Shown here piece after piece: positions 1 to 64,000 of a stretch of 64,000 nt of DNA (position 1 is the stretch's first letter; each line of letters starts with the position of its first letter). The position numbers and the translations under genes are program-made. A model generated the notes under the pieces. That model was not told where the DNA came from. It worked only from the letters and a program-made list of their open reading frames with translations, and did no database searches. This stretch comes from Sedimentisphaerales bacterium. Lineage in GTDB: Bacteria > Planctomycetota > Phycisphaerae > Sedimentisphaerales > Anaerobacaceae. The stretch lies in NCBI GenBank assembly GCA_963708075.1, contig OY970194.1:320001-384000 (forward strand), given 5' to 3'.

Positions 1-601
1 ACGTGGCGATCGGCTTCGACTCGGCATTGAGGAACTGGATAACGTCGCATCGCGGGTCATACAGCTTCTCTGCGTAGTAGTTATAGGCGATCTTGCCGCG
101 GGCCTGGCCGGTAGCGATCTTCACGCGGGCGGGCTGCAGTTTGGTTGCCGCCTCGTTAATTGCCTCCGCCAGCTTCGCGCACACGCCGTTGAGATACTCG
201 ACATCACAGGCGGTCTTGCCGCTGGCATCGGGAAAGCCGTAGCAGTCCGGACCGCTGTGGTTGTGCGTGGCGCCGATGAGGATGTTCCCGGCGGGGATGC
301 CCTGGACCCGGCTGCGGACCTTGTCGCCCAGCACGCTCGGGAAACCCAGGAAATCCGTGCTGCAGATGGCAACGCGGGTACCGTCGTTTTCAAGCACGAG
401 CGCGCGGACCGTGAGCTTGCCGATTTTCTTCGTCACAGGCTCCGACGGTCCCATGCCGCCGGAGACAGGCAGGAACTTCTCCGGCGTGACATCACGCACG
501 GCGATACCCGCCCGAAATGCTCCCCAGACTGGGCTGGTCAGGAGGAAATGAAACAATACGACCGATACGAACACTTTCGCAACACGGCGCCTTGCATACA
601 T
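1..601 (-). CDS. Secreted protein with neutral/alkaline ceramidase-like N-terminal domain (partial, runs off window)
   Basis: Hand translation from ATG at 601 (GGAGG upstream): MYARRRVAKVFVSVVLFHFLLTSPVWGAFRAGIAVRDVTP...LTVRALVL...NILIGATHNHSGPD. Signal peptide plus the ATHxHSGP motif. Confidence 0.7.
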   Translation of the reverse strand, partial: MYARRRVAKVFVSVVLFHFLLTSPVWGAFRAGIAVRDVTPEKFLPVSGGMGPSEPVTKKIGKLTVRALVLENDGTRVAICSTDFLGFPSVLGDKVRSRVQGIPAGNILIGATHNHSGPDCYGFPDASGKTACDVEYLNGVCAKLAEAINEAATKLQPARVKIATGQARGKIAYNYYAEKLYDPRCDVIQFLNAESKPIAT

Positions 602-641
602 CTCTTTTCCTCCTTTGCTCTGTGGGTAGGACGAACGAGTC

Positions 642-2906
642 TTAGAGCCTCATGAAGTCTCCCAGCGTCTGTACGTGGCTGTTCCTCTGGTTGGAAACCG
701 GCTTGGCCCCGGGTTTCGCGGCGGGTCTGACAGCAGGTTTGCCGGCAGGTTTAGCGGCCGGTCTTGCCTTTGTCGGGTCCTTCATGGTCAGGCTGATCCG
801 CTTCTTCACGAGATCGACCTCAAGAACCGTGACCATCACCTTCTGATGGACCTTGACGACCTCGGCCGGGTCCTTCACGAAGCGGTCGGCCAACTGGCTG
901 ACGTGCACGAGGCCGTCCTGGTGGACGCCGATATCGACGAAGGCCCCGAAGGCGGTCACGTTCGTGACGATCCCGGGCAGCCTCATGCCCGGCTTGATGT
1001 CCTCGATCTTGTTGACGCCCTCGGCGAAGCTGAAGATTTCGAATTGCTGCCGGGGGTCCCGGCCCGGCTTGGCCAACTCCTGCATGATGTCACTCAGAGT
1101 CGGCAGGCCGATGGTGTCGCTAACATAGCTTTCCAGACGTACCTTTCTTCGCAGCGGCTCGTTCTTCATCAGGTCCGCCACGGAGCAGCCCACGTCGCTG
1201 GCCATCTTGTCTACCACATGGTAGCTTTCCGGATGGACGGCGCTGGCATCCAGCGGGTTCTCGGCCTCGCGAATCCGCAGGAAGCCTGCTGCCTGCTCGA
1301 AGGCCTTGGCGCCGAGGCGGGGGACTTCCATCAGGTCCCGCCGGGATTTGAACGGCCCGTTCTCGTTCCTGTATGCGATGATGTTCTGTGCCAACTGTGG
1401 CCCAAGCCCTGAGACATATTGCAGGAGCTGCTTGCTGGCCGTATTCACTTCCACGCCGACATTGTTGACGCAACTGATGACGGTGTCGTCGAGACTGTGC
1501 CGCAGCAGCGGCTGATCGACGTCATGCTGGTACTGGCCGACCCCGATGGATTTTGGATCGATCTTGACCAACTCGGCCAGTGGGTCCATGAGCCTTCGCC
1601 CGATGGACACGGCCCCGCGGACCGTCACATCCTGATCCGGGAACTCCTCGCGAGCGACCTCCGACGCCGAGTAGATCGATGCGCCGCTCTCGTTGACCAT
1701 CACGATCGGGATATTCCGGGAGAACTTGAGGCCCTTGACAAAGGCCTCGGTTTCCCGGCCGGCCGTGCCGTTGCCGATCGCGATGATCTCGATATCGAAC
1801 TTCTCGCATAACTCGACCGTCTTAGCCGCATCGGCCGTGGCCAATCGCTCGCTCTGATGCGGGAAGACGACGTCGTGATGTTTCAACTGGCCCTGGCGGT
1901 CGAGGCACACGACTTTGCAGCCTGTCCGAAAACCGGGGTCTACCGCCAATATGTTCTTCTGGCCCAGCGGCGGGGCGAGCAGAAGCTGCCGCAGGTTCTC
2001 CGCGAACACCCGGATCGCTTCCTCATCCGCCCGCAGCTTCGTCGCCGCAAGGATTTCTGTCTCCATGGATGGGGACAGGAGCCTCTTGTAGCTGTCGGTC
2101 ACGGCCTCCTGGACCAGCGTTGAACAGGCCGAGCGGCCTTTTACGAACAATCCTTCGAGAATCATCACCGCCTTCTCATCGGGCGCCACCACCTGCAGCC
2201 GCAGGAAGCCTTCCTCGCGGCCTCGCCTCATCGCGAGAATCCTGTGCGAGGGCGCCTTGGCGACCGGCTCCTCCCACTTGAAATAGTCCTCGTACTTGAT
2301 CCCCTCGGTCTCCTTGCCGGGCACGACCTGCGAGCTCAGCTTGCCCTCTGTCTGGAACATCTCGCGCATTTGGGCTCGTGCCCGCTGATCCTCGTTGACC
2401 GATTCGGCGATGATGTCTTTCGCGCCGGCCAGGGCCTCCTCGACCGACGCCACACCCTTTTCCTCGCTGACGAAGGCCGCGGCCTGGGCCATCGGGTCCG
2501 CCGTCGGGTCCTGGGCGAAGATCAGGTCCGCCAAAGGCTGGAGCCCTTTCTCCCGGGCGATGATCGCGCGTGTCCGCCGCTTCGGCCGGAAGGGCAGGTA
2601 GATATCTTCGAGCACCGCCATGGTCTCGGCCAGCAGAACCTTCGCCTTGAGCTCGTCCGTGAGCAGGCCTCGCTCTTCGAGGGACTTGATAATGGCGTCC
2701 CGGCGGTCGTCGAGTTCTTTGAGCTGAGTGAGCCGATCGCGTATAGCGGTGACGGCCATTTCGTCCAGGGTGCCGGTAACCTCTTTGCGATAGCGGGCGA
2801 TGAACGGGACTGTCGCGCCGCCTTCGAGCAGCTCGGCAGTCGCCTGGACCTGTGCGGGCCGCACGGATAGCTCCGACGCGATCTTGATCACGTGTATTTG
2901 ATTCAA
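642..2906 (-). CDS. tex: Tex family RNA-binding transcriptional accessory protein
   Basis: GATVPFIARYRKE N-terminus, DPGFRTGCK, HhH region, C-terminal S1 domain (FGAFVDIGVHQDGLVHVS); TTG start. Confidence 0.95.
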   Translation of the reverse strand: MNQIHVIKIASELSVRPAQVQATAELLEGGATVPFIARYRKEVTGTLDEMAVTAIRDRLTQLKELDDRRDAIIKSLEERGLLTDELKAKVLLAETMAVLEDIYLPFRPKRRTRAIIAREKGLQPLADLIFAQDPTADPMAQAAAFVSEEKGVASVEEALAGAKDIIAESVNEDQRARAQMREMFQTEGKLSSQVVPGKETEGIKYEDYFKWEEPVAKAPSHRILAMRRGREEGFLRLQVVAPDEKAVMILEGLFVKGRSACSTLVQEAVTDSYKRLLSPSMETEILAATKLRADEEAIRVFAENLRQLLLAPPLGQKNILAVDPGFRTGCKVVCLDRQGQLKHHDVVFPHQSERLATADAAKTVELCEKFDIEIIAIGNGTAGRETEAFVKGLKFSRNIPIVMVNESGASIYSASEVAREEFPDQDVTVRGAVSIGRRLMDPLAELVKIDPKSIGVGQYQHDVDQPLLRHSLDDTVISCVNNVGVEVNTASKQLLQYVSGLGPQLAQNIIAYRNENGPFKSRRDLMEVPRLGAKAFEQAAGFLRIREAENPLDASAVHPESYHVVDKMASDVGCSVADLMKNEPLRRKVRLESYVSDTIGLPTLSDIMQELAKPGRDPRQQFEIFSFAEGVNKIEDIKPGMRLPGIVTNVTAFGAFVDIGVHQDGLVHVSQLADRFVKDPAEVVKVHQKVMVTVLEVDLVKKRISLTMKDPTKARPAAKPAGKPAVRPAAKPGAKPVSNQRNSHVQTLGDFMRL

Positions 2907-3086
2907 GGGTCCTTCCTTTCCTGACGTTTTCTTTCACACGGCGGATCTCAGACTGCGGCGCACTACGACTTCATCCGCAGCCATTGACCCCCAATCGGCA
3001 GCCCGGATGATAACGGTATTGGCGGCAGTTTTCAAGGCGTGGAATGTCGCGGCTGAAATATTGCGCGACGGATGCCGGCGGCCGCT

Positions 3087-3848
3087 TCATCGTCGGTACT
3101 GATTCGGCGTCATCCCCATCGCATTTCGGAAATGCCGGATGAAATGACTGTGGTCGTAGAACCCGTTCCGCAGCGCGACTTGCGTGATGGAGTGATCCGT
3201 GTGCAGCAGATCGTAACAGGATCGATGCACCCGGTATCCGGTGAGGAACCTCATCGGGGAAATCTGAAAGACCTGTTTGAATTTCCGCTCGAATTGATTG
3301 ACGGACAGGTACATCAGGGAGGCCAGCTCCTCGACCTGGATCGGGCTGCTGTAGTGCTGATTGATATGCTCGATGACGGCGGCAAACTGCTGATGAGGGC
3401 GCCAGCGTTCCCCGGATTTCCGGAAATCCCGCGTCACGCCGGCGATCCCAACCGCCGAGTCGTTCCGGGAAACCAGCGGCACCTTGCTGGTGATGTGCCA
3501 ATCGATGTTGCCGTCGCTATTGGAGACCAGCTCCACGCGGTCGATCAGGGGCTCGCGCGTCCGCATGACACGCCGGTCGTCTCGGAGGAAGATCTCCACC
3601 AGCCGGGCGGGAAAGAAAGCGAAATCGTCCTTGCCGATGAGGTCATCCTCCTTGTCCAGGCCCAGCTTTTCCAGAAATGCGCGGTTGCCCATGATGAATC
3701 GGCCTCTTCGATCCTTGGCGAAGAAGCAGACGTCCGGCAGGGAGTCAAACAGTCGAAACAGGTCGGAATTGGCTTTCAACCGCTGCAGCAACCGAATCTT
3801 GAAATCGCAGTCGCACATACTCATCGGCTCCTCGGGCCATTCACTCAC
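3087..3848 (-). CDS. AraC family regulator with N-terminal PAS-like domain
   Basis: PAS-like FFAKDRRGRFIMGN; AraC signature ITQVALRNGFYDHSHFIRHFRNAMGMTPNQYR; divergent from the pilin-like gene. Confidence 0.9.
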   Translation of the reverse strand: MSEWPEEPMSMCDCDFKIRLLQRLKANSDLFRLFDSLPDVCFFAKDRRGRFIMGNRAFLEKLGLDKEDDLIGKDDFAFFPARLVEIFLRDDRRVMRTREPLIDRVELVSNSDGNIDWHITSKVPLVSRNDSAVGIAGVTRDFRKSGERWRPHQQFAAVIEHINQHYSSPIQVEELASLMYLSVNQFERKFKQVFQISPMRFLTGYRVHRSCYDLLHTDHSITQVALRNGFYDHSHFIRHFRNAMGMTPNQYRR

Positions 3849-4020
3849 AGGGTCATGAGGGCTATGGTGAAATTATACACAAAGAAGGTGGATTTGTGCA
3901 ATGATATCCTGCCGATCTTAAGTACTGTGTAAACTGGAATAATGGAGAGTGGCATCGGGCACGGCGGCCGTCTGTCTGCCGTGCGACGGCATCAATGAGC
4001 CGGGTCGAAGAGGTGCAGCC

Positions 4021-4827
4021 ATGAACAAGGAAAAGGGATTCACCTTGATCGAGTTGCTGGTTGTCATCGCCATTATTGCCCTTCTGATGGCGATTCTGAT
4101 CCCTGCGTTGCATCGAGCCCGAGAGCAGGGGCAGCGAGCCGCATGTCTGAGCAATCTCAAGCAACTGTCGCTGGCGTGGATCATGTACGCCGATGAGAAC
4201 GACAACAAGATTGTCGCCGGGTCCACCGGCAAGGCCGGCGAGAACAATGTCCCGGCAAAGGAGGACGGCTGGGTTCATTGGGCCGGTTACTCGGATACCA
4301 CCTCTGAAGAGGCACAGGTCCGAGCCATCAAGGAGGGGGCCTTGTTTCCGTACTGCCGAACGGCCAAGCTCTACCAGTGTCCCAGCGGGCTCCGTGGCGA
4401 GATGCGAACCTATGCCATCGTCGATGCCATGAACGGCTGGCCCACCAAGGTAGAGCTCATCATCAAAAACAGGATGCGGATCCCCAGGCCCGGCGAGAGA
4501 CTCGTCTTCGTGGATGAGGGCTGGGCCACGCTGGCAAGCTGGAGCGTTCCGTATGGTCGCGAGTCGTGGTGGGGTTCCATAGTCACCCAGGCCGGCATCC
4601 TGGCGGCGGACAATCGTCACAAGGATCCACCCCCCGTTCGCCATGGCGGCGGGACCTCGTTCTCCTTTGCCGACGGACACAGCGAGTACTGGAAATGGGT
4701 AGACCAGCGGACGATCGACTATGGCACGCTGACGCCCGGCGCGGACCCCGTCCAACCGGGCAACCGGGACCTGCACCGGGTCCAGCAGGCCTACTGGGGC
4801 GAATTGGGGTATGAGCCGGTGTTGTGA
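4021..4827 (+). CDS. Prepilin-type N-terminal cleavage/methylation protein with C-terminal H-X9-DG motif (DUF1559-like)
   Basis: [48 protein letters not shown]; start set at ATG 4021. Confidence 0.9.
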
Positions 4828-4959
4828 GGACTGGACTCCGTGGCGCCCGGGCAGGAAGGTGTGGATGATAGCGTCCTTGTCATGGGCACAAGATGACAAG
4901 GATTCCGTTGCATCAAGCGTTGAAGGCTGTAATCCGTGTTCTTTTGAGGAGGAACGACA

Positions 4960-7904
4960 ATGAGAACGAGCCTCGTACTACTTGCGTCTATTCTGGTGCT
5001 GGGTCTGGCTGCCGGTGTGGCGAATGCCGGTATCAAGAGCGGCCTGGTGGGATACTACCCTCTTGATGAAGGGACGGGGACCATCGCTCACGATATGTCG
5101 CGAAGCGGACACGACGGGACCCTCCATAATAACGTGACATGGATTTCGCAGGGATACCAGGGCAGTGGAGTCAACTTTGACGGCACGACAGACACCAGGA
5201 TTGAACTTGGAACCTGGAATCCGGCTGCGGGAACGGGGCAGCTTTCTCTGGCACTATGGGTCAGGTGGGCCGGCGGAGGCGGCCTCTATCAAGGCCTGAT
5301 CGGCAAGAGAAATACATGGCCCGACACGACGATGTTTCAGTTCCAGATCAGACCGGAAAATGGTGGTACTTTTCGCCTTGAAACAGGAAGCGCTGCGATA
5401 GTCTCACCCAATAACGCTCTGACTCCGTTCGTCCAGACCTGGGCGCACGTAGCCGCCACCTTCGACGGAACCACATGCCGGCTCTATCTCAATGGTAAAG
5501 AGGTAGCGTCCGGCGCTTTCTCCTTCAACGCTGCAGGCACAGCATCCAATATGGGCATAGGCTGTGTTACGGGTGGTGGTGCAGGTTTCAGCGGGAACAC
5601 CGAGGTCCTCTCAGGCAGTATGGACGAAGTCTGCATCTACAACCGGGCGCTGTCCGCGGAGGAGGTTTCTCTTGTCATGGCCGGCATCGGTGGAGACGGG
5701 GCCTCCAATCCCCGCCCGAAGGATGGGGCCACCGACGTACCACAGGACGTGGTTCCAGGTTGGGACCCGCTGGCGACAGCCACGACGCGCGACGTGTACC
5801 TCGGGACGGCCTACGACGATGTCAATGATGCCAGTCGGGCTAAGCCGGGGGACGTCCTCGTCAGCCAGGGCCAAACGGCCACGACCTTCGCTCCGGCCGG
5901 TTCTCGAATACGGCCGGACCTATTACTGGCGGGTCGACGAGATCAATGCCCCGCCCGACGGTACGGTCTTCAAAGGCGACGTTTGGAGTTTCACGGCCGA
6001 GCCGTATGCCTATCCGATCACGAGCCTGACGGTCAAGGCGTCCAGTCAGCAGGTCGCCTGGCCCGCGGCGAGGACCATCGATGGCTCCGGACTCATCGGG
6101 GGTGACGAGCACTCCAACGACATGAATCACATGTGGATGAGTCTCGGCGTGCCGGCCTGGATTCAATACACCTTTGACAAAGAGTACAGGCTGAACGAGC
6201 TGTGGGTGTGGAACGCCAACTCCCAACTCGAGACGTACATGGGTTTTGGAGCCAAGAGCGTCAAGATCGAGTACTCGCTGGACGGCAACGCCTGGACCGA
6301 GCTTGGGGGCGTTCCTGAGTTCGCCCAGGCCCTGGGCATATCTGCCTGCACCGCCGGCGCCATCATCGACTTCGGGGGAGTCACCGCGAAGTACGTCAAG
6401 CTGACCATCAACGCCACCTGGGGCAGCCTCATGTCGGCCAGCCTGAGCGAGGTGCGGTTCTTCTCCGCGCCAGTGCAGGCCCGTGAGCCCCAGCCGGCCG
6501 ACGGTGCGACGAGCGTCAGCGTGGCAACCGACCTGATCTGGCGGCCTGGCCGCGATGTCCAGTCGCATGAACTGTACTTCGGCACCGATGCCGATGCTGT
6601 GGCCGCGGGAACCGTCCCGGCCGCCACGCAGACCCAGCGAAGCTACACGCCCGCATCCCTGGAGTTTGGGACTACCTACTACTGGAAGGTGGATGAAGTG
6701 GGCCAAACCGAGACCTACGAGGGCAATCTCTGGAGCTTCACGACCCAGGAGTACGCGATCATCGAGGACTTCGAGAGCTACACGAACGATTCACCCAACC
6801 GGGTCTTCCAGACGTGGATTGACGGCTTCGGCTTCTCGCAGGACGAGTTCTTCCCCCAGGGCGGCCCAGGGAACGGCTCGGGAGCCATGATCGGATACGA
6901 CCCTGGCATAGGCGACATCATGGAACGCACGATTGTCCACGGCGGCACGCAGTCGATGCCGTTGCAGTACGACAACACGGCGTCGCCGTTCTACTCCGAG
7001 ACCGAGCGCACGTTTGCGACCCCTCAGAATTGGCTGGACAAGGGGGCCAACACCCTGGCCTTGCACGTCCGAGGCAACGCGGGGAACTTCAAAGAGAACC
7101 TCCGGCGGTCAGATGATCATGAGCGCCATCGGCGTTGACATCTGGGACACCGCTGACCAGTTCCGCTATGCCTACAAAAACCTTAGCGGAAACGGCTCGA
7201 TGGTGGTCCGCGTCGACAGCATGATTCGCAGCGACGGCTGGGCCAAGGCGGGCGTAATGATCCGCGAGAGCGTCCATCCGGGCTCGAAACACGCATTCGT
7301 CTGTATGACGCCCGACTATGGTCCTTCGTTCCAGCAGCGTCGGGAGACCGGCAACGTGATGGACCAGGTGTCTGTGGTCGGGAGCGTAGCCCCGCACTGG
7401 GTGAAGTTGACCCGGACGGGGAACGCCTTCACCGCTCAGCATTCTGCCGACGGTGTCACGTGGGCCGATATCACATTCACGGCACCCGTGAACATCACGA
7501 TGGCCAACGACGTCCTCATTGGTCTGGCTGTGACCAGCCACAATGCCTCCATTGTGACCGCCGCCGAGTTCTCCAACCTCTCGACGACCGGCAACGTGAC
7601 GGGCGCATGGCAGACCGCCGAGATTGGCGCAACTCAGCCTGCAGGCAACTCGACTGAGCCGATGTACGTGAGGATCGAGGACAGTGCCGGCGCAAAGGTG
7701 GCGGTCGTGAATGCCGATGAGGTCATCACGCTGCGTCCCGCATGGCAGGAGTGGAAGATCCCGTACAGTGATCTGGCCGGGGTGAATCTGAGCCGGGTCA
7801 AGAAGATATATATCGGCATCGGCAATCGCAGCACGCCAACCGCCGGTGGCACCGGGACTGTCTACATCGATGATATCGCCCTGGGCCGACCGCGTACGCC
7901 GTAG
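4960..7904 (+). CDS. Large secreted LamG-like / discoidin (F5/8-like) multidomain protein; two apparent +1 frameshifts (~5901, ~7097)
   Basis: Signal peptide, LamG motifs (WAHVAATFDG, SMDEVCIYNRALS), repeated TYYWRVDE modules. Three consecutive ORFs join after removing one base at each junction. Confidence 0.8.
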
Positions 7905-7918
7905 TTGTTGGATCGCTC

Positions 7919-7992
7919 GTAGGGTGGGTCCTTGACCCACGCGGTTACTCAAGCGGAACGTGCTTGACGCGTGGGTTGAGAACCCACCCTAC
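7919..7992. repeat. GTAG-type REP doublet (REPIN-like inverted pair)
   Basis: GTAGGGTGGGTCCTTGACCCACGCG ... CGCGTGGGTTGAGAACCCACCCTAC. Confidence 0.75.
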
Positions 7993-8113
7993 ATATTGAT
8001 GGTGCGCAGATTGACGGGGGCGATAGTGTCTTTATCTTGAAGGGGGTCCAGGCTACAATACCGCAGTTGATTCCCCGGTGGGGATAATCATGTTAAGTAT
8101 GACGGAGTTGATT

Positions 8114-9394
8114 ATGGTCGATCGAATGAGAGCGACACGAAGGGAGTTTCTGAAAGCGGCGGCATCCACGGTGGCGTTGCCGTATGTGATCACGAGTTCC
8201 GCCCTGGGGGCCGCAGGTCGAGCCCCGGCCAGTGAGCGGCTGGTCATGGGCGCCATCGGCGTCGGGGGGCAGTGCATGCGGCACGTCGCCGGCGGCATCT
8301 GGGTCCAGGGCGGTGGGTACCTGAGCAAGCCCGGCGTCCAGGTCGTCGCCATCGCCGATGTCAACAGGAACAACCTGAACAACGCGAAGAACATCATCGA
8401 CAAGTACTACGGCAACAAGGACTGCGCCGCGTACAAGGACTTCCACCAGTTGCTGGCGAGGAGCGACATCGACATCATCATGTGCGGGACGGGCGACCGG
8501 TGGCACACGCCGGTGTCTATCGCGGCGGCCAAGGCCGGCAAGGACATCTACTGCGAGAAGCCCATCTCATTGACGGTGTATGAGGCAAGAACTCTCGCCC
8601 GCGAGATCAAGCGATACGGCCGGATCTTCCAGACGGGGACGCAGCAGCGGAGCTGGTATGAGTTTCGCTTCGCCTGCGAGCTCGTTCGCAACGGGTACAT
8701 CGGCGACGTGAAGCGGATCAAGGTCAACGTGGGCGGCCCGCCGGAAGAGTGCAACCTGCCGGCAGGGGGGCCGCCGCCCGACTGGCTCGACTATGATGCG
8801 TGGCTGGGTCAGGCCCCGTGGCGGCCGTTCCATCCGGAGGTACTCGGCTGGATGCGTTGGAAGGATTACTCCGGCGGCGAGATGACCAACTGGGGCACGC
8901 ACATGTTCGACATCGCCCAGTGGGGGATGGGCATGGACGAGTCCGGCCCGGTCGAGATCATTCCTCCGGACGGCAAGGACTTCAAGGTGCTCACATACCG
9001 CTACGCCACCGGCACGGTCATGACCCACGAGGCGATCAGCCAGCCAACGCCGGGCGTGCGCTTTGAGGGCACCAAGGGCATGGTCGAGGTCACCCGCGAG
9101 GCGCTGATCACCGAGCCCGACTCCCTTCGCCGCCAGAAGATCGGCCCGACCGAAATCCATCTCTATGAGAGCAAGGAGCATCCCGACAACTTCCTCGAGT
9201 GCGTCCGGACGCGTAAACGCCCGGCCTGCGACGCCGATGTCGGCTACCGCTCGATCACCGTCTGTCACCTCGGCAACATCGCCTATTGGCTGAAGCGCCC
9301 GCTGCGGTGGGACCCGGCCAAAGAGCAATTCGCCAATGACCCCGAGGCCGACCGGATGCTCTGGCGCGAGATGCGAGCCCCGTGGCAGATATAG
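8114..9394 (+). CDS. Tat-exported Gfo/Idh/MocA family oxidoreductase
   Basis: TRREFLK twin-arginine signal, GAIGVGG, GKDIYCEKP, FQTGTQQRS. Confidence 0.92.
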   Translation: MVDRMRATRREFLKAAASTVALPYVITSSALGAAGRAPASERLVMGAIGVGGQCMRHVAGGIWVQGGGYLSKPGVQVVAIADVNRNNLNNAKNIIDKYYGNKDCAAYKDFHQLLARSDIDIIMCGTGDRWHTPVSIAAAKAGKDIYCEKPISLTVYEARTLAREIKRYGRIFQTGTQQRSWYEFRFACELVRNGYIGDVKRIKVNVGGPPEECNLPAGGPPPDWLDYDAWLGQAPWRPFHPEVLGWMRWKDYSGGEMTNWGTHMFDIAQWGMGMDESGPVEIIPPDGKDFKVLTYRYATGTVMTHEAISQPTPGVRFEGTKGMVEVTREALITEPDSLRRQKIGPTEIHLYESKEHPDNFLECVRTRKRPACDADVGYRSITVCHLGNIAYWLKRPLRWDPAKEQFANDPEADRMLWREMRAPWQI

Positions 9395-9400
9395 GTCGCA

Positions 9401-9431
9401 TTGATGATTGATGAAGGATGATTGATGATTT
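9401..9431. repeat. Degenerate heptamer tandem repeat, single arm
   Basis: TTGATGATTGATGAAGGATGATTGATGATTT between two genes. Confidence 0.6.
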
Positions 9432-9441
9432 GGGAGCGGTT

Positions 9442-12400
9442 ATGAGCACTCTGCGTATTACTGTGGTCTTTGCTGTCACTGCGATCTGCTGTTCGGGCAC
9501 GACATTTGCCATGTCTGTGGATGAGGCCCTTGCCCGGCTCAAGACCTACAAGTTCGGCCAGGAGAACGAGGCAATCAACACCCTCCGTGATGCGGCCACC
9601 GGATCGTTCAATGACCCGGCGACCCGGCAAAAACTCGCGGCAGGGCTGGCGGCCATCCTCGAATCCGATGCGACTAATGACGCCAGGCACTTCGCTTGCC
9701 GACAACTTACTCTCATAGGCGGCGAAGCACAGGTTCCCGCTTTGGCGAAACTGCTGACGGATCAAGAGATGTCGCAGATGGCGCGATATGCCTTGGCTCG
9801 CATTCCCAGCGAGGCCGTGGATCGCGCGCTCCTCGATGCTCTGAACAAGACGGACGGAGCCAATAGGCTCGGCATCATCAACACACTTGGAAGCCGACGC
9901 AGCAATGCGGCGGTTGAACCTCTGACGAAGCTGCTCACCAATGAGCAGGCAGAGATTGCCTCAGAGGCAGCGGTGGCCCTGAGCCGAATCGGTACTCCCG
10001 CCGCTGCTCACGCGTTGGAAGGGACACTCAAGAGCGGCAACGGCAGGATGGTCGATGCCTACTTGAACTGCGCGGACGCGCTGTGCGCCACGGGCAACCG
10101 TGAGGCGGCGGCTGCCATGTACGGGCGAGTCCTCGATTCCGACCTGCCGGGGTATGTTCGTGCGGCGGCTTTGCAGGGGTGCTCGGTAGCAGCGCCGGCG
10201 GGTGCGGTCGTGACTCGCGTTGTCGCGGCGTTGAAGAGCGGTGATAAGCAGTTGGAGATGGTGGCGGCTGAAGTGGCCAGAGGAATCCCCGGCCCGCAGG
10301 CCAGCTTGCTCCTCGCGACCGCACTTTCTGGTCTTCCATCGGGCTCCCAGGTACGGTTGATCCGCGCAATGGCGGATCGTGGCGATGGTGCCGCACGGGA
10401 GGCTGTGACGAGGGCTTGTGGCAGCGAAGATGCCCGGGTGCGAGCAGCCGCGTTAGAAGCTCTCGGGACGGTAGGTGATGTGACATCGATCCCCATGCTG
10501 ATTAAGGCGACAGGGGGGACAGAGGCTGAACGAACTGCCGCGAGAACGAGTCTTGTGGCCTTGCGCGGCCAAGGCGTGGATGAAGCCCTGATCGCCAGAT
10601 TGAATGCTGCGGATGCACGGGAGCAGGTTGAAGTCATCACGGCAGTGACCTCTCGCGGTGTGGTGGAGGCAGTTCCCGCCATGCTGAAAGCGGCGGGGAG
10701 TAATAAACGGGAAGTCCGGGCGGCGGCTGTTGCCGGGCTGAGAGAACTGGCAGAGGCACAGCATGTCCCGGCGATGGTGGACTTGTTCGCCTCCGCCGAC
10801 GCGGGGGAGCGGGACGAGGTTCGTAAGATGCTCGTGGCGGTGGCCCGCCGATGCAAGGCGGAGAAGCAGGCGTCGCAGGGGGTGGCGGCGAAGCTCGATG
10901 CCGGGACGCAGAACCGCAGTTCGCTGCTATCCGCCCTGGGCGAGTTGGGCGATGAATCAGGGCTGGCGTGGATTCGCAAGGCGCTCGGCGATAAGGATCA
11001 GGACGTGCGGCGGGCGGCGATTGTTGCTCTGGGCGGCTGGCCGAATGCTCAGCCTTTGCCTGACCTGTTGCAGGTGGCGCAAAGTCGGGAGAATGCGACG
11101 CATCAGGTTCTTGCGCTGCGCGGGTACGTCGATCTGGTCGGGCGGGCCGGCTCGATGGCGCCCGACGAGAAGGTGCGGTGCTACGAGACCGCGCTGGGGT
11201 TGTGCTCGAACGCGGCGGAGAAGAGAAGAGTGTTCTCCGCTTTGCCTCAGGTCAAGACGCTTGGAGCCCTGAAACTCGCGGCCGCTCACATGGCGGATGC
11301 CGAGATCGGGCAGGAGACGGCGCTGGCGGCTGTGACAATCGCCAACGGCATCTATGTCACGGATACTGAGCCGGTGAAAGAGGTTCTGCAACGGGTGGCC
11401 GCCGCCGATGTGAGGAAAGAGATCAAGGACCAGGCAAACAAGACCCTCGGCGAGATCGAAATGCGAAAGAGCTACCTGGCTGATTGGGAAGTCGCCGGGC
11501 CGTACATGGAGAAAGGCCAGAACTACTCGCAGTTGTTCGATACACCTTTCGGGCCGGAAGTGAAGGACGCGGAGGTCGCGTGGCGAAAGATGCCGATCTC
11601 TACGGAGGGGCAGCATCCGGCGTATCTGGACCTGCTGAAAGAATTGAATGGTGGTGAACAGCGGGTAGCCTATCTGCGGACGAAGATCGAATCGCCGGAC
11701 GCCAAGCCCGTGACGCTGGAAGTCTTCAGCGATGACGGCGTGAAGGCGTGGCTCAACGGCAAGGTCGTCCACTCGAACAATATCGCCCGGCCGATTATGC
11801 CGGAGCCCGATCGCGTCAATGTCACGCTCGCCAAGGGAACGAACACGCTGATGCTCAAGGTCACACAGAACAATCTGCCCTGGGGCGCGGTTGTTCGTGT
11901 TCGCGAGGCGAAGACCGTTGAGGCCAAGGTCGGCAAGGGCTTCAAGCTGCACGTGATTAACGCGGACTCGCGATTCGAGGCGGCGGGGATTCTCGACGTC
12001 AATCGCGACGGCAAGCTCGACATTCTCAGCGGCGGGTTCTGGTACGAAGCCCCGGACTGGAAGAAGCACTTCGTGCGAGAGATCAAGGAGGAGGGGAATT
12101 ATTTCTATGACTTCGCCAACCTGCCGATGGACGTGGACGGCGACGGCTGGACCGACACGGTCGGGGCGGCCTGGCACAACAAGATGGTGTACTGGGTGCG
12201 CAATCCGGGCAAGACGGATGAGCCGTGGCAGGTGTTTGAGATCGATACGCCGGGGAACATGGAAACGGCCCTGGCGGTCGATATCAACGGTGACGGTCAG
12301 CCGGACATCCTGCCCAATATCATGTCTGAAGCAGCCTGGTATGAGTTTCACCGTGATGCAGCGGCTCCGCAGAAGGTACGATGGGAAAAGCATGCGCTGC

Positions 12401-12990
12401 CGAAAGAAGCGGCGGGGCACGGCAACGGCGCGGGGGACGTGAATAAGGACGGGCGGTGCGACGTGATCGCGCCGCGCGGCTGGGTCGAGCAGACCACCGG
12501 CGGGTGGCAATGGCATCCGGAGTTCGATCTTGGCAGCGCGAGCATCCCGGTCCTTGTCCATGATGTGGATGGCGACGGTGATTCAGATATCATCTACGGC
12601 TTCGGGCACAACTACGGCCTCTTCTGGCTCGAACAGACGAAGAATGGCGACCAGCGAGCGTGGGAGAAGCACCTGATCGACGATTCGTGGTCCCAGCCGC
12701 ACTTCATGCTTATGGCCGACCTCGACAAGGACGGCAAGGATGAACTGCTTACGGGCAAACGCTACTACGCCCATAACGGCAATGATCCGGGCGAGAACGA
12801 CCCGCGCTGCGTGTACTATTACGATTTCGACGGTTCCACGAAGAAGTGGACCCGTCACGTTGTCCACGAGGGCGGCACCGTCGCGTTCGGCATCAACACC
12901 GGCGTCGCCGATCTCGATGGCGACGGCGACCTCGACATTGTGGCCCCGGGCAAGAGTGGATTATATTTGATCGAGAACCTTGTGAAGTGA
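9442..12990 (+). CDS. Secreted HEAT-repeat protein fused to a PA14-like domain and FG-GAP/VCBS repeats
   Basis: About 650 aa of HEAT repeats (VRAAALEALG), then FSDDGVKAWLNGK, then repeated DxDGDG motifs (DVNRDGKLDI, DLDGDGDLDIV). Confidence 0.85.
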   Translation: MSTLRITVVFAVTAICCSGTTFAMSVDEALARLKTYKFGQENEAINTLRDAATGSFNDPATRQKLAAGLAAILESDATNDARHFACRQLTLIGGEAQVPALAKLLTDQEMSQMARYALARIPSEAVDRALLDALNKTDGANRLGIINTLGSRRSNAAVEPLTKLLTNEQAEIASEAAVALSRIGTPAAAHALEGTLKSGNGRMVDAYLNCADALCATGNREAAAAMYGRVLDSDLPGYVRAAALQGCSVAAPAGAVVTRVVAALKSGDKQLEMVAAEVARGIPGPQASLLLATALSGLPSGSQVRLIRAMADRGDGAAREAVTRACGSEDARVRAAALEALGTVGDVTSIPMLIKATGGTEAERTAARTSLVALRGQGVDEALIARLNAADAREQVEVITAVTSRGVVEAVPAMLKAAGSNKREVRAAAVAGLRELAEAQHVPAMVDLFASADAGERDEVRKMLVAVARRCKAEKQASQGVAAKLDAGTQNRSSLLSALGELGDESGLAWIRKALGDKDQDVRRAAIVALGGWPNAQPLPDLLQVAQSRENATHQVLALRGYVDLVGRAGSMAPDEKVRCYETALGLCSNAAEKRRVFSALPQVKTLGALKLAAAHMADAEIGQETALAAVTIANGIYVTDTEPVKEVLQRVAAADVRKEIKDQANKTLGEIEMRKSYLADWEVAGPYMEKGQNYSQLFDTPFGPEVKDAEVAWRKMPISTEGQHPAYLDLLKELNGGEQRVAYLRTKIESPDAKPVTLEVFSDDGVKAWLNGKVVHSNNIARPIMPEPDRVNVTLAKGTNTLMLKVTQNNLPWGAVVRVREAKTVEAKVGKGFKLHVINADSRFEAAGILDVNRDGKLDILSGGFWYEAPDWKKHFVREIKEEGNYFYDFANLPMDVDGDGWTDTVGAAWHNKMVYWVRNPGKTDEPWQVFEIDTPGNMETALAVDINGDGQPDILPNIMSEAAWYEFHRDAAAPQKVRWEKHALPKEAAGHGNGAGDVNKDGRCDVIAPRGWVEQTTGGWQWHPEFDLGSASIPVLVHDVDGDGDSDIIYGFGHNYGLFWLEQTKNGDQRAWEKHLIDDSWSQPHFMLMADLDKDGKDELLTGKRYYAHNGNDPGENDPRCVYYYDFDGSTKKWTRHVVHEGGTVAFGINTGVADLDGDGDLDIVAPGKSGLYLIENLVK

Positions 12991-13073
12991 TTGATGATGG
13001 ATGATGGATGATTGGCCACGGCGAAGCCCGCGGTGCTCTTCAATCATCAATAATCAATCATCCATAATCAATA
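12988..13073. repeat. Heptamer-repeat palindrome
   Basis: TGATTGATGATGGATGATGGATGATTG ... CAATCATCAATAATCAATCATCCATAATCAAT inverted arms. Confidence 0.75.
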
Positions 13074-13092
13074 TGAATGGGAGATGCGCATC

Positions 13093-14521
13093 ATGCCGAA
13101 ACCTAAGATTGCGATGATCGGAGCGGGGAGTCTTATTTTCTGCAAAACGCTGACGATGGACATCCTGGCCACGCCGGCCCTGCAGGACAGCGAAATCTGC
13201 CTGATGAACCGGACGAAGCCCAAGCTCGACAAGATGAAGGCCTTTGTCAAGGAAGCCGTCGCGGAGAACAAACTGCCGACGAAGGTGACGGCGACGCTCG
13301 ACCGCCGCAAGGCCCTGGAGGGCGCCAAGTACGTCATCAACATGATCCAGATCGGCGGTGTCGACGCGTTTCGCATGGACTACGAGATCCCGCTCAAGTA
13401 CGGCGTCGATCAGTGCATCGCGGATTCTATCGGCCCCGGCGGCGTGTTCCGGGCGCTTCGGACGATTCCAGCCTTGGCCGAGATGTCGCGGGACATGAAC
13501 GAACTGTGCCCTGATGCGATCCTCCTGAACTACGCCAACCCCATGGGGGCGAACTGCTCGGCTCTGGGACGCGTGGCGAATGTCCAGTTCATCGGCCTCT
13601 GTCACGGTGTCCAGACGACGCTCGATCTGATCAGCCGGTACGTGAATGTGCCCAAGGACCAGGTCGATTATGTCTGCGCCGGTATCAACCACATGGCGTG
13701 GTTCCTCGGCCTGAGGGACAAGCGTGACGGCCGCGATCTGTACCCAATCCTCCGCCAGAACGTCGAGAAGCCCGAGTACTACCTGAACGAGAAAGTCCGC
13801 GCCGAGGTCATGCGGCACTTCGGCTACTTCATGACCGAGAGCACGGGGCATCTGTCCGAGTACGTGCCATGGTTCCGCAGCAGTCGCAGGGCGCTGGACC
13901 TGTACTGCGATCAGCCCGGTTTTGGCGGGGCCTCCGGGGCGTACTTCAACTACTGCAATATGCTGGCGGAGAAGTACAAGAAGGTGAACTACCTGGCGAC
14001 CGAATCGAGGAAGATTCAGCGTCGCAGCGTCGAATATTGCTCCTACATTCTCGAAGCCGCGGGAGACCGGCCGCACATTCCAGCTCAACGGCAACGTGCG
14101 CAACGACGGCTACATCACCAACCTGCCGCAGGGCTGCTGCGTGGAAGTGCCAGTCTTCGTCGATTCCCGCGGCCTCCACCCCGTGCGAATCGGCAACCTG
14201 CCGCCGCAGTGTGCGGCCCTGAATCAAAGCAATGTCACTGTCCAGCAGCTTGCGGTGGAAGCGGCCCTGACGGGCGACCCCGAGCACGCGATGCAGGCGA
14301 TCGCGCTCGACCCGCTGACTTCCACCGTCTGCACCCTGAAGGAAGTCCGGGACATGACGCGCGAGATGCTCGAAGCCCAGAAGCAGTGGCTGCCTGAATT
14401 CGAAGGCAAACGTCTGCCGGCCAAGCCCACCGTGGAGATTCCTATGGATGTGACGCCCGTCGATGTCCCGCTCGATCCGGCCCTGGCCATCGCCAACCGG
14501 TTCCAGGAACTGGCCAAGTAG
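13093..14521 (+). CDS. GH4 NAD+-dependent glycoside hydrolase (alpha-galactosidase/alpha-glucosidase-like); apparent +1 frameshift ~14062
   Basis: KIAMIGAGS, LLNYANPM, IGLCHG, GINHMAW. The C-terminus NVRNDGYITNLP..CCVEVP lies in another frame. Confidence 0.9.
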
Positions 14522-14543
14522 CTGACGCCTGAGGCCGCTGTCT

Positions 14544-14698
14544 GTCATGTCTCGACTGCGCTTCGCTGCGCTCCTGAGAGACTGATCGGTTGGGGTACCG
14601 GACTTGCGCTTGCGTAGGCATGGCACCCAAACCGTATCCTGTCACATCGCGTTTCTTCCCGACACTGGCCACCAGGCGGCGTAGCGACTCGACATGGC
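14544..14698. repeat. Composite palindromic element containing a GCATGGCACCC-family repeat
   Basis: GTCATGTC...GACATGGC outer arms; inner GCGTAGGCATGGCACCC similar to the copies at 29655 and 63520. Confidence 0.5.
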
Positions 14699-15008
14699 AA
14701 GTACAAGGGCCGCCACGATATCGAATCATACACGTCTGTCGAAGGACCGTCACATCCAGCAGACGCAGGTTCCACATGTCCCGCTTTTCCTCCAGAGATT
14801 CAGGGTATTCGTCAGTCGCGGGGACACGCCACGTGGTCCACTCACCCATGGGGGACGCAATGCCCGGAGAAACCCGTATCGCCTACTGACTTGTCTATGA
14901 AAATTGAAGTCCCGCCCGATGTCGGTCGAAGAGACTGGTATGGGGCTGTCGCAAGACCCTTGCGGCGTGGGACACGGCTGTTTGCAGTACGCCCGATAGA
15001 GAATATTC

Positions 15009-15037
15009 TTGACAGCCCCGCCGTCGCATGGCACAAT
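15009..15037 (+). promoter_or_regulatory. Putative sigma70 promoter
   Basis: TTGACA-17 bp-CACAAT with extended TG, about 40 bp before the ATG at 15079. Confidence 0.55.
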
Positions 15038-15078
15038 AAGGAAAATACTCAAGGTGGCTAAGTAAAATCCTGTAGAAC

Positions 15079-16164
15079 ATGCGTAGTTTGGGTGTATGTC
15101 TATTTCTTGCAGCGGTTGTTCTGTGCAGCCCCTGCTCCACGTGCCGCTGCTCCGACCAGAAGCTGCCGGCCCAAGCGGCACCCTCCCCAAGCTCCGACCT
15201 GATCGATCTGACAACGATCAAGTCCCTAATAGGCGAACCTATCCAGGTGAGCACGACGGAGCATTTTGCCATTGTTCACGAGGCCGGGGCAAGCTACATA
15301 TCCGGCACGAGCAGAACACTGGAACGCGCCCACCAGCAGTTCTACGAAGCGTTCTCTTTGGCGAGGTTCGACCTGGCCCGGTCGGCGGATCGGCTTGTCT
15401 GGATCTGCTTTCCGCAGCAAAGCAAGTTCGACGAGTATGCCCTGCGCGTGGAAGGAACAGATTTGTCATGGCTGGACGGCTACTACTCGACACTGACGAA
15501 CCGCGTTGCTGTGGTGGAGCCGAGCCCGAGGTCGTTGCAGCGTGACAAGGCGGACGCCCCTTCGAAATCCGGCAGTCTGGTGAATCTCATTGCGAATACG
15601 CAGTCCCACGAAGAGGTTTTGCCGATGTCGGCTGTGGATTCGCAAATGGATGTTGCCAGACTGACGCACGAACTGGCCCATCAACTGGCGTTCAACAGCG
15701 GGCTGCAGAAGCGCGGCGTCATGTACCCGTTCTGGGTCTCCGAGGGCTTGGCCACGAATTTCGAGTTTGAGTGGTTGGCAGGCCCCGGCTTTGCGAACTG
15801 CAGCACAGCGCGGCACGATTGCCTCGTCAAGACTCATGCGGCGGGGGACCTGGTTCCGCTCAAACAGTTCATAGTCCAGGCGAAAGTGCCCGCCAGTGCT
15901 GCCCGCAGCAGGCGTTACTATGCTCAGGCGTGGGCGTTCTTCCAATACCTGCTGACCGAACGTGGTGAGAGCCTGCGGAATTATCTGCTTCGACTCTCGA
16001 ATCTCCCGCCCGGCCAACGCACCGCAAAGGTCTTGCTCCGCGAGTTTACGGGCTCCTTCGGCTCGCTTGACGAGGTGGAAAGCTCATGGAATGCATTCCT
16101 CGATCATCAGGCGCAGCAGACCCAGGATTCGACCGATTCCGCACCCTCGACAATCCAGAAGTAA
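15079..16164 (+). CDS. DUF1570-like exported protein with HExxH motif
   Basis: GYYSTLTNRV, THELAHQLAFNSGL, WVSEGLA, YYAQAWA. Confidence 0.8.
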   Translation: MRSLGVCLFLAAVVLCSPCSTCRCSDQKLPAQAAPSPSSDLIDLTTIKSLIGEPIQVSTTEHFAIVHEAGASYISGTSRTLERAHQQFYEAFSLARFDLARSADRLVWICFPQQSKFDEYALRVEGTDLSWLDGYYSTLTNRVAVVEPSPRSLQRDKADAPSKSGSLVNLIANTQSHEEVLPMSAVDSQMDVARLTHELAHQLAFNSGLQKRGVMYPFWVSEGLATNFEFEWLAGPGFANCSTARHDCLVKTHAAGDLVPLKQFIVQAKVPASAARSRRYYAQAWAFFQYLLTERGESLRNYLLRLSNLPPGQRTAKVLLREFTGSFGSLDEVESSWNAFLDHQAQQTQDSTDSAPSTIQK

Positions 16165-16389
16165 GCGGTGAAGCAGGCGAGGTCCCTGCAGTATCCGCCG
16201 CCATTCTTATATCCATCTGCGTATTCGCCCTACGAACAATTGGCCTCTTTCCTATAAGCCTCTGCGCACCGTTGCGGTTACTCTGAAGCGTTGGATCGGG
16301 GAGCCATCCAACAGCCTGAGTGTGAATCAGCGGCCACGGGCCGTTGGCTCAGACTGAGATTGGCACTCTATTCTTTGGGGGATAGCAGC

Positions 16390-17967
16390 ATGAACAGAGG
16401 ATTATTCATCAAGGGGCTATTGTTCGTAAGCGTGGTCGGCCTGGTGTGCGGCTACGCGTTTGCGGCACAGTCATCCGCGCAGAACGATCCGAACAAGCCC
16501 GCTACAGGGGACCAGACAACCTCACAGCCGGGCGCCGGCACAGCCGGACAGACAGCCACGCAGCCGGGCGCTGGGATGGCTGGACAAATGGCACAACAGC
16601 CCACGCAGCTCGTGAAGACCAACGATGTGATCGGGAAGAAGCTGGCGAATTCCCAGAACGAGGATTTGGGAACTATCCATGATCTCGTCTTGACGCGGGA
16701 CTACCAGCAGGTGTCTTATGCCGCCTTGGCCCGTGGCGGTGTCCTTGGCGTCGGCAGCAAGCTCTTTGCGGTTCCCTGGACCGCCATCAAAGTGGGAACG
16801 GATGGAAAACCGACAGCCAATATCAGCAAACAGACGCTCGATCAGGCTACGGGCTTCGATGACAAGAACTGGCCCAGCCAGGGTGACTCGCGGCTGCTGA
16901 GCGCCGGCGCCGCAGGTACCGCCGCCATGGGGACAACACCCTCCGATCGATCGACAGCCGGTGCCACAGCATCGTCCGCCGATCAATCACGCAGTTCCGC
17001 CTCCTCTGCGGGCACAAGCCAGGACCCGAACAGGACCATGAGTCGGGACAGGACCCGAAGCACAGTACCCAATGAGGATATGTACTCAGGACGGATGTCG
17101 GCATCGGCGAACAGGGATATCCAGAGTCGCAGGGTGAGCAAGCTCACCGGGTCGTCGGTAAGAAATCCGCAGAATGAGGACATTGGGGACATCGAGGAGT
17201 TTGTCATCGATGCTCCGACGGGACACGTTGCGTACACGATCGTATCCTTTGGCGGTCTCTGGGGAATCGGTGAGAAGTATGCGGCGATACCTACCGGCGC
17301 CGTCGATTTCCAGCCGCGGCAGGGCATCGCCAGGATCAGTGCCGACAGGAAAGCCCTGGAGTCTGTGGCTTTCGATCCCGGCAACTGGCCTGACTTGATG
17401 AACCGCGAGTATTCGCAGCGTCTGCACACGACGTTCAAAGAGGACGCTTCGCGGCCGGCGCTCGGATACGTGGCGCCGGGTGAGTCACAGCAGCCTGCAA
17501 TGAGCTCGCAACAAGCCTGGTCTGCGCAGGGCGAGTACGCCAAGAACTTCGATGCCGGCAAGATCACCACGATCCAAGGAACAGTCCAGAGCGTCGGTAC
17601 GTTCCAGCCGGCGAAAGGCGTTGCCGAGGGCTTGCGTCTGAGAGTGAAGACGTCCGATGGCAAGACGATCACTGTGCATGCGGGCCCGGTGTCGTTCGCT
17701 CAGCAGAAGAATTTCACGCTGAGTCCCGGGGATAATGTCACGATCACCGGATCGGATACCAAGATTGGCTGGCGATCGGCGTTCCTGGCCTCCGAGATCA
17801 AGAAGGGCGACCAGACGCTGCAACTGCGCAGCAAGACGGGCGAGCCGCTATGGTCGATGCAGGGTCAGGCCGGCCAGACAGGCATGTCCAGTCAGACCGG
17901 CACGTCCGATCAGACCGGCACTTCGGGTCAGCAGACGCGGCGCGGCACCACGCGTCCACAGTATTAG
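16390..17967 (+). CDS. Exported protein with two PRC-barrel domains and a C-terminal OB-fold-like domain
   Basis: Two LG.I.DLV...YA.L..GG.LG.G.K..A.P units, signal peptide, Q/T/S-rich linkers. Confidence 0.8.
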   Translation: MNRGLFIKGLLFVSVVGLVCGYAFAAQSSAQNDPNKPATGDQTTSQPGAGTAGQTATQPGAGMAGQMAQQPTQLVKTNDVIGKKLANSQNEDLGTIHDLVLTRDYQQVSYAALARGGVLGVGSKLFAVPWTAIKVGTDGKPTANISKQTLDQATGFDDKNWPSQGDSRLLSAGAAGTAAMGTTPSDRSTAGATASSADQSRSSASSAGTSQDPNRTMSRDRTRSTVPNEDMYSGRMSASANRDIQSRRVSKLTGSSVRNPQNEDIGDIEEFVIDAPTGHVAYTIVSFGGLWGIGEKYAAIPTGAVDFQPRQGIARISADRKALESVAFDPGNWPDLMNREYSQRLHTTFKEDASRPALGYVAPGESQQPAMSSQQAWSAQGEYAKNFDAGKITTIQGTVQSVGTFQPAKGVAEGLRLRVKTSDGKTITVHAGPVSFAQQKNFTLSPGDNVTITGSDTKIGWRSAFLASEIKKGDQTLQLRSKTGEPLWSMQGQAGQTGMSSQTGTSDQTGTSGQQTRRGTTRPQY

Positions 17968-18000
17968 AGCCACCACAGAACAACAAGAGAGTGTCTCATG

Positions 18001-18038
18001 AGCCGCAGCCCTTGGGCAGTGATCTGAGGGCTGCGGCT
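18001..18038 (+). terminator. GC-rich hairpin after the PRC-barrel gene
   Basis: AGCCGCAGCCCT...AGGGCTGCGGCT 12-bp stem; no clear U-tract. Confidence 0.4.
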
Positions 18039-18627
18039 GCACTCTCCACATGTCACCTCCGGTGCGTCGGCTCGCAGTCTATGGACAAGCGACTCGGCCG
18101 ATAAATCCCGTTGGCTCCGGACGGCTCATCGATTTGTCCGTTTCATGCCGGCACACTGCGCCTTCGATTCAAGCATCCCGGTGAGATAGCTTTCTCTCGA
18201 AGACAATCTCACGACCTCCCTCCTTTTGCCTCTGCTTCGACTCACAGATCATGTCCGTCGCCAATTCCCGCAGAGCCCGTGACGGCTCACCTGCACAGGC
18301 GTCTACTTGGTTGATCCCCAGTCTGCGAAACCAGCGGAAGTCAGCTCAATCCACAATACCCGCGCGGATAGCCTTGGCAGCAGCAACTACTCAGAAATTG
18401 GCGATGCACCGTTGCTTGCTATACTAAGTTACTGTATTATCAGGACTTCAGTGATTGACTGAGATCAGGTGGCAATATGATCCCGGTGGAAATGAAGGAT
18501 ACAGCCGATATAGCGAGCGCCCAGCTTCATATGGTCGTGGTGAAAGTGGGAATCTGGGCAAAATGGCTGGCGAGCAACGATGATAATCGCTCATCTTGCG
18601 CCGCACGGAGCACGGAAAGGCTACAGG

Positions 18628-21060
18628 ATGGAAAAATATGTTTGCATACACGGACACTTCTACCAGCCCCCGCGGGAGAATCCGTGGCTCGAATATGTCG
18701 AATTGCAGGATTCCGCATACCCGTATCACGATTGGAATGCGCGCATTACGGAGGAGTGCTACAGGCAGAATGCCGCCTCTCGCATCCTCGGGCCTGATCG
18801 CAAGATCATTGAGATCGTCAACAACTACGAGAGCATCAGCTTCGATTTCGGCCCGACCCTGGTCTACTGGCTCGAATCCCACGCTCCGGATGTGTACGAG
18901 CGGGTTCTGGAGGCAGACAGGATCAGTCGCGAGAGGTTCTCCGGGCATGGCTGCGCGATGGCTCAGGCCTATAACCATGTGATCCTGCCGCTGGCGAGCA
19001 TGCGTGATAAGCACACGCAGGTACTCTGGGGTATCGAGGATTTCAAGCGGCGGTTTCAGAGAGACCCGGAGGGGATGTGGCTGCCGGAGACGGCCGTGGA
19101 TCTGGCCACGCTCGAAGTGCTGGTGGATTACGGGATCAAGTTCACGATTCTAGCCCCTCGGCAGGCGAAGCGAACGCGGAAGACAGGAGCGGGGCGCCGG
19201 TGGCGCGATGTGAATGAGAGCGACGTGGACACGACCGTGCCATACATCTGCATTCTTCCTTCCGGAAGGCAGATTGTGCTGTTCTTCTACAGTGGGCGGC
19301 CTTCCCACGACATCGCGTACGGCGGGTTGCTGCACAGCGGCGAGAACTTCGCCCGGCGGATCATGGATTCCTTCCCCCCGGAGGACGGGCAGGCGCACCT
19401 GGCTCACGTGGCTACGGATGGTGAATCGTTCGGCCATCATCATCATCACGGCGATATGGCCCTGGCGTACTGCCTGCACCATATTCAGGAAAACCGTCTG
19501 GCCAAAATAACGACCTATGCCGAGTTCCTCGCGAAATTCCCGCCCGAGTACGAGGCGGAGATCTGGGAGAGCAGCTCCTGGAGTTGTGCGCATGGGGTGG
19601 AGCGATGGCGTGGCAATTGCGGCTGTGCCGCCGATCCGTCGCGTTCCGGCCGCCAGCAGTGGCGTGCCCCGCTGCGCCACGCCATGGATTGGCTGCGGGA
19701 CAAGATCGCCGAGGTCTACGAAGCCCGCATGTCGAAGTATCATCCAGACCCCTGGAAGCTCCGCAACGAGTACATATCGGTTATCAATGACCGATCCCAG
19801 GAGAATGTACGGAACTTCATCACAAAGGCGGCCGGCCGGGAGTTGAATCACGAGGACAAGGTCACTTTCCTGAAGCTGCTGGAGATGCAGCGCAACGGCT
19901 TGCTCATGTACACGAGCTGCGGGTGGTTCTTCGATAACCTCTGCGGCATCGAAGCCGTGCAGGTGATGATGTACGCCGCTCGGGCCATGCAACTGTGTCA
20001 CGAGATCCAGAGTTGGAATCTCGAGCCCGAATTCAAGGGCATGCTCCAGAACGCTCCCACGGACACGAGACCCTTCACCAACGGACGGGAAGTGTATGAA
20101 GCGTATGTAGAGCCCGCCCGCATCGATCTGCATCGCGTCGGCGCCCATTTCGCGCTGAGCTCGGTCTTCGAGGAATCGGCGGAAGAAAAGACGGACATCT
20201 ACTGCTACTCGGCCTCGATCGAGGACTTCGAGCGCGTGGAAGCCGGCGTCCAGATCCTCACGACAAGCCGGACCAAGATCCATTCGAACATCACGCTCGA
20301 GGAATACGCCGTCGATTCGGCGGTGCTCTATCTGGGCGACCATCATCTCTTTGCGTCCGTGCAGGGGCGAATGACCGACGAGCAGTTCAAGCGCAACCGC
20401 CAGGACCTGAGCAAGGCATTTCGCAAAGGCGACAGCAATGAGGTCATGCGGCTGATGAACACCGCCTTCAGCGGAAAGAACTATTCACTCACCCACCTGT
20501 TCAAGGATCAGCAGCGGCAAATTCTCAATGACCTGCTTGAAAGCACCTGGGAGGAGATCGAGAGCTCCTTCCGCCACATCTACGAGCACAATTACGCCAT
20601 CATGCAGATGATCCGGAACATGAACATGCCGCTGCCCAAGGCCCTCTCGGCGCCGGCGGAGTTCATTCTGAACCAGGACATCTGCGCCGCGATCCAGGCG
20701 GATGAGATCGATCTGCACCGGCTGCGGGACCTGGCCGATGAAGCGGAGCAGTTGTCGCTGAGCCTGGACAAGGAGCGATTGAGCTTCGAAGGCAGCCGCA
20801 AGATCGACAGGCTCACGAGCCAATGGCGAGATAACCCGGAAGACCTCGACCTCCTGTGGTCCATCGAGAAGGGCCTGGAAATCCTCCGCATGCTGACGCC
20901 CGAAATGGACCTGCAGCACGCACAGAACGTTTTCTTTACGGTTGCCAGGGGGAAGTACCCGGAGATGAGGCGCAAGGCCGAGGCCGCCGATGAGAAAGCG
21001 GCCCGATGGGTTGAGCACTTCGGCCATCTCGCACAGCGCCTGGGTCTGGCAATCCCATAG
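18628..21060 (+). CDS. GH57 family glycoside hydrolase with DUF3536-like C-terminus
   Basis: HGHFYQPPRENPW, GMWLPETAVD, ATDGESFGHH, SWSCAHGVERW, MYTSCGWFFD. Confidence 0.92.
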   Translation: MEKYVCIHGHFYQPPRENPWLEYVELQDSAYPYHDWNARITEECYRQNAASRILGPDRKIIEIVNNYESISFDFGPTLVYWLESHAPDVYERVLEADRISRERFSGHGCAMAQAYNHVILPLASMRDKHTQVLWGIEDFKRRFQRDPEGMWLPETAVDLATLEVLVDYGIKFTILAPRQAKRTRKTGAGRRWRDVNESDVDTTVPYICILPSGRQIVLFFYSGRPSHDIAYGGLLHSGENFARRIMDSFPPEDGQAHLAHVATDGESFGHHHHHGDMALAYCLHHIQENRLAKITTYAEFLAKFPPEYEAEIWESSSWSCAHGVERWRGNCGCAADPSRSGRQQWRAPLRHAMDWLRDKIAEVYEARMSKYHPDPWKLRNEYISVINDRSQENVRNFITKAAGRELNHEDKVTFLKLLEMQRNGLLMYTSCGWFFDNLCGIEAVQVMMYAARAMQLCHEIQSWNLEPEFKGMLQNAPTDTRPFTNGREVYEAYVEPARIDLHRVGAHFALSSVFEESAEEKTDIYCYSASIEDFERVEAGVQILTTSRTKIHSNITLEEYAVDSAVLYLGDHHLFASVQGRMTDEQFKRNRQDLSKAFRKGDSNEVMRLMNTAFSGKNYSLTHLFKDQQRQILNDLLESTWEEIESSFRHIYEHNYAIMQMIRNMNMPLPKALSAPAEFILNQDICAAIQADEIDLHRLRDLADEAEQLSLSLDKERLSFEGSRKIDRLTSQWRDNPEDLDLLWSIEKGLEILRMLTPEMDLQHAQNVFFTVARGKYPEMRRKAEAADEKAARWVEHFGHLAQRLGLAIP

Positions 21061-21091
21061 AAGATTTGAAATTCGAGATCATGGAAGAGAT

Positions 21092-22621
21092 ATGCTTAGA
21101 CGACGATCCAGCGGCGTTCTGTTGCATGCTACATCCCTGCCTTCCAGGCACGGCATTGGCGATCTGGGCCCCGAGGCGCACAAGTTCGTCGATTTTCTCA
21201 AGGCGGCGGGCCAGAATTACTGGCAGCTTCTGCCGATCAATCACACGACGGCACAGACAGGGTATTCGCCTTACAACTGCTTTTCCGCGTTCGCCGGCAA
21301 CCCGCTGCTGATCAGCCCGGACCTGCTGCATCGCGATGGCCTGCTGACAAAAAGCGAGATCCAGGCCCCTCCGCGTTTTCCGGTGGATATGGTCGATTTC
21401 AAGAAAGCCGCCGCGTACAAACACGAGCTGCTCGACAAAGCATTCGATCGATTCCGGGAGCGTGCAAAGCCTGCGGCCTATGAGGCGTTCACGCAGGAAC
21501 ATCGCGCCTGGCTGGATGCCTACGCCGCATTCGTGGCGCTGAAGCGGCATTTTCGGGGCAAACCGTGGGGCGATTGGCCGGCCGCGATGCGGGATTTCGG
21601 ATTGCGGATTTCGGATGTCGGATTAGAATCGTCGCTCGCAGCAAATCCGCAATCCGCAATCATCAATCCGCAATCGGTAGAGCGAGAGCGATTCCTCCAA
21701 TACATTTTCTACAAGCAATATCTCGATCTGAAGCGTTACTGCAACGAGCAGGGCGTGCAGGTGGCCGGGGATGTCCCGATCTACGTGGCCTACGACAGCG
21801 CCGACGTCTGGTCCCATCCCGGCCTGTTCAAGCTGAACCGGTCCAAGCGGCCTCGCTTCATCGCCGGCGTGCCGCCCGACTACTTCAGCCGGACGGGACA
21901 GCTCTGGGGCAATCCGGTCTACGACTGGCGGCAACTGGAGCAGACGAATTTCCACTGGTGGATCCAGCGGATGCGGCACAATCTGCTCCTGTTCGATTTC
22001 GTCCGCATCGATCATTTCCGGGGCTTTGTCGCTTATTGGGAAGTGCCCGCCAGTCAAAAAACGGCCATCCACGGCAAGTGGGTGCAGGTCCCGCACGGGA
22101 GGTTCTTCCGGGAGCTGTTCCGGCAGATTCCGTTCGGCGCCATCTTCGCGGAGGACCTCGGGTACATCACCGCCGACGTGCGCGAGGTGGTGAACCATCA
22201 TAATTTCCCGCGCATGGTCGTGCTGCAATTCGCCTTTGGCGGCTCGGCGCAGAATCTCCACATGCCCCACAACCACGTCGAGAACTCCATCGTTTACACG
22301 GGCACACACGACAACAACACAACGCGAGGCTGGTTCGATCGCGAGCTCAAGGGCGAGTCCCGCAAGCACCTGTTCGAGTACCTCGGCCGCAAGGTTGCGC
22401 CCGCGGACATCGCCTGGGAGATGATGCGCGTGGCTATGGGCTCCGTAGCGAAGATCGCCATCATCCCCATGCAGGACGTGCTGGGCCTGGGAGCGGCGGC
22501 GCGAATGAACACGCCCGCCGGTAAGGACGGCAACTGGCAGTGGCGGATGCGCCCGGGCCAGACCACAACACCGCTGGCTCGCCGGCTGCGGGAGTTGACC
22601 GCTCTCTACGGGCGAACGTGA
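21092..22621 (+). CDS. malQ: 4-alpha-glucanotransferase (GH77)
   Basis: GVLLHATSLP, GVPPDYFSRTGQLWGNP, RIDHFRG, AEDLG, YTGTHDN. Confidence 0.96.
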   Translation: MLRRRSSGVLLHATSLPSRHGIGDLGPEAHKFVDFLKAAGQNYWQLLPINHTTAQTGYSPYNCFSAFAGNPLLISPDLLHRDGLLTKSEIQAPPRFPVDMVDFKKAAAYKHELLDKAFDRFRERAKPAAYEAFTQEHRAWLDAYAAFVALKRHFRGKPWGDWPAAMRDFGLRISDVGLESSLAANPQSAIINPQSVERERFLQYIFYKQYLDLKRYCNEQGVQVAGDVPIYVAYDSADVWSHPGLFKLNRSKRPRFIAGVPPDYFSRTGQLWGNPVYDWRQLEQTNFHWWIQRMRHNLLLFDFVRIDHFRGFVAYWEVPASQKTAIHGKWVQVPHGRFFRELFRQIPFGAIFAEDLGYITADVREVVNHHNFPRMVVLQFAFGGSAQNLHMPHNHVENSIVYTGTHDNNTTRGWFDRELKGESRKHLFEYLGRKVAPADIAWEMMRVAMGSVAKIAIIPMQDVLGLGAAARMNTPAGKDGNWQWRMRPGQTTTPLARRLRELTALYGRT

Positions 22622-22629
22622 GACGCACA

Positions 22630-25405
22630 TCACGGGCTCTGTGCGATGAGGATGGAAACGGGGAACTCGCAGAGGATATCCCCGACAAGGAGCTCATTTC
22701 GCGCTGTCAATACGTTGCCTGAGAGTACATCCCGCCAACCTGAGGGGGCATTTGTCGGCAGGCTGATTTTCGTATCTTCCCAAACGTGCCGGCTCGTCGG
22801 GCTTTCGCCGGGCTTGATCAATGAGGTAAGAAACCGCGGCGCAACCGTCAGTGCATACCTGTTCTCCCGGTAGCGGAAGAAGGCGACGACGTGCTGTCCC
22901 CGGCTGCCTGTCACGGAGGCGGGGAGATAGTCTCCCTTCTCAAAGAGGTCTCTCGTTCTCCGCGCGAGCGCGAAGGCCCCTGTGGATCAGGAAGAGCTTG
23001 ATCCGAGGATCCTGATTCACCGGCATGGGCGAGGGGACCGGCCATGCCACGACTTCCCGGAGGGCCCTCATCCGACTCTCGAAATCCACGGGTCTGCGAT
23101 TGTCGGGGTCCACGAGGTTGAGGTCCCACAATTCCGCCCCCTGGTAGAAGTCAGGTACGCCGGGACAGGTGATCTTCAGGACCGTTTGGGACAGGGAATT
23201 GTAAATCCCGTACTCGCTGATCTCCTTTTGAAAGGCCAGGAAGTCGGGCCAGAAGGGGTTCTCCGACGAGCGGTCGAGGATCTCATCGATAAATCGCAGG
23301 CAGGCGCCTTCATAGGCTTCATTGGGCTCCGCCCAGTTGCTGTAAGTCTTCGCCTCGCGCACAGCCTTGATCATGTAGTCCTTGATCCGCTGCCGTAGAG
23401 ACGCACAATCTTGCGTTTCTACATCGAAGGGCAGGGTGCCCACAAGGGTCTGGTAGAGCAGGTACTTATCATTGTGGCATGGAGCCAGGATGTCGCCGAC
23501 CATTTGCCTATGTGGCTCGTTCATCTTCGCCCAGCGGGTCACCGCCTGCCGCCAGCGGTCGGGAATTTCCGAGAGGACATTGAGCCGGGCGCGGACGTCT
23601 TCGCCTCGCTTGGAATCGTGGGTGCTCGTGGCGCTCATGGCGTGCGGCCAGTTCCGGGCCCGCAACTGGTTGAAGCGGTGAAATTGATCCAGGGAAATCC
23701 CGAACGTATGGGGATCGCCGCCCACCTCGTTGAGTGACACGAACCGGTTATAGATGTAGAGCAGCGTATCCTCAAAGCCCTTGGCCATGGCGGGACCCGT
23801 GAATTGCTGAAACCGCATGAGGAAGTACTGCCGTGCCTCTCTCGCCTGGCGGTCCAATTCCGCCCGCAGGCCTGAAAGCAGCAGTGCGATGATCTCGTCC
23901 ACGCCGGGCCGGCACTCGGGGCACTTGTCCCGGGCCTTCGCGAGGGACTCCGCGAGGACAGTGCGATCCTGTTCCGTGAAGTTGTCGGCATCGACGTACG
24001 TCCGATAGACTGGAAGCGCCGCCATGAGGGCCGTCAAAGCGTCGCGCAGAGTCTCGGCCCTGTGAGGATCGTCGCTTGGGGACAATTGCATCGCCAGGTG
24101 CGTCAGGTATTCCAGTTCTCCCGCCATGTGCTGTTCCAGAATCTTCTTCTTCTCGTCATAGAGCAACTGGGTGTAGTCGGGCTCGTAACCGATGAATTCG
24201 TAGTACAATTTTGTGAGGGCCTCCTCGCTCTCCTGCCGGCAGAAGATGCCGTTGACGATGTTGCAGAATTTGTAGCCCGAGGTGCCCTGGATCGGCCACT
24301 GACTTGGCAGAAACTCGTAGAGTTCCAGGATCTTCTCGACGGCGATGTAGCAGTGAGGCAGGGTGCTATGCAGACGGGCAAGGTACGCTCTCGGGTTGTA
24401 CAATCCATCCACATGGTCGATGCGCAGGCCGGTGAAGACGCCGGCGCGGGTCAGCTCGAAGATCTTACGGTGGATTCGTTCGAACACCTGCGGGTCCTCC
24501 GTGCGCACAGCAATGAAATCACTGATGTAGAAGAACCGGCGGTAATTGATCTTCTCGTGGGCGACTTTCCACGATACGAGCTTGAAAGACTGCTGTTCGA
24601 GCAGCTTGTACAACCGGCTTTGCTCAACCTGCCCTTCGTACGGGCGATTGTAGGATTCCAACTCGCCATTGATATACAGGCGGATCATCGGGTGCTGCTC
24701 ACGGAGCCGGGTGAGCAGTGCCTTGGCTTCCGCGACCTGCCGGCGTTTCTCCGGGGAATCGTTCATCTCGCTCGAGGTTTTGAACGTATCCCGCAGCCCC
24801 TCGAAGGCCTGCACCGCTGGATCATCGCCGGCCATGGAGCCGCTGAGCAGCCGTCTGTCGTGCCACAGGACGGACTCATACGACGCCAGGCATAGAGGGA
24901 AACGCCGCGTGGAATACTGAATCGAAAGACCCTCGTTGTCCAGGGCAAGCCTGATCTCTTCTCTCTGCATAACCTCTTCCAGGGAACCCCCGAGGAACGG
25001 GGCCAGGACCCGGGTCCGCAACTCGGGATCGGGATGGTCCCGGAAGATATCGAACGAGTTATAGAATCGGCTCTTCGGACCGTTCTCAAAGAGGTCCATG
25101 AGCATCCAATTTTCGCTGGAGTACGCCATGTGGTTGGGCACGATGTCCTGCAGCCAGCCCATATGGCGGGCCTGCACCTCGGCTGCCAGGGCCTGAAAGT
25201 CGTTCCACGTGCCCAGCTCCGGGTTCAACTCATCCGGGTCGGTGACATCGTACCCGTGCGTGCTGCCGTGTGTCGCCTTGAGGATGGGCGAGGCATAGAG
25301 ATCGGTGATCCCAAGCTCGGCAAGATAGGGGACCAGGGCCTTGGCGTCCTGAAAACGGAACGCAGGATTAAATTGCAGTCTGTAGGTCGCCAACGGGACG
25401 CGCAT
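22630..25405 (-). CDS. treY: Malto-oligosyltrehalose synthase; apparent +1 frameshift ~22955
   Basis: ATYRLQF, GSTHGYDV, DIVPNHM, GLRIDHVDGL, STHDSKRGEDVRAR, LVDPDNRRPVD. The tail DLFEKGDYLP...HVVAFFR lies in another frame. Confidence 0.93.
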
Positions 25406-27284
25406 CGGTTGTCTCCTCGACGGTCGCGACTGCCTGCGTCGCCAGGGCCCCGGTTTGGCCGTGGCTGTGGCTCGCGAAGACGGCGATGCTCCTGGGCTGC
25501 ATGGGCATCCGCTGTCGGCTGTGAATTTCGCTGGGCAGTGTCGATCCAGGCCCGGCCCACCGGCTATCGGCCGAATCGAGGACTTTGCTCCAACCCGCTT
25601 CTGCAGCGCGCGGAAGTAACTGCCGGCTCTCCTGGCTGAAGTTCGCGATGCACTGGAACTGGCCGTGGGCGTGTGTGCGATGCCAGATGAGCAGCTTCTC
25701 CTGAGGCAACGACTGCACCGTCATGTTCTTCTTGCTCGCCACGTGCGGGATGTTGTTCCGCAATTGCACCAGACGCTTGTAGAACGCCAACAGGACCCCG
25801 TGCGGGTCGAGCTCCCGTTTCTCCCAGTGCAACTTGGAATTCTGAAATGTCTCCTCGGCAAAAGGGTCGGGACATTCCCGGGGCCCCGCGAAGCCATTGA
25901 ATTCGTTCTTGCGGCCCTCACGGACCGCCGCGACGAGATCCTCGCCGGAGTGACTGACGAAGTACTGAAACGGGGCATCCTCGCCATATTCCTGACCCAT
26001 GAACAGCAGGGGGACGTACGGCGACAACAGAAGCGTGCCGGCGGCCAGCTTGAGGGACTCGAAATCGACCAGTCCGGAGAGCCGTTCGCCCAACATCCGA
26101 TTGCCGACCTGGTCGTGGTTCTGCGTGCAGACTACGAACTGCCGGGCCGGTCGTTGCCTCGAGTTGCTGCCGTGGAATCTCCTGCGATACCTGGAATATT
26201 GCCACGAGAAAACGAAGCCTTCTTTGAAGGCCTTGGCCAACTGCTCGATTCTGCCAAAATCCTGGTAGTAGCTGCCGGTCTCGCCGGTCAGCAGGACGTG
26301 CAGGCTGTGATGGAAATCGTCGGACCATTGAGCGTCGAGCCCGTATCCGCCACTGCCGGGCGGCTTGATGAAGCGGACGTCGTCGAGGTCGCTCTCGCCA
26401 ATCAGGTAGTGCTTTCTGCCCGACTCGCGGGAGAACTGCCCTACGTGCTCCGTTAGCTCCTGGACGAAGTGCTTTGCACTTTGGTCGTGGATGTGGTGCA
26501 ACGCGTCCAGCCGCAGCGCGTCGAAGTGGTACTCGCGCAGCCAGAAAAGCGCGTTTTGAATGAAGAAACTGCGGACGTGATGGCTGTCCGCCGAGTCATA
26601 ATTGATCGCGTCCCCCCAGGGGATGTTGTATCTGCCTGTGAAGTACGGGCCGAAGTCCCGCAGGTAGTTGCCTTCGGGTCCCATGTGGTTGTACACGACA
26701 TCGAGGATGGCGGACATGCGCTGGTGGTGGATGGCGTTGATGAGAGCCTTGAGGCCGTCCGGGCCGCCGTAGGAATTCTGGACGGCATAGGGATAGGCGC
26801 CGTCGTAGCCCCAGTTGCGCTCGCCGGGGAACTGGGCCACGGGCATCAACTCGATCGCCGTGATGCCCAGCTCGCGCAGTGCGGGCAGGCGGGGGATGAT
26901 CGCCTCGAACGTGCCCTCCGGCGTGAAGGTGCCCACGTGCAACTCGTAGATCAGCATGTCCTCCAGCGGCACGCCTTCCCAACCCGCGTCGGTCCAGACA
27001 GACGCACCGTGGTTGACTACCTGGCTGGGTCCATGGACGCCCTCCGGCTGGAAACAGGACGCGGGGTCCGGGCGACGATTCGTTTCCTCAAGGATGTACA
27101 GATACCGGCTGCCGGGCGGGACGTCCTCGATGGCGGCCTGCCAGTAGCCCGCCTCATCTTTCTCCAGGGCCAGCGTGCGCTCATGGGGTGCCACGATCTG
27201 TAGCTCCACCTTCTGCAACTGCGGCGCCCAGACGCGAAAGCCGCACTTATTCCCTCCCTGGTAATGGGCGCCGACTCTGATCAA
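25368..27284 (-). CDS. treZ: Malto-oligosyltrehalose trehalohydrolase
   Basis: FRVWAP, YELHVGTFTPEGTF, RNWGYDG, QNHDQVGNR. Confidence 0.95.
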   Translation of the reverse strand: MIRVGAHYQGGNKCGFRVWAPQLQKVELQIVAPHERTLALEKDEAGYWQAAIEDVPPGSRYLYILEETNRRPDPASCFQPEGVHGPSQVVNHGASVWTDAGWEGVPLEDMLIYELHVGTFTPEGTFEAIIPRLPALRELGITAIELMPVAQFPGERNWGYDGAYPYAVQNSYGGPDGLKALINAIHHQRMSAILDVVYNHMGPEGNYLRDFGPYFTGRYNIPWGDAINYDSADSHHVRSFFIQNALFWLREYHFDALRLDALHHIHDQSAKHFVQELTEHVGQFSRESGRKHYLIGESDLDDVRFIKPPGSGGYGLDAQWSDDFHHSLHVLLTGETGSYYQDFGRIEQLAKAFKEGFVFSWQYSRYRRRFHGSNSRQRPARQFVVCTQNHDQVGNRMLGERLSGLVDFESLKLAAGTLLLSPYVPLLFMGQEYGEDAPFQYFVSHSGEDLVAAVREGRKNEFNGFAGPRECPDPFAEETFQNSKLHWEKRELDPHGVLLAFYKRLVQLRNNIPHVASKKNMTVQSLPQEKLLIWHRTHAHGQFQCIANFSQESRQLLPRAAEAGWSKVLDSADSRWAGPGSTLPSEIHSRQRMPMQPRSIAVFASHSHGQTGALATQAVATVEETTDARPVGDLQTAI

Positions 27285-27297
27285 TGTGTTCCTCCCG

Positions 27298-29448
27298 CTA
27301 CTTGCGCGGCCGAGTCAGCACGATTACGGAACGTCCTTCTGCTTTGACGGAGGTCGCGCCCAGGTTTCCTTCACCTGGCTTTCCGTCCTCGATCCGCGTC
27401 GATGTGTTGAGCACGATCTGCCAAGGCCTTTCCTTCTCGGAGAGAGCGAGCTGGAAGAAGACATCCTCGTGATTGGCATTGAACAGGACGAGGAAATCGT
27501 CGTCGCACACCGGTTCTCCCCGTCTGTCCATGTAGCCCAGGTCCCCATTGAGAAAGACCTGGAGCGACTTGATGTAGCCCTGCTTCCAGTCGTCTGCGGA
27601 CATTCCCGCAGCGTCCGGCCGGAACCAGCCGATATCTTCCAAGGCGACCGAGCCCCGGATCGATCGGCCCTGGTACCAACCCCGGCGATGGAACACCGGA
27701 TGATCCTGGCGCAGGTGGATTAGTTGGGCAGTGAATTCCTTCAGGTTTTTGTCGGCGTGCTCCCAGTCGAACCAGGAGATCTCGTTATCCTGGCAATAGG
27801 CATTGTTGTTTCCACTTTTGGTTCGTCCGATCTCATCGCCCCCGTAGATCATGGGGACTCCCTGGGAGAGTAGCAGTGTGGTAAGGAGATTACGCACCTG
27901 GCGGGCGCGGAGGTCGTTGATCGCCGGGTCGTCCGTCTCACCCTCAACGCCATAATTGCAGGAGCGATTGTCGTCAGTGCCGTCTTTATTGTCCTCCAGG
28001 TTGGCCTCATTGTGCTTCTGCTCGTACGTCACCAGATCGTGCAGGGTGAATCCATCGTGGGCTGTAATGAAGTTGATGCTGGCGCGGGGCTTGCGGCCGG
28101 TGTTTTCATAGAGGTCCGAGCTGCCCGTGAACCGGCTGGCAAATTGGCCCAGCGTACTGTCCCGCCCTCGCCAGAAGTCGCGCATCACATCCCGATAGAT
28201 GCCGTTCCATTCCGACCACAGGACGGGGAAGCGGCCGACCTGGTAGCCGCCTTCGCCGACATCCCAGGGCTCGGCGATCAGCTTCATCTGGTTGATGATC
28301 GGGTCCTGGTGGATGATGTCGAAAAAAGCGGACAACCGATCCACGTCTTTGAGCTCCCGCGCCAGGGTCGACGCCAGGTCAAAACGAAAGCCGTCCACGT
28401 GCATTTCGGTGATCCAATAGCGCAGGGAGTCCATAATGAGTTCGAGCACGATGGGGTGGCGCATGTTCAGGCTATTGCCGGTGCCCGTGTAGTCCATGTA
28501 GTGCTGCGGATCATCCTCGACCAGCCGGTAGTAGGCGGGATTGTCGATTCCCTTATAGCAAAGGATGGGGCCAAGATGATTTCCCTCGGCTGTGTGGTTG
28601 TAGACGACGTCCAGAATGACCTCGATCCCCGCCTCGTGCAACTGGTAGACCATCTTCTTGAATTCCTGGACCTGCTGGCCCTGGTCGCCGGACGACGAAT
28701 ACTCGTTATGCGGTGCGAAATAGCAGATCGAGTTGTATCCCCAATAGTTCCGCAGACCCTTGTCGATGAGCATGCGGTCGTGCACGAACTGATGGACGGG
28801 CATCAGCTCGACCGCGGTAATGCCGAGGGACTTGAGGTACTCAATCACCGCCGGGTGGGTGAGGCCCGCATACGTGCCTCGCTGCTCGGACGGAACCGCC
28901 GGATGACGCTTTGTAAACCCTTTGACGTGCATCTCATAGATGATCGTGTCTTCCAGGGGCGTGTGAGCGCGATACTCATTGTTCCAGTTGAAAAAGGGAT
29001 TATGGACCACGCTCTTCATCATCAGGCGTGCATCGTCGGAACTGCTGCACGCGGCGGCGTCGGGCTTGTCCACCCGGTAGGGGAATAAGGCGTCGCTCCA
29101 CTGGATCGAACCGCTGACCGCCTTGCTGCTCGGGTCGAGCAGCAGTTTGTTCGGGCAGCAGCAGATTCCCCTCTTGGGGTCCCAGGGGCCGTGGACCCGG
29201 TAGCCATAGAGTTGCCCCGGACCTATGCCGCTCACATACACATGCCAGTTGTATCCGTCGCGCTCGGTGAGGCTGATCCTGGTTTCTTTCCCCTCCTGAT
29301 CGAACAAACACAACTCGATCCGTTCAGCCACTTCGGAAAAGACGGAGAAATTCGTGCCTGTACCGTCGTAAGCGCAGTCCAGGGGATAGGGTACGCCGGG
29401 CAGTGCCTTCACGGAGCTTGTATGCAGAACTTGTGTTGTCATCTTCAT
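27298..29448 (-). CDS. glgX: Glycogen debranching enzyme (GlgX/TreX)
   Basis: NYWGYN, DVVYNHTAEG, VDGFRFDLA, INFITAHDGFTL. Confidence 0.95.
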   Translation of the reverse strand: MKMTTQVLHTSSVKALPGVPYPLDCAYDGTGTNFSVFSEVAERIELCLFDQEGKETRISLTERDGYNWHVYVSGIGPGQLYGYRVHGPWDPKRGICCCPNKLLLDPSSKAVSGSIQWSDALFPYRVDKPDAAACSSSDDARLMMKSVVHNPFFNWNNEYRAHTPLEDTIIYEMHVKGFTKRHPAVPSEQRGTYAGLTHPAVIEYLKSLGITAVELMPVHQFVHDRMLIDKGLRNYWGYNSICYFAPHNEYSSSGDQGQQVQEFKKMVYQLHEAGIEVILDVVYNHTAEGNHLGPILCYKGIDNPAYYRLVEDDPQHYMDYTGTGNSLNMRHPIVLELIMDSLRYWITEMHVDGFRFDLASTLARELKDVDRLSAFFDIIHQDPIINQMKLIAEPWDVGEGGYQVGRFPVLWSEWNGIYRDVMRDFWRGRDSTLGQFASRFTGSSDLYENTGRKPRASINFITAHDGFTLHDLVTYEQKHNEANLEDNKDGTDDNRSCNYGVEGETDDPAINDLRARQVRNLLTTLLLSQGVPMIYGGDEIGRTKSGNNNAYCQDNEISWFDWEHADKNLKEFTAQLIHLRQDHPVFHRRGWYQGRSIRGSVALEDIGWFRPDAAGMSADDWKQGYIKSLQVFLNGDLGYMDRRGEPVCDDDFLVLFNANHEDVFFQLALSEKERPWQIVLNTSTRIEDGKPGEGNLGATSVKAEGRSVIVLTRPRK

Positions 29449-29654
29449 CGTCTCCCAATCTGCCCGCCGCTTGTCCGCCGCTCCGGCCGGACCGGCGCCA
29501 AGACAGGCCGGAGTGGGTCATAAAGTCTCATTGTACTCGCCCGGCGGACGTGCGTTTCGTAGGGGTAATCCCAATATGGCCGTCGGAAAACGGCTAAGGA
29601 GAGGGCGGGCAGACACAAGCTCTCGGTCCGGCCGGCATCAGCCTGACGCATGCA

Positions 29655-29686
29655 TATGCTTACGCAGGGGCGTAAGCATGGCACCC
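29655..29686. repeat. GCATGGCACCC-family palindromic repeat
   Basis: ATGCTTACGC-AGGG-GCGTAAGCATGGCACCC. Confidence 0.65.
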
Positions 29687-29714
29687 GAATCAGTGATGCA
29701 TGGCATGTGGATGA

Positions 29715-31679
29715 TTACTGGGTCTGGGGCACTCTGCGTTCGGGGCCGTCGGCTAGTTCCCTTTTGAAGACGACGATCGCCAGTGGCGGCAGCGTCACGG
29801 ACAGGGTGAAATCGAATTTGCCATAGAAGGAGGCGGGGGAGGCCTCGACGCCGCCCAGGTTGCCCTGGCCGCTGCCGCTATAGTCCTTCGCGTCGCTGTT
29901 GAGGATCTCCTGCCACTGGCCGCTGCAGGGGACGCCGACGCGGTAATTGTGCCGCGGCACCGGCGTGAAGTTGCACACGACCGCCAGGATGTCTTTGCTG
30001 GCCTTATCCTTGCGAAGATAGCTGATCACGCTGTTGTCGGCATCGTGGAAATCGATCCACTCGAAGCCGGGGCTGTGGAAGTCCATTTCATGCATCGCCG
30101 GCTCGGTTCGATAGAGGTGATTCAGGTCGCGGACCCATTTCTGCAAATTGGCGTGGAATGGGTCGTCGAGCAGGTGCCAGTCACAACTGTGCTCGTGATT
30201 CCACTCGCTCTGCTGGCCGAACTCGCCGCCCTGGAACAGCAGCTTCTTGCCGGGAGTGGTGTACATATAGCCGAAGAGCAGGCGGAGATTGGCCATCTTC
30301 TGCCATGTGTCGCCGGGCATTCTGCCATAGAGCGAGCCCTTGCCGTGGACGACCTCGTCATGCGACAGCGGCAGAATGAAGTTCTCGGAGAACGCATACA
30401 GGATGGAAAACGAGAGCATACCCTGGTGATACTTGCGGTACACAGGGTCCTGGCGGAAGTACTCGAGGGTGTCGTGCATCCAGCCCATGTTCCACTTCAT
30501 GCCGAAACCCAGGCCGCCGGTATCGACGGGGCGGGTGACCATCGGCCAAGCGGTCGATTCCTCCGCGATGGTCTGGATATCTGGAAAATCATGGTAGAGC
30601 ATCTCATTAAATCGGCGCAGAAAAGCGATGGCCTCGACGTTCTCTCGTCCGCCCCCTTCATTGGGGATCCATTCGCCCTCCTTGCGGGAGTAGTCGCGGT
30701 AGAGCATGGAGGCGACACCATCCACGCGCAGGGCATCGGCGTGGTACTTGTCCAGCCAGAACATGGCGGAACTGATCAGGTAGTTGCGCACTTCGTTCCG
30801 GCCGTAGTTGAAGACGGCGCTCTTCCAGTCCGGGTGAAAGCCCAGGCGAGGATCGGCGTGCTCATAGAGGTGGGTGCCGTCGAAGTAGCCCAGGCCGTAC
30901 TCGTCCGTGGGGAAATGGGATGGCACCCAGTCCAGAATTACGCCAATATCATTCTTATGCAGGTGGTCGATCAGGCACATCAGATCCTGGCAGGAGCCGT
31001 AGCGGCGGCTGGGGGCGAAGTAGCCGACCGTCTGATAGCCCCACGAGGCGTAGAAGGGATGCTCCATGACCGGCATGAGTTCGACGTGGGTGAACCCCAT
31101 CTGCTTGACATATTCGGCCAGGGGCTCGGCGATCTCTCCGTAGCTCAGCAGCCTGTCCGGCTCGCCCGGGTCGCGCCGCCAGGAGCCCAAGTGAACCTCG
31201 TAGATACTGATCGGGCCATTCATCGAGTTTCGCTCGGCCCGTTTCTCGGACCACGGGGCATCGCCCCATTCGTAGTCCAGGTCCCAAACCACGGATGCAG
31301 TGTTCGGCGGCAGCTCCCAGAAGAAGGCAAACGGGTCGCCCTTATTCACCGTGTAGCCGTTGTGGTTGGAGACGATGTGGTACTTGTAGATCGCCCCTTT
31401 GCCGAGATGCGGAATGAAACCCTCCCAGATTCCCGAGCCTTCCCATCGCCCCCCCAGGGGATGCGACTGGGGATTCCACCGGTTGAAATCGCCGACAACA
31501 GAGACCTGTTTGGCGCAGGGCGCCCAGACGGCGAAGAACGTGCCCGGGACACCATCCACCTCGACGATGTGCGCGCCAAGCTTGTTGTAGAGGCGGAAGT
31601 GATTTCCCTGCCTGAACAGGTAGACATCATGATCCGTCAAAAGGCTAAAGCCCGTAAGTACCTGGCTCTGCTCCGTCAT
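29715..31679 (-). CDS. glgB: 1,4-alpha-glucan branching enzyme
   Basis: [43 protein letters not shown]. Confidence 0.96.
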
Positions 31680-31690
31680 GCGAACCCTCG

Positions 31691-31776
31691 GAATTGATTA
31701 AGGATTATTGATTATGGATGATTGAAGAGGGAAGGACAGCCTCAATCATCAATCATCCTTTATCAATAATCAATCA
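31691..31776. repeat. Heptamer-repeat palindrome
   Basis: GATTATTGATTATGGATGATTGA ... TCAATCATCAATCATCCTTTATCAATAATCAATC. Confidence 0.75.
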
Positions 31777-34700
31777 CTTGAGTATTTGCTCCACGCCTCG
31801 AACGGCGATCATCAGCCAGTCGGGCCGGTTGTTCAGCTCATAGCCCAGCTCATAGACAGCTTTCTCCAGGACGAACGTCTCCAGGAGCACAGCGAAATCC
31901 TTCTCGTCACTCGGCACGACCCGGCTGCCGGCCACGGTCTTGAGATACGAGTACAGGAACAGGCCGTGCACGCAGGTGTGCCAAAGGTCCGCCCAATGCC
32001 GCAGGTACTCGATGTCGCCGCCCTGTTGTGTCGCCCGCTGGAACAGGCTCACGTAGGCGGCATAATGAAACGACCGGATCATCCCGGCGATGTCACGCAA
32101 CGCCGGCTTCTTCAGCCGCCGCTCCGTGACGGTCCGATTCGGCTCACCTTCGAAGTCGATGATAACAAAATCTTTGCCGGTGTAAAGGACCTGGCCCAGA
32201 TGGTAATCTCCGTGCGTGCGGATTTTCATCGCCGTGATCTTGCGGTCCATGATCCGATGCACACGATTGAGGATCGTTTTCCGTTCGCCAAGCACTCGCC
32301 TGACGGCCTCCGCGGTAGACGGGTCCAGGGAGCGCAGGTTGGTGTCCAGATCGCTGAACACCTGTAGCACCAGCCCGCGGATCGATTGATACAGGGACTT
32401 CTGGTAAAGCAGGGAAAGTGGCTCAGGAGTGACATCGGGGCTCTGGGAAAGCGAGATCAGGGCCAGGTGGAGTTCCCCTGTTCGCTGACCGAGCAGATCG
32501 ACCATCTGCACGTAAACGGGCCCGATAAAATCACGAACCACCTGGGGTAATTCCTCCGGCGAGAACCGGATGCAGCGAAGGAGGCATCTCCGGCAGCGCT
32601 TGCAGCTTGCTCTTCATCGCCAGGGCGTCGCTGAAGGACCGATCGATGCTGTCGAGCGTGAACGACCAGGCATCGCCCTGGTTGGGGACGAGCTGCAGAA
32701 GCACGGCCATGCCCATCGGCCCGGCGTTGTCTCGCTGCCATTCCAGGGAGCCGGCGTAGGCCGGCAGATTTGTGAAATTCGTTTCTTCCGTCAAGCGGCG
32801 CGACAGCTCGATTTCCGGGCTGACTCCTTCCTCGACACGGCGATACAGTTTCAGGAAAAACGCGCCGTCATAGACGATCGCCGTGTTGGATTGCTCGGCC
32901 TTAAGGACACGCGAGGGAACCGGCAGCGTTCGGTTGCCGAGCAGTGTGAAGAACCGGTTGCCTCGCCGAGCAATCACCTGGCCCCCGTCCATCTTCCGGC
33001 TGCGCCGCCGCGCGATCATCTCCAGCAGGGCGCGATGCAAGTCCTCACTGATGATCGCCTCGTAGAGGATGCCCTCCTGGTCTGGCAATCGCAACGGAGC
33101 GATCACGTATTGCGGCGATTCACTGGTGATCTTCGCCTGCTGTTCGCGTGCGGCAAAACCGATCGGTACGATGTAGCTGTCCTTGGGGCCGTCGGCGTAG
33201 GTGACCTCCAGCAGCAGGAGGTAGATGGAACCGCCCGGGATTGGCACGACCACATGGTCTGCGATCCTCGTGGCGCGAATGATCCTGCCCTTGCCGCCAA
33301 ACCAGCGTGCACGGCGAATGTACTCCTGCAGCGCCTGCAGGAGCTGCGGCTCGGCGCTGCCGCCGAGGATTTCCTGCCATGGGGTGTCAGACTGTATGGC
33401 AAAGGGTCTTTCCGCTTGTGGATGGACGGACTCCGCCGGCGGCTCCAGGGCGAGCCAATAGAACGTGTGCGGCGCCAGCGTCACGACGTAGGGGGCGTCC
33501 GCGACCCTGGGGAACTCATTGTCGCTGAAGATCGCCTTCACACGAAAGCCGGCGTGATCGGGCAGTTGAATGGACACAGCCTGAGAGTAGCGAGACAGGT
33601 TCGCCACGACCAGAATGTTCTCCTGGCCGTACGTCCGCAGAAACGTCAGGACCTTCTTGTTGTCCGACCGGAGGAACTGTATGCCGCCGCGTCCGAACGC
33701 CTTGTACCGTTTCCGCAGGGCGATGGTCCCCCGCATGAACCACAACAGGGAGGAAAGGTTTCGGCTCTGGTTCTCCACATTCGTCGTAATATAATTATAT
33801 TCGGGGTCTATAATGACCGGTAGAAAGAGTCTCTGGGGATTGGCCGTGGAGAAGCCCGCGTTCAGGCTCGCATTCCACTGCATGGGCGTGCGCACCCCGT
33901 CACGGTCGCCGAGGTGATAGTTGTCACCCATGCCGATCTCATCGCCGTAGTAGAGGATCGGCGTGCCGGGCAGCGACAGCAGCAGGCTGTTCATCAGTTC
34001 GATGAGCCGGCGGTTGTTGTCCAGCAGGGGGGCCAGACGCCGGCGAATCCCGACGTTGATGCGAGCCAGCGGGTCCTGCGCGTAGACCCGGTACATGTAA
34101 TCCCGCTCCTCGTCCGTGACCATCTCGAGCGTCAGCTCGTCATGATTGCGCAGGAACATGCCCCACTGACAGTTGGCGGGGATGTCCAGGCTCTGTTCGA
34201 GGATGTCCATGATGGGGAACCGGTCCTCCATGCGGATGGCCATGAACAGGCGCGGCATGATGGGGAAATGAAACGCCATGTGGCATTCATCGCCGTTGCC
34301 GAAGTAGGCGGCCGCGTCCTCCGGCCACTGGTTGGCCTCCGCCAGGAGCATGCGGTCCTTGAATTTCCTGTCCACGTGGGCGGCAGCTCCTTGAGAAAGG
34401 CGTGGGTTTCCGGCAGATTCTCGCAGTTGGTGCCTTCCCGCTCGAACAGGTAGGGCACCGCATCCAGCCGCATGCCATCCACTCCAAAAGTGAACCAGTA
34501 ATCCAGGACGCGCAGGATCTCCCGGCGGACCCGCGGGTTGTCATAGTTCAGATCGGGCTGATGGCTGTAGAACCGGTGCCAGTAATATGCCTGTGCAACA
34601 CTGTCCCAGGCCCAGTTGGAGTCCTCGAAGTCCGTGAAGATGATGCGGGCATCCTTGTACTTGTCCGGCGTGTCGCTCCAGACGTAGTAGTTGCGCAGCG

Positions 34701-35088
34701 CCGAGCCGGGATTCGCCCGCCGCGATTGCTGAAACCATTTGTGCTGATCCGACGTGTGATTGATGACCAGCTCCGTGATCACGCGGATATCCCGCCGGTG
34801 CGCCTCCCGCAGGAACTTTCGGAAATCCGCCAAGGTGCCGTACTGGGGGTGGATGTTGAAATAGTCGGCGATGTCATAGCCGTCGTCAAGCAGCGGCGAT
34901 GGGTAGAACGGCAGCAGCCACAGGGCGGTCACCCCCAGATCGCGGATGTAGTCCAGCTTCCGGATCAAGCCCTCGAAGTCGCCGATGCCGTCGCCGGTGC
35001 TGTCGTAAAACGATTTCACGTGCAGCTCGTAGATGATCGCGTCTTTGTACCAGAGCGGTTGATCGGCCTGTGCCTGCGGATCCGTCAC
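31774..35088 (-). CDS. treS: Trehalose synthase-maltokinase fusion (TreS-Mak/Pep2); two apparent frameshifts (~34383, ~32564)
   Basis: [60 protein letters not shown] spread across three adjoining ORFs. Confidence 0.92.
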
Positions 35089-35104
35089 GTAGGATTGCTC
35101 GCTT

Positions 35105-37121
35105 TCACATAAAATAATCGAAGTCGGTTTCCCGCCGCAGCCCCTTGTGGATGCGCAGGATATGCCCCGGCATAATACGTGGTTCCAGCTCGACGTAGTT
35201 CGCTTCTCCCTGCCAGATATATTTGTCGTCGGTGATCAGCTCATGCGCCAGGAAGGGCCTGCGTGGATCGATCTCCATTTTGTGCAGGGGCAGTCTGACC
35301 CAGCCGGACTGCCTGTGATGTGGGTCAATGCTCACGACAGCTATGATGATATTCGACTTGTCCTCCGTCATCTTGCCATAGCAGAGCATCGCCTCGTTGT
35401 CGATCGGGCACAACTCGATGTTCCGGATGCTCTGCAGCGCCGGGTTCTGCCGGCGAATCCGATTCACCCGCTCGATGACGGGACGGATGTTGCCCTCCGT
35501 GTCCCAGTCCCACGGCTTGATCTCGTATTTTTCCGAGTTGAGATACTCTTCTCTTCCCTCGATGGCCTGATCGACACACAGCTCATAGGCGGGCCCGTAG
35601 ATGCCGTAGCTGGCCGACAGGGTCGCCGCCAGGAGCAGGCGGATGATGAAGGCGGACCGGCCGCCGAACTGGAGATACTGCGGCAGAATGTCCGGCGTGT
35701 TCGGCCAGAAGTTCGGCCGCAGGTACTCGCCGATTTCTGTCTGTGTCAGCTCCTGAATGTACTGTTCCAGCTCCCACTTGGTGTTGCGCCAGGTGAAGTA
35801 GGTGTATGACTGATTGAAGCCGATCTTGGCCAGCCGCTGCATCACCTTGGGCCGTGTAAAGGCCTCGGACAGGAAGATTACGTCCGGATAATCCCGCCGG
35901 ACCTCGCCGAGCAGCCATTGCCAGAAGGCAAATGGTTTTGTGTGCGGATTATCCACGCGGAAGATGCGAATGCCTTTATCGATCCAGAAGAGCACCACGC
36001 TCTTGAGCTCCTCCCAGAGCGGCTGCCACTGGTCGGTTCTCGAAATTCAGCGGCAGAATATCCTCGTATTTCTTGGGTGGATTCTCGGCGAATTGCACGG
36101 TCCCGTCGGGTCGCCATCGGAACCATTCCGGATGCTCCTTCACGTATGGATGATCCGGCGAGCACTGGAATGCCAGATCCATGGCGACTTCGAGGCCGTA
36201 CTCGCCCGCTTTGCCGATGAACCGCTGGAAATCATCGAAGGAGCCCAAGTCCGGGTGGATGGCCTTGTGTCCACCCAGGGAGGAGCCGATGGCCCACGGG
36301 CTGCCCGGATCCTCCGGCGTGGAGAGGGTGGAGTTGTTCTTGCCCTTGCGGTTTGTCTGCCCGATCGGGTGGACTGGAGGCAAGTACAAGACGTCGAAAC
36401 CCATCCCGGAAATCTCCGGCAGCAACCGCTCGCAGTCGCGGAACGTGCCGTACTTGCCGGCTTCACTGAAGGAGCGGGGGAACAGCTCGTACCATGTGCT
36501 GAAGACCGCCCTCGGTCGGTCGACGACGACGACAAGCTCCTTATCGTACGTCACAGCCAGCGATTTATCCGTGTATTTGCGCATCAGTTCCGTCAATGCC
36601 TCGCTCAGCGCAACGTCCGACGCCCGCACGAGGCTGCCGGGCGATTGCAGAACCTGGGCCCACTCCCTCAGCTTGGGGGCATCGTCGGACTCGGCCGTTT
36701 CAGCCGCTGCGAGAACCATCTCCGCGCCCGTCTGCGACTCCACGGCGATGTTCTGTCCGGCTTCGAGTCTCTTACGCAGATCGCTCTGCCACGTGGCGAA
36801 GTGGTCCACCCACGCGATGGCCGTGTACAGATACTCGCCCAGCTCCCGGACCTTGAACGAGGCGGACCATTCATCGTTGATCTCGTAGATCATTTCCTGA
36901 ATAGTCCATTCACTCTGTTCTCGCTTCCTGTAAAGAATCTGCGCCCGAATGTGATCGCGCCCGTCGCCGAAGGCATGAGCCACAACAGTCACCGATTCAC
37001 CTGCCGCCCGTTTGATGGGGAAGCGGCCGCAATCGACCTGCGGTCCCACGTAATCTACGACTGCACGTTTCTTCCCATGAACCGTCAGCAGGTTCTGATT
37101 TTCGGGGTGTTCTGCATTCAT
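35105..37121 (-). CDS. glgE: Alpha-1,4-glucan:maltose-1-phosphate maltosyltransferase; apparent +1 frameshift ~36037
   Basis: [57 protein letters not shown]. Confidence 0.93.
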
Positions 37122-37321
37122 ATCCGGCCGTAATTGGTACAACCTCCAAATTGCAAGATTTCGCTTAGAAACCGGATAGGCGATTTCCTCGACGCTCTGA
37201 GCAAATGGAGCGTCCCATAACTGCTGTCCGACAGTCAAGTGAGCGTGGTCGCAAGCCGATAACAGAGGAGAGCATCCATGGATCTGGGAGCATGCTCACA
37301 GGTATCGCAGGGCTTTGAAGT

Positions 37322-37771
37322 ATGCGAAAGGCGTTCTCACTTGTGGAGTTGATGATCGTCGTGGCCGTCATCGGGATCTTGGCCGCCCTGTGCATGCCCT
37401 ATCTTCACAACCATGCCGCAGAGGCTAAAGAGGCTGCTGCGAAGGATAACCTGCGAGTCCTCCGTGATGCGATTGAGTTCTTCGCCGTGCGCCACAGCGA
37501 TACCGCTCCGGGATATCCGGGGCACGATCGCACCGCCGTCCCAACAGAAGACAGTTTTCGACTCCAATTGACCATTGAAGCAGGTTGCCTGCGAAAAATA
37601 CCTGCCAACCCCTTCAACAATCTCGATACGATACACATGATCAAGAATGGGGAGGCGTTCCCATCTGAGGGCACGGGCAACTACGGCTGGATCTACCAGC
37701 CGGCCACACGCAACATCCGCCTCGACCGGCCGGGCAACGACAGCGGTGGAGCCCCATACCTGAGCTACTGA
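37322..37771 (+). CDS. Pilin/pseudopilin-like protein (GspG-like)
   Basis: KAFSLVELMIVVAVIGILAA; IPANPF. Confidence 0.8.
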   Translation: MRKAFSLVELMIVVAVIGILAALCMPYLHNHAAEAKEAAAKDNLRVLRDAIEFFAVRHSDTAPGYPGHDRTAVPTEDSFRLQLTIEAGCLRKIPANPFNNLDTIHMIKNGEAFPSEGTGNYGWIYQPATRNIRLDRPGNDSGGAPYLSY

Positions 37772-37862
37772 TCCCCCTCCACGGAGCCTTCCGGAATCGG
37801 CTTGCCTGCGTCCAGGGTCCCTGTTATCCTCTTGCCTTGCTATTGATTGAGGATCAGGGAAT

Positions 37863-40229
37863 ATGAGCAGGTTCAGGGGGCTTTTGCGGATGGTCGTGCC
37901 GAGTGCGACTGTCTTTTTTTCCAGCGGATGCACGGTGATCCTTGTGCTGACCGGCTTCCGACTGGTCGCCCGGCATCTGGGATCGTCGCTTTACACGTGG
38001 ACTGCGACCCTCGCTGTCGTGCTCGCCGGCGTTGCCGTCGGCAACTACCTGGGTGGACGCATTGCAGACTGCTATCATTCCCGACGGGCCCTTTCTGTTC
38101 TGTTCGGACTCTCCTCGGCGGCCTGTATAACTGTCCTCATTGTGGATAATGTCGCGGGCCAGTGGATGGGCCTCTGGCATCTGAGTTGGCCGGTGCACGT
38201 GTTCATCCACGCCTCGCTCGTATTTCTGCTGCCTTCGTGCTTGCTGGGGGCAATCCTTCCTGTTGTTGCCAAGACGGCGATCGAGAAGGTAATGGCGAAC
38301 GGATCTCGCGACGAAGCAGCACCGTCGCCCGATTCGGCTGCGGCCGGCTCCGCGGCGACGGGTATGGCCGGACGGACGATCGGCGGCCTCTATGCGTGGA
38401 GTGCGGCAGGGGGCATCGTGGCGATCCTCCTGGGAGGATTCTTCCCGCCGACGGGTAATGCGATCATCCTGTGGCTCACTGGGGCGGCCCTGTTGGCAAT
38501 GGCGATCCTCTACTGGATCAGTTGCTGGGCGTTGTACCTGTGGGCGATGATCTTTGCGGCACTGGCAACCATGGGGATGGCGCCCGCCAAGTGGGCACAG
38601 GAGGCAGGCACGGCAGCCCTGTTGAGGGAGCAGCGAGATCCGGACATCCTGTACATTGACCAGACGCCGTACGGCTATGTGGCCGTGACGCAAACCTCCA
38701 AACGGCCCGACAGACGGGAATTCATCGAGGGCAGGCTCATACGCAGTGAAGCGGTCATCGGGGATGTGACAGACCTGCAGTGCTTCTATACGAAGATCTT
38801 TGCCGGGCTCACACGGGGGCTGATCGCCGACAAAAGCAAGCCTTCGATGATGGTCATCGGCGGGGGGGGGTATGTGTTCCCGCGGTACCTCAAGACCGTC
38901 TGGCCCGGCAGTGTCGTGGAGGTCGTTGAGCCCGATCCGGGCATAACCGCAGCGGCCGAGGCACTTGGCCTGGACCACAATAGCCCGATCAAGACGATCC
39001 ATACAGATGCACGGGACTACGTAGATGGGCTCCTGAGGCAGGAACAATCGGGCGGGGGGGCAAGACGGTACGACTTCATCTACGAGGACGCCTTCAACGA
39101 CTACGCCGTGCCGTTTCCGCTGGTGACGAAGGAATTCAATGACAAAATCTCGCGGCTGCTCACCGCCGACGGCGTCTACATGGTCAATTTGATGGATACG
39201 TACGAGAGCGGCCGGCTCCTCGGCGCCGTTGTCAGCACGCTCGGCCAGACCTTTTCCAATGTCTATGTTGTCGCGGGCCAAAGGGGGCTGCCTTCCTTGC
39301 GAAACAGCTTCGTGGTGGTCGCTGCCGGGCGCAGGCTTGGTGTCGAAGCCATCCTCCGCAAGCATGACGAGCACCTGAGATTTCAGCTCCTGGATGACTC
39401 GCAAATGGCGCCTTTCAGAGAGGCGAGCGGTGGCATGGTCCTGATGGACGACTACGCACCAGTGGAGAGCCTGCTCGCGCCGGTCATGCGGCAGGGTGCG
39501 AAGGCCATCCTGGCGCAGGAGTGCTTTGACAGGGCTTGCACGCTGCAGGGTGAAGGCCGAAGCGACCTGCGCCATGCCTGGGAGCTTCCTCGTGGTGGCT
39601 CGCCGGATCCGAGTGCTGCCATGCGCAATCACGGCCTTGAGGAATACGAACAGAGCGTCGAGCAGTACAGGAAGGCCGTCGAGCTTGACCCCTCCTTGTC
39701 CATTGAGGCATATAACGGGATCGGCCTGACGCGGATCGAGCAGGGCAAGCTGGAGGAGGCCGCGAGGGCCTTCCGCAGCGCCATCGACTACCACCAGGCG
39801 GCAGACTTGCAGGATGTCGCCATTGCCCCTGTGTACAAGAATCTCGGCATGCTGCTACGGCGAACGGGCAAGACCGCGGAAGCAGATGCGCAGTTGGCGC
39901 AAGCGGCCAAATGGTTCCGGATCGGGGTGGAGGAGAATCCTCGCTCCGTCGTCGCCTGGGAACAGCTTGGCGGCGTGCTGGCGATGCGGGAGGACATGAA
40001 GGGGGCATCACAGGCGTTCGAGAAGGCAATTGCACTTGAGCCCGGCAATCTCTCCCATTACGAGAAACTGGCCAAGACTCTGGAACATCAGAAGCGATAC
40101 GGCGAGGCAATCGAGGTCGTCCGAAGGCAGATCAAGCTGCTGGAAGATCGCCGTGAGCGTGACTTGACTGCACAGGCCCGCCAGCACCTGGAGTTGCTCG
40201 AATACCAGCGAGCCAAGCAGCCCCACTGA
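37863..40229 (+). CDS. Fused membrane domain / spermidine synthase-like SAM-binding domain / TPR protein
   Basis: N-terminal TM helices (LGSSLYTW), VIGGGG, VEPDP, DARDY, YDFIYEDAF, LMDDYAPV, then TPR repeats. Confidence 0.8.
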   Translation: MSRFRGLLRMVVPSATVFFSSGCTVILVLTGFRLVARHLGSSLYTWTATLAVVLAGVAVGNYLGGRIADCYHSRRALSVLFGLSSAACITVLIVDNVAGQWMGLWHLSWPVHVFIHASLVFLLPSCLLGAILPVVAKTAIEKVMANGSRDEAAPSPDSAAAGSAATGMAGRTIGGLYAWSAAGGIVAILLGGFFPPTGNAIILWLTGAALLAMAILYWISCWALYLWAMIFAALATMGMAPAKWAQEAGTAALLREQRDPDILYIDQTPYGYVAVTQTSKRPDRREFIEGRLIRSEAVIGDVTDLQCFYTKIFAGLTRGLIADKSKPSMMVIGGGGYVFPRYLKTVWPGSVVEVVEPDPGITAAAEALGLDHNSPIKTIHTDARDYVDGLLRQEQSGGGARRYDFIYEDAFNDYAVPFPLVTKEFNDKISRLLTADGVYMVNLMDTYESGRLLGAVVSTLGQTFSNVYVVAGQRGLPSLRNSFVVVAAGRRLGVEAILRKHDEHLRFQLLDDSQMAPFREASGGMVLMDDYAPVESLLAPVMRQGAKAILAQECFDRACTLQGEGRSDLRHAWELPRGGSPDPSAAMRNHGLEEYEQSVEQYRKAVELDPSLSIEAYNGIGLTRIEQGKLEEAARAFRSAIDYHQAADLQDVAIAPVYKNLGMLLRRTGKTAEADAQLAQAAKWFRIGVEENPRSVVAWEQLGGVLAMREDMKGASQAFEKAIALEPGNLSHYEKLAKTLEHQKRYGEAIEVVRRQIKLLEDRRERDLTAQARQHLELLEYQRAKQPH

Positions 40230-40236
40230 TCACGCA

Positions 40237-40812
40237 TTACTGGTCGGCGACCTTTCGAAATGTGAGCGGCTTTGTCTCTCCGTAGGTGGGATCGGTCGAC
40301 AAGTCGAAGGGCGGCTTATCCGGGGCACGACCCGTGTAGTGGGTGAACGTGGTCCACTGCGTTTGCCATATGCTCTGGGCGGGGCTGATGGGGCCGGCGA
40401 AGACGTCCGTGCTCGATCCTTCGATGATGTTGCCGGCCATCTCCACATGCACGCGATCCATCACAATTCTAATGGTGAGCTGGCCCGAGCCCGGCGCGTA
40501 ATGGACCGCCCATTTCCCCGGCGTGAAGACTCCCTCGCCTCCGCTCGTTGTCGGCATCGTGGTCGGCCGGCCGGGAATGACTCGGACCCGGCCGAGACTG
40601 ATTACGGCTGACACGATTCGGCCGTCCGGCGCGAAGACAAATTCCCAGCCGTCCGTGTCCGCTTTCCATCGCCCTGCGATATCACTGGGAAAGGCCTTAC
40701 TTCCCTCCACAACGACGTCTACAGGTCCAGCTTGAGTATCCAGCGGGCTGTGGCAGCCGCCGGCCAGCAGCGCCGACACGCCACAGATCAGGAACATCCA
40801 TTTCAAAGTCAC
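40237..40812 (-). CDS. Hypothetical lipoprotein
   Basis: Lipobox-like LLAGGC after a hydrophobic stretch; GTG start chosen from the upstream AAGGA. Confidence 0.65.
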   Translation of the reverse strand: MTLKWMFLICGVSALLAGGCHSPLDTQAGPVDVVVEGSKAFPSDIAGRWKADTDGWEFVFAPDGRIVSAVISLGRVRVIPGRPTTMPTTSGGEGVFTPGKWAVHYAPGSGQLTIRIVMDRVHVEMAGNIIEGSSTDVFAGPISPAQSIWQTQWTTFTHYTGRAPDKPPFDLSTDPTYGETKPLTFRKVADQ

Positions 40813-40833
40813 GGTCCCATTCCTTGACAAGGC

Positions 40834-40867
40834 AAAAAAGAAAGGCAAGTCCGAAGACTTGCCTTTC
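40834..40867 (-). terminator. Intrinsic terminator
   Basis: Minus strand GAAAGGCAAGTC-TTCG-GACTTGCCTTTC-TTTTTT. Confidence 0.85.
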
Positions 40868-40909
40868 GTCGTCTCTTCTTGAGGCACTGATCCGGCGAAG
40901 CTCACCGTG

Positions 40910-41872
40910 TTACTGCACTCTCGCGGCGCAATCCGCAGGCACGCCCGGGCCCGCCGGCGCTTCTTTCACCAGCCAGCTTCCGATCAGGATATTCAGGTCG
41001 TTCGTGCCGACGCGGTACCAGCCGGCCTCATCGCTGCCTTCTTTATTGTGCCCGAAATCGGCGCAGATGCCGTTCTCGATGGACGCGATTCCCGGGCCGA
41101 ACGGCGGCTCCTTCACCTGCCAGGCATTGATCAACACATTCAGATCGTCCGTGCCCACGTAGTAGGTACCCGTATTGCCGGCCACCGCCAGACCATCGGC
41201 GTCACCATGGCACTGTCTCGGGTATGTCCAGCAGGCAGGCTTGCCGACAGCGACCCATTCGGCGTAATCCGATGCGCTTGCCGCAGCCACACTGCCGCCG
41301 CCGGAAACCACAGCGGTTGCCTGGCTCAGAACGACGGTCGCGGGCTTGTCCGGGTCAGTCAGCACGACGCCGCCGCGTACCGGGTTCAGCGCGATCGTCA
41401 CGGTGGCCGGTTCGCTGACCGCCAGCTTGAACAATGTCCCGCTGTTCGGCGGGGCGTTCGGGGAATTGTCCGCGGTCGGATAGTACAGGGCGCCCATCTC
41501 GATCGTGATGCCATTGGTGCCCAGTCCGCCGAGCGCGCCGCTGTCGCACGGATCGGCGACGGGCGTGTAGTCGTTGACGTCCCACTTGGCCACCTCACCC
41601 GTGTCCGCGTTGACCGTGATGTAGCGGGCGAAGTTGGCGGGGAAGATGCCGTAGCCGGGGTCGGCCGCAGTGCTCTCCCCGCGAATGAAGTCGGAGATGC
41701 CCACGATGATGCCCTTGTCCACGGTGATGTCCAGGGCAAACGCCCGGACCTTCTCGTCCGTCTCGTACTTGACCGCGACGGTCTTGCCGTCAGGCTCGGC
41801 GATGATTCGCACGGCCGCCAGAGCCGGCGAAGCAGCCACGAGCACTGCCAGCAATGCACACAGTTTTTTCAT
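40910..41872 (-). CDS. Secreted hypothetical protein with cohesin-like N-terminal and dockerin-like C-terminal regions
   Basis: MKKLCALLAVLVAASPALA signal; duplicated VGTDDLNVLINAW / VGTNDLNILIGSW units. Confidence 0.65.
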   Translation of the reverse strand: MKKLCALLAVLVAASPALAAVRIIAEPDGKTVAVKYETDEKVRAFALDITVDKGIIVGISDFIRGESTAADPGYGIFPANFARYITVNADTGEVAKWDVNDYTPVADPCDSGALGGLGTNGITIEMGALYYPTADNSPNAPPNSGTLFKLAVSEPATVTIALNPVRGGVVLTDPDKPATVVLSQATAVVSGGGSVAAASASDYAEWVAVGKPACWTYPRQCHGDADGLAVAGNTGTYYVGTDDLNVLINAWQVKEPPFGPGIASIENGICADFGHNKEGSDEAGWYRVGTNDLNILIGSWLVKEAPAGPGVPADCAARVQ

Positions 41873-42180
41873 ACGACAACCTCCTTTTCTCTCTTCTTCG
41901 CGAGGCAATGCGCCCCGCCCTATCTTGGTGTACCTTCGACATCTGCCAGATGCCGCCCGCACATTCTCACGAGAGACAGGTGCAGGTCACATCTACCGTA
42001 CCAGAAACGCCCAGAGAAATCAAGGGCAAAAGCAATAAAACGAAACTCATCCGGTTCTCGTGTCCCTGCGGGTCGGGACGGCCCAATCACCGGGGACGTT
42101 GTTCGCAGGAAGTATGTGACGTAAATCATGAGCAGAAAAGAACTTGCAGCTATTGCCCTGACGATTCGCAAACCAACTGC

Positions 42181-42258
42181 ATGGGCTGAAGGCCATCCTA
42201 CACCCTGAACTGTCTGTCTCACCCGAGGTTCAGCTCACAGAATGGGCTTTAGCCCATG
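42181..42258. repeat. GTAG-type REP pair
   Basis: ATGGGCTGAAGGCCATCCTAC and its near-inverse CAGAATGGGCTTTAGCCCAT. Confidence 0.6.
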
Positions 42259-42379
42259 CTGCTTCTGCCTCGGTGATTCCTGAACCATCAGTGGCTTAAT
42301 TCCTCTCACAGCAAGCAGTTGCAGCAAATTCCGATGTTCGGGCGTGTACGGATGGGAGGGCGTGTGGTAAGGTATCGGC

Positions 42380-43636
42380 ATGCGTAACTTTTTGAAAGGG
42401 AGGCTCTTACTGGTTCGGGTGTGCCTGCTGGTGTGCACGCTCTTGCTGGTGGCGATAGGGGTGGCGACGCTGTACGCGGTGGGCCACCCGGCCGAGACCA
42501 GTGTGGGCACCGATGTGGAGGAACTGGCGGAGCTGGCCGGGTACTGGAAGAAGCAGCTCATGTTCGCCTTCATCGGCCTGGCCGGCTTTGTGGCGGCCAA
42601 CCTTGTGAACTATCGTAAGCTCGGCGAGGCCAGTTACGCGATGTATGCGATCATCCTTGTGTTGCTGGCGCTTCTGTTGGTCAGCCGGTTCTTTGGCCCA
42701 TTGCCGTTTATCGAGCCCTCCCACGGGGCGTATCGCTGGATCCAGGTAGACGTGGGGAGCCACCAACTGCCCGCTATCCAGCCATCCGAGCTGTGCAAGA
42801 TCGCTTACATCCTGGCCCTGGCCTGGTATCTGCGCTTCCGGAGCAATTATCACAGCTTCAAGGCCCTCCTGGGCCCGTTTGCCCTGACGCTGCTGCCGAT
42901 GCTGTTGATCCTCCTTGAGCCGGACCTGGGCACGGTGATGCTGATGCTGCCGGTGCTGTTCTCGATGCTGTTCATCGCGGGCGCCCGGGCAAAACACCTG
43001 CTTCTCATCATCCTGCTGGCGGTCGTGGTCAGTCCGGCCCTGTGGTACAAGATGGAGCCCTACCAGCGCAGACGCGTCAGCAGCGTGCTGCTCCAAAGCG
43101 ATTGGATTCGCAGCAAGGTTACCGAGAACCAGACCCTGAGCAACATCATTGTCGGCGGCAAATTCAGCGAGCGCCTGTGGCGAACCGACTGGGGCTTTCA
43201 CATCATCCGCTCGAAGTACGCCGTGGCATCGGGCGGACTGGCCGGCACGGGGTTCGGCAAGGGGCCCTTCGTGAAGTACAACTTCCTGCCGGAGCGGCAC
43301 AACGACTTCGTCTTCTCCGTCGTCGCGCATCAGTGGGGCTTCATGGGCTGTCTCGGCCTGTTGCTCTTGTATGCGCTTCTGATCGCCTGCAGCCTGGAGA
43401 TCGGAGCGAACAACACCGATCCTTTCGCCCGGCTCGTGGCCATCGGCGTCGCCGCGATGTTCGTCATCGAAATCGTGGTGAATATCGGCATGACCCTGGG
43501 CATCATGCCGGTGACCGGCCTGACGCTTCCCTTCATCAGCTACGGCGGTTCCAGCCTCCTGGTGAACCTGATCGCGGTAGGCCTGCTCAACAACATCGGC
43601 CGCTGCCGCCCCTTCACCGTCGCCCCCAAGCGATAG
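42380..43636 (+). CDS. rodA: SEDS family peptidoglycan polymerase (RodA/FtsW)
   Basis: IQPSELCK, LEPDLGT, FLPERHNDF, GLTLPFISYGGSS. Confidence 0.85.
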   Translation: MRNFLKGRLLLVRVCLLVCTLLLVAIGVATLYAVGHPAETSVGTDVEELAELAGYWKKQLMFAFIGLAGFVAANLVNYRKLGEASYAMYAIILVLLALLLVSRFFGPLPFIEPSHGAYRWIQVDVGSHQLPAIQPSELCKIAYILALAWYLRFRSNYHSFKALLGPFALTLLPMLLILLEPDLGTVMLMLPVLFSMLFIAGARAKHLLLIILLAVVVSPALWYKMEPYQRRRVSSVLLQSDWIRSKVTENQTLSNIIVGGKFSERLWRTDWGFHIIRSKYAVASGGLAGTGFGKGPFVKYNFLPERHNDFVFSVVAHQWGFMGCLGLLLLYALLIACSLEIGANNTDPFARLVAIGVAAMFVIEIVVNIGMTLGIMPVTGLTLPFISYGGSSLLVNLIAVGLLNNIGRCRPFTVAPKR

Positions 43637-43796
43637 CGACAACGAAGCGAGATATGCATCCATAATTCGAATGAAATACTGCTGTGAGGTTGGCGGGAAT
43701 TCAGGTAGAATGGTGGGTAGTTGCTTTCGCTCTATGATTGAGGATCTAGAGCACGATGATCAGCCATCGATGGCCAGAATGGTGGGCAATCTGAGG

Positions 43797-44066
43797 ATGA
43801 ATGAGTCCTATCTGGAAGTGACATTCCGACACGGCCGGCCGATGGCCGCGTACTACTATCTGCCGCGTCGTCCTACGGACAAGAGCTATCGAACCAAGCG
43901 AGGTGAGCCGGGACTCATCATTGACTTCGCTCGTGATGGAAAGCCGATCGGCATTGAAATTGTTGCGCCGGACCAGCTTACGTTGCCCGTGTTCAATCGT
44001 GTGCTTCGGGAGCTTGGTTTTCCTCCGCTCAAGCGAGCCGACCTGGCCCCGTTGGCAGCGGTTTAG
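43797..44066 (+). CDS. DUF2283-like small protein
   Basis: AAYYYL...GLIIDFARDGKPIGIEI. Confidence 0.7.
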   Translation: MNESYLEVTFRHGRPMAAYYYLPRRPTDKSYRTKRGEPGLIIDFARDGKPIGIEIVAPDQLTLPVFNRVLRELGFPPLKRADLAPLAAV

Positions 44067-44671
44067 TATCATGTCTGAGATCGCGTGCTCACCCCATCGG
44101 CCAGCGAAATAAGTGCCATATCTGCGGAACTGCTGTTCGATGGGCGGAGATCACCTTGGGAGCAGTCCACTGTGTGACCAGAGGTGAACCACGATATCGG
44201 GACCAAGTCGCGTAAGGATGGAGACTAGAATGATCGCTACAAGAATTAGGAGCAACCACTTGGCCTCGCCAGCACCGGCGGACTCGCCTTCCACGATGAA
44301 TTTCCATTTTGCCTTCATTTCTGATAGGACCCTCAACAATTCACCTGTGTTTGTCAGAGCACACTACTCTGAATCTCTCACTATTATCGGCAACGCAAAG
44401 GGGAGCGACATACATGTATTAAAGGATACAATATATCCTGTAGTCGTCGTGGTCGTGGCGGTTTTCGGGTGCCCACAAGTGGTTGGCGAGCAAGGACTTA
44501 CGGCAATATCCTATCTGACCCCCTGCGTCTTGAGAGCAACAGGATGCTAATCACGATGGAATGATCAATCAGAAAAGAGTGTATATGCACAGAATTACAT
44601 TGAAATAATGGCATGGGTGCTCTACCATGAGCGTGCGAAGTCAATGGAACCACTCTCGACAGGTATTGAAG

Positions 44672-45373
44672 ATGGCGAATGGACGACGAGATGCTGTGAT
44701 CTACATGCTGAGTTCGGAGTCTGTGCGAAGCCAACGAGCTGATTTCGCACGTCAAGAGCGCCGAATACGCGCGTATGCCAGAGACCACGCATTTGACATA
44801 GTGACCGAATTCAGGGACGCGTGTATCGCGAGCGCTGCAGGCCTAAAACAGAGACAATATCTGGCGGTCTTATTAGACTACGTTGAGCAGCGTAACCGCG
44901 GGGGGACGGTCCTCGTCGAGAAGGCTGCTCGTCTAGCTTGTGACCCGATCCTCACCGAAGTCATACTTGCCCAGTTCAGACGGCGTTACGTCGATGTGAT
45001 TGCTGTGGACTCCGGTTTGGAACTGACCTTAGACGACTCTGATCCTTCGTGTGCACTTACTCGGAAGATTCTTGACGTTATTACCAAGTTCGGAGAGTGC
45101 ATGCTGCCCCTGAAATTGAAAGCTGCTCGTCAGCGCGTTAGGCGGGAAAAAGGCTATTGTGAAGGGCCTAAACCATTTGGGTCTTGCGCATCTGAACGAG
45201 AAACGCTGAATAGAATCCTCACACTTCGTCGTCAGGCGCGCGGCAAGAAACGCCTTGGCTATTACCGTATCGCCACAATACTCAACAAAGAGGGGCATCA
45301 GACGCGCTCGGGGTGTCCTTGGATAGGTCCAACCGTTAGAGGAATAATCCACCGATATGAGAGAAAGCAGTGA
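44672..45373 (+). CDS. Serine recombinase/resolvase-like protein with degenerate catalytic motifs
   Basis: RQERRIRAYA, VLVEKAARLA, GPKPFG, IATILNKEGHQTRSG..W..TVRGI. YxRxS and DRLxR are not intact. Confidence 0.75.
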   Translation: MANGRRDAVIYMLSSESVRSQRADFARQERRIRAYARDHAFDIVTEFRDACIASAAGLKQRQYLAVLLDYVEQRNRGGTVLVEKAARLACDPILTEVILAQFRRRYVDVIAVDSGLELTLDDSDPSCALTRKILDVITKFGECMLPLKLKAARQRVRREKGYCEGPKPFGSCASERETLNRILTLRRQARGKKRLGYYRIATILNKEGHQTRSGCPWIGPTVRGIIHRYERKQ

Positions 45374-45434
45374 GGCGAGGTCAGCTAACTCATCGATTAC
45401 TTCACCCCTTGTGTGGTCATGGCTTGTGCTCCGC

Positions 45435-45677
45435 TCATACGGGCTGGGATTCGTCCCAAAGCGTCTCGGGGGCAATATCGATGTTCCCCGGCCATACGAC
45501 CGTGCCATAGGCAACCGTCGCCTTCATGAACAACGGTGAATCCTTGAGCTTGGAGAAAGGCTTCTTGTCCAGCAACGGCTTCATGTCAAAGCGACGCTTC
45601 TGTCCGTTTTCGAACACGATCAGCAGAGTATAATCCTTCTGGGCTGTAACACTGACAACATCCAACAGCGTTTCCAT
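45435..45677 (-). CDS. DUF2442-like protein
   Basis: YTLLIVFENGQKRRFD...TVVWPGNIDIAPETLW; GAGGTG RBS. Confidence 0.85.
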   Translation of the reverse strand: METLLDVVSVTAQKDYTLLIVFENGQKRRFDMKPLLDKKPFSKLKDSPLFMKATVAYGTVVWPGNIDIAPETLWDESQPV

Positions 45678-45779
45678 CAGCGACACCTCGTTCATTGTAG
45701 ATTGTACGCTGTGCCGTTCTGTGAGTCAAAGAACTTTGCAGGTACGGAACGTAAGTCACTGAAACCCAAGGAATTGTGT

Positions 45780-45860
45780 CTCGCGCAAAGACGCCAAGAT
45801 CGCAAAGGTCCAAGCATATTCCTTTCGTCTTTCTTGGCGTTCTTTGCGTCTTGGCGCGAG
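45780..45860. repeat. Palindrome built from ~9-mer units
   Basis: CTCGCGCAAAGACGCCAAGATCGCAAAG ... CTTGGCGTTCTTTGCGTCTTGGCGCGAG. Confidence 0.7.
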
Positions 45861-46063
45861 GACCGTTTTGAGTGGCGGCCGTGGGTCGGGGATGGGCCCG
45901 TTTCGGATCAGGCGCTATGGTGTTGGCGTCGCGACTTATCGGACGCTGCGACCTCTAATTCGTTTGGAATCCTTGGACTTGTGGCGATAATATGTAAAGC
46001 GGGGGCAGGCGTTACCCGAAATATTGATGTATGCTGGTGTTTTCGGCGTTTAAGGAGAAACGA

Positions 46064-48506
46064 ATGCTCAGGGACACGTCGGTGGCGGTGGTGCTGGCGC
46101 TTGTCCTTTTTGCTGCGCCGAGTCTGGGCCAGAGCGCGGCCCCGGAGCCGTCGTTTTCCGAGTTGGCGCCCGCACGTCCCAAGGGTACATCTCTGCCGCT
46201 TTCTTCACCGTCGGCCGCTGCGCGGCTGCGGGATATTGCTTATGACGTGGCGCAGGCCAGGAATGTTACTGGGGCGAGGGTGGATCAGGCGATCGTTCTG
46301 CCTAGCTGCGGCGAAGGGGCTCAACAGCAGTGTGAGCCCGGTCGAGCCGCTGTTGATCCAGTTGGCGGGCCGGCAGGCGGATAAGGACTATTCTCCTCAG
46401 ATCGTTGCCTGGCTGCAGAGCTATGTCAGCGAGTCCTGCGATCGCGTGGTGGTCAGAGACGCTATCCAGAAGCTGCTGGATAGGGCCAACTCGTGGGAGG
46501 ATCGCAAGAAGCTCCTTGAGGATTTGGTGGCCCGGCTCGGCAACAAAAACGCCGCGATCGATTCGGACCTGGCAATGCTGCTCGGGTTTCTCATGGGCGA
46601 GAAGGCGGACCTGGCCACCGCCAAGTTCTACCTGATGCAGGCCTACAAGAGCAACAGGCACAACAAGATCGCCTTCGCCAAGCTGGCGGAGCTAGCCCCG
46701 GACGAGATTGGCCCGGGGATCGTGTTGGAGCATCTGCGGCTTGTCCTGCGGGAGAACCCGCTTGATATGAACGCGGCCATGAACTTCGCGCAGTACTGCG
46801 ATCGGCTACAACTCCATGATATGGCGGCACTTACGTATCAGTACTGCGCCGAGTTGTTCCGGTATCTGTACCCGACCGAGCCTTTGCCGCCCCACATCTA
46901 CCTGCCGTGGTCGATCTGCAGCTATAACACGGTGCGGGGTCAGCCGGTGAGCATGCAGATTGCCGAGAGTGTCCGCGAGGCAGGACGCTTTGACATTCTC
47001 CTGGAGGCGATTGCCGGCCGTGCGGCGGCCAAGAGCGGCAATCCCCAGGAGGCAAAACGGATCTTCCGCCAAGCCGAGGAAAGGGCTCAGCAGTTGCTCA
47101 AAGCAGGCCCGGAAGAGCTTCAGGCCCAGCAGGGGGGCGATTCGGCGGCCTCGCGGACGGTCACGCCCAGACAGTTTGCCTGGTTCTACTGCTTTGCCGA
47201 CCCGAACGCGCAGAAGGCCTTGGATTGGGCCAACAGGGCCTATTCCGTCGAGCCGAACGTGCCTTCCGTGGGGGCTTTGCTGGCGTACGCAATGACCATG
47301 TGCAACCAAATGGAATGGGCCAGGCCGCTGGTCAAGGCGGCCGAAGGCAACCAGATCACGGACTTGGTGCAGGCGAAACTCCTGCTGGCGGAAGGCAAGA
47401 AGGAGGAAGCAGCCAAGACCCTGAGAATGGCGATTACCAAGGATGCGAGCTCGCTGGTGGCCGAGCGGGCGAGGGAGATGCTCAAGGAGCTGCAGAGCGA
47501 GTATCGCCCGCCGATCGACCCGGGCCTGCTGACGACCTTCCTCACCGAAAGCTTCGGCAAGAATGCCATCCCGCAGTTCCTGCCGCCCGATAAGATGGTC
47601 CAGGTGCAGTTCAGCATTCGCGGCACAGAATTCACGTACGGAAGTGAGATCGAGGGCATGGTGGCGATCCAGAATCAGGGGGCTGAGCCCCTGGTCATTA
47701 CCGAGGACGGCCTCTTCAAGGGCGGCGTGCGCATTGATGCCCAGATTAGCGGCGACCTGAGCAGGGAAATCGCCCCGGTTGTCCTGCAGACGGTTCGCAC
47801 GGAGTTGATGGTCCAGCCGGGCAGGAGTCTCGTCATTCCGGTGAAGCTGTCGACGGGCGAGCTTCGAGAACTCCTGCAGGCCCATCCGCAGGCCTCTCTG
47901 GAGATCCAATTCACGTTGTATCTTGACCCCGTCGCGGCGGAGAATGGCTCGATCAATAGCCGGCTCGTGGACCTGAAGCCTGTGAAAGTGACCGTGAAAC
48001 GACCACGCGTGGACCTCACGGCGAGCTACGTGCGTAACCGCTTCCATGCCATCTCATCCGGCCAGCAGGGGCAGAAGATCGGGACCGCCCAGTTGTTCAC
48101 GGGCCTGCTCAAAGAGCAGAATACCATGGCCGGCGGTACGCTCTATCCCTTCCGGTATGCGGACTGGATGCCGGGGCTGCTGCGATCCGCGTTTACGAGC
48201 GATTCCGGGCTGCTTCTGGGCAGCGGCGAGGAGGACTGGGTGGTCGCCGTGCATACGATGGCCGATATGCTTGCGATGCCGCTCGATGCCGAACTGACGG
48301 GGGCCTTGGCCAGGAACCTGAACCATCCCAAGTGGCCCGTCCGGATGATGGCCATATATGTCCTGGCGAACGGGGCCGGCGGCGGTTTCCAAAAGGTGAT
48401 CGACTGGTTTGCGCAGAGTGACCCGAGCGAATACGTCCGCGGCATGGCTGTGGCGCTGCGGTCCGACCTGCCGCTGGCGACAGCACCCGCGATGCCACCG
48501 CAATAG
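46064..48506 (+). CDS. Large exported alpha-helical (TPR/HEAT-like) hypothetical protein; apparent +1 frameshift ~46301
   Basis: TAAGGAG RBS and signal peptide MLRDTSVAVVLALVLFAAPSLG in one frame; the long helical body lies in another. Confidence 0.7.
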
Positions 48507-48728
48507 GACCGCTCTTCCGCCCCGCCGAACCGCCTGCCAAGAACCTCCCTGTCTCCAACCCGTACAGACCTGTGGAATTGAATCCCCGATTCTGTCCGGA
48601 TGGATGGCGTGTACGGCCCGCAGGTGAATTTGTGGAAATTGGGGTTGAAATCGCGGGCCGATTCGGTATGATGCCGACTTCGCCAAGGGTATTAGCAAGC
48701 AGTTGTCTTTTTTGGAAAGGGTTACCGG

Positions 48729-48899
48729 ATGCCGGCACAAGTGGATAATGGCAAATGCACGGGTTGTGAGTCCTGCACACAAGAATGCCCGAGCAATGCG
48801 ATCAGCATGGACAAAGGCAAGGCAAAGGTGAACTCGGACAGTTGTGTGGACTGCGGCGTGTGTGTTGACACCTGCCCGGCCGGAGCGATAAGCCTCTAA
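48729..48899 (+). CDS. 2x[4Fe-4S] ferredoxin, 56 aa (not in ORF track)
   Basis: MPAQVDNGKCTGCESCTQECPSNAISMDKGKAKVNSDSCVDCGVCVDTCPAGAISL: two CxxCxxCxxxCP motifs. Confidence 0.95.
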   Translation: MPAQVDNGKCTGCESCTQECPSNAISMDKGKAKVNSDSCVDCGVCVDTCPAGAISL

Positions 48900-48983
48900 G
48901 GATTTACGATTGACGATTTACAATTTACGATTTGGCTGTCGCCTCTCGCGAGGCCACAAATCGTAAATCGAAAATCGTAAATT
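48900..48983. repeat. Heptamer-repeat palindrome
   Basis: GATTTACGATTGACGATTTACAATTTACGATTT ... AAATCGTAAATCGAAAATCGTAAAT. Confidence 0.8.
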
Positions 48984-48992
48984 GCCGAGTGT

Positions 48993-49067
48993 GGCCCCAT
49001 CGTCTAGGCTGGCCTAGGACACCGGGTTTTCAACCCGGCAACAGGGGTTCGAATCCCCTTGGGGCTA
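48993..49067 (+). tRNA. tRNA-Glu (TTC)
   Basis: GGCCCCA/TGGGGCT acceptor stem, CCGGG-TTTTCAA-CCCGG anticodon arm, GTTCGAATC T-loop; CCA not encoded. Confidence 0.96.
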
Positions 49068-49216
49068 ATAGGATTTACGACTTATCATTTGCGATTTGTG
49101 GTGTCCACCGCCCGCCCGTGGACTCGCCGGCCTGAGGCGGACGTTCCGCTGAACTAGCCAATCCCGTTCACCTGGGTAATCCTGCCCCCGGCCTTCGGCC
49201 GCAACCGGGAATCAGT

Positions 49217-49294
49217 TCGCGCAGAGACGCGGAGGCGCAGAGAAGACCGAACCCCAACACTCGCAAACCTCAGTGTCCCTGCGCCTCCGTGCGA
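49217..49294. repeat. Palindromic repeat resembling the 45780 type
   Basis: TCGCGCAGAGACGCGGAGGCGCAGAG ... CTCAGTGTCCCTGCGCCTCCGTGCGA. Confidence 0.6.
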
Positions 49295-49391
49295 TACAAT
49301 TCTTTTCTCAACAAAGGCTCGCACGCTGTTGCCCAGATGACTGGAGATCCTTTCCGCCGATTGCGAGGTGCCTGTGTAGTTTGACGGACAG

Positions 49392-49835
49392 TCAGGCATC
49401 AATGGTTCCCGCGTGCTTTGCTTCCACATATCGCCCCAGCAGTTCTTCAAAGGCTGCCCAGCCGGCCTCTCGCTCTGGCGGATCAAGGTGCTCAGCTTCT
49501 TGGAGGAGCAAGACCAAATCCGTCAAAACCACTTCGGCCCGCTCAAGCCACGCAGTTCGCGAAATCGGACCTGATGGTCTGGCCAGATTTCGGTGTATTC
49601 TGTTCACCTGATCTTGACTCGCGTCGATTGCTGCGTCGGCCGTGGCCTTCGGCCTGTCAGTGGGTGGGAATTGCATTGTGACTTCTCCGTCCATCAGTGT
49701 GACACCTCTTGGCACCGTCCAGCCAGTGGCAATGTGCCGTTCAATAGTCGCATTCACCTTCAGCAACTCGCGTGACCAGTAGGCCAAGCCGTGAGTTGCC
49801 TTCATCAGACGCTCGATGATTTTTTGCACAGTCAT
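49392..49835 (-). CDS. Hypothetical protein (element)
   Basis: 147 aa ORF co-oriented and closely packed with the two upstream ORFs. Confidence 0.55.
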   Translation of the reverse strand: MTVQKIIERLMKATHGLAYWSRELLKVNATIERHIATGWTVPRGVTLMDGEVTMQFPPTDRPKATADAAIDASQDQVNRIHRNLARPSGPISRTAWLERAEVVLTDLVLLLQEAEHLDPPEREAGWAAFEELLGRYVEAKHAGTIDA

Positions 49836-49844
49836 GCACGCATT

Positions 49845-50192
49845 TCATGTGTGCAGGGTAACCTCCCGGACGGCCGCCACCTCAGCGCGGAAACGGCTCT
49901 CATACTCCCGCCGCCGCTCGGCCAGTTGGCCGGTGTCATCGTCGTCGCAGATGGCGTCGCCCTCGCCCAGGAGCTGCTCTGCCAGCGCCAGCGATTCGCG
50001 CCACCGCTTCAGTTCGTCCTCGCCATACTTGCCGGGGTGCAGCTTGGCGTCCTCCAGAATCTCTTGGTTGATGGCGTATAGCTCCACGCTCGACAAGCCC
50101 GCCGGGGGCCAGTCCTCAGTGGTCTTCTTGCTGCCGTTGCTCACCCTCTTCTCGATCTGCCCCAAACGTCGCTCAAATTGCTTCGGGTCCAT
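49845..50192 (-). CDS. Hypothetical helical protein (element)
   Basis: 115 aa; GGAGAAGGA upstream of the ATG. Confidence 0.6.
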   Translation of the reverse strand: MDPKQFERRLGQIEKRVSNGSKKTTEDWPPAGLSSVELYAINQEILEDAKLHPGKYGEDELKRWRESLALAEQLLGEGDAICDDDDTGQLAERRREYESRFRAEVAAVREVTLHT

Positions 50193-50202
50193 CGTCCTTC
50201 TC

Positions 50203-50442
50203 CTAATTCAGCTTGTTCCTGATCTGGTTCCATTCGGCTCTTGCCGGAGCTCCAGCCGCCAGCCAAGCCTTAATGTCATCTGCACGCCAGCGAACCGCGC
50301 CGCCGATTCTGAAGCACTCAGGCCCCAGCTTCTGAAGCTTGTTCAGCCGGAATATCTGGCGTTTCGATAACCTGAGTCGCTGTCCGAGCATCTTGGCATC
50401 CCACAGTTCATACGCTTGGGTGCCACTCTGTGACTGACACAT
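50203..50442 (-). CDS. AlpA/excisionase-like HTH protein
   Basis: LWDAKMLGQRLRLSKRQIFRL...FRIGGAVRWRADDIKAWL; GGAGG RBS. Confidence 0.8.
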   Translation of the reverse strand: MCQSQSGTQAYELWDAKMLGQRLRLSKRQIFRLNKLQKLGPECFRIGGAVRWRADDIKAWLAAGAPARAEWNQIRNKLN

Positions 50443-50599
50443 ACATGTGCCTCCCAAAAATGGATTTCCTGTCACTACTTTTGATTAGTGAGACCGGATG
50501 CGTGGGATCCGCGCAGATTGAGTAAAAAGCCGCTTACTCGCGCACTATACAAGGGGGTGGATTTTCGCGGAAATCCGCTTTAATCCGCTTTTGAGGGAT

Positions 50600-51556
50600 T
50601 CAGATTTCGTCGTGTTTGACTATGCTTCGGCCCGTTCTACCTGCGCGAGGATGGTTCTTCTGAGTTCCATATGCCCCCCGTCCGGCCCGAACCTGTCTCG
50701 CCCACGTCTCGAAGCTTGGGAGTTCATACCCTTCGAAGCCATGCTCTGTCAGCCAATCGTGTACCTGCCGATCAGTCTTTAACGTAGGGTCCTGCTCCGC
50801 TGCCCATTCGTAACTGCGGTAAGCCTTCTCATTTGCACACGTGAGCCCTCCACTATCAACAGCCGCCGGTTGCTTCGCTTCCTCCAATAGCCTCAGCCGC
50901 TCTTCCGCCTTCTCCCGGAGAAGCTGCAAGGCCAGAATGCTCGCTTCACAGATATCTTGCCGGATACCTCGTATCTCAACACCCGGCACATCATCGAAAT
51001 CGGCAATCCGCTCTCCGTGCAGGATGGGGGAATTGACCATTTCCGCCGCTGCCCACAGAAATTCAAACCAGTGGCAGTGATAATTGTTCCGGGCGACGGC
51101 TGAGGCAGCGTATATGCTGCTCCATGTTGAAAAGCTATCCAAATACGTGAGAAACTCGGTTCTCTCTCCAGGCGGGAATCGCACCGTAAGTGCTTTGACA
51201 GCAGACTCGACGGCTTGCATCACCGCGAAGAACTCCGCTCTATCAATCACATCTGTTGAAGCGAAGTACCACGTGTACTCATCCCCGTTCGGTCCTGATG
51301 GTGTTCCGCTCCAACAACGGGTAGTATCTTGCTCAAACCCGGCTTCCACTCTGTCAGCTTGGCCTGATAGCACCCGGTCCTCAATATGGCGGTACTCGAC
51401 ACCAGCGGGACAGGTTGTGCTCCACCAGAGCCATTTCTGCTTGGCACTGGCTTTAACCTGTCGAAATGACTCCAGCAGCATATCGACCGTGCCGATCAGT
51501 CGCCGGTAGTCCTGTGCATTGGGTCTATCTGCCCGCTTCTTCTCGCTTCTCGTCAT
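50600..51556 (-). CDS. Hypothetical protein, possible regulator of the element
   Basis: 318 aa ORF upstream of the alpA-like gene; basic C-terminal region. Confidence 0.55.
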   Translation of the reverse strand: MTRSEKKRADRPNAQDYRRLIGTVDMLLESFRQVKASAKQKWLWWSTTCPAGVEYRHIEDRVLSGQADRVEAGFEQDTTRCWSGTPSGPNGDEYTWYFASTDVIDRAEFFAVMQAVESAVKALTVRFPPGERTEFLTYLDSFSTWSSIYAASAVARNNYHCHWFEFLWAAAEMVNSPILHGERIADFDDVPGVEIRGIRQDICEASILALQLLREKAEERLRLLEEAKQPAAVDSGGLTCANEKAYRSYEWAAEQDPTLKTDRQVHDWLTEHGFEGYELPSFETWARQVRAGRGAYGTQKNHPRAGRTGRSIVKHDEI

Positions 51557-51576
51557 GAAACACCAGCCCGCGCATG

Positions 51577-51645
51577 AAAAAAGCCGGGGAGTCGATGAGG
51601 TTCCGTAGAAACCCGGTGCCCGTTGCCGGTGCACCATACCCCGGT
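51577..51645 (-). ncRNA. Candidate structured leader RNA / attenuator
   Basis: An outer CCGGGG/CCCCGG stem encloses two hairpins (one with a GCAA tetraloop) and is followed by T6. Confidence 0.5.
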
Positions 51646-51879
51646 GGGAATTATTGCATATAGCGCGTGGATCGAGCCTACAGATTTCATCGGCGTTCAT
51701 TATCTCAAAACCGGAGACGATTTCAAGGCTTTCCGCTTGATTCCCCGCGTGCCGAAGGGCTATAATGCACGTATAGCATGGACGCGAGCAGCGCACGTGG
51801 AGACGGCAGGAAGCACCGATCTAACCGTTCCCCGGAGGCGGGGTGTAAGAACTGTGCGGTATCTGTTGGAGGGCATACG

Positions 51880-52866
51880 ATGAAGGCTTTACTGTTCATG
51901 CTCCTTGCGCTTGTCGTCATTATTCTCACACAGGCGAGACTCTGCCAAGCTGATATGACTCCCGGCTCTCTCGTGGCGTGGGGTCACAATGGCTATCAAC
52001 AGCTTGCTGTTCCTGCTGGGTCAGACTTCATCGCTGTGGATTCAAGTTTCTGGTATCACAGTGTAGCCCTCAAAGCAGACGGCTCTCTGGTGGCATGGGC
52101 CGGAAACAGCCCCGGCTGTAGACTCGTTCCTTCAGGCAGCGATTATGCTGCCGTCTCAGCTGGTTCGTATTACAACTTGGCCCTCCGAAGTGACGGTTCC
52201 TTGACGGCTGCTGGCGCGACCAGTCATGGCCAACTCGACGTGCCATTGGGTAACAACTTTGTTGCCATATCAGCGGGGAGGTATTACGGTTTGGCAATCA
52301 GGACAGATGGCTCTCTCGCTGAATGGGGCGAATATGCCCTCGGCGCTCCCTCGGGTAACGACTTCGTGGCCATCGATAATGGGATCTTCCACGCACTTGC
52401 GTTGAGGAGAGATGGTTCTCTCGCAGCGTGGGTCAACCCGGCCATCAACCTTGGGGTCTGGGACTATGGGCAGGAGGATGCACCTACAGGTTCGGATTTT
52501 GTTGCGATTGCCGCAGGTGGCTATCACAGCCTCGCGCTCCGTGCAGACGGGACTCTCGTCGCTTGGGGTGCAAACGATTATGGCCAGTGTGACGTGCCCA
52601 CGGAGAACGACTTCATAGGCATATCCGCTGGGGAGATGCACAGCCTCGCCCTACGCTCAGACGGCTCAGTTGTAGGTTGGGGCTGGAATCGGTACGGTGA
52701 AGCGAATGTGATGGAAGGTTCCTTTCAAGCCATTTCTGGCGGAGCTTACTACAGCGTCGGCATACAGGCCGTCCCTCTGCCAAGCGGTGTCTTGCTCGCC
52801 GCTCTCGGATTGGCGTACTCCGGTTGGCGGATTCATGGTCACGAAGCGGGGAGGAAGGTAGCATGA
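51880..52866 (+). CDS. RCC1/BLIP-II repeat beta-propeller with VPLPA-CTERM (PEP-CTERM-like) tail
   Basis: Signal peptide, about seven AISAG.YHSLAL..DG.LVAWG units, C-terminal VPLPSGVLLAALGLAYSGWR. Confidence 0.85.
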   Translation: MKALLFMLLALVVIILTQARLCQADMTPGSLVAWGHNGYQQLAVPAGSDFIAVDSSFWYHSVALKADGSLVAWAGNSPGCRLVPSGSDYAAVSAGSYYNLALRSDGSLTAAGATSHGQLDVPLGNNFVAISAGRYYGLAIRTDGSLAEWGEYALGAPSGNDFVAIDNGIFHALALRRDGSLAAWVNPAINLGVWDYGQEDAPTGSDFVAIAAGGYHSLALRADGTLVAWGANDYGQCDVPTENDFIGISAGEMHSLALRSDGSVVGWGWNRYGEANVMEGSFQAISGGAYYSVGIQAVPLPSGVLLAALGLAYSGWRIHGHEAGRKVA

Positions 52867-53213
52867 ACGTATTACAGAGGCTCATCCTGCTAATTGGTAT
52901 TGTGGCCGTCGTGGGCATGAGCATCTATCCGCCATGGAGTTACGCGATGGAGAAGGTATGGACGATGGATGCTCCGGCCGTCACCAGAGCCTCACATCCT
53001 GCGGGGTATTTCTTTATCATGCAACCACCGCAGCCCGAAGCCAAGGTCAAGGGCTCCGGCTTTGAGGAGCACAGTGTCAGGCTGGATGTCGCACGACTCG
53101 CCACTCAGGAGATTATTGCCGTGATTGCCACCGCTATGGGTGTTCTTTCGGCGCAGGGCCGTAGAACCAGCAGAGAGCCAGCGGCTGACAAACCACCATG
53201 GGCGGGAGCATAA
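52863..53213 (+). CDS. Small membrane protein
   Basis: Two hydrophobic segments; overlaps the upstream stop (ATGA). Confidence 0.6.
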   Translation: MNVLQRLILLIGIVAVVGMSIYPPWSYAMEKVWTMDAPAVTRASHPAGYFFIMQPPQPEAKVKGSGFEEHSVRLDVARLATQEIIAVIATAMGVLSAQGRRTSREPAADKPPWAGA

Positions 53214-53570
53214 CATCCGGGATTATGCTTCCGCTACCTGGGACCCATCGCCAGAAACAGGCTCGCTTCAAATGCAAGATACATGGTACTGCGGGGACCC
53301 CTTAGCCGTACGGGCAGGGGGCTGCCCCGCCCATGCCTCACCTGCCTGCCCGCGTTGTCCACAGCGGCCCCTGCTCGGCTTAGGCTGCCCAATCTCGCCC
53401 CGCTCTGACCAGTGCCAGCACCGCCGCCTTGATATGCTCCGGCAGTTTCGGCCAGCGTTCCTGAATGAGTGCCAAGTCGGGGTCAGAAGGGGAGTTTTCG
53501 TCGTTTGGTGCGCCGGTTTTTGCGCCGCGCGTTTCCGAAATCGGCGTTTTTGGTGGCGCCAGTGGGGACT

Positions 53571-53591
53571 GTTCGGACCCCCTTGGGGCTA
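53571..53591 (+). other. attR-like copy of the tRNA-Glu 3' end
   Basis: GTTCGGACCCCCTTGGGGCTA vs GTTCGAATCCCCTTGGGGCTA. Confidence 0.8.
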
Positions 53592-53595
53592 GTCG

Positions 53596-53686
53596 GATTT
53601 ACCATTTGTGATTTCCTATTTATGATTTCGCGCCTTGCTCACGGCACACGCCAAATCGTAAATCATAAATAGCAAATCGCAAATCC
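53596..53686. repeat. Heptamer-repeat palindrome
   Basis: GATTTACCATTTGTGATTTCCTATTTATGATTT ... AAATCGTAAATCATAAATAGCAAATCGCAAATC. Confidence 0.8.
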
Positions 53687-54166
53687 TCAGACGCGAAAGC
53701 CCGTAATGCTGGCCTCGAAAGCCAGGGTATTGGAGACGACCCCCTGGACATCGCATGCGTACCTTCTGCCTCGCCTGGCCTCCGTAATGTGGCCGAGCAG
53801 GTAGAGCCGGCATCCCGGCTCAATCGCGGACCGAAATTTCGCCCGCTCGATGCCGCCGAAGCCGACAAACCCGCTCTCATCGTATGCATGCTTGACAAAG
53901 AAGCTGAGCAGTTGAGCGGCCGCCTCGATCTGGATCACGCCCGGCATCAGCGGCCGGCCCGGAATGTGCCCGCGGACCCAAAACTCGTTCTCCGTGACGT
54001 CCTTATAGCCGAGCACGCACTCCTTGGCCCTGTCGTACCACAAGATGCCGTCGAGCTGCTGCATCTCGAATCGTTGCGGATTGATGCTGCAGATCGCGTC
54101 CTTATCAAAGACGGGCGGGCCGCTCAGATCGATGGATGATAGGTCAAATAGCAGAGACGGTGCCAT
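53687..54166 (-). CDS. 3-hydroxyacyl-ACP dehydratase (FabA/FabZ family)
   Basis: NPQRFEM, FWVRGHIPGRPLMPGVIQIEAAAQ, AKFR. Confidence 0.88.
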   Translation of the reverse strand: MAPSLLFDLSSIDLSGPPVFDKDAICSINPQRFEMQQLDGILWYDRAKECVLGYKDVTENEFWVRGHIPGRPLMPGVIQIEAAAQLLSFFVKHAYDESGFVGFGGIERAKFRSAIEPGCRLYLLGHITEARRGRRYACDVQGVVSNTLAFEASITGFRV

Positions 54167-54288
54167 CGGTAACCTCAACTTCGAGGATAATAGACAAGAG
54201 GCAGAAGAACAGGGACGGAAACCCTGCCGTCGGTCGTTCTTCCATCCTTCGGGTTCAGCAGTGGCGACTTGTCGAGATCGCCTGTGGA

Positions 54289-54462
54289 CTACTCGGTGGA
54301 TCGAATCTCGAGAATCCGGTTGCGAACCGTCTGAGCAGCCTGCTTGATCTTCTGCATCTGCTTGCGGACGCGGGTCCCGGCGGCCTTATTTCCGCCCAGG
54401 GCCTTGTTGATGTCCGCCTCGATCTCCGCGACCAATCGTTTCAATTCTTCGTACTCTTGCAT
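54289..54462 (-). CDS. Histone H1-like Hc1 family small protein, 57 aa (not in ORF track)
   Basis: MQEYEELKRLVAEIEADINKALGGNKAAGTRVRKQMQKIKQAAQTVRNRILEIRSTE; GNKAAGTRxRK motif; GGAGGT RBS. Confidence 0.88.
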   Translation of the reverse strand: MQEYEELKRLVAEIEADINKALGGNKAAGTRVRKQMQKIKQAAQTVRNRILEIRSTE

Positions 54463-54499
54463 GTATGCAGACCTCCATATCTATGTCAGAATTGGGGCA

Positions 54500-54528
54500 A
54501 ATCTAACAGCCCACCCGCCATCTGTCAA
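54500..54528 (-). promoter_or_regulatory. Putative sigma70 promoter of the Hc1-like gene
   Basis: TTGACA-17 bp-TAGATT on the minus strand. Confidence 0.65.
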
Positions 54529-54563
54529 AGGAAAATGGCAATTTTTGAGCAAAAAACGCATAC

Positions 54564-55040
54564 CTATGGGAACAGGCGTTTGGTCAGCTCGGCGACGCGC
54601 TGGCCCCTGCGTGTGCATTGCTGTTTGACCTTCTCGTCCGGCCGGCCGATGGAAATCGGGCCGTAATGGGCTCCTTGGGGATCGCCTTGAACCACCATGC
54701 CCGCGATCAGCATGGCCTCGACAATGCCGACCACGGTCGTCTCACTGCCGCCGCCGATATTGGCGGAACTGGAGAATGCCCCGCCGACCTTGCCGTTGAG
54801 CTGCCCGTGCCGACTGACCAGGTCATCGATCAATTGCTTCACCGGCGCTGCCATCTGCCCGTAGTAGCAGGGCGATCCGATGACCACGGCGTCATAGCTC
54901 GGCACGTCGTCCGGCTTGACCTTGTCCACCGGTTTGAGCTCCGTCTTGAGCCCGGCGTCGTTCATCGCCTTGGCGATTGTCTCGCCCATCTCCTTCGTAT
55001 TGCCGCTTCGCGAGTAGTAGATCACAATTCCCTTTGCCAT
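54564..55040 (-). CDS. Flavodoxin / WrbA-like protein
   Basis: YYSRSGNT, IGSPCYYG, GKVGGAFSS..GGGSETT. Confidence 0.9.
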   Translation of the reverse strand: MAKGIVIYYSRSGNTKEMGETIAKAMNDAGLKTELKPVDKVKPDDVPSYDAVVIGSPCYYGQMAAPVKQLIDDLVSRHGQLNGKVGGAFSSSANIGGGSETTVVGIVEAMLIAGMVVQGDPQGAHYGPISIGRPDEKVKQQCTRRGQRVAELTKRLFP

Positions 55041-55301
55041 GTCCACTCCTTTCCACAGTTCCAAGGCCGGGCTGAATCCCCGATAGTTCTCTCACACACG
55101 CCGATCAAAAGCCGCAGATTCCGCCGCTCATCCTACCCGGCCAGGCTCCAACACGCAAAACCATTCCCGCCGTCGGCTGCTGCCTGCCATTGCCTTGATG
55201 CCCGGCGTCGCGTGTTTTCCTGTTCCCCCGCGAGGCTATTGCCTCATGCTGTTGCCCGCCCGCCGGTTGTATGCTGATACAGGTGGAAAGGAAGGTGCAA
55301 G

Positions 55302-55931
55302 ATGACAATGAGAGATGTAGGTCCCGCGCCTGTGCTGATGAACACGATCACCAGGGACTGGTTGATGGTTCTCGTGCGGGGAGTGGCCGCGATTGCCTTT
55401 GGCATCGTGTGCTTCGTCTGGCCGGCTATCAGCCTGCTGGCTCTGGTGCTGCTCTGGGGCGCTTACGCGCTCGTGGATGGCGCCGGCGCCATCGCCTGGG
55501 GCGTGCGCTCCCGCTGGTGGTCGATGGCGGTGGTCGGGGTCGTGAGCGTGCTGGCCGGGCTGATCGCCTTCGTCTGGCCTGGCATCACGGCGTTGGCGCT
55601 GCTGTACTTGATCGCAGCCTGGGCAATCGTGCGCGGCGCCATCGAGATCGTTGCTGCCATTCACCTGCGCCGGCGGATCGAGAACGAATGGCTTCTGGCG
55701 CTGGGCGGTATTGCCTCCATCGCTTTTGGCGTGCTGGTCGCAATGTTCCCTGCAGCCGGTGTGTTCTCGGTGCTCTGGCTGATCGGCGCGTTCGCCATCG
55801 TCTTCGGCGCCCTCGCTGTCGGTCTGTCGCTCCGCCTTCGCTCCCTGCAGCGAACGGCAAAGTTGCAGCACGAAGAGGTCCCCGTCGGCGCCGGTACCAG
55901 CACCCGAACGTGGGACAAGGACATACGATAA
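55302..55931 (+). CDS. HdeD/DUF308 family membrane protein
   Basis: W...LVRGVAAIAFG...WP...LVLLWGAYALVDG repeats. Confidence 0.88.
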   Translation: MTMRDVGPAPVLMNTITRDWLMVLVRGVAAIAFGIVCFVWPAISLLALVLLWGAYALVDGAGAIAWGVRSRWWSMAVVGVVSVLAGLIAFVWPGITALALLYLIAAWAIVRGAIEIVAAIHLRRRIENEWLLALGGIASIAFGVLVAMFPAAGVFSVLWLIGAFAIVFGALAVGLSLRLRSLQRTAKLQHEEVPVGAGTSTRTWDKDIR

Positions 55932-56091
55932 ACGAAGCGAGCCCATCAACGACCGCTAGATTTGCATGGCGAGTACAGAGGCTGTTCGCTGGTTCCCCAC
56001 GGGGCCACCCCAGAGGCGCCAGCGGCAGGGTGTGCTGTGCACGTCATTCCTCTGAACGCGCTGACCGACTACGACCAGGAAAGGAGAAGTC

Positions 56092-57117
56092 ATGAGCAAG
56101 ACAAAGAGCCGTTCCACGCGACAAGCCGCAGATCAAGCGGCTATGCCACAAACGAGGCAGAAGACTATGCGAGCCGTCGCGATCGACCGATTCGGAGGCC
56201 CTGAGACACTCACGGTGAAAACGCTCCCCGTGCCCGAGGTCGGGCCGGACGAGGTCCTGATTCAAGTCGAATCGGCGGACGTGGCCCAGTGGGACCCCTT
56301 CGAGCGCGAAGGGGGATTCGCTGAGATGCTTGGCATCGAGCCGAAGTTCCCGTACGTGCTCGGCTCCGATGGCGCGGGGACAGTCGTAGCTGTCGGTGAG
56401 CGCGTCCGCCGGTTCAACGAGGGCGACCGCGTTTATGCCATGAGTCTCGCCAACCCCAAGGGCGGGTTCTACGCCGAGTACGCGGCCGTCAAGGCGGACG
56501 ACACTTCGCTCATCCCCGACAACCTGACGACCGAGCAGGCGGGCGCCATGCCTTTCGACGCGATAACCGCCCTGCGAGGCTTGGACGACACGCTGGGTTT
56601 GAAACCGGGCGAGTCGCTGCTGATTTTCGGCGCCAGCGGCGGCATCGGGCACCTGGCCGTGCAGCTCGCCAAGCGGATGGGCGCCCGCGTGTTTGCGGTG
56701 GCTTCGGGAGATGACGGTGTCGAGCTGGCCAGACGGCTGGGCGCCGACGCTGTAGTGGACGGACACAAAGACGACATCGCGGCCGCCGCCCGTGAGTTCG
56801 CGCCCGATGGTCTCGATGCCGCATTGTTCACCGCCGGCGGCGAGGCGGCGAACAAGGCGATGGCGGCCGTGCGCGAGGGCGGGCGCGTCGCCTACCCCAA
56901 CGGTGTTGAGCCGGAACCGCAAGCCCCCTCCGGGGTGACCGTCCAAAGCTACGATGGCGAGCCCGACCCGCAGGCCATCGAGAGGCTCAACCGCCTGATC
57001 GAGTCAGGCCCGTTCGTGGTGCACATTGACCGCACGTTCCCGTTGGACCAGGCCGCCGACGCACACCGAGCCCTCGATACCCACTACCTCGGCAAGCTCG
57101 TGCTGCGGCCGAGCTGA
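56092..57117 (+). CDS. NADP-dependent oxidoreductase (MDR / quinone reductase-like)
   Basis: MRAVAIDRFGGPE, LGSDGAG, IFGASGGIGHLAVQLAK, GKLVL. Confidence 0.9.
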   Translation: MSKTKSRSTRQAADQAAMPQTRQKTMRAVAIDRFGGPETLTVKTLPVPEVGPDEVLIQVESADVAQWDPFEREGGFAEMLGIEPKFPYVLGSDGAGTVVAVGERVRRFNEGDRVYAMSLANPKGGFYAEYAAVKADDTSLIPDNLTTEQAGAMPFDAITALRGLDDTLGLKPGESLLIFGASGGIGHLAVQLAKRMGARVFAVASGDDGVELARRLGADAVVDGHKDDIAAAAREFAPDGLDAALFTAGGEAANKAMAAVREGGRVAYPNGVEPEPQAPSGVTVQSYDGEPDPQAIERLNRLIESGPFVVHIDRTFPLDQAADAHRALDTHYLGKLVLRPS

Positions 57118-57179
57118 ACGGCAGTGTCGATCAGAGATAAGTAAGAGACGTTGCGCAGCGCAAATCGAAAGGAAACGAT

Positions 57180-57683
57180 ATGCAAAAGATCACCCCGTGC
57201 TTGTGGTTCGATGACCAGGCCGAAGAGGCCGTCAATTTCTATGCTTCCATTTTCAACAATTCGAAGATCGGGACCATTACCCGTTACGGAGAAGCAGGGG
57301 CAGAAGCCTCCGGAAGACCCAAGGGCAGCGTGATGACTATTATATTCCAGCTCGAAGGGCAGGAATTCATGGCGCTGAACGGCGGCCCGGTGTTCACGTT
57401 CTCGCCGGCCATATCGCTTATGGTGAATTGCGAAACACAGGAAGAAGTGGACGAGCTCTGGGAGAAGCTCTCCGAGGGCGGAGCCATACAGCAATGCGGC
57501 TGGCTTCAAGACAAGTATGGTGTGTCGTGGCAGATCGTCCCCACTGTCCTGGGCGAGATGCTGCAGGATAAGGACGCTGAGAAATCGGAAAGAGTCATGA
57601 GGGCGATGCTGCCCATGACGAAGCTTGATATAAGGACTCTGGAGCAAGCGTATGAGCAGGAGCCGACGGTCTCCGCCGTATGA
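57180..57683 (+). CDS. VOC family protein (PhnB / 3-demethylubiquinone-9 3-methyltransferase-like)
   Basis: MQKITPCLWFD, ALNGGP, CGWLQDKYGVSWQIVP. Confidence 0.92.
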   Translation: MQKITPCLWFDDQAEEAVNFYASIFNNSKIGTITRYGEAGAEASGRPKGSVMTIIFQLEGQEFMALNGGPVFTFSPAISLMVNCETQEEVDELWEKLSEGGAIQQCGWLQDKYGVSWQIVPTVLGEMLQDKDAEKSERVMRAMLPMTKLDIRTLEQAYEQEPTVSAV

Positions 57684-57710
57684 ATCCCGTGAGTCGCAAG
57701 AGGTGACCAG

Positions 57711-58103
57711 ATGAATCCAGTCGTACATTTTGAAATGCCGGCCGAGGATCGAGGGCGCGTGGCGGCCTTTTATACAAAAGTCTTCGGCTGGCAGACGCAG
57801 CTATTGGGTCCGGAGATGGGAGACTACGTACTGGCTACGACCACCGAGTCCGGTCCGGATGGCCGTCCCAAGACACCGGGAGCGATCAATGGAGGATTCT
57901 TTCCAAAGTCGGATGAGAGGCCCGCACAATATCCATCGGTCGTCATTGCAGTCGACGATATCCAGGAGCACATGAAGAAAGTGAATAAAGCGGGTGGCAA
58001 GGTGCTCGGAGATCCCATGGAGATACCGGGCGTAGGATGGTACGTATCGTTCCTTGATACTGAAGGGAACAGGGTAAGCATGCTGCAGCCGTCTCGCTCC
58101 TAG
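57711..58103 (+). CDS. VOC/glyoxalase family protein
   Basis: VVHFEMPAED, GAINGG, DTEGNRV. Confidence 0.9.
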   Translation: MNPVVHFEMPAEDRGRVAAFYTKVFGWQTQLLGPEMGDYVLATTTESGPDGRPKTPGAINGGFFPKSDERPAQYPSVVIAVDDIQEHMKKVNKAGGKVLGDPMEIPGVGWYVSFLDTEGNRVSMLQPSRS

Positions 58104-58184
58104 TGGGCTGTCTTATCTGTGTCAACCTCGGCTTCAAGGGCTTCTCCCTCCAAGGGAAGCCGCAACTGAGCAGGTGGATAGAAT

Positions 58185-58760
58185 ATGAGAAAGATAATCG
58201 CAGCTCTGCAAGTGTCGGTGGACGGTTTTATCGAGGGTCCCAACGGGGAATTAGATTGGGCGATGGCGGAGGATGAAGAGACGTGGCGAAATCTCTTTGA
58301 AATGCTCGCCCAGGTAGACACCTGTGTCCTGGGGCGCGTCATGTACCCCGCCTACGAACAGTACTGGCTTGGTCTCCTGGCCAACCCGGCCACGGGCTCG
58401 AAGAATGAAATCGCCTATGCACGTTTCGCCGATAAGACGCCTCATATCGTCCTCTCCAAAACCTTGACTCCAGACAAAGTGGCGTGGAAGACGACGCGGA
58501 TCGTTCGAGACGTGGAGGAAATCCGGAAGATGAAACAGCAGCCGGGCAAGGACATGTATGCGGTCGGCGGCGCCACCTTCGTTTCTAGTCTGATGAATCT
58601 GGGCTTGATCGACGAACTTCGTCTGATGGTCAATCCCCTCATCCTGGGCGGAGGAAAGGCGCTGTTCAGAGATGTGAAAGAGCGTCATACGCTGAAACTC
58701 CTGCAGGCAAAGCCGGCGAAATCGGGCAAGGTCAGCCTGATTTACAGCACGCGACCCTGA
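58185..58760 (+). CDS. Dihydrofolate reductase family (RibD C-terminal-like) protein
   Basis: SVDGFIEGPNG, LGRVMY, GLIDELRLMVNPLILGGGK. Confidence 0.9.
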   Translation: MRKIIAALQVSVDGFIEGPNGELDWAMAEDEETWRNLFEMLAQVDTCVLGRVMYPAYEQYWLGLLANPATGSKNEIAYARFADKTPHIVLSKTLTPDKVAWKTTRIVRDVEEIRKMKQQPGKDMYAVGGATFVSSLMNLGLIDELRLMVNPLILGGGKALFRDVKERHTLKLLQAKPAKSGKVSLIYSTRP

Positions 58761-58804
58761 GGGAGATGATGCGGCAGACACTCGTCGATTATGGGGGTGT
58801 TGTC

Positions 58805-59446
58805 ATGAGACTGATCGTTGGAGTCGTGCTCGCCGTCTGGTTCGTGGTTGTTTTTGTTCTCGGCGCCGTTGGGGCCTTTGCGAGACCGTCCGGGAGCCTG
58901 CCGATTCCGATTCTCGTCGGGGCCACAGTGCCGCTTGTTGTGTTTCTCGCCGCATATTGGAGTTCGGTCCGCTTTCGTGCCTTCGTTCTGGCTATCAATC
59001 TTCCCCTGGCGGCGGCGATCCAGGCGTGGAGGGCTGGCGGGCTCGGGTTTCTGGCCTTATATGCATATGGGGTGTTGCCGGGCATCTTCGCCTGGCCGGC
59101 GGGCTTGGGCGATATCGCGATCGGGGTTACGGCGCCGTGGATAATGCTCGCTCTCGTTCGTCGCCCCGGCTTTGCGGGGAGCCGGGTCTTCGTAGTCTGG
59201 AACTTGCTTGGCATCCTGGACCTCGTCATAGCGATTAGCACTGGCGCGCTGGGTTCCGCTCTCGCCTCTCGGGCTGCCGGCGAAGTGACAACAGGGCCGA
59301 TGGCACAGTTGCCGCTCGTGCTGATCCCGGCGTACCTCGTGCCATTGTTTGTCATGCTGCACCTGACCTCGCTCTTCCAGGCACGACGGCACGCATCGTC
59401 GGAGCATAAACGAAAGGAGGCGCCTGCGTTTGCAGAGATGCGTTGA
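58805..59446 (+). CDS. Hypothetical multi-pass membrane protein
   Basis: About six TM segments; AGLGDIAIG, WNLLGILD, LIPAYLVP. Confidence 0.75.
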   Translation: MRLIVGVVLAVWFVVVFVLGAVGAFARPSGSLPIPILVGATVPLVVFLAAYWSSVRFRAFVLAINLPLAAAIQAWRAGGLGFLALYAYGVLPGIFAWPAGLGDIAIGVTAPWIMLALVRRPGFAGSRVFVVWNLLGILDLVIAISTGALGSALASRAAGEVTTGPMAQLPLVLIPAYLVPLFVMLHLTSLFQARRHASSEHKRKEAPAFAEMR

Positions 59447-59854
59447 GGGTCTTGATCAGAGTAGGCCGACCACTCCAAACGATGCATAGAGAATATCGGT
59501 TACGATGGGTGGCAGCGGCAAGCGGAGTCTTCGGAGCTTGCCGATGGCGTGCAGGCGTAAACACCAGCCATCGGCAAGCTGCGCTTGCCGCTGCCACCCA
59601 AGACGTGATGATGTGCCGCAAAAGACTCGTGCGTGATCGATATCACACCCGCGCTTCACATCCTGCGTGGAGTCACGAAACCGCTGTGCGCAAACCTTTG
59701 ATCTGTCGGCAGTTGGCGGGAGGGTGGGGAATGTCTACAGGTGGGGGCGGGGGTTTGCCGATAGAAAGAGCATGGCACTGTGGGTTACGGCGCTCGGGAA
59801 AATGCGGGCTCAATTCGCTTGACCTGAGGCCGGGGATTTGATATAGATTGGGTA

Positions 59855-60048
59855 GCAAGCTGACCCCTGCAGTGTTCGTGTGAAAGCGATAAGTTGAAGG
59901 AACCTTTACCCGTTATAAGGGAGATCAGGCCTTGCCGGATCGGGGACGCCTGCTTGTCAGGACCCCTGGACGCAAGCAACGATCACCCACCTGAAATAAT
60001 GGGTTCCCTTCACGAGCTTTCGTACGGCACAGGTGGAGGTCAAGTTGC
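59855..60048 (+). ncRNA. ssrS: Probable 6S RNA
   Basis: About 190 nt rod. The ends pair (GCAAGCTGACC/GGTCAAGTTGC), GAAGGAACC pairs with GGGTTCCCTTC, a CCCACCTGAA segment is present, TTGACC lies upstream and a terminator downstream. Confidence 0.7.
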
Positions 60049-60054
60049 AGTTAC

Positions 60055-60090
60055 AAAAAAGGCCTGTGTATAAAGCGCGGGCCTTTTTTG
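60055..60090. terminator. Bidirectional intrinsic terminator
   Basis: AAAAAAGGCCTGTG-loop-CGCGGGCCTTTTTT. Confidence 0.8.
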
Positions 60091-60183
60091 TTAGTTCTCA
60101 GTTGTCGGTTCTCAGTGCTCAGTAGTCCGGTGTCAGTGCCGGATTCAGGGCGGGACTCACGTAGGCATCGGGAGGTGGAGAGT

Positions 60184-61215
60184 ATGCATTTCAGCACTAC
60201 AAACCTCTTCGCAGGATTCGTTGTGTCGTTCGCGTTTGTGGGCGCCGGGCTATCGGCGCCGGAGGCGGGCAAGTCGCCGCTGGATGAGCTGCCGCCGTAC
60301 ATCAGGCAGGTTACGTATTTCGGCGAGCGGGCGGACTGGTCGCACGACGGCAAGCGATTGCTTTTTCTTGAAAAGACCTTCGGCGACGTGTACGAAGTAG
60401 AACTTGCGACCGGCATCGTCCGGCCGATAACGAATCACTACTTCCACGAGGGTTACACGCGTGCGCTCTACCTGAGCAACGGTGATATCCTGCTCTCCGG
60501 CTCGCGGACCTTCGATGCGAGCGATCCGTGGCCCAGCCGGGATGAGAAGAAGGCCGAACTCTGGGTGCTCAAGAAGGACCGTTCGGGCCCGCCCACGCCG
60601 CTGGGCGAGAAATGCTCCGAAGGGCCGGCCGTCTCGCGCAGGAATATGCGCATCGCCTGGACGCAGGGCGGGGCGTTCTACATGGCCAATGTTGTCTATG
60701 ACAACGGCACGCCGAAGCTGGCGAATAAGAAGAAGGTGCTCGACAAGAAGGACCTGCCGTTCAAGTGCGACGTGGAGACGCAAAACTTCCGGCCGCCTGA
60801 GGAGAAGGAGCTGACCTTCAGCGCCTACGGCTATCAGGGCACCGAGGTCATGGGGCTGGACCTCGAAACGGGCAAGGTGACCAACTACTCCAACGCGCCG
60901 GGCCAGTACGACGAGCCGGAGGGCATCTTCCCTGACGGCAGGCACACGCTCGTCGAATGCGACAAGCACGTCCTCAAGGGCAGCCAGTACGACGACATCT
61001 ACAAGCTGGCCTTGGATGGCTCAGGGAATACCGAGCGGCTCACACATTTCAACGATCATCGCGGCTACAAGGCCTCCAACCCGGCGGTCAGCGACGACGG
61101 CAGGTACATCGCCTTTCAGTTTGCCAGGGTTGGCGACCCCGCCGGCGTCGGCCGCGGCCTGCTCGTCCTCGACCTGGACGGCTACGAAAAAGCCAAAACC
61201 TCCACCAAGCCCTGA
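60184..61215 (+). CDS. Exported TolB-like (PD40) beta-propeller protein
   Basis: ADWSHDGKRL, EPEGIFPDG, SNPAVSDDGRYIAFQ. Confidence 0.8.
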   Translation: MHFSTTNLFAGFVVSFAFVGAGLSAPEAGKSPLDELPPYIRQVTYFGERADWSHDGKRLLFLEKTFGDVYEVELATGIVRPITNHYFHEGYTRALYLSNGDILLSGSRTFDASDPWPSRDEKKAELWVLKKDRSGPPTPLGEKCSEGPAVSRRNMRIAWTQGGAFYMANVVYDNGTPKLANKKKVLDKKDLPFKCDVETQNFRPPEEKELTFSAYGYQGTEVMGLDLETGKVTNYSNAPGQYDEPEGIFPDGRHTLVECDKHVLKGSQYDDIYKLALDGSGNTERLTHFNDHRGYKASNPAVSDDGRYIAFQFARVGDPAGVGRGLLVLDLDGYEKAKTSTKP

Positions 61216-61345
61216 GAGAGCGCGTGCCGGAGATTTGGGCCGACACCTATTGACTGCGCACCCTGCTGGGACTAGACTGCCCTTCACGAATGAACTGGAA
61301 GGTGACATCTGGCTGACGGCATTTCCTCTTGGAGGGCTCATCACT

Positions 61346-62602
61346 ATGAATTCCAGCATCAAGATTCTCAATGGCTTAGTTTTGGCTGTGGTTTTGGGGT
61401 GCTGTCACCCCGATCTGTTGTGCGCGGCGGGGTCCGATCTGGACGAGGCAATCCGCAAGGTCCGCATGGGCACGCTGGTGATTGAGGCGTCGCCGGGTGC
61501 CGAGGTTCGCGTGGAGCAATTGCGCCATGAGTTCTGGTTCGGGGCGGCCCTTGCCAGCCAGATGTTTGGCGGGAGAACGAACTCCGAGGATGCGGCCCAG
61601 TACAAAAAGGTCTTCCTGGAGAATTTCAATGCCGCCGTGACGGAGAACGCCCTCAAGTGGCATGCCATGGAACCCCGACAGGGGCAAGTGGATTACTCCA
61701 TCGTCGATGCGATTCTCCAATGGACCGACCAGCACGATATTCCGCTCCGCGGTCACAACATTTTCTGGGGAATTCCCAACCGCGTTCAGCCCTGGCAGAA
61801 GACCATGGACGACGCCACTCTGCGCGAGACCCTCAAGGCACGCGCCCTGGATATTGGGCGTCGCTACCGGGGCCGCTTTGCCGAATACGACCTGAACAAC
61901 GAGATGCTCCACGCGAACTACTACGAGGAGCGTCTGGGCCCGGAGATCACGCGCGACATGGCCTCCTGGGTGCGGCAGGGCGACCCCAACGCGGTGCTCT
62001 TTCTCAACGACTATGACATCCTGACCGGCCGGCGTCTGGACGACTACATTGTTCATATCCGCCGGTTCCTGGATCAGGGTGTGCCGTTCGGTGGCATCGG
62101 CGTGCAGGGGCATCTCCACGGCGATTCATTTGACCCCGCCGCCTTGCAGAACGCGCTGGCCCGGCTGGCTGAGTTCAAGTTGCCCATCTGCATCACCGAG
62201 TTCAACTTCCCCGGCCAGCGGTCCCAGTACTACGGCAAGCGCGGGGCACGTCTGTCCGACGAGGAGGAGCAGGCCAAGGCGAAGGCCATAGTTGACTACT
62301 ATCGCATCTGCTTCGCGCAGCCGGCAGTGAAGGGCATTCTGATGTGGGGATTCTGGGAGGGGGCAAACTGGATTCCGGTATCCTCGCTGTACCGCCGGGA
62401 CTGGTCGCCAACGCCGGCGGCGGAGGCCTACCGCGACCTGGTGTTCAAGCAGTGGTGGACAACGTGGCGCGGGCAGACCGATGCCCAGGGCCGATGCGAG
62501 GTCCGCGTGTTCTACGGGCAGCACCGAATCACCGTCGGCGATAAGGAGATCGTCGTCAACCTGAAGCGGCCGGAACAGACGAAGCAGGTTTCCTTGCGAT
62601 AA
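61346..62602 (+). CDS. GH10 endo-1,4-beta-xylanase-like hydrolase
   Basis: TENALKW, LRGHNIFW, DLNNE (acid/base), GIGVQGH, ICITEF (nucleophile). Confidence 0.92.
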   Translation: MNSSIKILNGLVLAVVLGCCHPDLLCAAGSDLDEAIRKVRMGTLVIEASPGAEVRVEQLRHEFWFGAALASQMFGGRTNSEDAAQYKKVFLENFNAAVTENALKWHAMEPRQGQVDYSIVDAILQWTDQHDIPLRGHNIFWGIPNRVQPWQKTMDDATLRETLKARALDIGRRYRGRFAEYDLNNEMLHANYYEERLGPEITRDMASWVRQGDPNAVLFLNDYDILTGRRLDDYIVHIRRFLDQGVPFGGIGVQGHLHGDSFDPAALQNALARLAEFKLPICITEFNFPGQRSQYYGKRGARLSDEEEQAKAKAIVDYYRICFAQPAVKGILMWGFWEGANWIPVSSLYRRDWSPTPAAEAYRDLVFKQWWTTWRGQTDAQGRCEVRVFYGQHRITVGDKEIVVNLKRPEQTKQVSLR

Positions 62603-62817
62603 GATCGTGCACAGCCTCATGCTCGCTCTGCTGCAATCTCGTCATATACCCTTCGCTCGATCCGCCTCAAATCGCAATTGCAATCTGCTCCCTCCACAGG
62701 TACAGTAACAGCGCCATGCGTGAGGCAATATAGGTCCTATTGGTCGAATGGGTCCCATACGGACGGTGAGTCCGCTTCACGCACAACGTAATAGGGTCGC
62801 TAATCGAGGTGCTGGAA

Positions 62818-63408
62818 ATGGCGGAGCCGAAACCGACTCGAGATGAGGCACTGAGCCTGCTGACGCAGTACAACGAGAACGAGGCGCTGATCAAGCATGC
62901 CCTGGCCGTGGAAGCCGTGATGCGCTATTGTGCTCGCAAGCGGGGGCAGGACGAGGAGCAGTGGGGCGTGATCGGACTGGTCCATGACCTGGATTACGAG
63001 CGGTTCCCCGAGCAGCACTGCCACAAGAGTGCAGAGATCCTTCGCGAGCATCAGTGGCCGGAGGAACACGTCCGGGCTGTTCTGTCCCACGGTTGGGGCA
63101 TCTGCACGGACGTGCAGCCGCAGACCGACCTGGAAAAGACCCTCTACGCGGTGGATGAACTCACAGGACTGGTCGCCGCCACGGCGATGGTTCGGCCGAG
63201 CCGAAGCGTCCTCGACATGGCGGCCAAGTCCGTGAAGAAGAAATGGAAAGAAAAATCCTTTGCCGCCGGTGTGAACCGCGAGGTGATCGAGAAAGGGGCG
63301 CAGATGCTTGGCATAGACGTCAGCGCCCTGATCGAGGACGCCATCATGGGGATGCGCGAGGTGGCGGACGCCATCGGCCTCAAAGGCCAGACCGGCAGCC
63401 CGGAGTGA
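62818..63408 (+). CDS. HD-domain (HDIG-like) hydrolase
   Basis: HALAVEAVM, GLVHDLDYE, AVDELTGL, FAAGVNRE. Confidence 0.9.
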   Translation: MAEPKPTRDEALSLLTQYNENEALIKHALAVEAVMRYCARKRGQDEEQWGVIGLVHDLDYERFPEQHCHKSAEILREHQWPEEHVRAVLSHGWGICTDVQPQTDLEKTLYAVDELTGLVAATAMVRPSRSVLDMAAKSVKKKWKEKSFAAGVNREVIEKGAQMLGIDVSALIEDAIMGMREVADAIGLKGQTGSPE

Positions 63409-63459
63409 ACGCCATCGCGGCTACTGGAAGGACCCATAGAGCTTGGAGATAGCATTTCG

Positions 63460-64000
63460 ATGCACATAGGGAAGGCGAACAACAGGGATAGAACAACACC
63501 GAGCCTGCTGAGTGAAGCCTGCTTACGCAAGCGTAAGCATGGCACCCGGTTCGTGGTCGTTGGCGTTTGTCTGGCGGCACTCCTGCTCTGCATCGCGGGT
63601 TGCGCCACCCACACGAAAGCGGCGTTGACCGAGGAGGAGATTCGGCAAAAGACGCTTGCCTATAGGGTGGAGCGGCCGGATGTGCTGCTCGTCAGTGGCG
63701 AGAGGGTGACATTTGACGACGTGCTGAGCCCGTCGCCCGAGGATGACGCGTCCTCGCCGACGCTGAAGGACAAGCTCATCGAAATGGCCAGGCAGGTGCC
63801 TTTGGAGTCGTTCATGAGGGAGGTCCGGCCTGTCATTCACCAGAGGCTCAACAATAATATCGCCAATATTGTGCTCTACAAGCGGGCCAGGAAGGAACTT
63901 GGCGCGAAGACCGATGAGCAATTGGATCAGATGATGGAGATGGAGCTGAGGAAATTCACCATTGAGCACGGGGGCACCGGGGTGGCGACCGACGCGGCCC
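63460..64000 (+). CDS. Lipoprotein, possibly SurA/PrsA-like foldase (partial, runs off window)
   Basis: Open frame from ATG 63460 (GGAG upstream): ...RKRKHGTRFVVVGVCLAALLLCIAGC lipobox, then a helical region. The foldase call is tentative. Confidence 0.6.
   Translation, partial: MHIGKANNRDRTTPSLLSEACLRKRKHGTRFVVVGVCLAALLLCIAGCATHTKAALTEEEIRQKTLAYRVERPDVLLVSGERVTFDDVLSPSPEDDASSPTLKDKLIEMARQVPLESFMREVRPVIHQRLNNNIANIVLYKRARKELGAKTDEQLDQMMEMELRKFTIEHGGTGVATDAA

Follow-up and report, generated by a model that had tools for sequence, protein, structure and literature searches.

In a 64,000-nucleotide stretch of DNA from a Sedimentisphaerales bacterium (phylum Planctomycetota; contig OY970194.1, positions 320,001 to 384,000; hereafter, the window), the 3' end of a tRNA-Glu gene is present twice, and an open reading frame without a start codon begins within the displaced copy and runs into the DNA between the two copies. 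Where does such a frame come from, and does it encode part of a functional protein? The first-pass annotation of this DNA proposed that it is a C-terminal fragment, the parent gene being complete solely in the excised circle of an integrative element. This proposal is borne out by the homologs of the frame that contain a PF00589 catalytic domain and carry the same peptide at their very end, and by in-frame fusions in reconstructed circles. The explanation that, in our opinion, probably accounts for the observations as a whole is that the frame is the stranded C-terminus (hereafter, the tail) of a tyrosine integrase encoded by a group of related elements in which attP lies inside the integrase gene.

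The tRNA-Glu locus and its island

The only tRNA gene that ARAGORN identifies in the window is tRNA-Glu(TTC), at 48992-49068. The features relevant for the present analysis are the following, in window coordinates.

48992..49068, plus strand: tRNA-Glu(TTC) gene, uninterrupted at the left junction and the target of integration (ARAGORN)
49047..49067, plus strand: attL; the att core is the T-arm and 3' acceptor strand of tRNA-Glu
49068..49330: expected site of the integrase 3' end and arm repeat, now host-type dispersed repeats
50203..50475, minus strand: AlpA/excisionase-like helix-turn-helix (HTH) gene, a leftover element core gene (phmmer, PHROG)
50600..51796, minus strand: 398-codon open reading frame (ORF) of unknown function, with weak matches in three other tail-bearing loci
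51778..52866, plus strand: cargo gene for an RCC1-repeat protein (Pfam PF13540, E = 5e-36)
53380..53589, minus strand: start-less 69-codon frame, the probable detached C-terminal tail of a tyrosine integrase
53404..53484, minus strand: conserved tail core, residues 36-62, a predicted two-helix hairpin (AlphaFold2, codon analysis)
53509..53526, minus strand: arm-type DNA repeat GGCGCA-N6-GGCGCA, translated GAKTGA, the integrase-side partner of which is missing here
53571..53591, plus strand: attR, the displaced 3' fragment of tRNA-Glu, the antisense reading of which gives the first residues of the frame
53687..54178, minus strand: host fabZ/FabA-like gene in the right flank (Pfam PF07977)

The two copies of the tRNA-Glu 3' end, 4524 bp apart, match over 21 bp with two mismatches in the T-loop, and the similarity extends past this core (78% over 59 bp). 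In addition to the genes listed above, the island of approximately 4.5 kb between them contains two short unknown ORFs and a 116-codon ORF. The product of 50203..50475, which has no Pfam match of its own, is similar to the protein of an intact element, L023, that Pfam recognizes as AlpA (phmmer E = 6e-16) and to PHROG 66 (E = 9e-6). The RCC1-repeat protein has a signal-like N-terminus and a VPLPSG-type hydrophobic motif at the C-terminus. The site is flanked by a ferredoxin-like gene on the left, so labeled from its cysteine pattern, and by the fabZ-like gene on the right.

Among 20 regions downstream of fabZ that were fetched from relatives, tRNA-Glu is present as well in eight. Four of these eight are empty sites (L118, L120, L123 and L130), in which fabZ comes right after the tRNA, with about 185 bp from the start of the tRNA to fabZ; two contain other inserted genes, without an att copy or a tail; and in the remaining two (L116 and L117), a tail is found together with an att copy, without an integrase. 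This is thus a true integration site, and the island is an insertion.

Two AT-rich imperfect palindromes with heptamer-like repeats, mutually inverted, flank the island (48892-48982 and 53604-53694); these belong to a host repeat family with 50-108 matches in the genome by blastn. A lower-GC stretch beyond the att pair, on the left side of the island, contains a resolvase-like (PF00239) ORF of 248 codons (44627-45373, plus strand). One sequencing run, X1, matches 53458-53770 letter for letter and may be the source sample. Neither an attP nor an empty-site joint appeared among the contigs of four DNA sequencing runs, a result that carries no weight at such thin coverage.

Anatomy of the start-less frame

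The 69-codon minus-strand frame of the first-pass annotation does begin in the 21-bp copy of the tRNA-Glu 3' end at 53571-53591, with the correction that its first codon (Ala) is at 53589 rather than at 53591; the translation from 53589 to 53380 reads APRGSEQ...DPDLALIQERWPKLPEHIKAAVLALVRAGRDWAA*. From stop to stop, the frame comprises 72 codons: the stop codon that had been noticed just outside att is a TAA three codons out, and there is indeed no ATG or GTG ahead of att. The absence of the corresponding N-terminal part from this locus holds as well, given that the counterpart of the frame at the tRNA end runs into a TAA three codons upstream of att, and that a Pfam scan of the ORFs between the att copies detected no integrase (PF00589).

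Three segments can be distinguished within the tail. Residues 1-6 are antisense tRNA. Residues 7-35 form a linker that is predicted by AlphaFold2 to be disordered and is conserved largely at the DNA level (pS 0.44 vs pN 0.33, with invariant third positions). The linker encompasses the arm repeat, two units about 12 bp apart. In 17 of 18 intact elements, this repeat has a near-identical partner within the integrase gene, 116-155 bp ahead of att, which scores above all 50 shuffles. By analogy with what is known of the lambda family, these paired repeats are putative arm-type binding sites of the integrase. The core, residues 36-62, by contrast, is conserved as protein, with pS of 0.55 against pN of 0.17 over 1,809 pairs, a contrast that is inflated by the gathering of the loci with a peptide pattern and comes from non-independent pairs. 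The shifted frames of the core show no such excess of pS, with the exception of the mirrored antisense frame, where it is weaker, and two core leucines that are not part of the search motif show 96-98% conservation while all six leucine codons are used. A comparison of the window with a same-site relative (L136) reveals five synonymous and one non-synonymous codon differences in the core, and two and nine, respectively, in the linker.

AlphaFold2 predicts for the window tail two helices, at residues 37-48 and 51-68, with pLDDT of 92-95 at residues 41-60. A fold search with this hairpin yielded a best Z of 3.2, and none of the 48,161 chains reached Z>=5. The peptide matches no family in Pfam, NCBIfam or PHROG; a PDB sequence search with it produced two chance matches only; ESM Atlas returned only unnamed Planctomycetota clusters, with recognition below threshold; and there is no real match in 50,697 GenBank phages or in GenBank plasmids.

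The tail and tyrosine integrases

Forty-eight homologs of the window peptide are of similar length, and their N-termini are translations of the antisense strand of a tRNA T-arm. Among 35 longer homologs, 18 contain a PF00589 domain, all with the tail as the C-terminus, and in many, perhaps most, of these PF00589 proteins an antisense tRNA piece is lodged between the catalytic domain and the tail. The tail itself, 69 residues in the window, lacks catalytic motifs, the catalytic domain being upstream of att. In the AlphaFold2 model of one fused relative (P0050), a recombinase catalytic fold is followed by a long disordered linker and a separate hairpin. The two integrases that were scanned, those of L023 and P0050, match PF00589 and PF13102 only, and PF16795 is absent.

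The family is large. A profile of the tail retrieves 6,798 clusters at 50% identity (E<=0.001), and matches are present in 30 of 41 close relatives and in 17 of 81 genomes across the phylum. The fetched loci contain 178 distinct tails, of which 171 could be scored. The first-pass annotation proposed to check whether homologs abut tRNA 3' duplications; a tRNA-like match lies within 330 bp upstream of 146 of these 171 tails, compared to 23 of 150 control stretches for which an identical cutoff was used. In 94 of the 146, the match is a strong antisense 3' fragment, and these fragments represent 25 tRNA types, with the caveat that the assignment of short ones can be wrong; in 89 of the 94, the frame is open from att through to the core. 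A minority of the tails sit in sense orientation to the tRNA. A second geometry, in which both the integrase and the tail are co-oriented with the tRNA, was observed in L084 (256-9518), L029, L042, L169, L191, L192 and L213; in L084, the two still fuse in frame, via a 45-bp duplicate of the 5' half of the tRNA.

A search with the integrase alone, without the tail, covered clade A3 only and yielded 80 genome loci and 18 viral loci. After the removal of six duplicate loci, 117 integrase ORFs were examined, 81 of them with a tRNA close by. Over their last 40 codons, 74 of these 81 are open into the adjoining tRNA, as against 49 of 162 control frames, and seven stop short of the tRNA. The distance from the catalytic tyrosine to the tRNA end is 43-167 codons, with a median of 63 (64 loci; a motif filter left 13 loci out of this count, whereas the open-reading and circularization counts were made without it). 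In its integrated form, the integrase terminates after a stretch of antisense-tRNA residues with a median length of 12. Each of the three possible frames across the tRNA end is used.

Circularization was modeled for those of the 75 loci with enough upstream DNA in which an att duplicate was present within the fetched DNA, namely 22 elements of 3.4-11 kb; the other 53 had no second att within the fetched DNA and are thus outside the fusion count. In the in-silico circles, the integrase frame continues into an open extension of 63-94 codons in 21 of 22 cases, compared to four of 44 for the other frames. In 17 of the 22 elements (all eight found through the tail and nine of the 14 found through the integrase), the integrase frame reaches more than 15 bits with the tail profile, and none of the 44 other frames is positive, the score never exceeding 2 bits there. 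Thus, circularized relatives join the peptide in frame to a tyrosine recombinase, as the first-pass annotation anticipated. The remaining five of the 14 integrase-found elements encode a long in-frame extension that the profile does not score although, by eye, it resembles such a pair of amphipathic helices; the tail thus differs among the elements. In L231, the in-frame tail lies behind one stop codon in the linker; in L027, in-frame fusion occurs via a 44-bp repeat, with no tRNA called at att. For five further loci (L014, L037, L047, L065 and L085), the nearby integrase was deemed an unrelated neighbor, with no true att pair.

Fused genes with an internal tRNA fragment also occur naturally, on the viral contigs L303, L305 and L307 and in L154 and L076. 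Such metagenomic genes could represent circles, or else assembly joins or tandem junctions, and L258 does contain a tandem junction. In P0080 and L244 (5985-7238), the integrase is joined to the tail through a short linker devoid of a tRNA fragment, as if a deletion between the two arm repeats had removed the att core; such an enzyme would carry its tail permanently. The tail is common to two integrase clades that share 13% identity in a profile alignment. Taken at the level of sequence, we find it almost certain that the architecture is that of an integrase gene spanning attP.

A model of the integration cycle and its alternatives

As the sequences show, the gene in the circular element consists of the catalytic domain, a linker of about 60 codons with an arm repeat, the antisense 3' end of the tRNA, a second linker of approximately 25-35 codons with the second arm repeat and, finally, the conserved two-helix hairpin. 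Integration preserves the catalytic domain, exchanges the last 60-90 residues for the short antisense-tRNA ending, with its median of 12 residues, and strands the tail, start-less, at the far junction. In the model that we propose, the hairpin would function as a protein-interaction module, probably one of self-association, which appears to be the likeliest means of a switch. Under this model, the circle-encoded enzyme would be the efficient, integration-competent form and the clipped chromosomal form would be weaker, so that the integrated state is stabilized, with the full gene restored upon excision, as reported for Mx8. We lean, by a small degree only, toward such an activity switch, in which the tail-bearing enzyme favors integration. 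Many intact elements (13 of 23) possess an excisionase-like HTH gene, so the tail need not control the direction of recombination.

Conceivably, the severed tail is instead produced as a separate small protein, started at a tRNA-end ATG or at a rare start codon, that acts in trans, as a dominant-negative inhibitor of full-length integrases that arrive later, a directionality factor or a complementing piece, with hosts keeping the tail while losing the integrase; we consider this improbable. The presence of an ATG within 3 nt of the start of att in 25 of the 94 antisense tails, the persistence of integrase-less tails both at the site considered here (the window, L116 and L117) and at two other loci of the genome, and the five-to-one ratio of synonymous to non-synonymous differences between the cores of the window and L136 are all compatible with it. 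However, the boundary ATG derives from the tRNA-end sequence (Lys, Val, Tyr) and is also present on the integrase side, and in 39 of the 94 tails the frame lacks any ATG ahead of the core. The first-pass annotation had named start codons of their own in homologs as evidence against its reading; in the event, a part of the family has such codons, which are tRNA-derived, and another part has none. The window copy has as candidate starts only a rare ATC at 53598 and an in-frame TTG within the peptide, and no minus-strand promoter-like site was found for it; moreover, parts of the motif are lost in the orphan tails L116, L117 and L124. A more far-reaching proposal, which we put forward as a speculation with the odds clearly against it, is that the tail is a detachable regulatory hairpin domain, phylum-wide and previously unannotated, that is kept in frame across att despite changing clade, tRNA target, frame and orientation and that, once cut off and separately translated, would inhibit or redirect related integrases, thereby providing site-level superinfection exclusion that hosts retain after the loss of the integrase.

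It also appears unlikely that the tail is a degradation or instability signal that renders the circle-encoded integrase short-lived, to be stabilized upon integration. There is a precedent in the attP-dependent loss of a C-terminal proteolysis tag from the repressor of phage BPs, documented in an excerpt of PMC3694055; a disordered linker followed by a terminal element would suit engagement by a protease; and the window peptide ends with AA, as does the host tmRNA tag. This reading fits poorly, nevertheless, because the tail ends vary: the final residues of 155 distinct tails show no conservation (the commonest final pair occurs in seven, and K, R, A, E and G are all common), and the distance from the conserved tryptophan to the stop codon is variable. 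In addition, the conserved part is a folded amphipathic hairpin, and an integrase that is more stable once integrated would destabilize the element.

The island itself is probably a relic that has lost the integrase, the attL arm and the replication genes. In the window, the arm repeat is found on the tail side only and not at the tRNA end of the element, where the repeats of 49068-49330 have up to 25 matches elsewhere in the genome (blastn). In the intact element L023, the genes for a primase or helicase, an excisionase and the integrase lie between AlpA and the tRNA, and this is the segment that is missing in the window. The genome has four PF00589 genes, two of them XerC/D-like by sequence, none of which belongs to the tail-linked clades or resides at this locus; a cognate integrase was not found in this one-contig assembly of 92.8% completeness. 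We interpret the island as a deletion relic because the arm at the tRNA side, the integrase and the replication genes are absent, and the genome has no cognate integrase. The core is still conserved in comparison with L136, so either the loss was recent or the orphan tail remains under selection. There is a slim chance that, far from being dead, the island is a non-autonomous element with retained att ends, mobilized by an integrase that is provided in trans: both att cores, one arm repeat and the AlpA-like gene are still in place, and integrase-less, tail-bearing islands recur in the genus. Against this, apart from the missing tRNA-side arm and cognate integrase, the att copies differ at two of the 21 positions.

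Finally, it is very unlikely that the frame is a by-product, i.e. tolerated read-through, without a protein function, of att-arm DNA kept for integrase binding: the DNA-level conservation, arm repeat and predicted disorder in the first half of the peptide fit this notion, but it applies to the linker only, whereas in the core the residues are fixed while synonymous sites vary. The core also maintains the integrase frame whichever tRNA is the target and whichever of the three frames is used, and it is common to two clades as distant as those described above.

Relationship to known systems and implications

Going by the order of the parts, the layout of the planctomycete genes is of the Mx8 type and not of the archaeal SSV1 type. 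The SSV1 precedent invoked in the first-pass annotation does not hold since the catalytic tyrosine, 43-167 codons before the tRNA end, stays in the N-terminal part; pNOB8, also cited there as a split integrase, is presented as classical and unsplit in an excerpt of PMC8371274. In the Myxococcus phage Mx8, as in the planctomycete elements, int runs antisense through the tRNA 3' end at attP, with the catalytic domain upstream, and its C-terminus is replaced; the Mx8 Int sequence has its parts in the same order as the planctomycete integrases. Mx9 is said to resemble Mx8, with attP inside int. Integration of Mx8 replaces 112 residues by 13, and the clipped product is called less active in a passage of PMC4701971, whereas the portion of PMC6070905 that deals with this change describes altered specificity more than lower activity. 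The Islander paper, as excerpted (PMC4383910), states that the Mx8 and SSV integrases extend across attP. The planctomycete tail is, however, unrelated in sequence to that of Mx8 (hhalign probability 0.2%, E 0.28; the tail HMM gives -0.1 bits on Mx8 Int) and differs in spanning two distant integrase clades, some 25 tRNA targets, three frames and both orientations, in small satellite-like elements.

Other systems share individual components of this arrangement. In the suicidal integrases of SSV1, pTN3 and pT26-2, att likewise lies inside the gene and tRNAs are the targets, so that the gene is split on integration, but PF16795 is present there, and it is the C-terminal fragment that is catalytic, both halves being called inactive (PMC8371274, in part); here, the catalytic domain stays intact and a small tail is removed. 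In the integration-dependent immunity of the mycobacteriophage BPs, a gene spanning attP loses its C-terminal segment on integration (PMC3694055, excerpt); there, the gene encodes the repressor and the segment is a short proteolysis tag, in contrast to int and a folded hairpin with variable ends here. The serine integrases of streptococcal rumA-targeting ICEs, as summarized in part of PMC4701971, also contain att and exchange their C-terminus on integration but differ in being serine recombinases of conjugative elements with a protein-coding target.

The element family is small in size (3-11 kb), satellite-like and planctomycete. With an integrase, an AlpA/excisionase HTH protein and a primase or helicase, the intact relatives resemble PICI satellites, and some encode a terminase small subunit, a prohead protease or capsid proteins. 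A PICI-like gene set (int, AlpA/xis, primase and a packaging gene) is full in L023 and partial in others, and the window retains only the AlpA-like gene; to our knowledge, PICI integrases do not normally span attP. Four elements of 7-9 kb (L084, L229, L286 and L293) contain a prohead protease or protease-capsid gene, and their gene content suggests capsid-related satellites in Planctomycetota. In L245 (2438-8967), an att-flanked 11-kb element carries genes for NADH dehydrogenase/antiporter-type subunits as cargo.

A literature search on integrases and att sites of Planctomycetes/Planctomycetota, with incomplete coverage of subscription journals and preprint supplements, found no matching paper; in PMC8138268, the terms 'planctomyc', 'attP' and 'split' are all absent. 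An attP inside the integrase gene is considered rare in bacteria, being a property of 'very few integrative elements' in the words of an excerpt of PMC4701971. Against this rarity, it is the rule for a large planctomycete family. The layout has a precedent in Mx8, from which the planctomycete family is set apart as a variant by a conserved hairpin that occurs across integrase clades, targets and frames and abounds in a single phylum. The family offers many natural pairs of full-length and clipped enzymes for testing how the tail sets the direction of integration. It identifies as integrase tails a common class of 'hypothetical proteins' encoded next to tRNA fragments in planctomycetes, and shows the integrases annotated in genomes with such elements to be clipped forms; for the construction of integration vectors in this phylum, the form that spans attP would be required. 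The tail marks the edge of an island even after the integrase is lost, and the window copy is a decayed example of the family.

Other copies and islands in the genome

The same genome (coordinates on G000:C1) contains a second integrase-less island, of 1.7 kb, at tRNA-Arg(CCT) (L007, 447657-449446), with a 14-bp att copy and a tail that is 59% identical to that of the window, and a third, degraded tail in sense orientation behind a tRNA-like 3' end (L008, 4907359-4907637). Integrase remnants that lack the middle part, with the N-terminal portion joined to the C-terminal one, lie beside tRNA-Phe and tRNA-Asp (4183289-4183915 and 1918798-1919280, respectively). Two further tRNA 3' duplications, with no tail detected, delimit an island of about 16 kb at tRNA-Ser (2584956-2601389) and one of about 60 kb at tRNA-Met (7038334-7098285), the latter with a PF00589 gene beside the tRNA.

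A gene encoding a protein with a hydrophobic C-terminus of the VPxPG/VPLPS type is located within approximately 1 kb of all three tail copies examined in this genome (372770, which is window position 52770, 448031 and 4906584); by pattern, there are 61 such ends in the 7.5-Mb genome. Genes of this type are present also in L023 and L116, with no match in 22 of 23 intact elements, and they may be a favored cargo in the genus.
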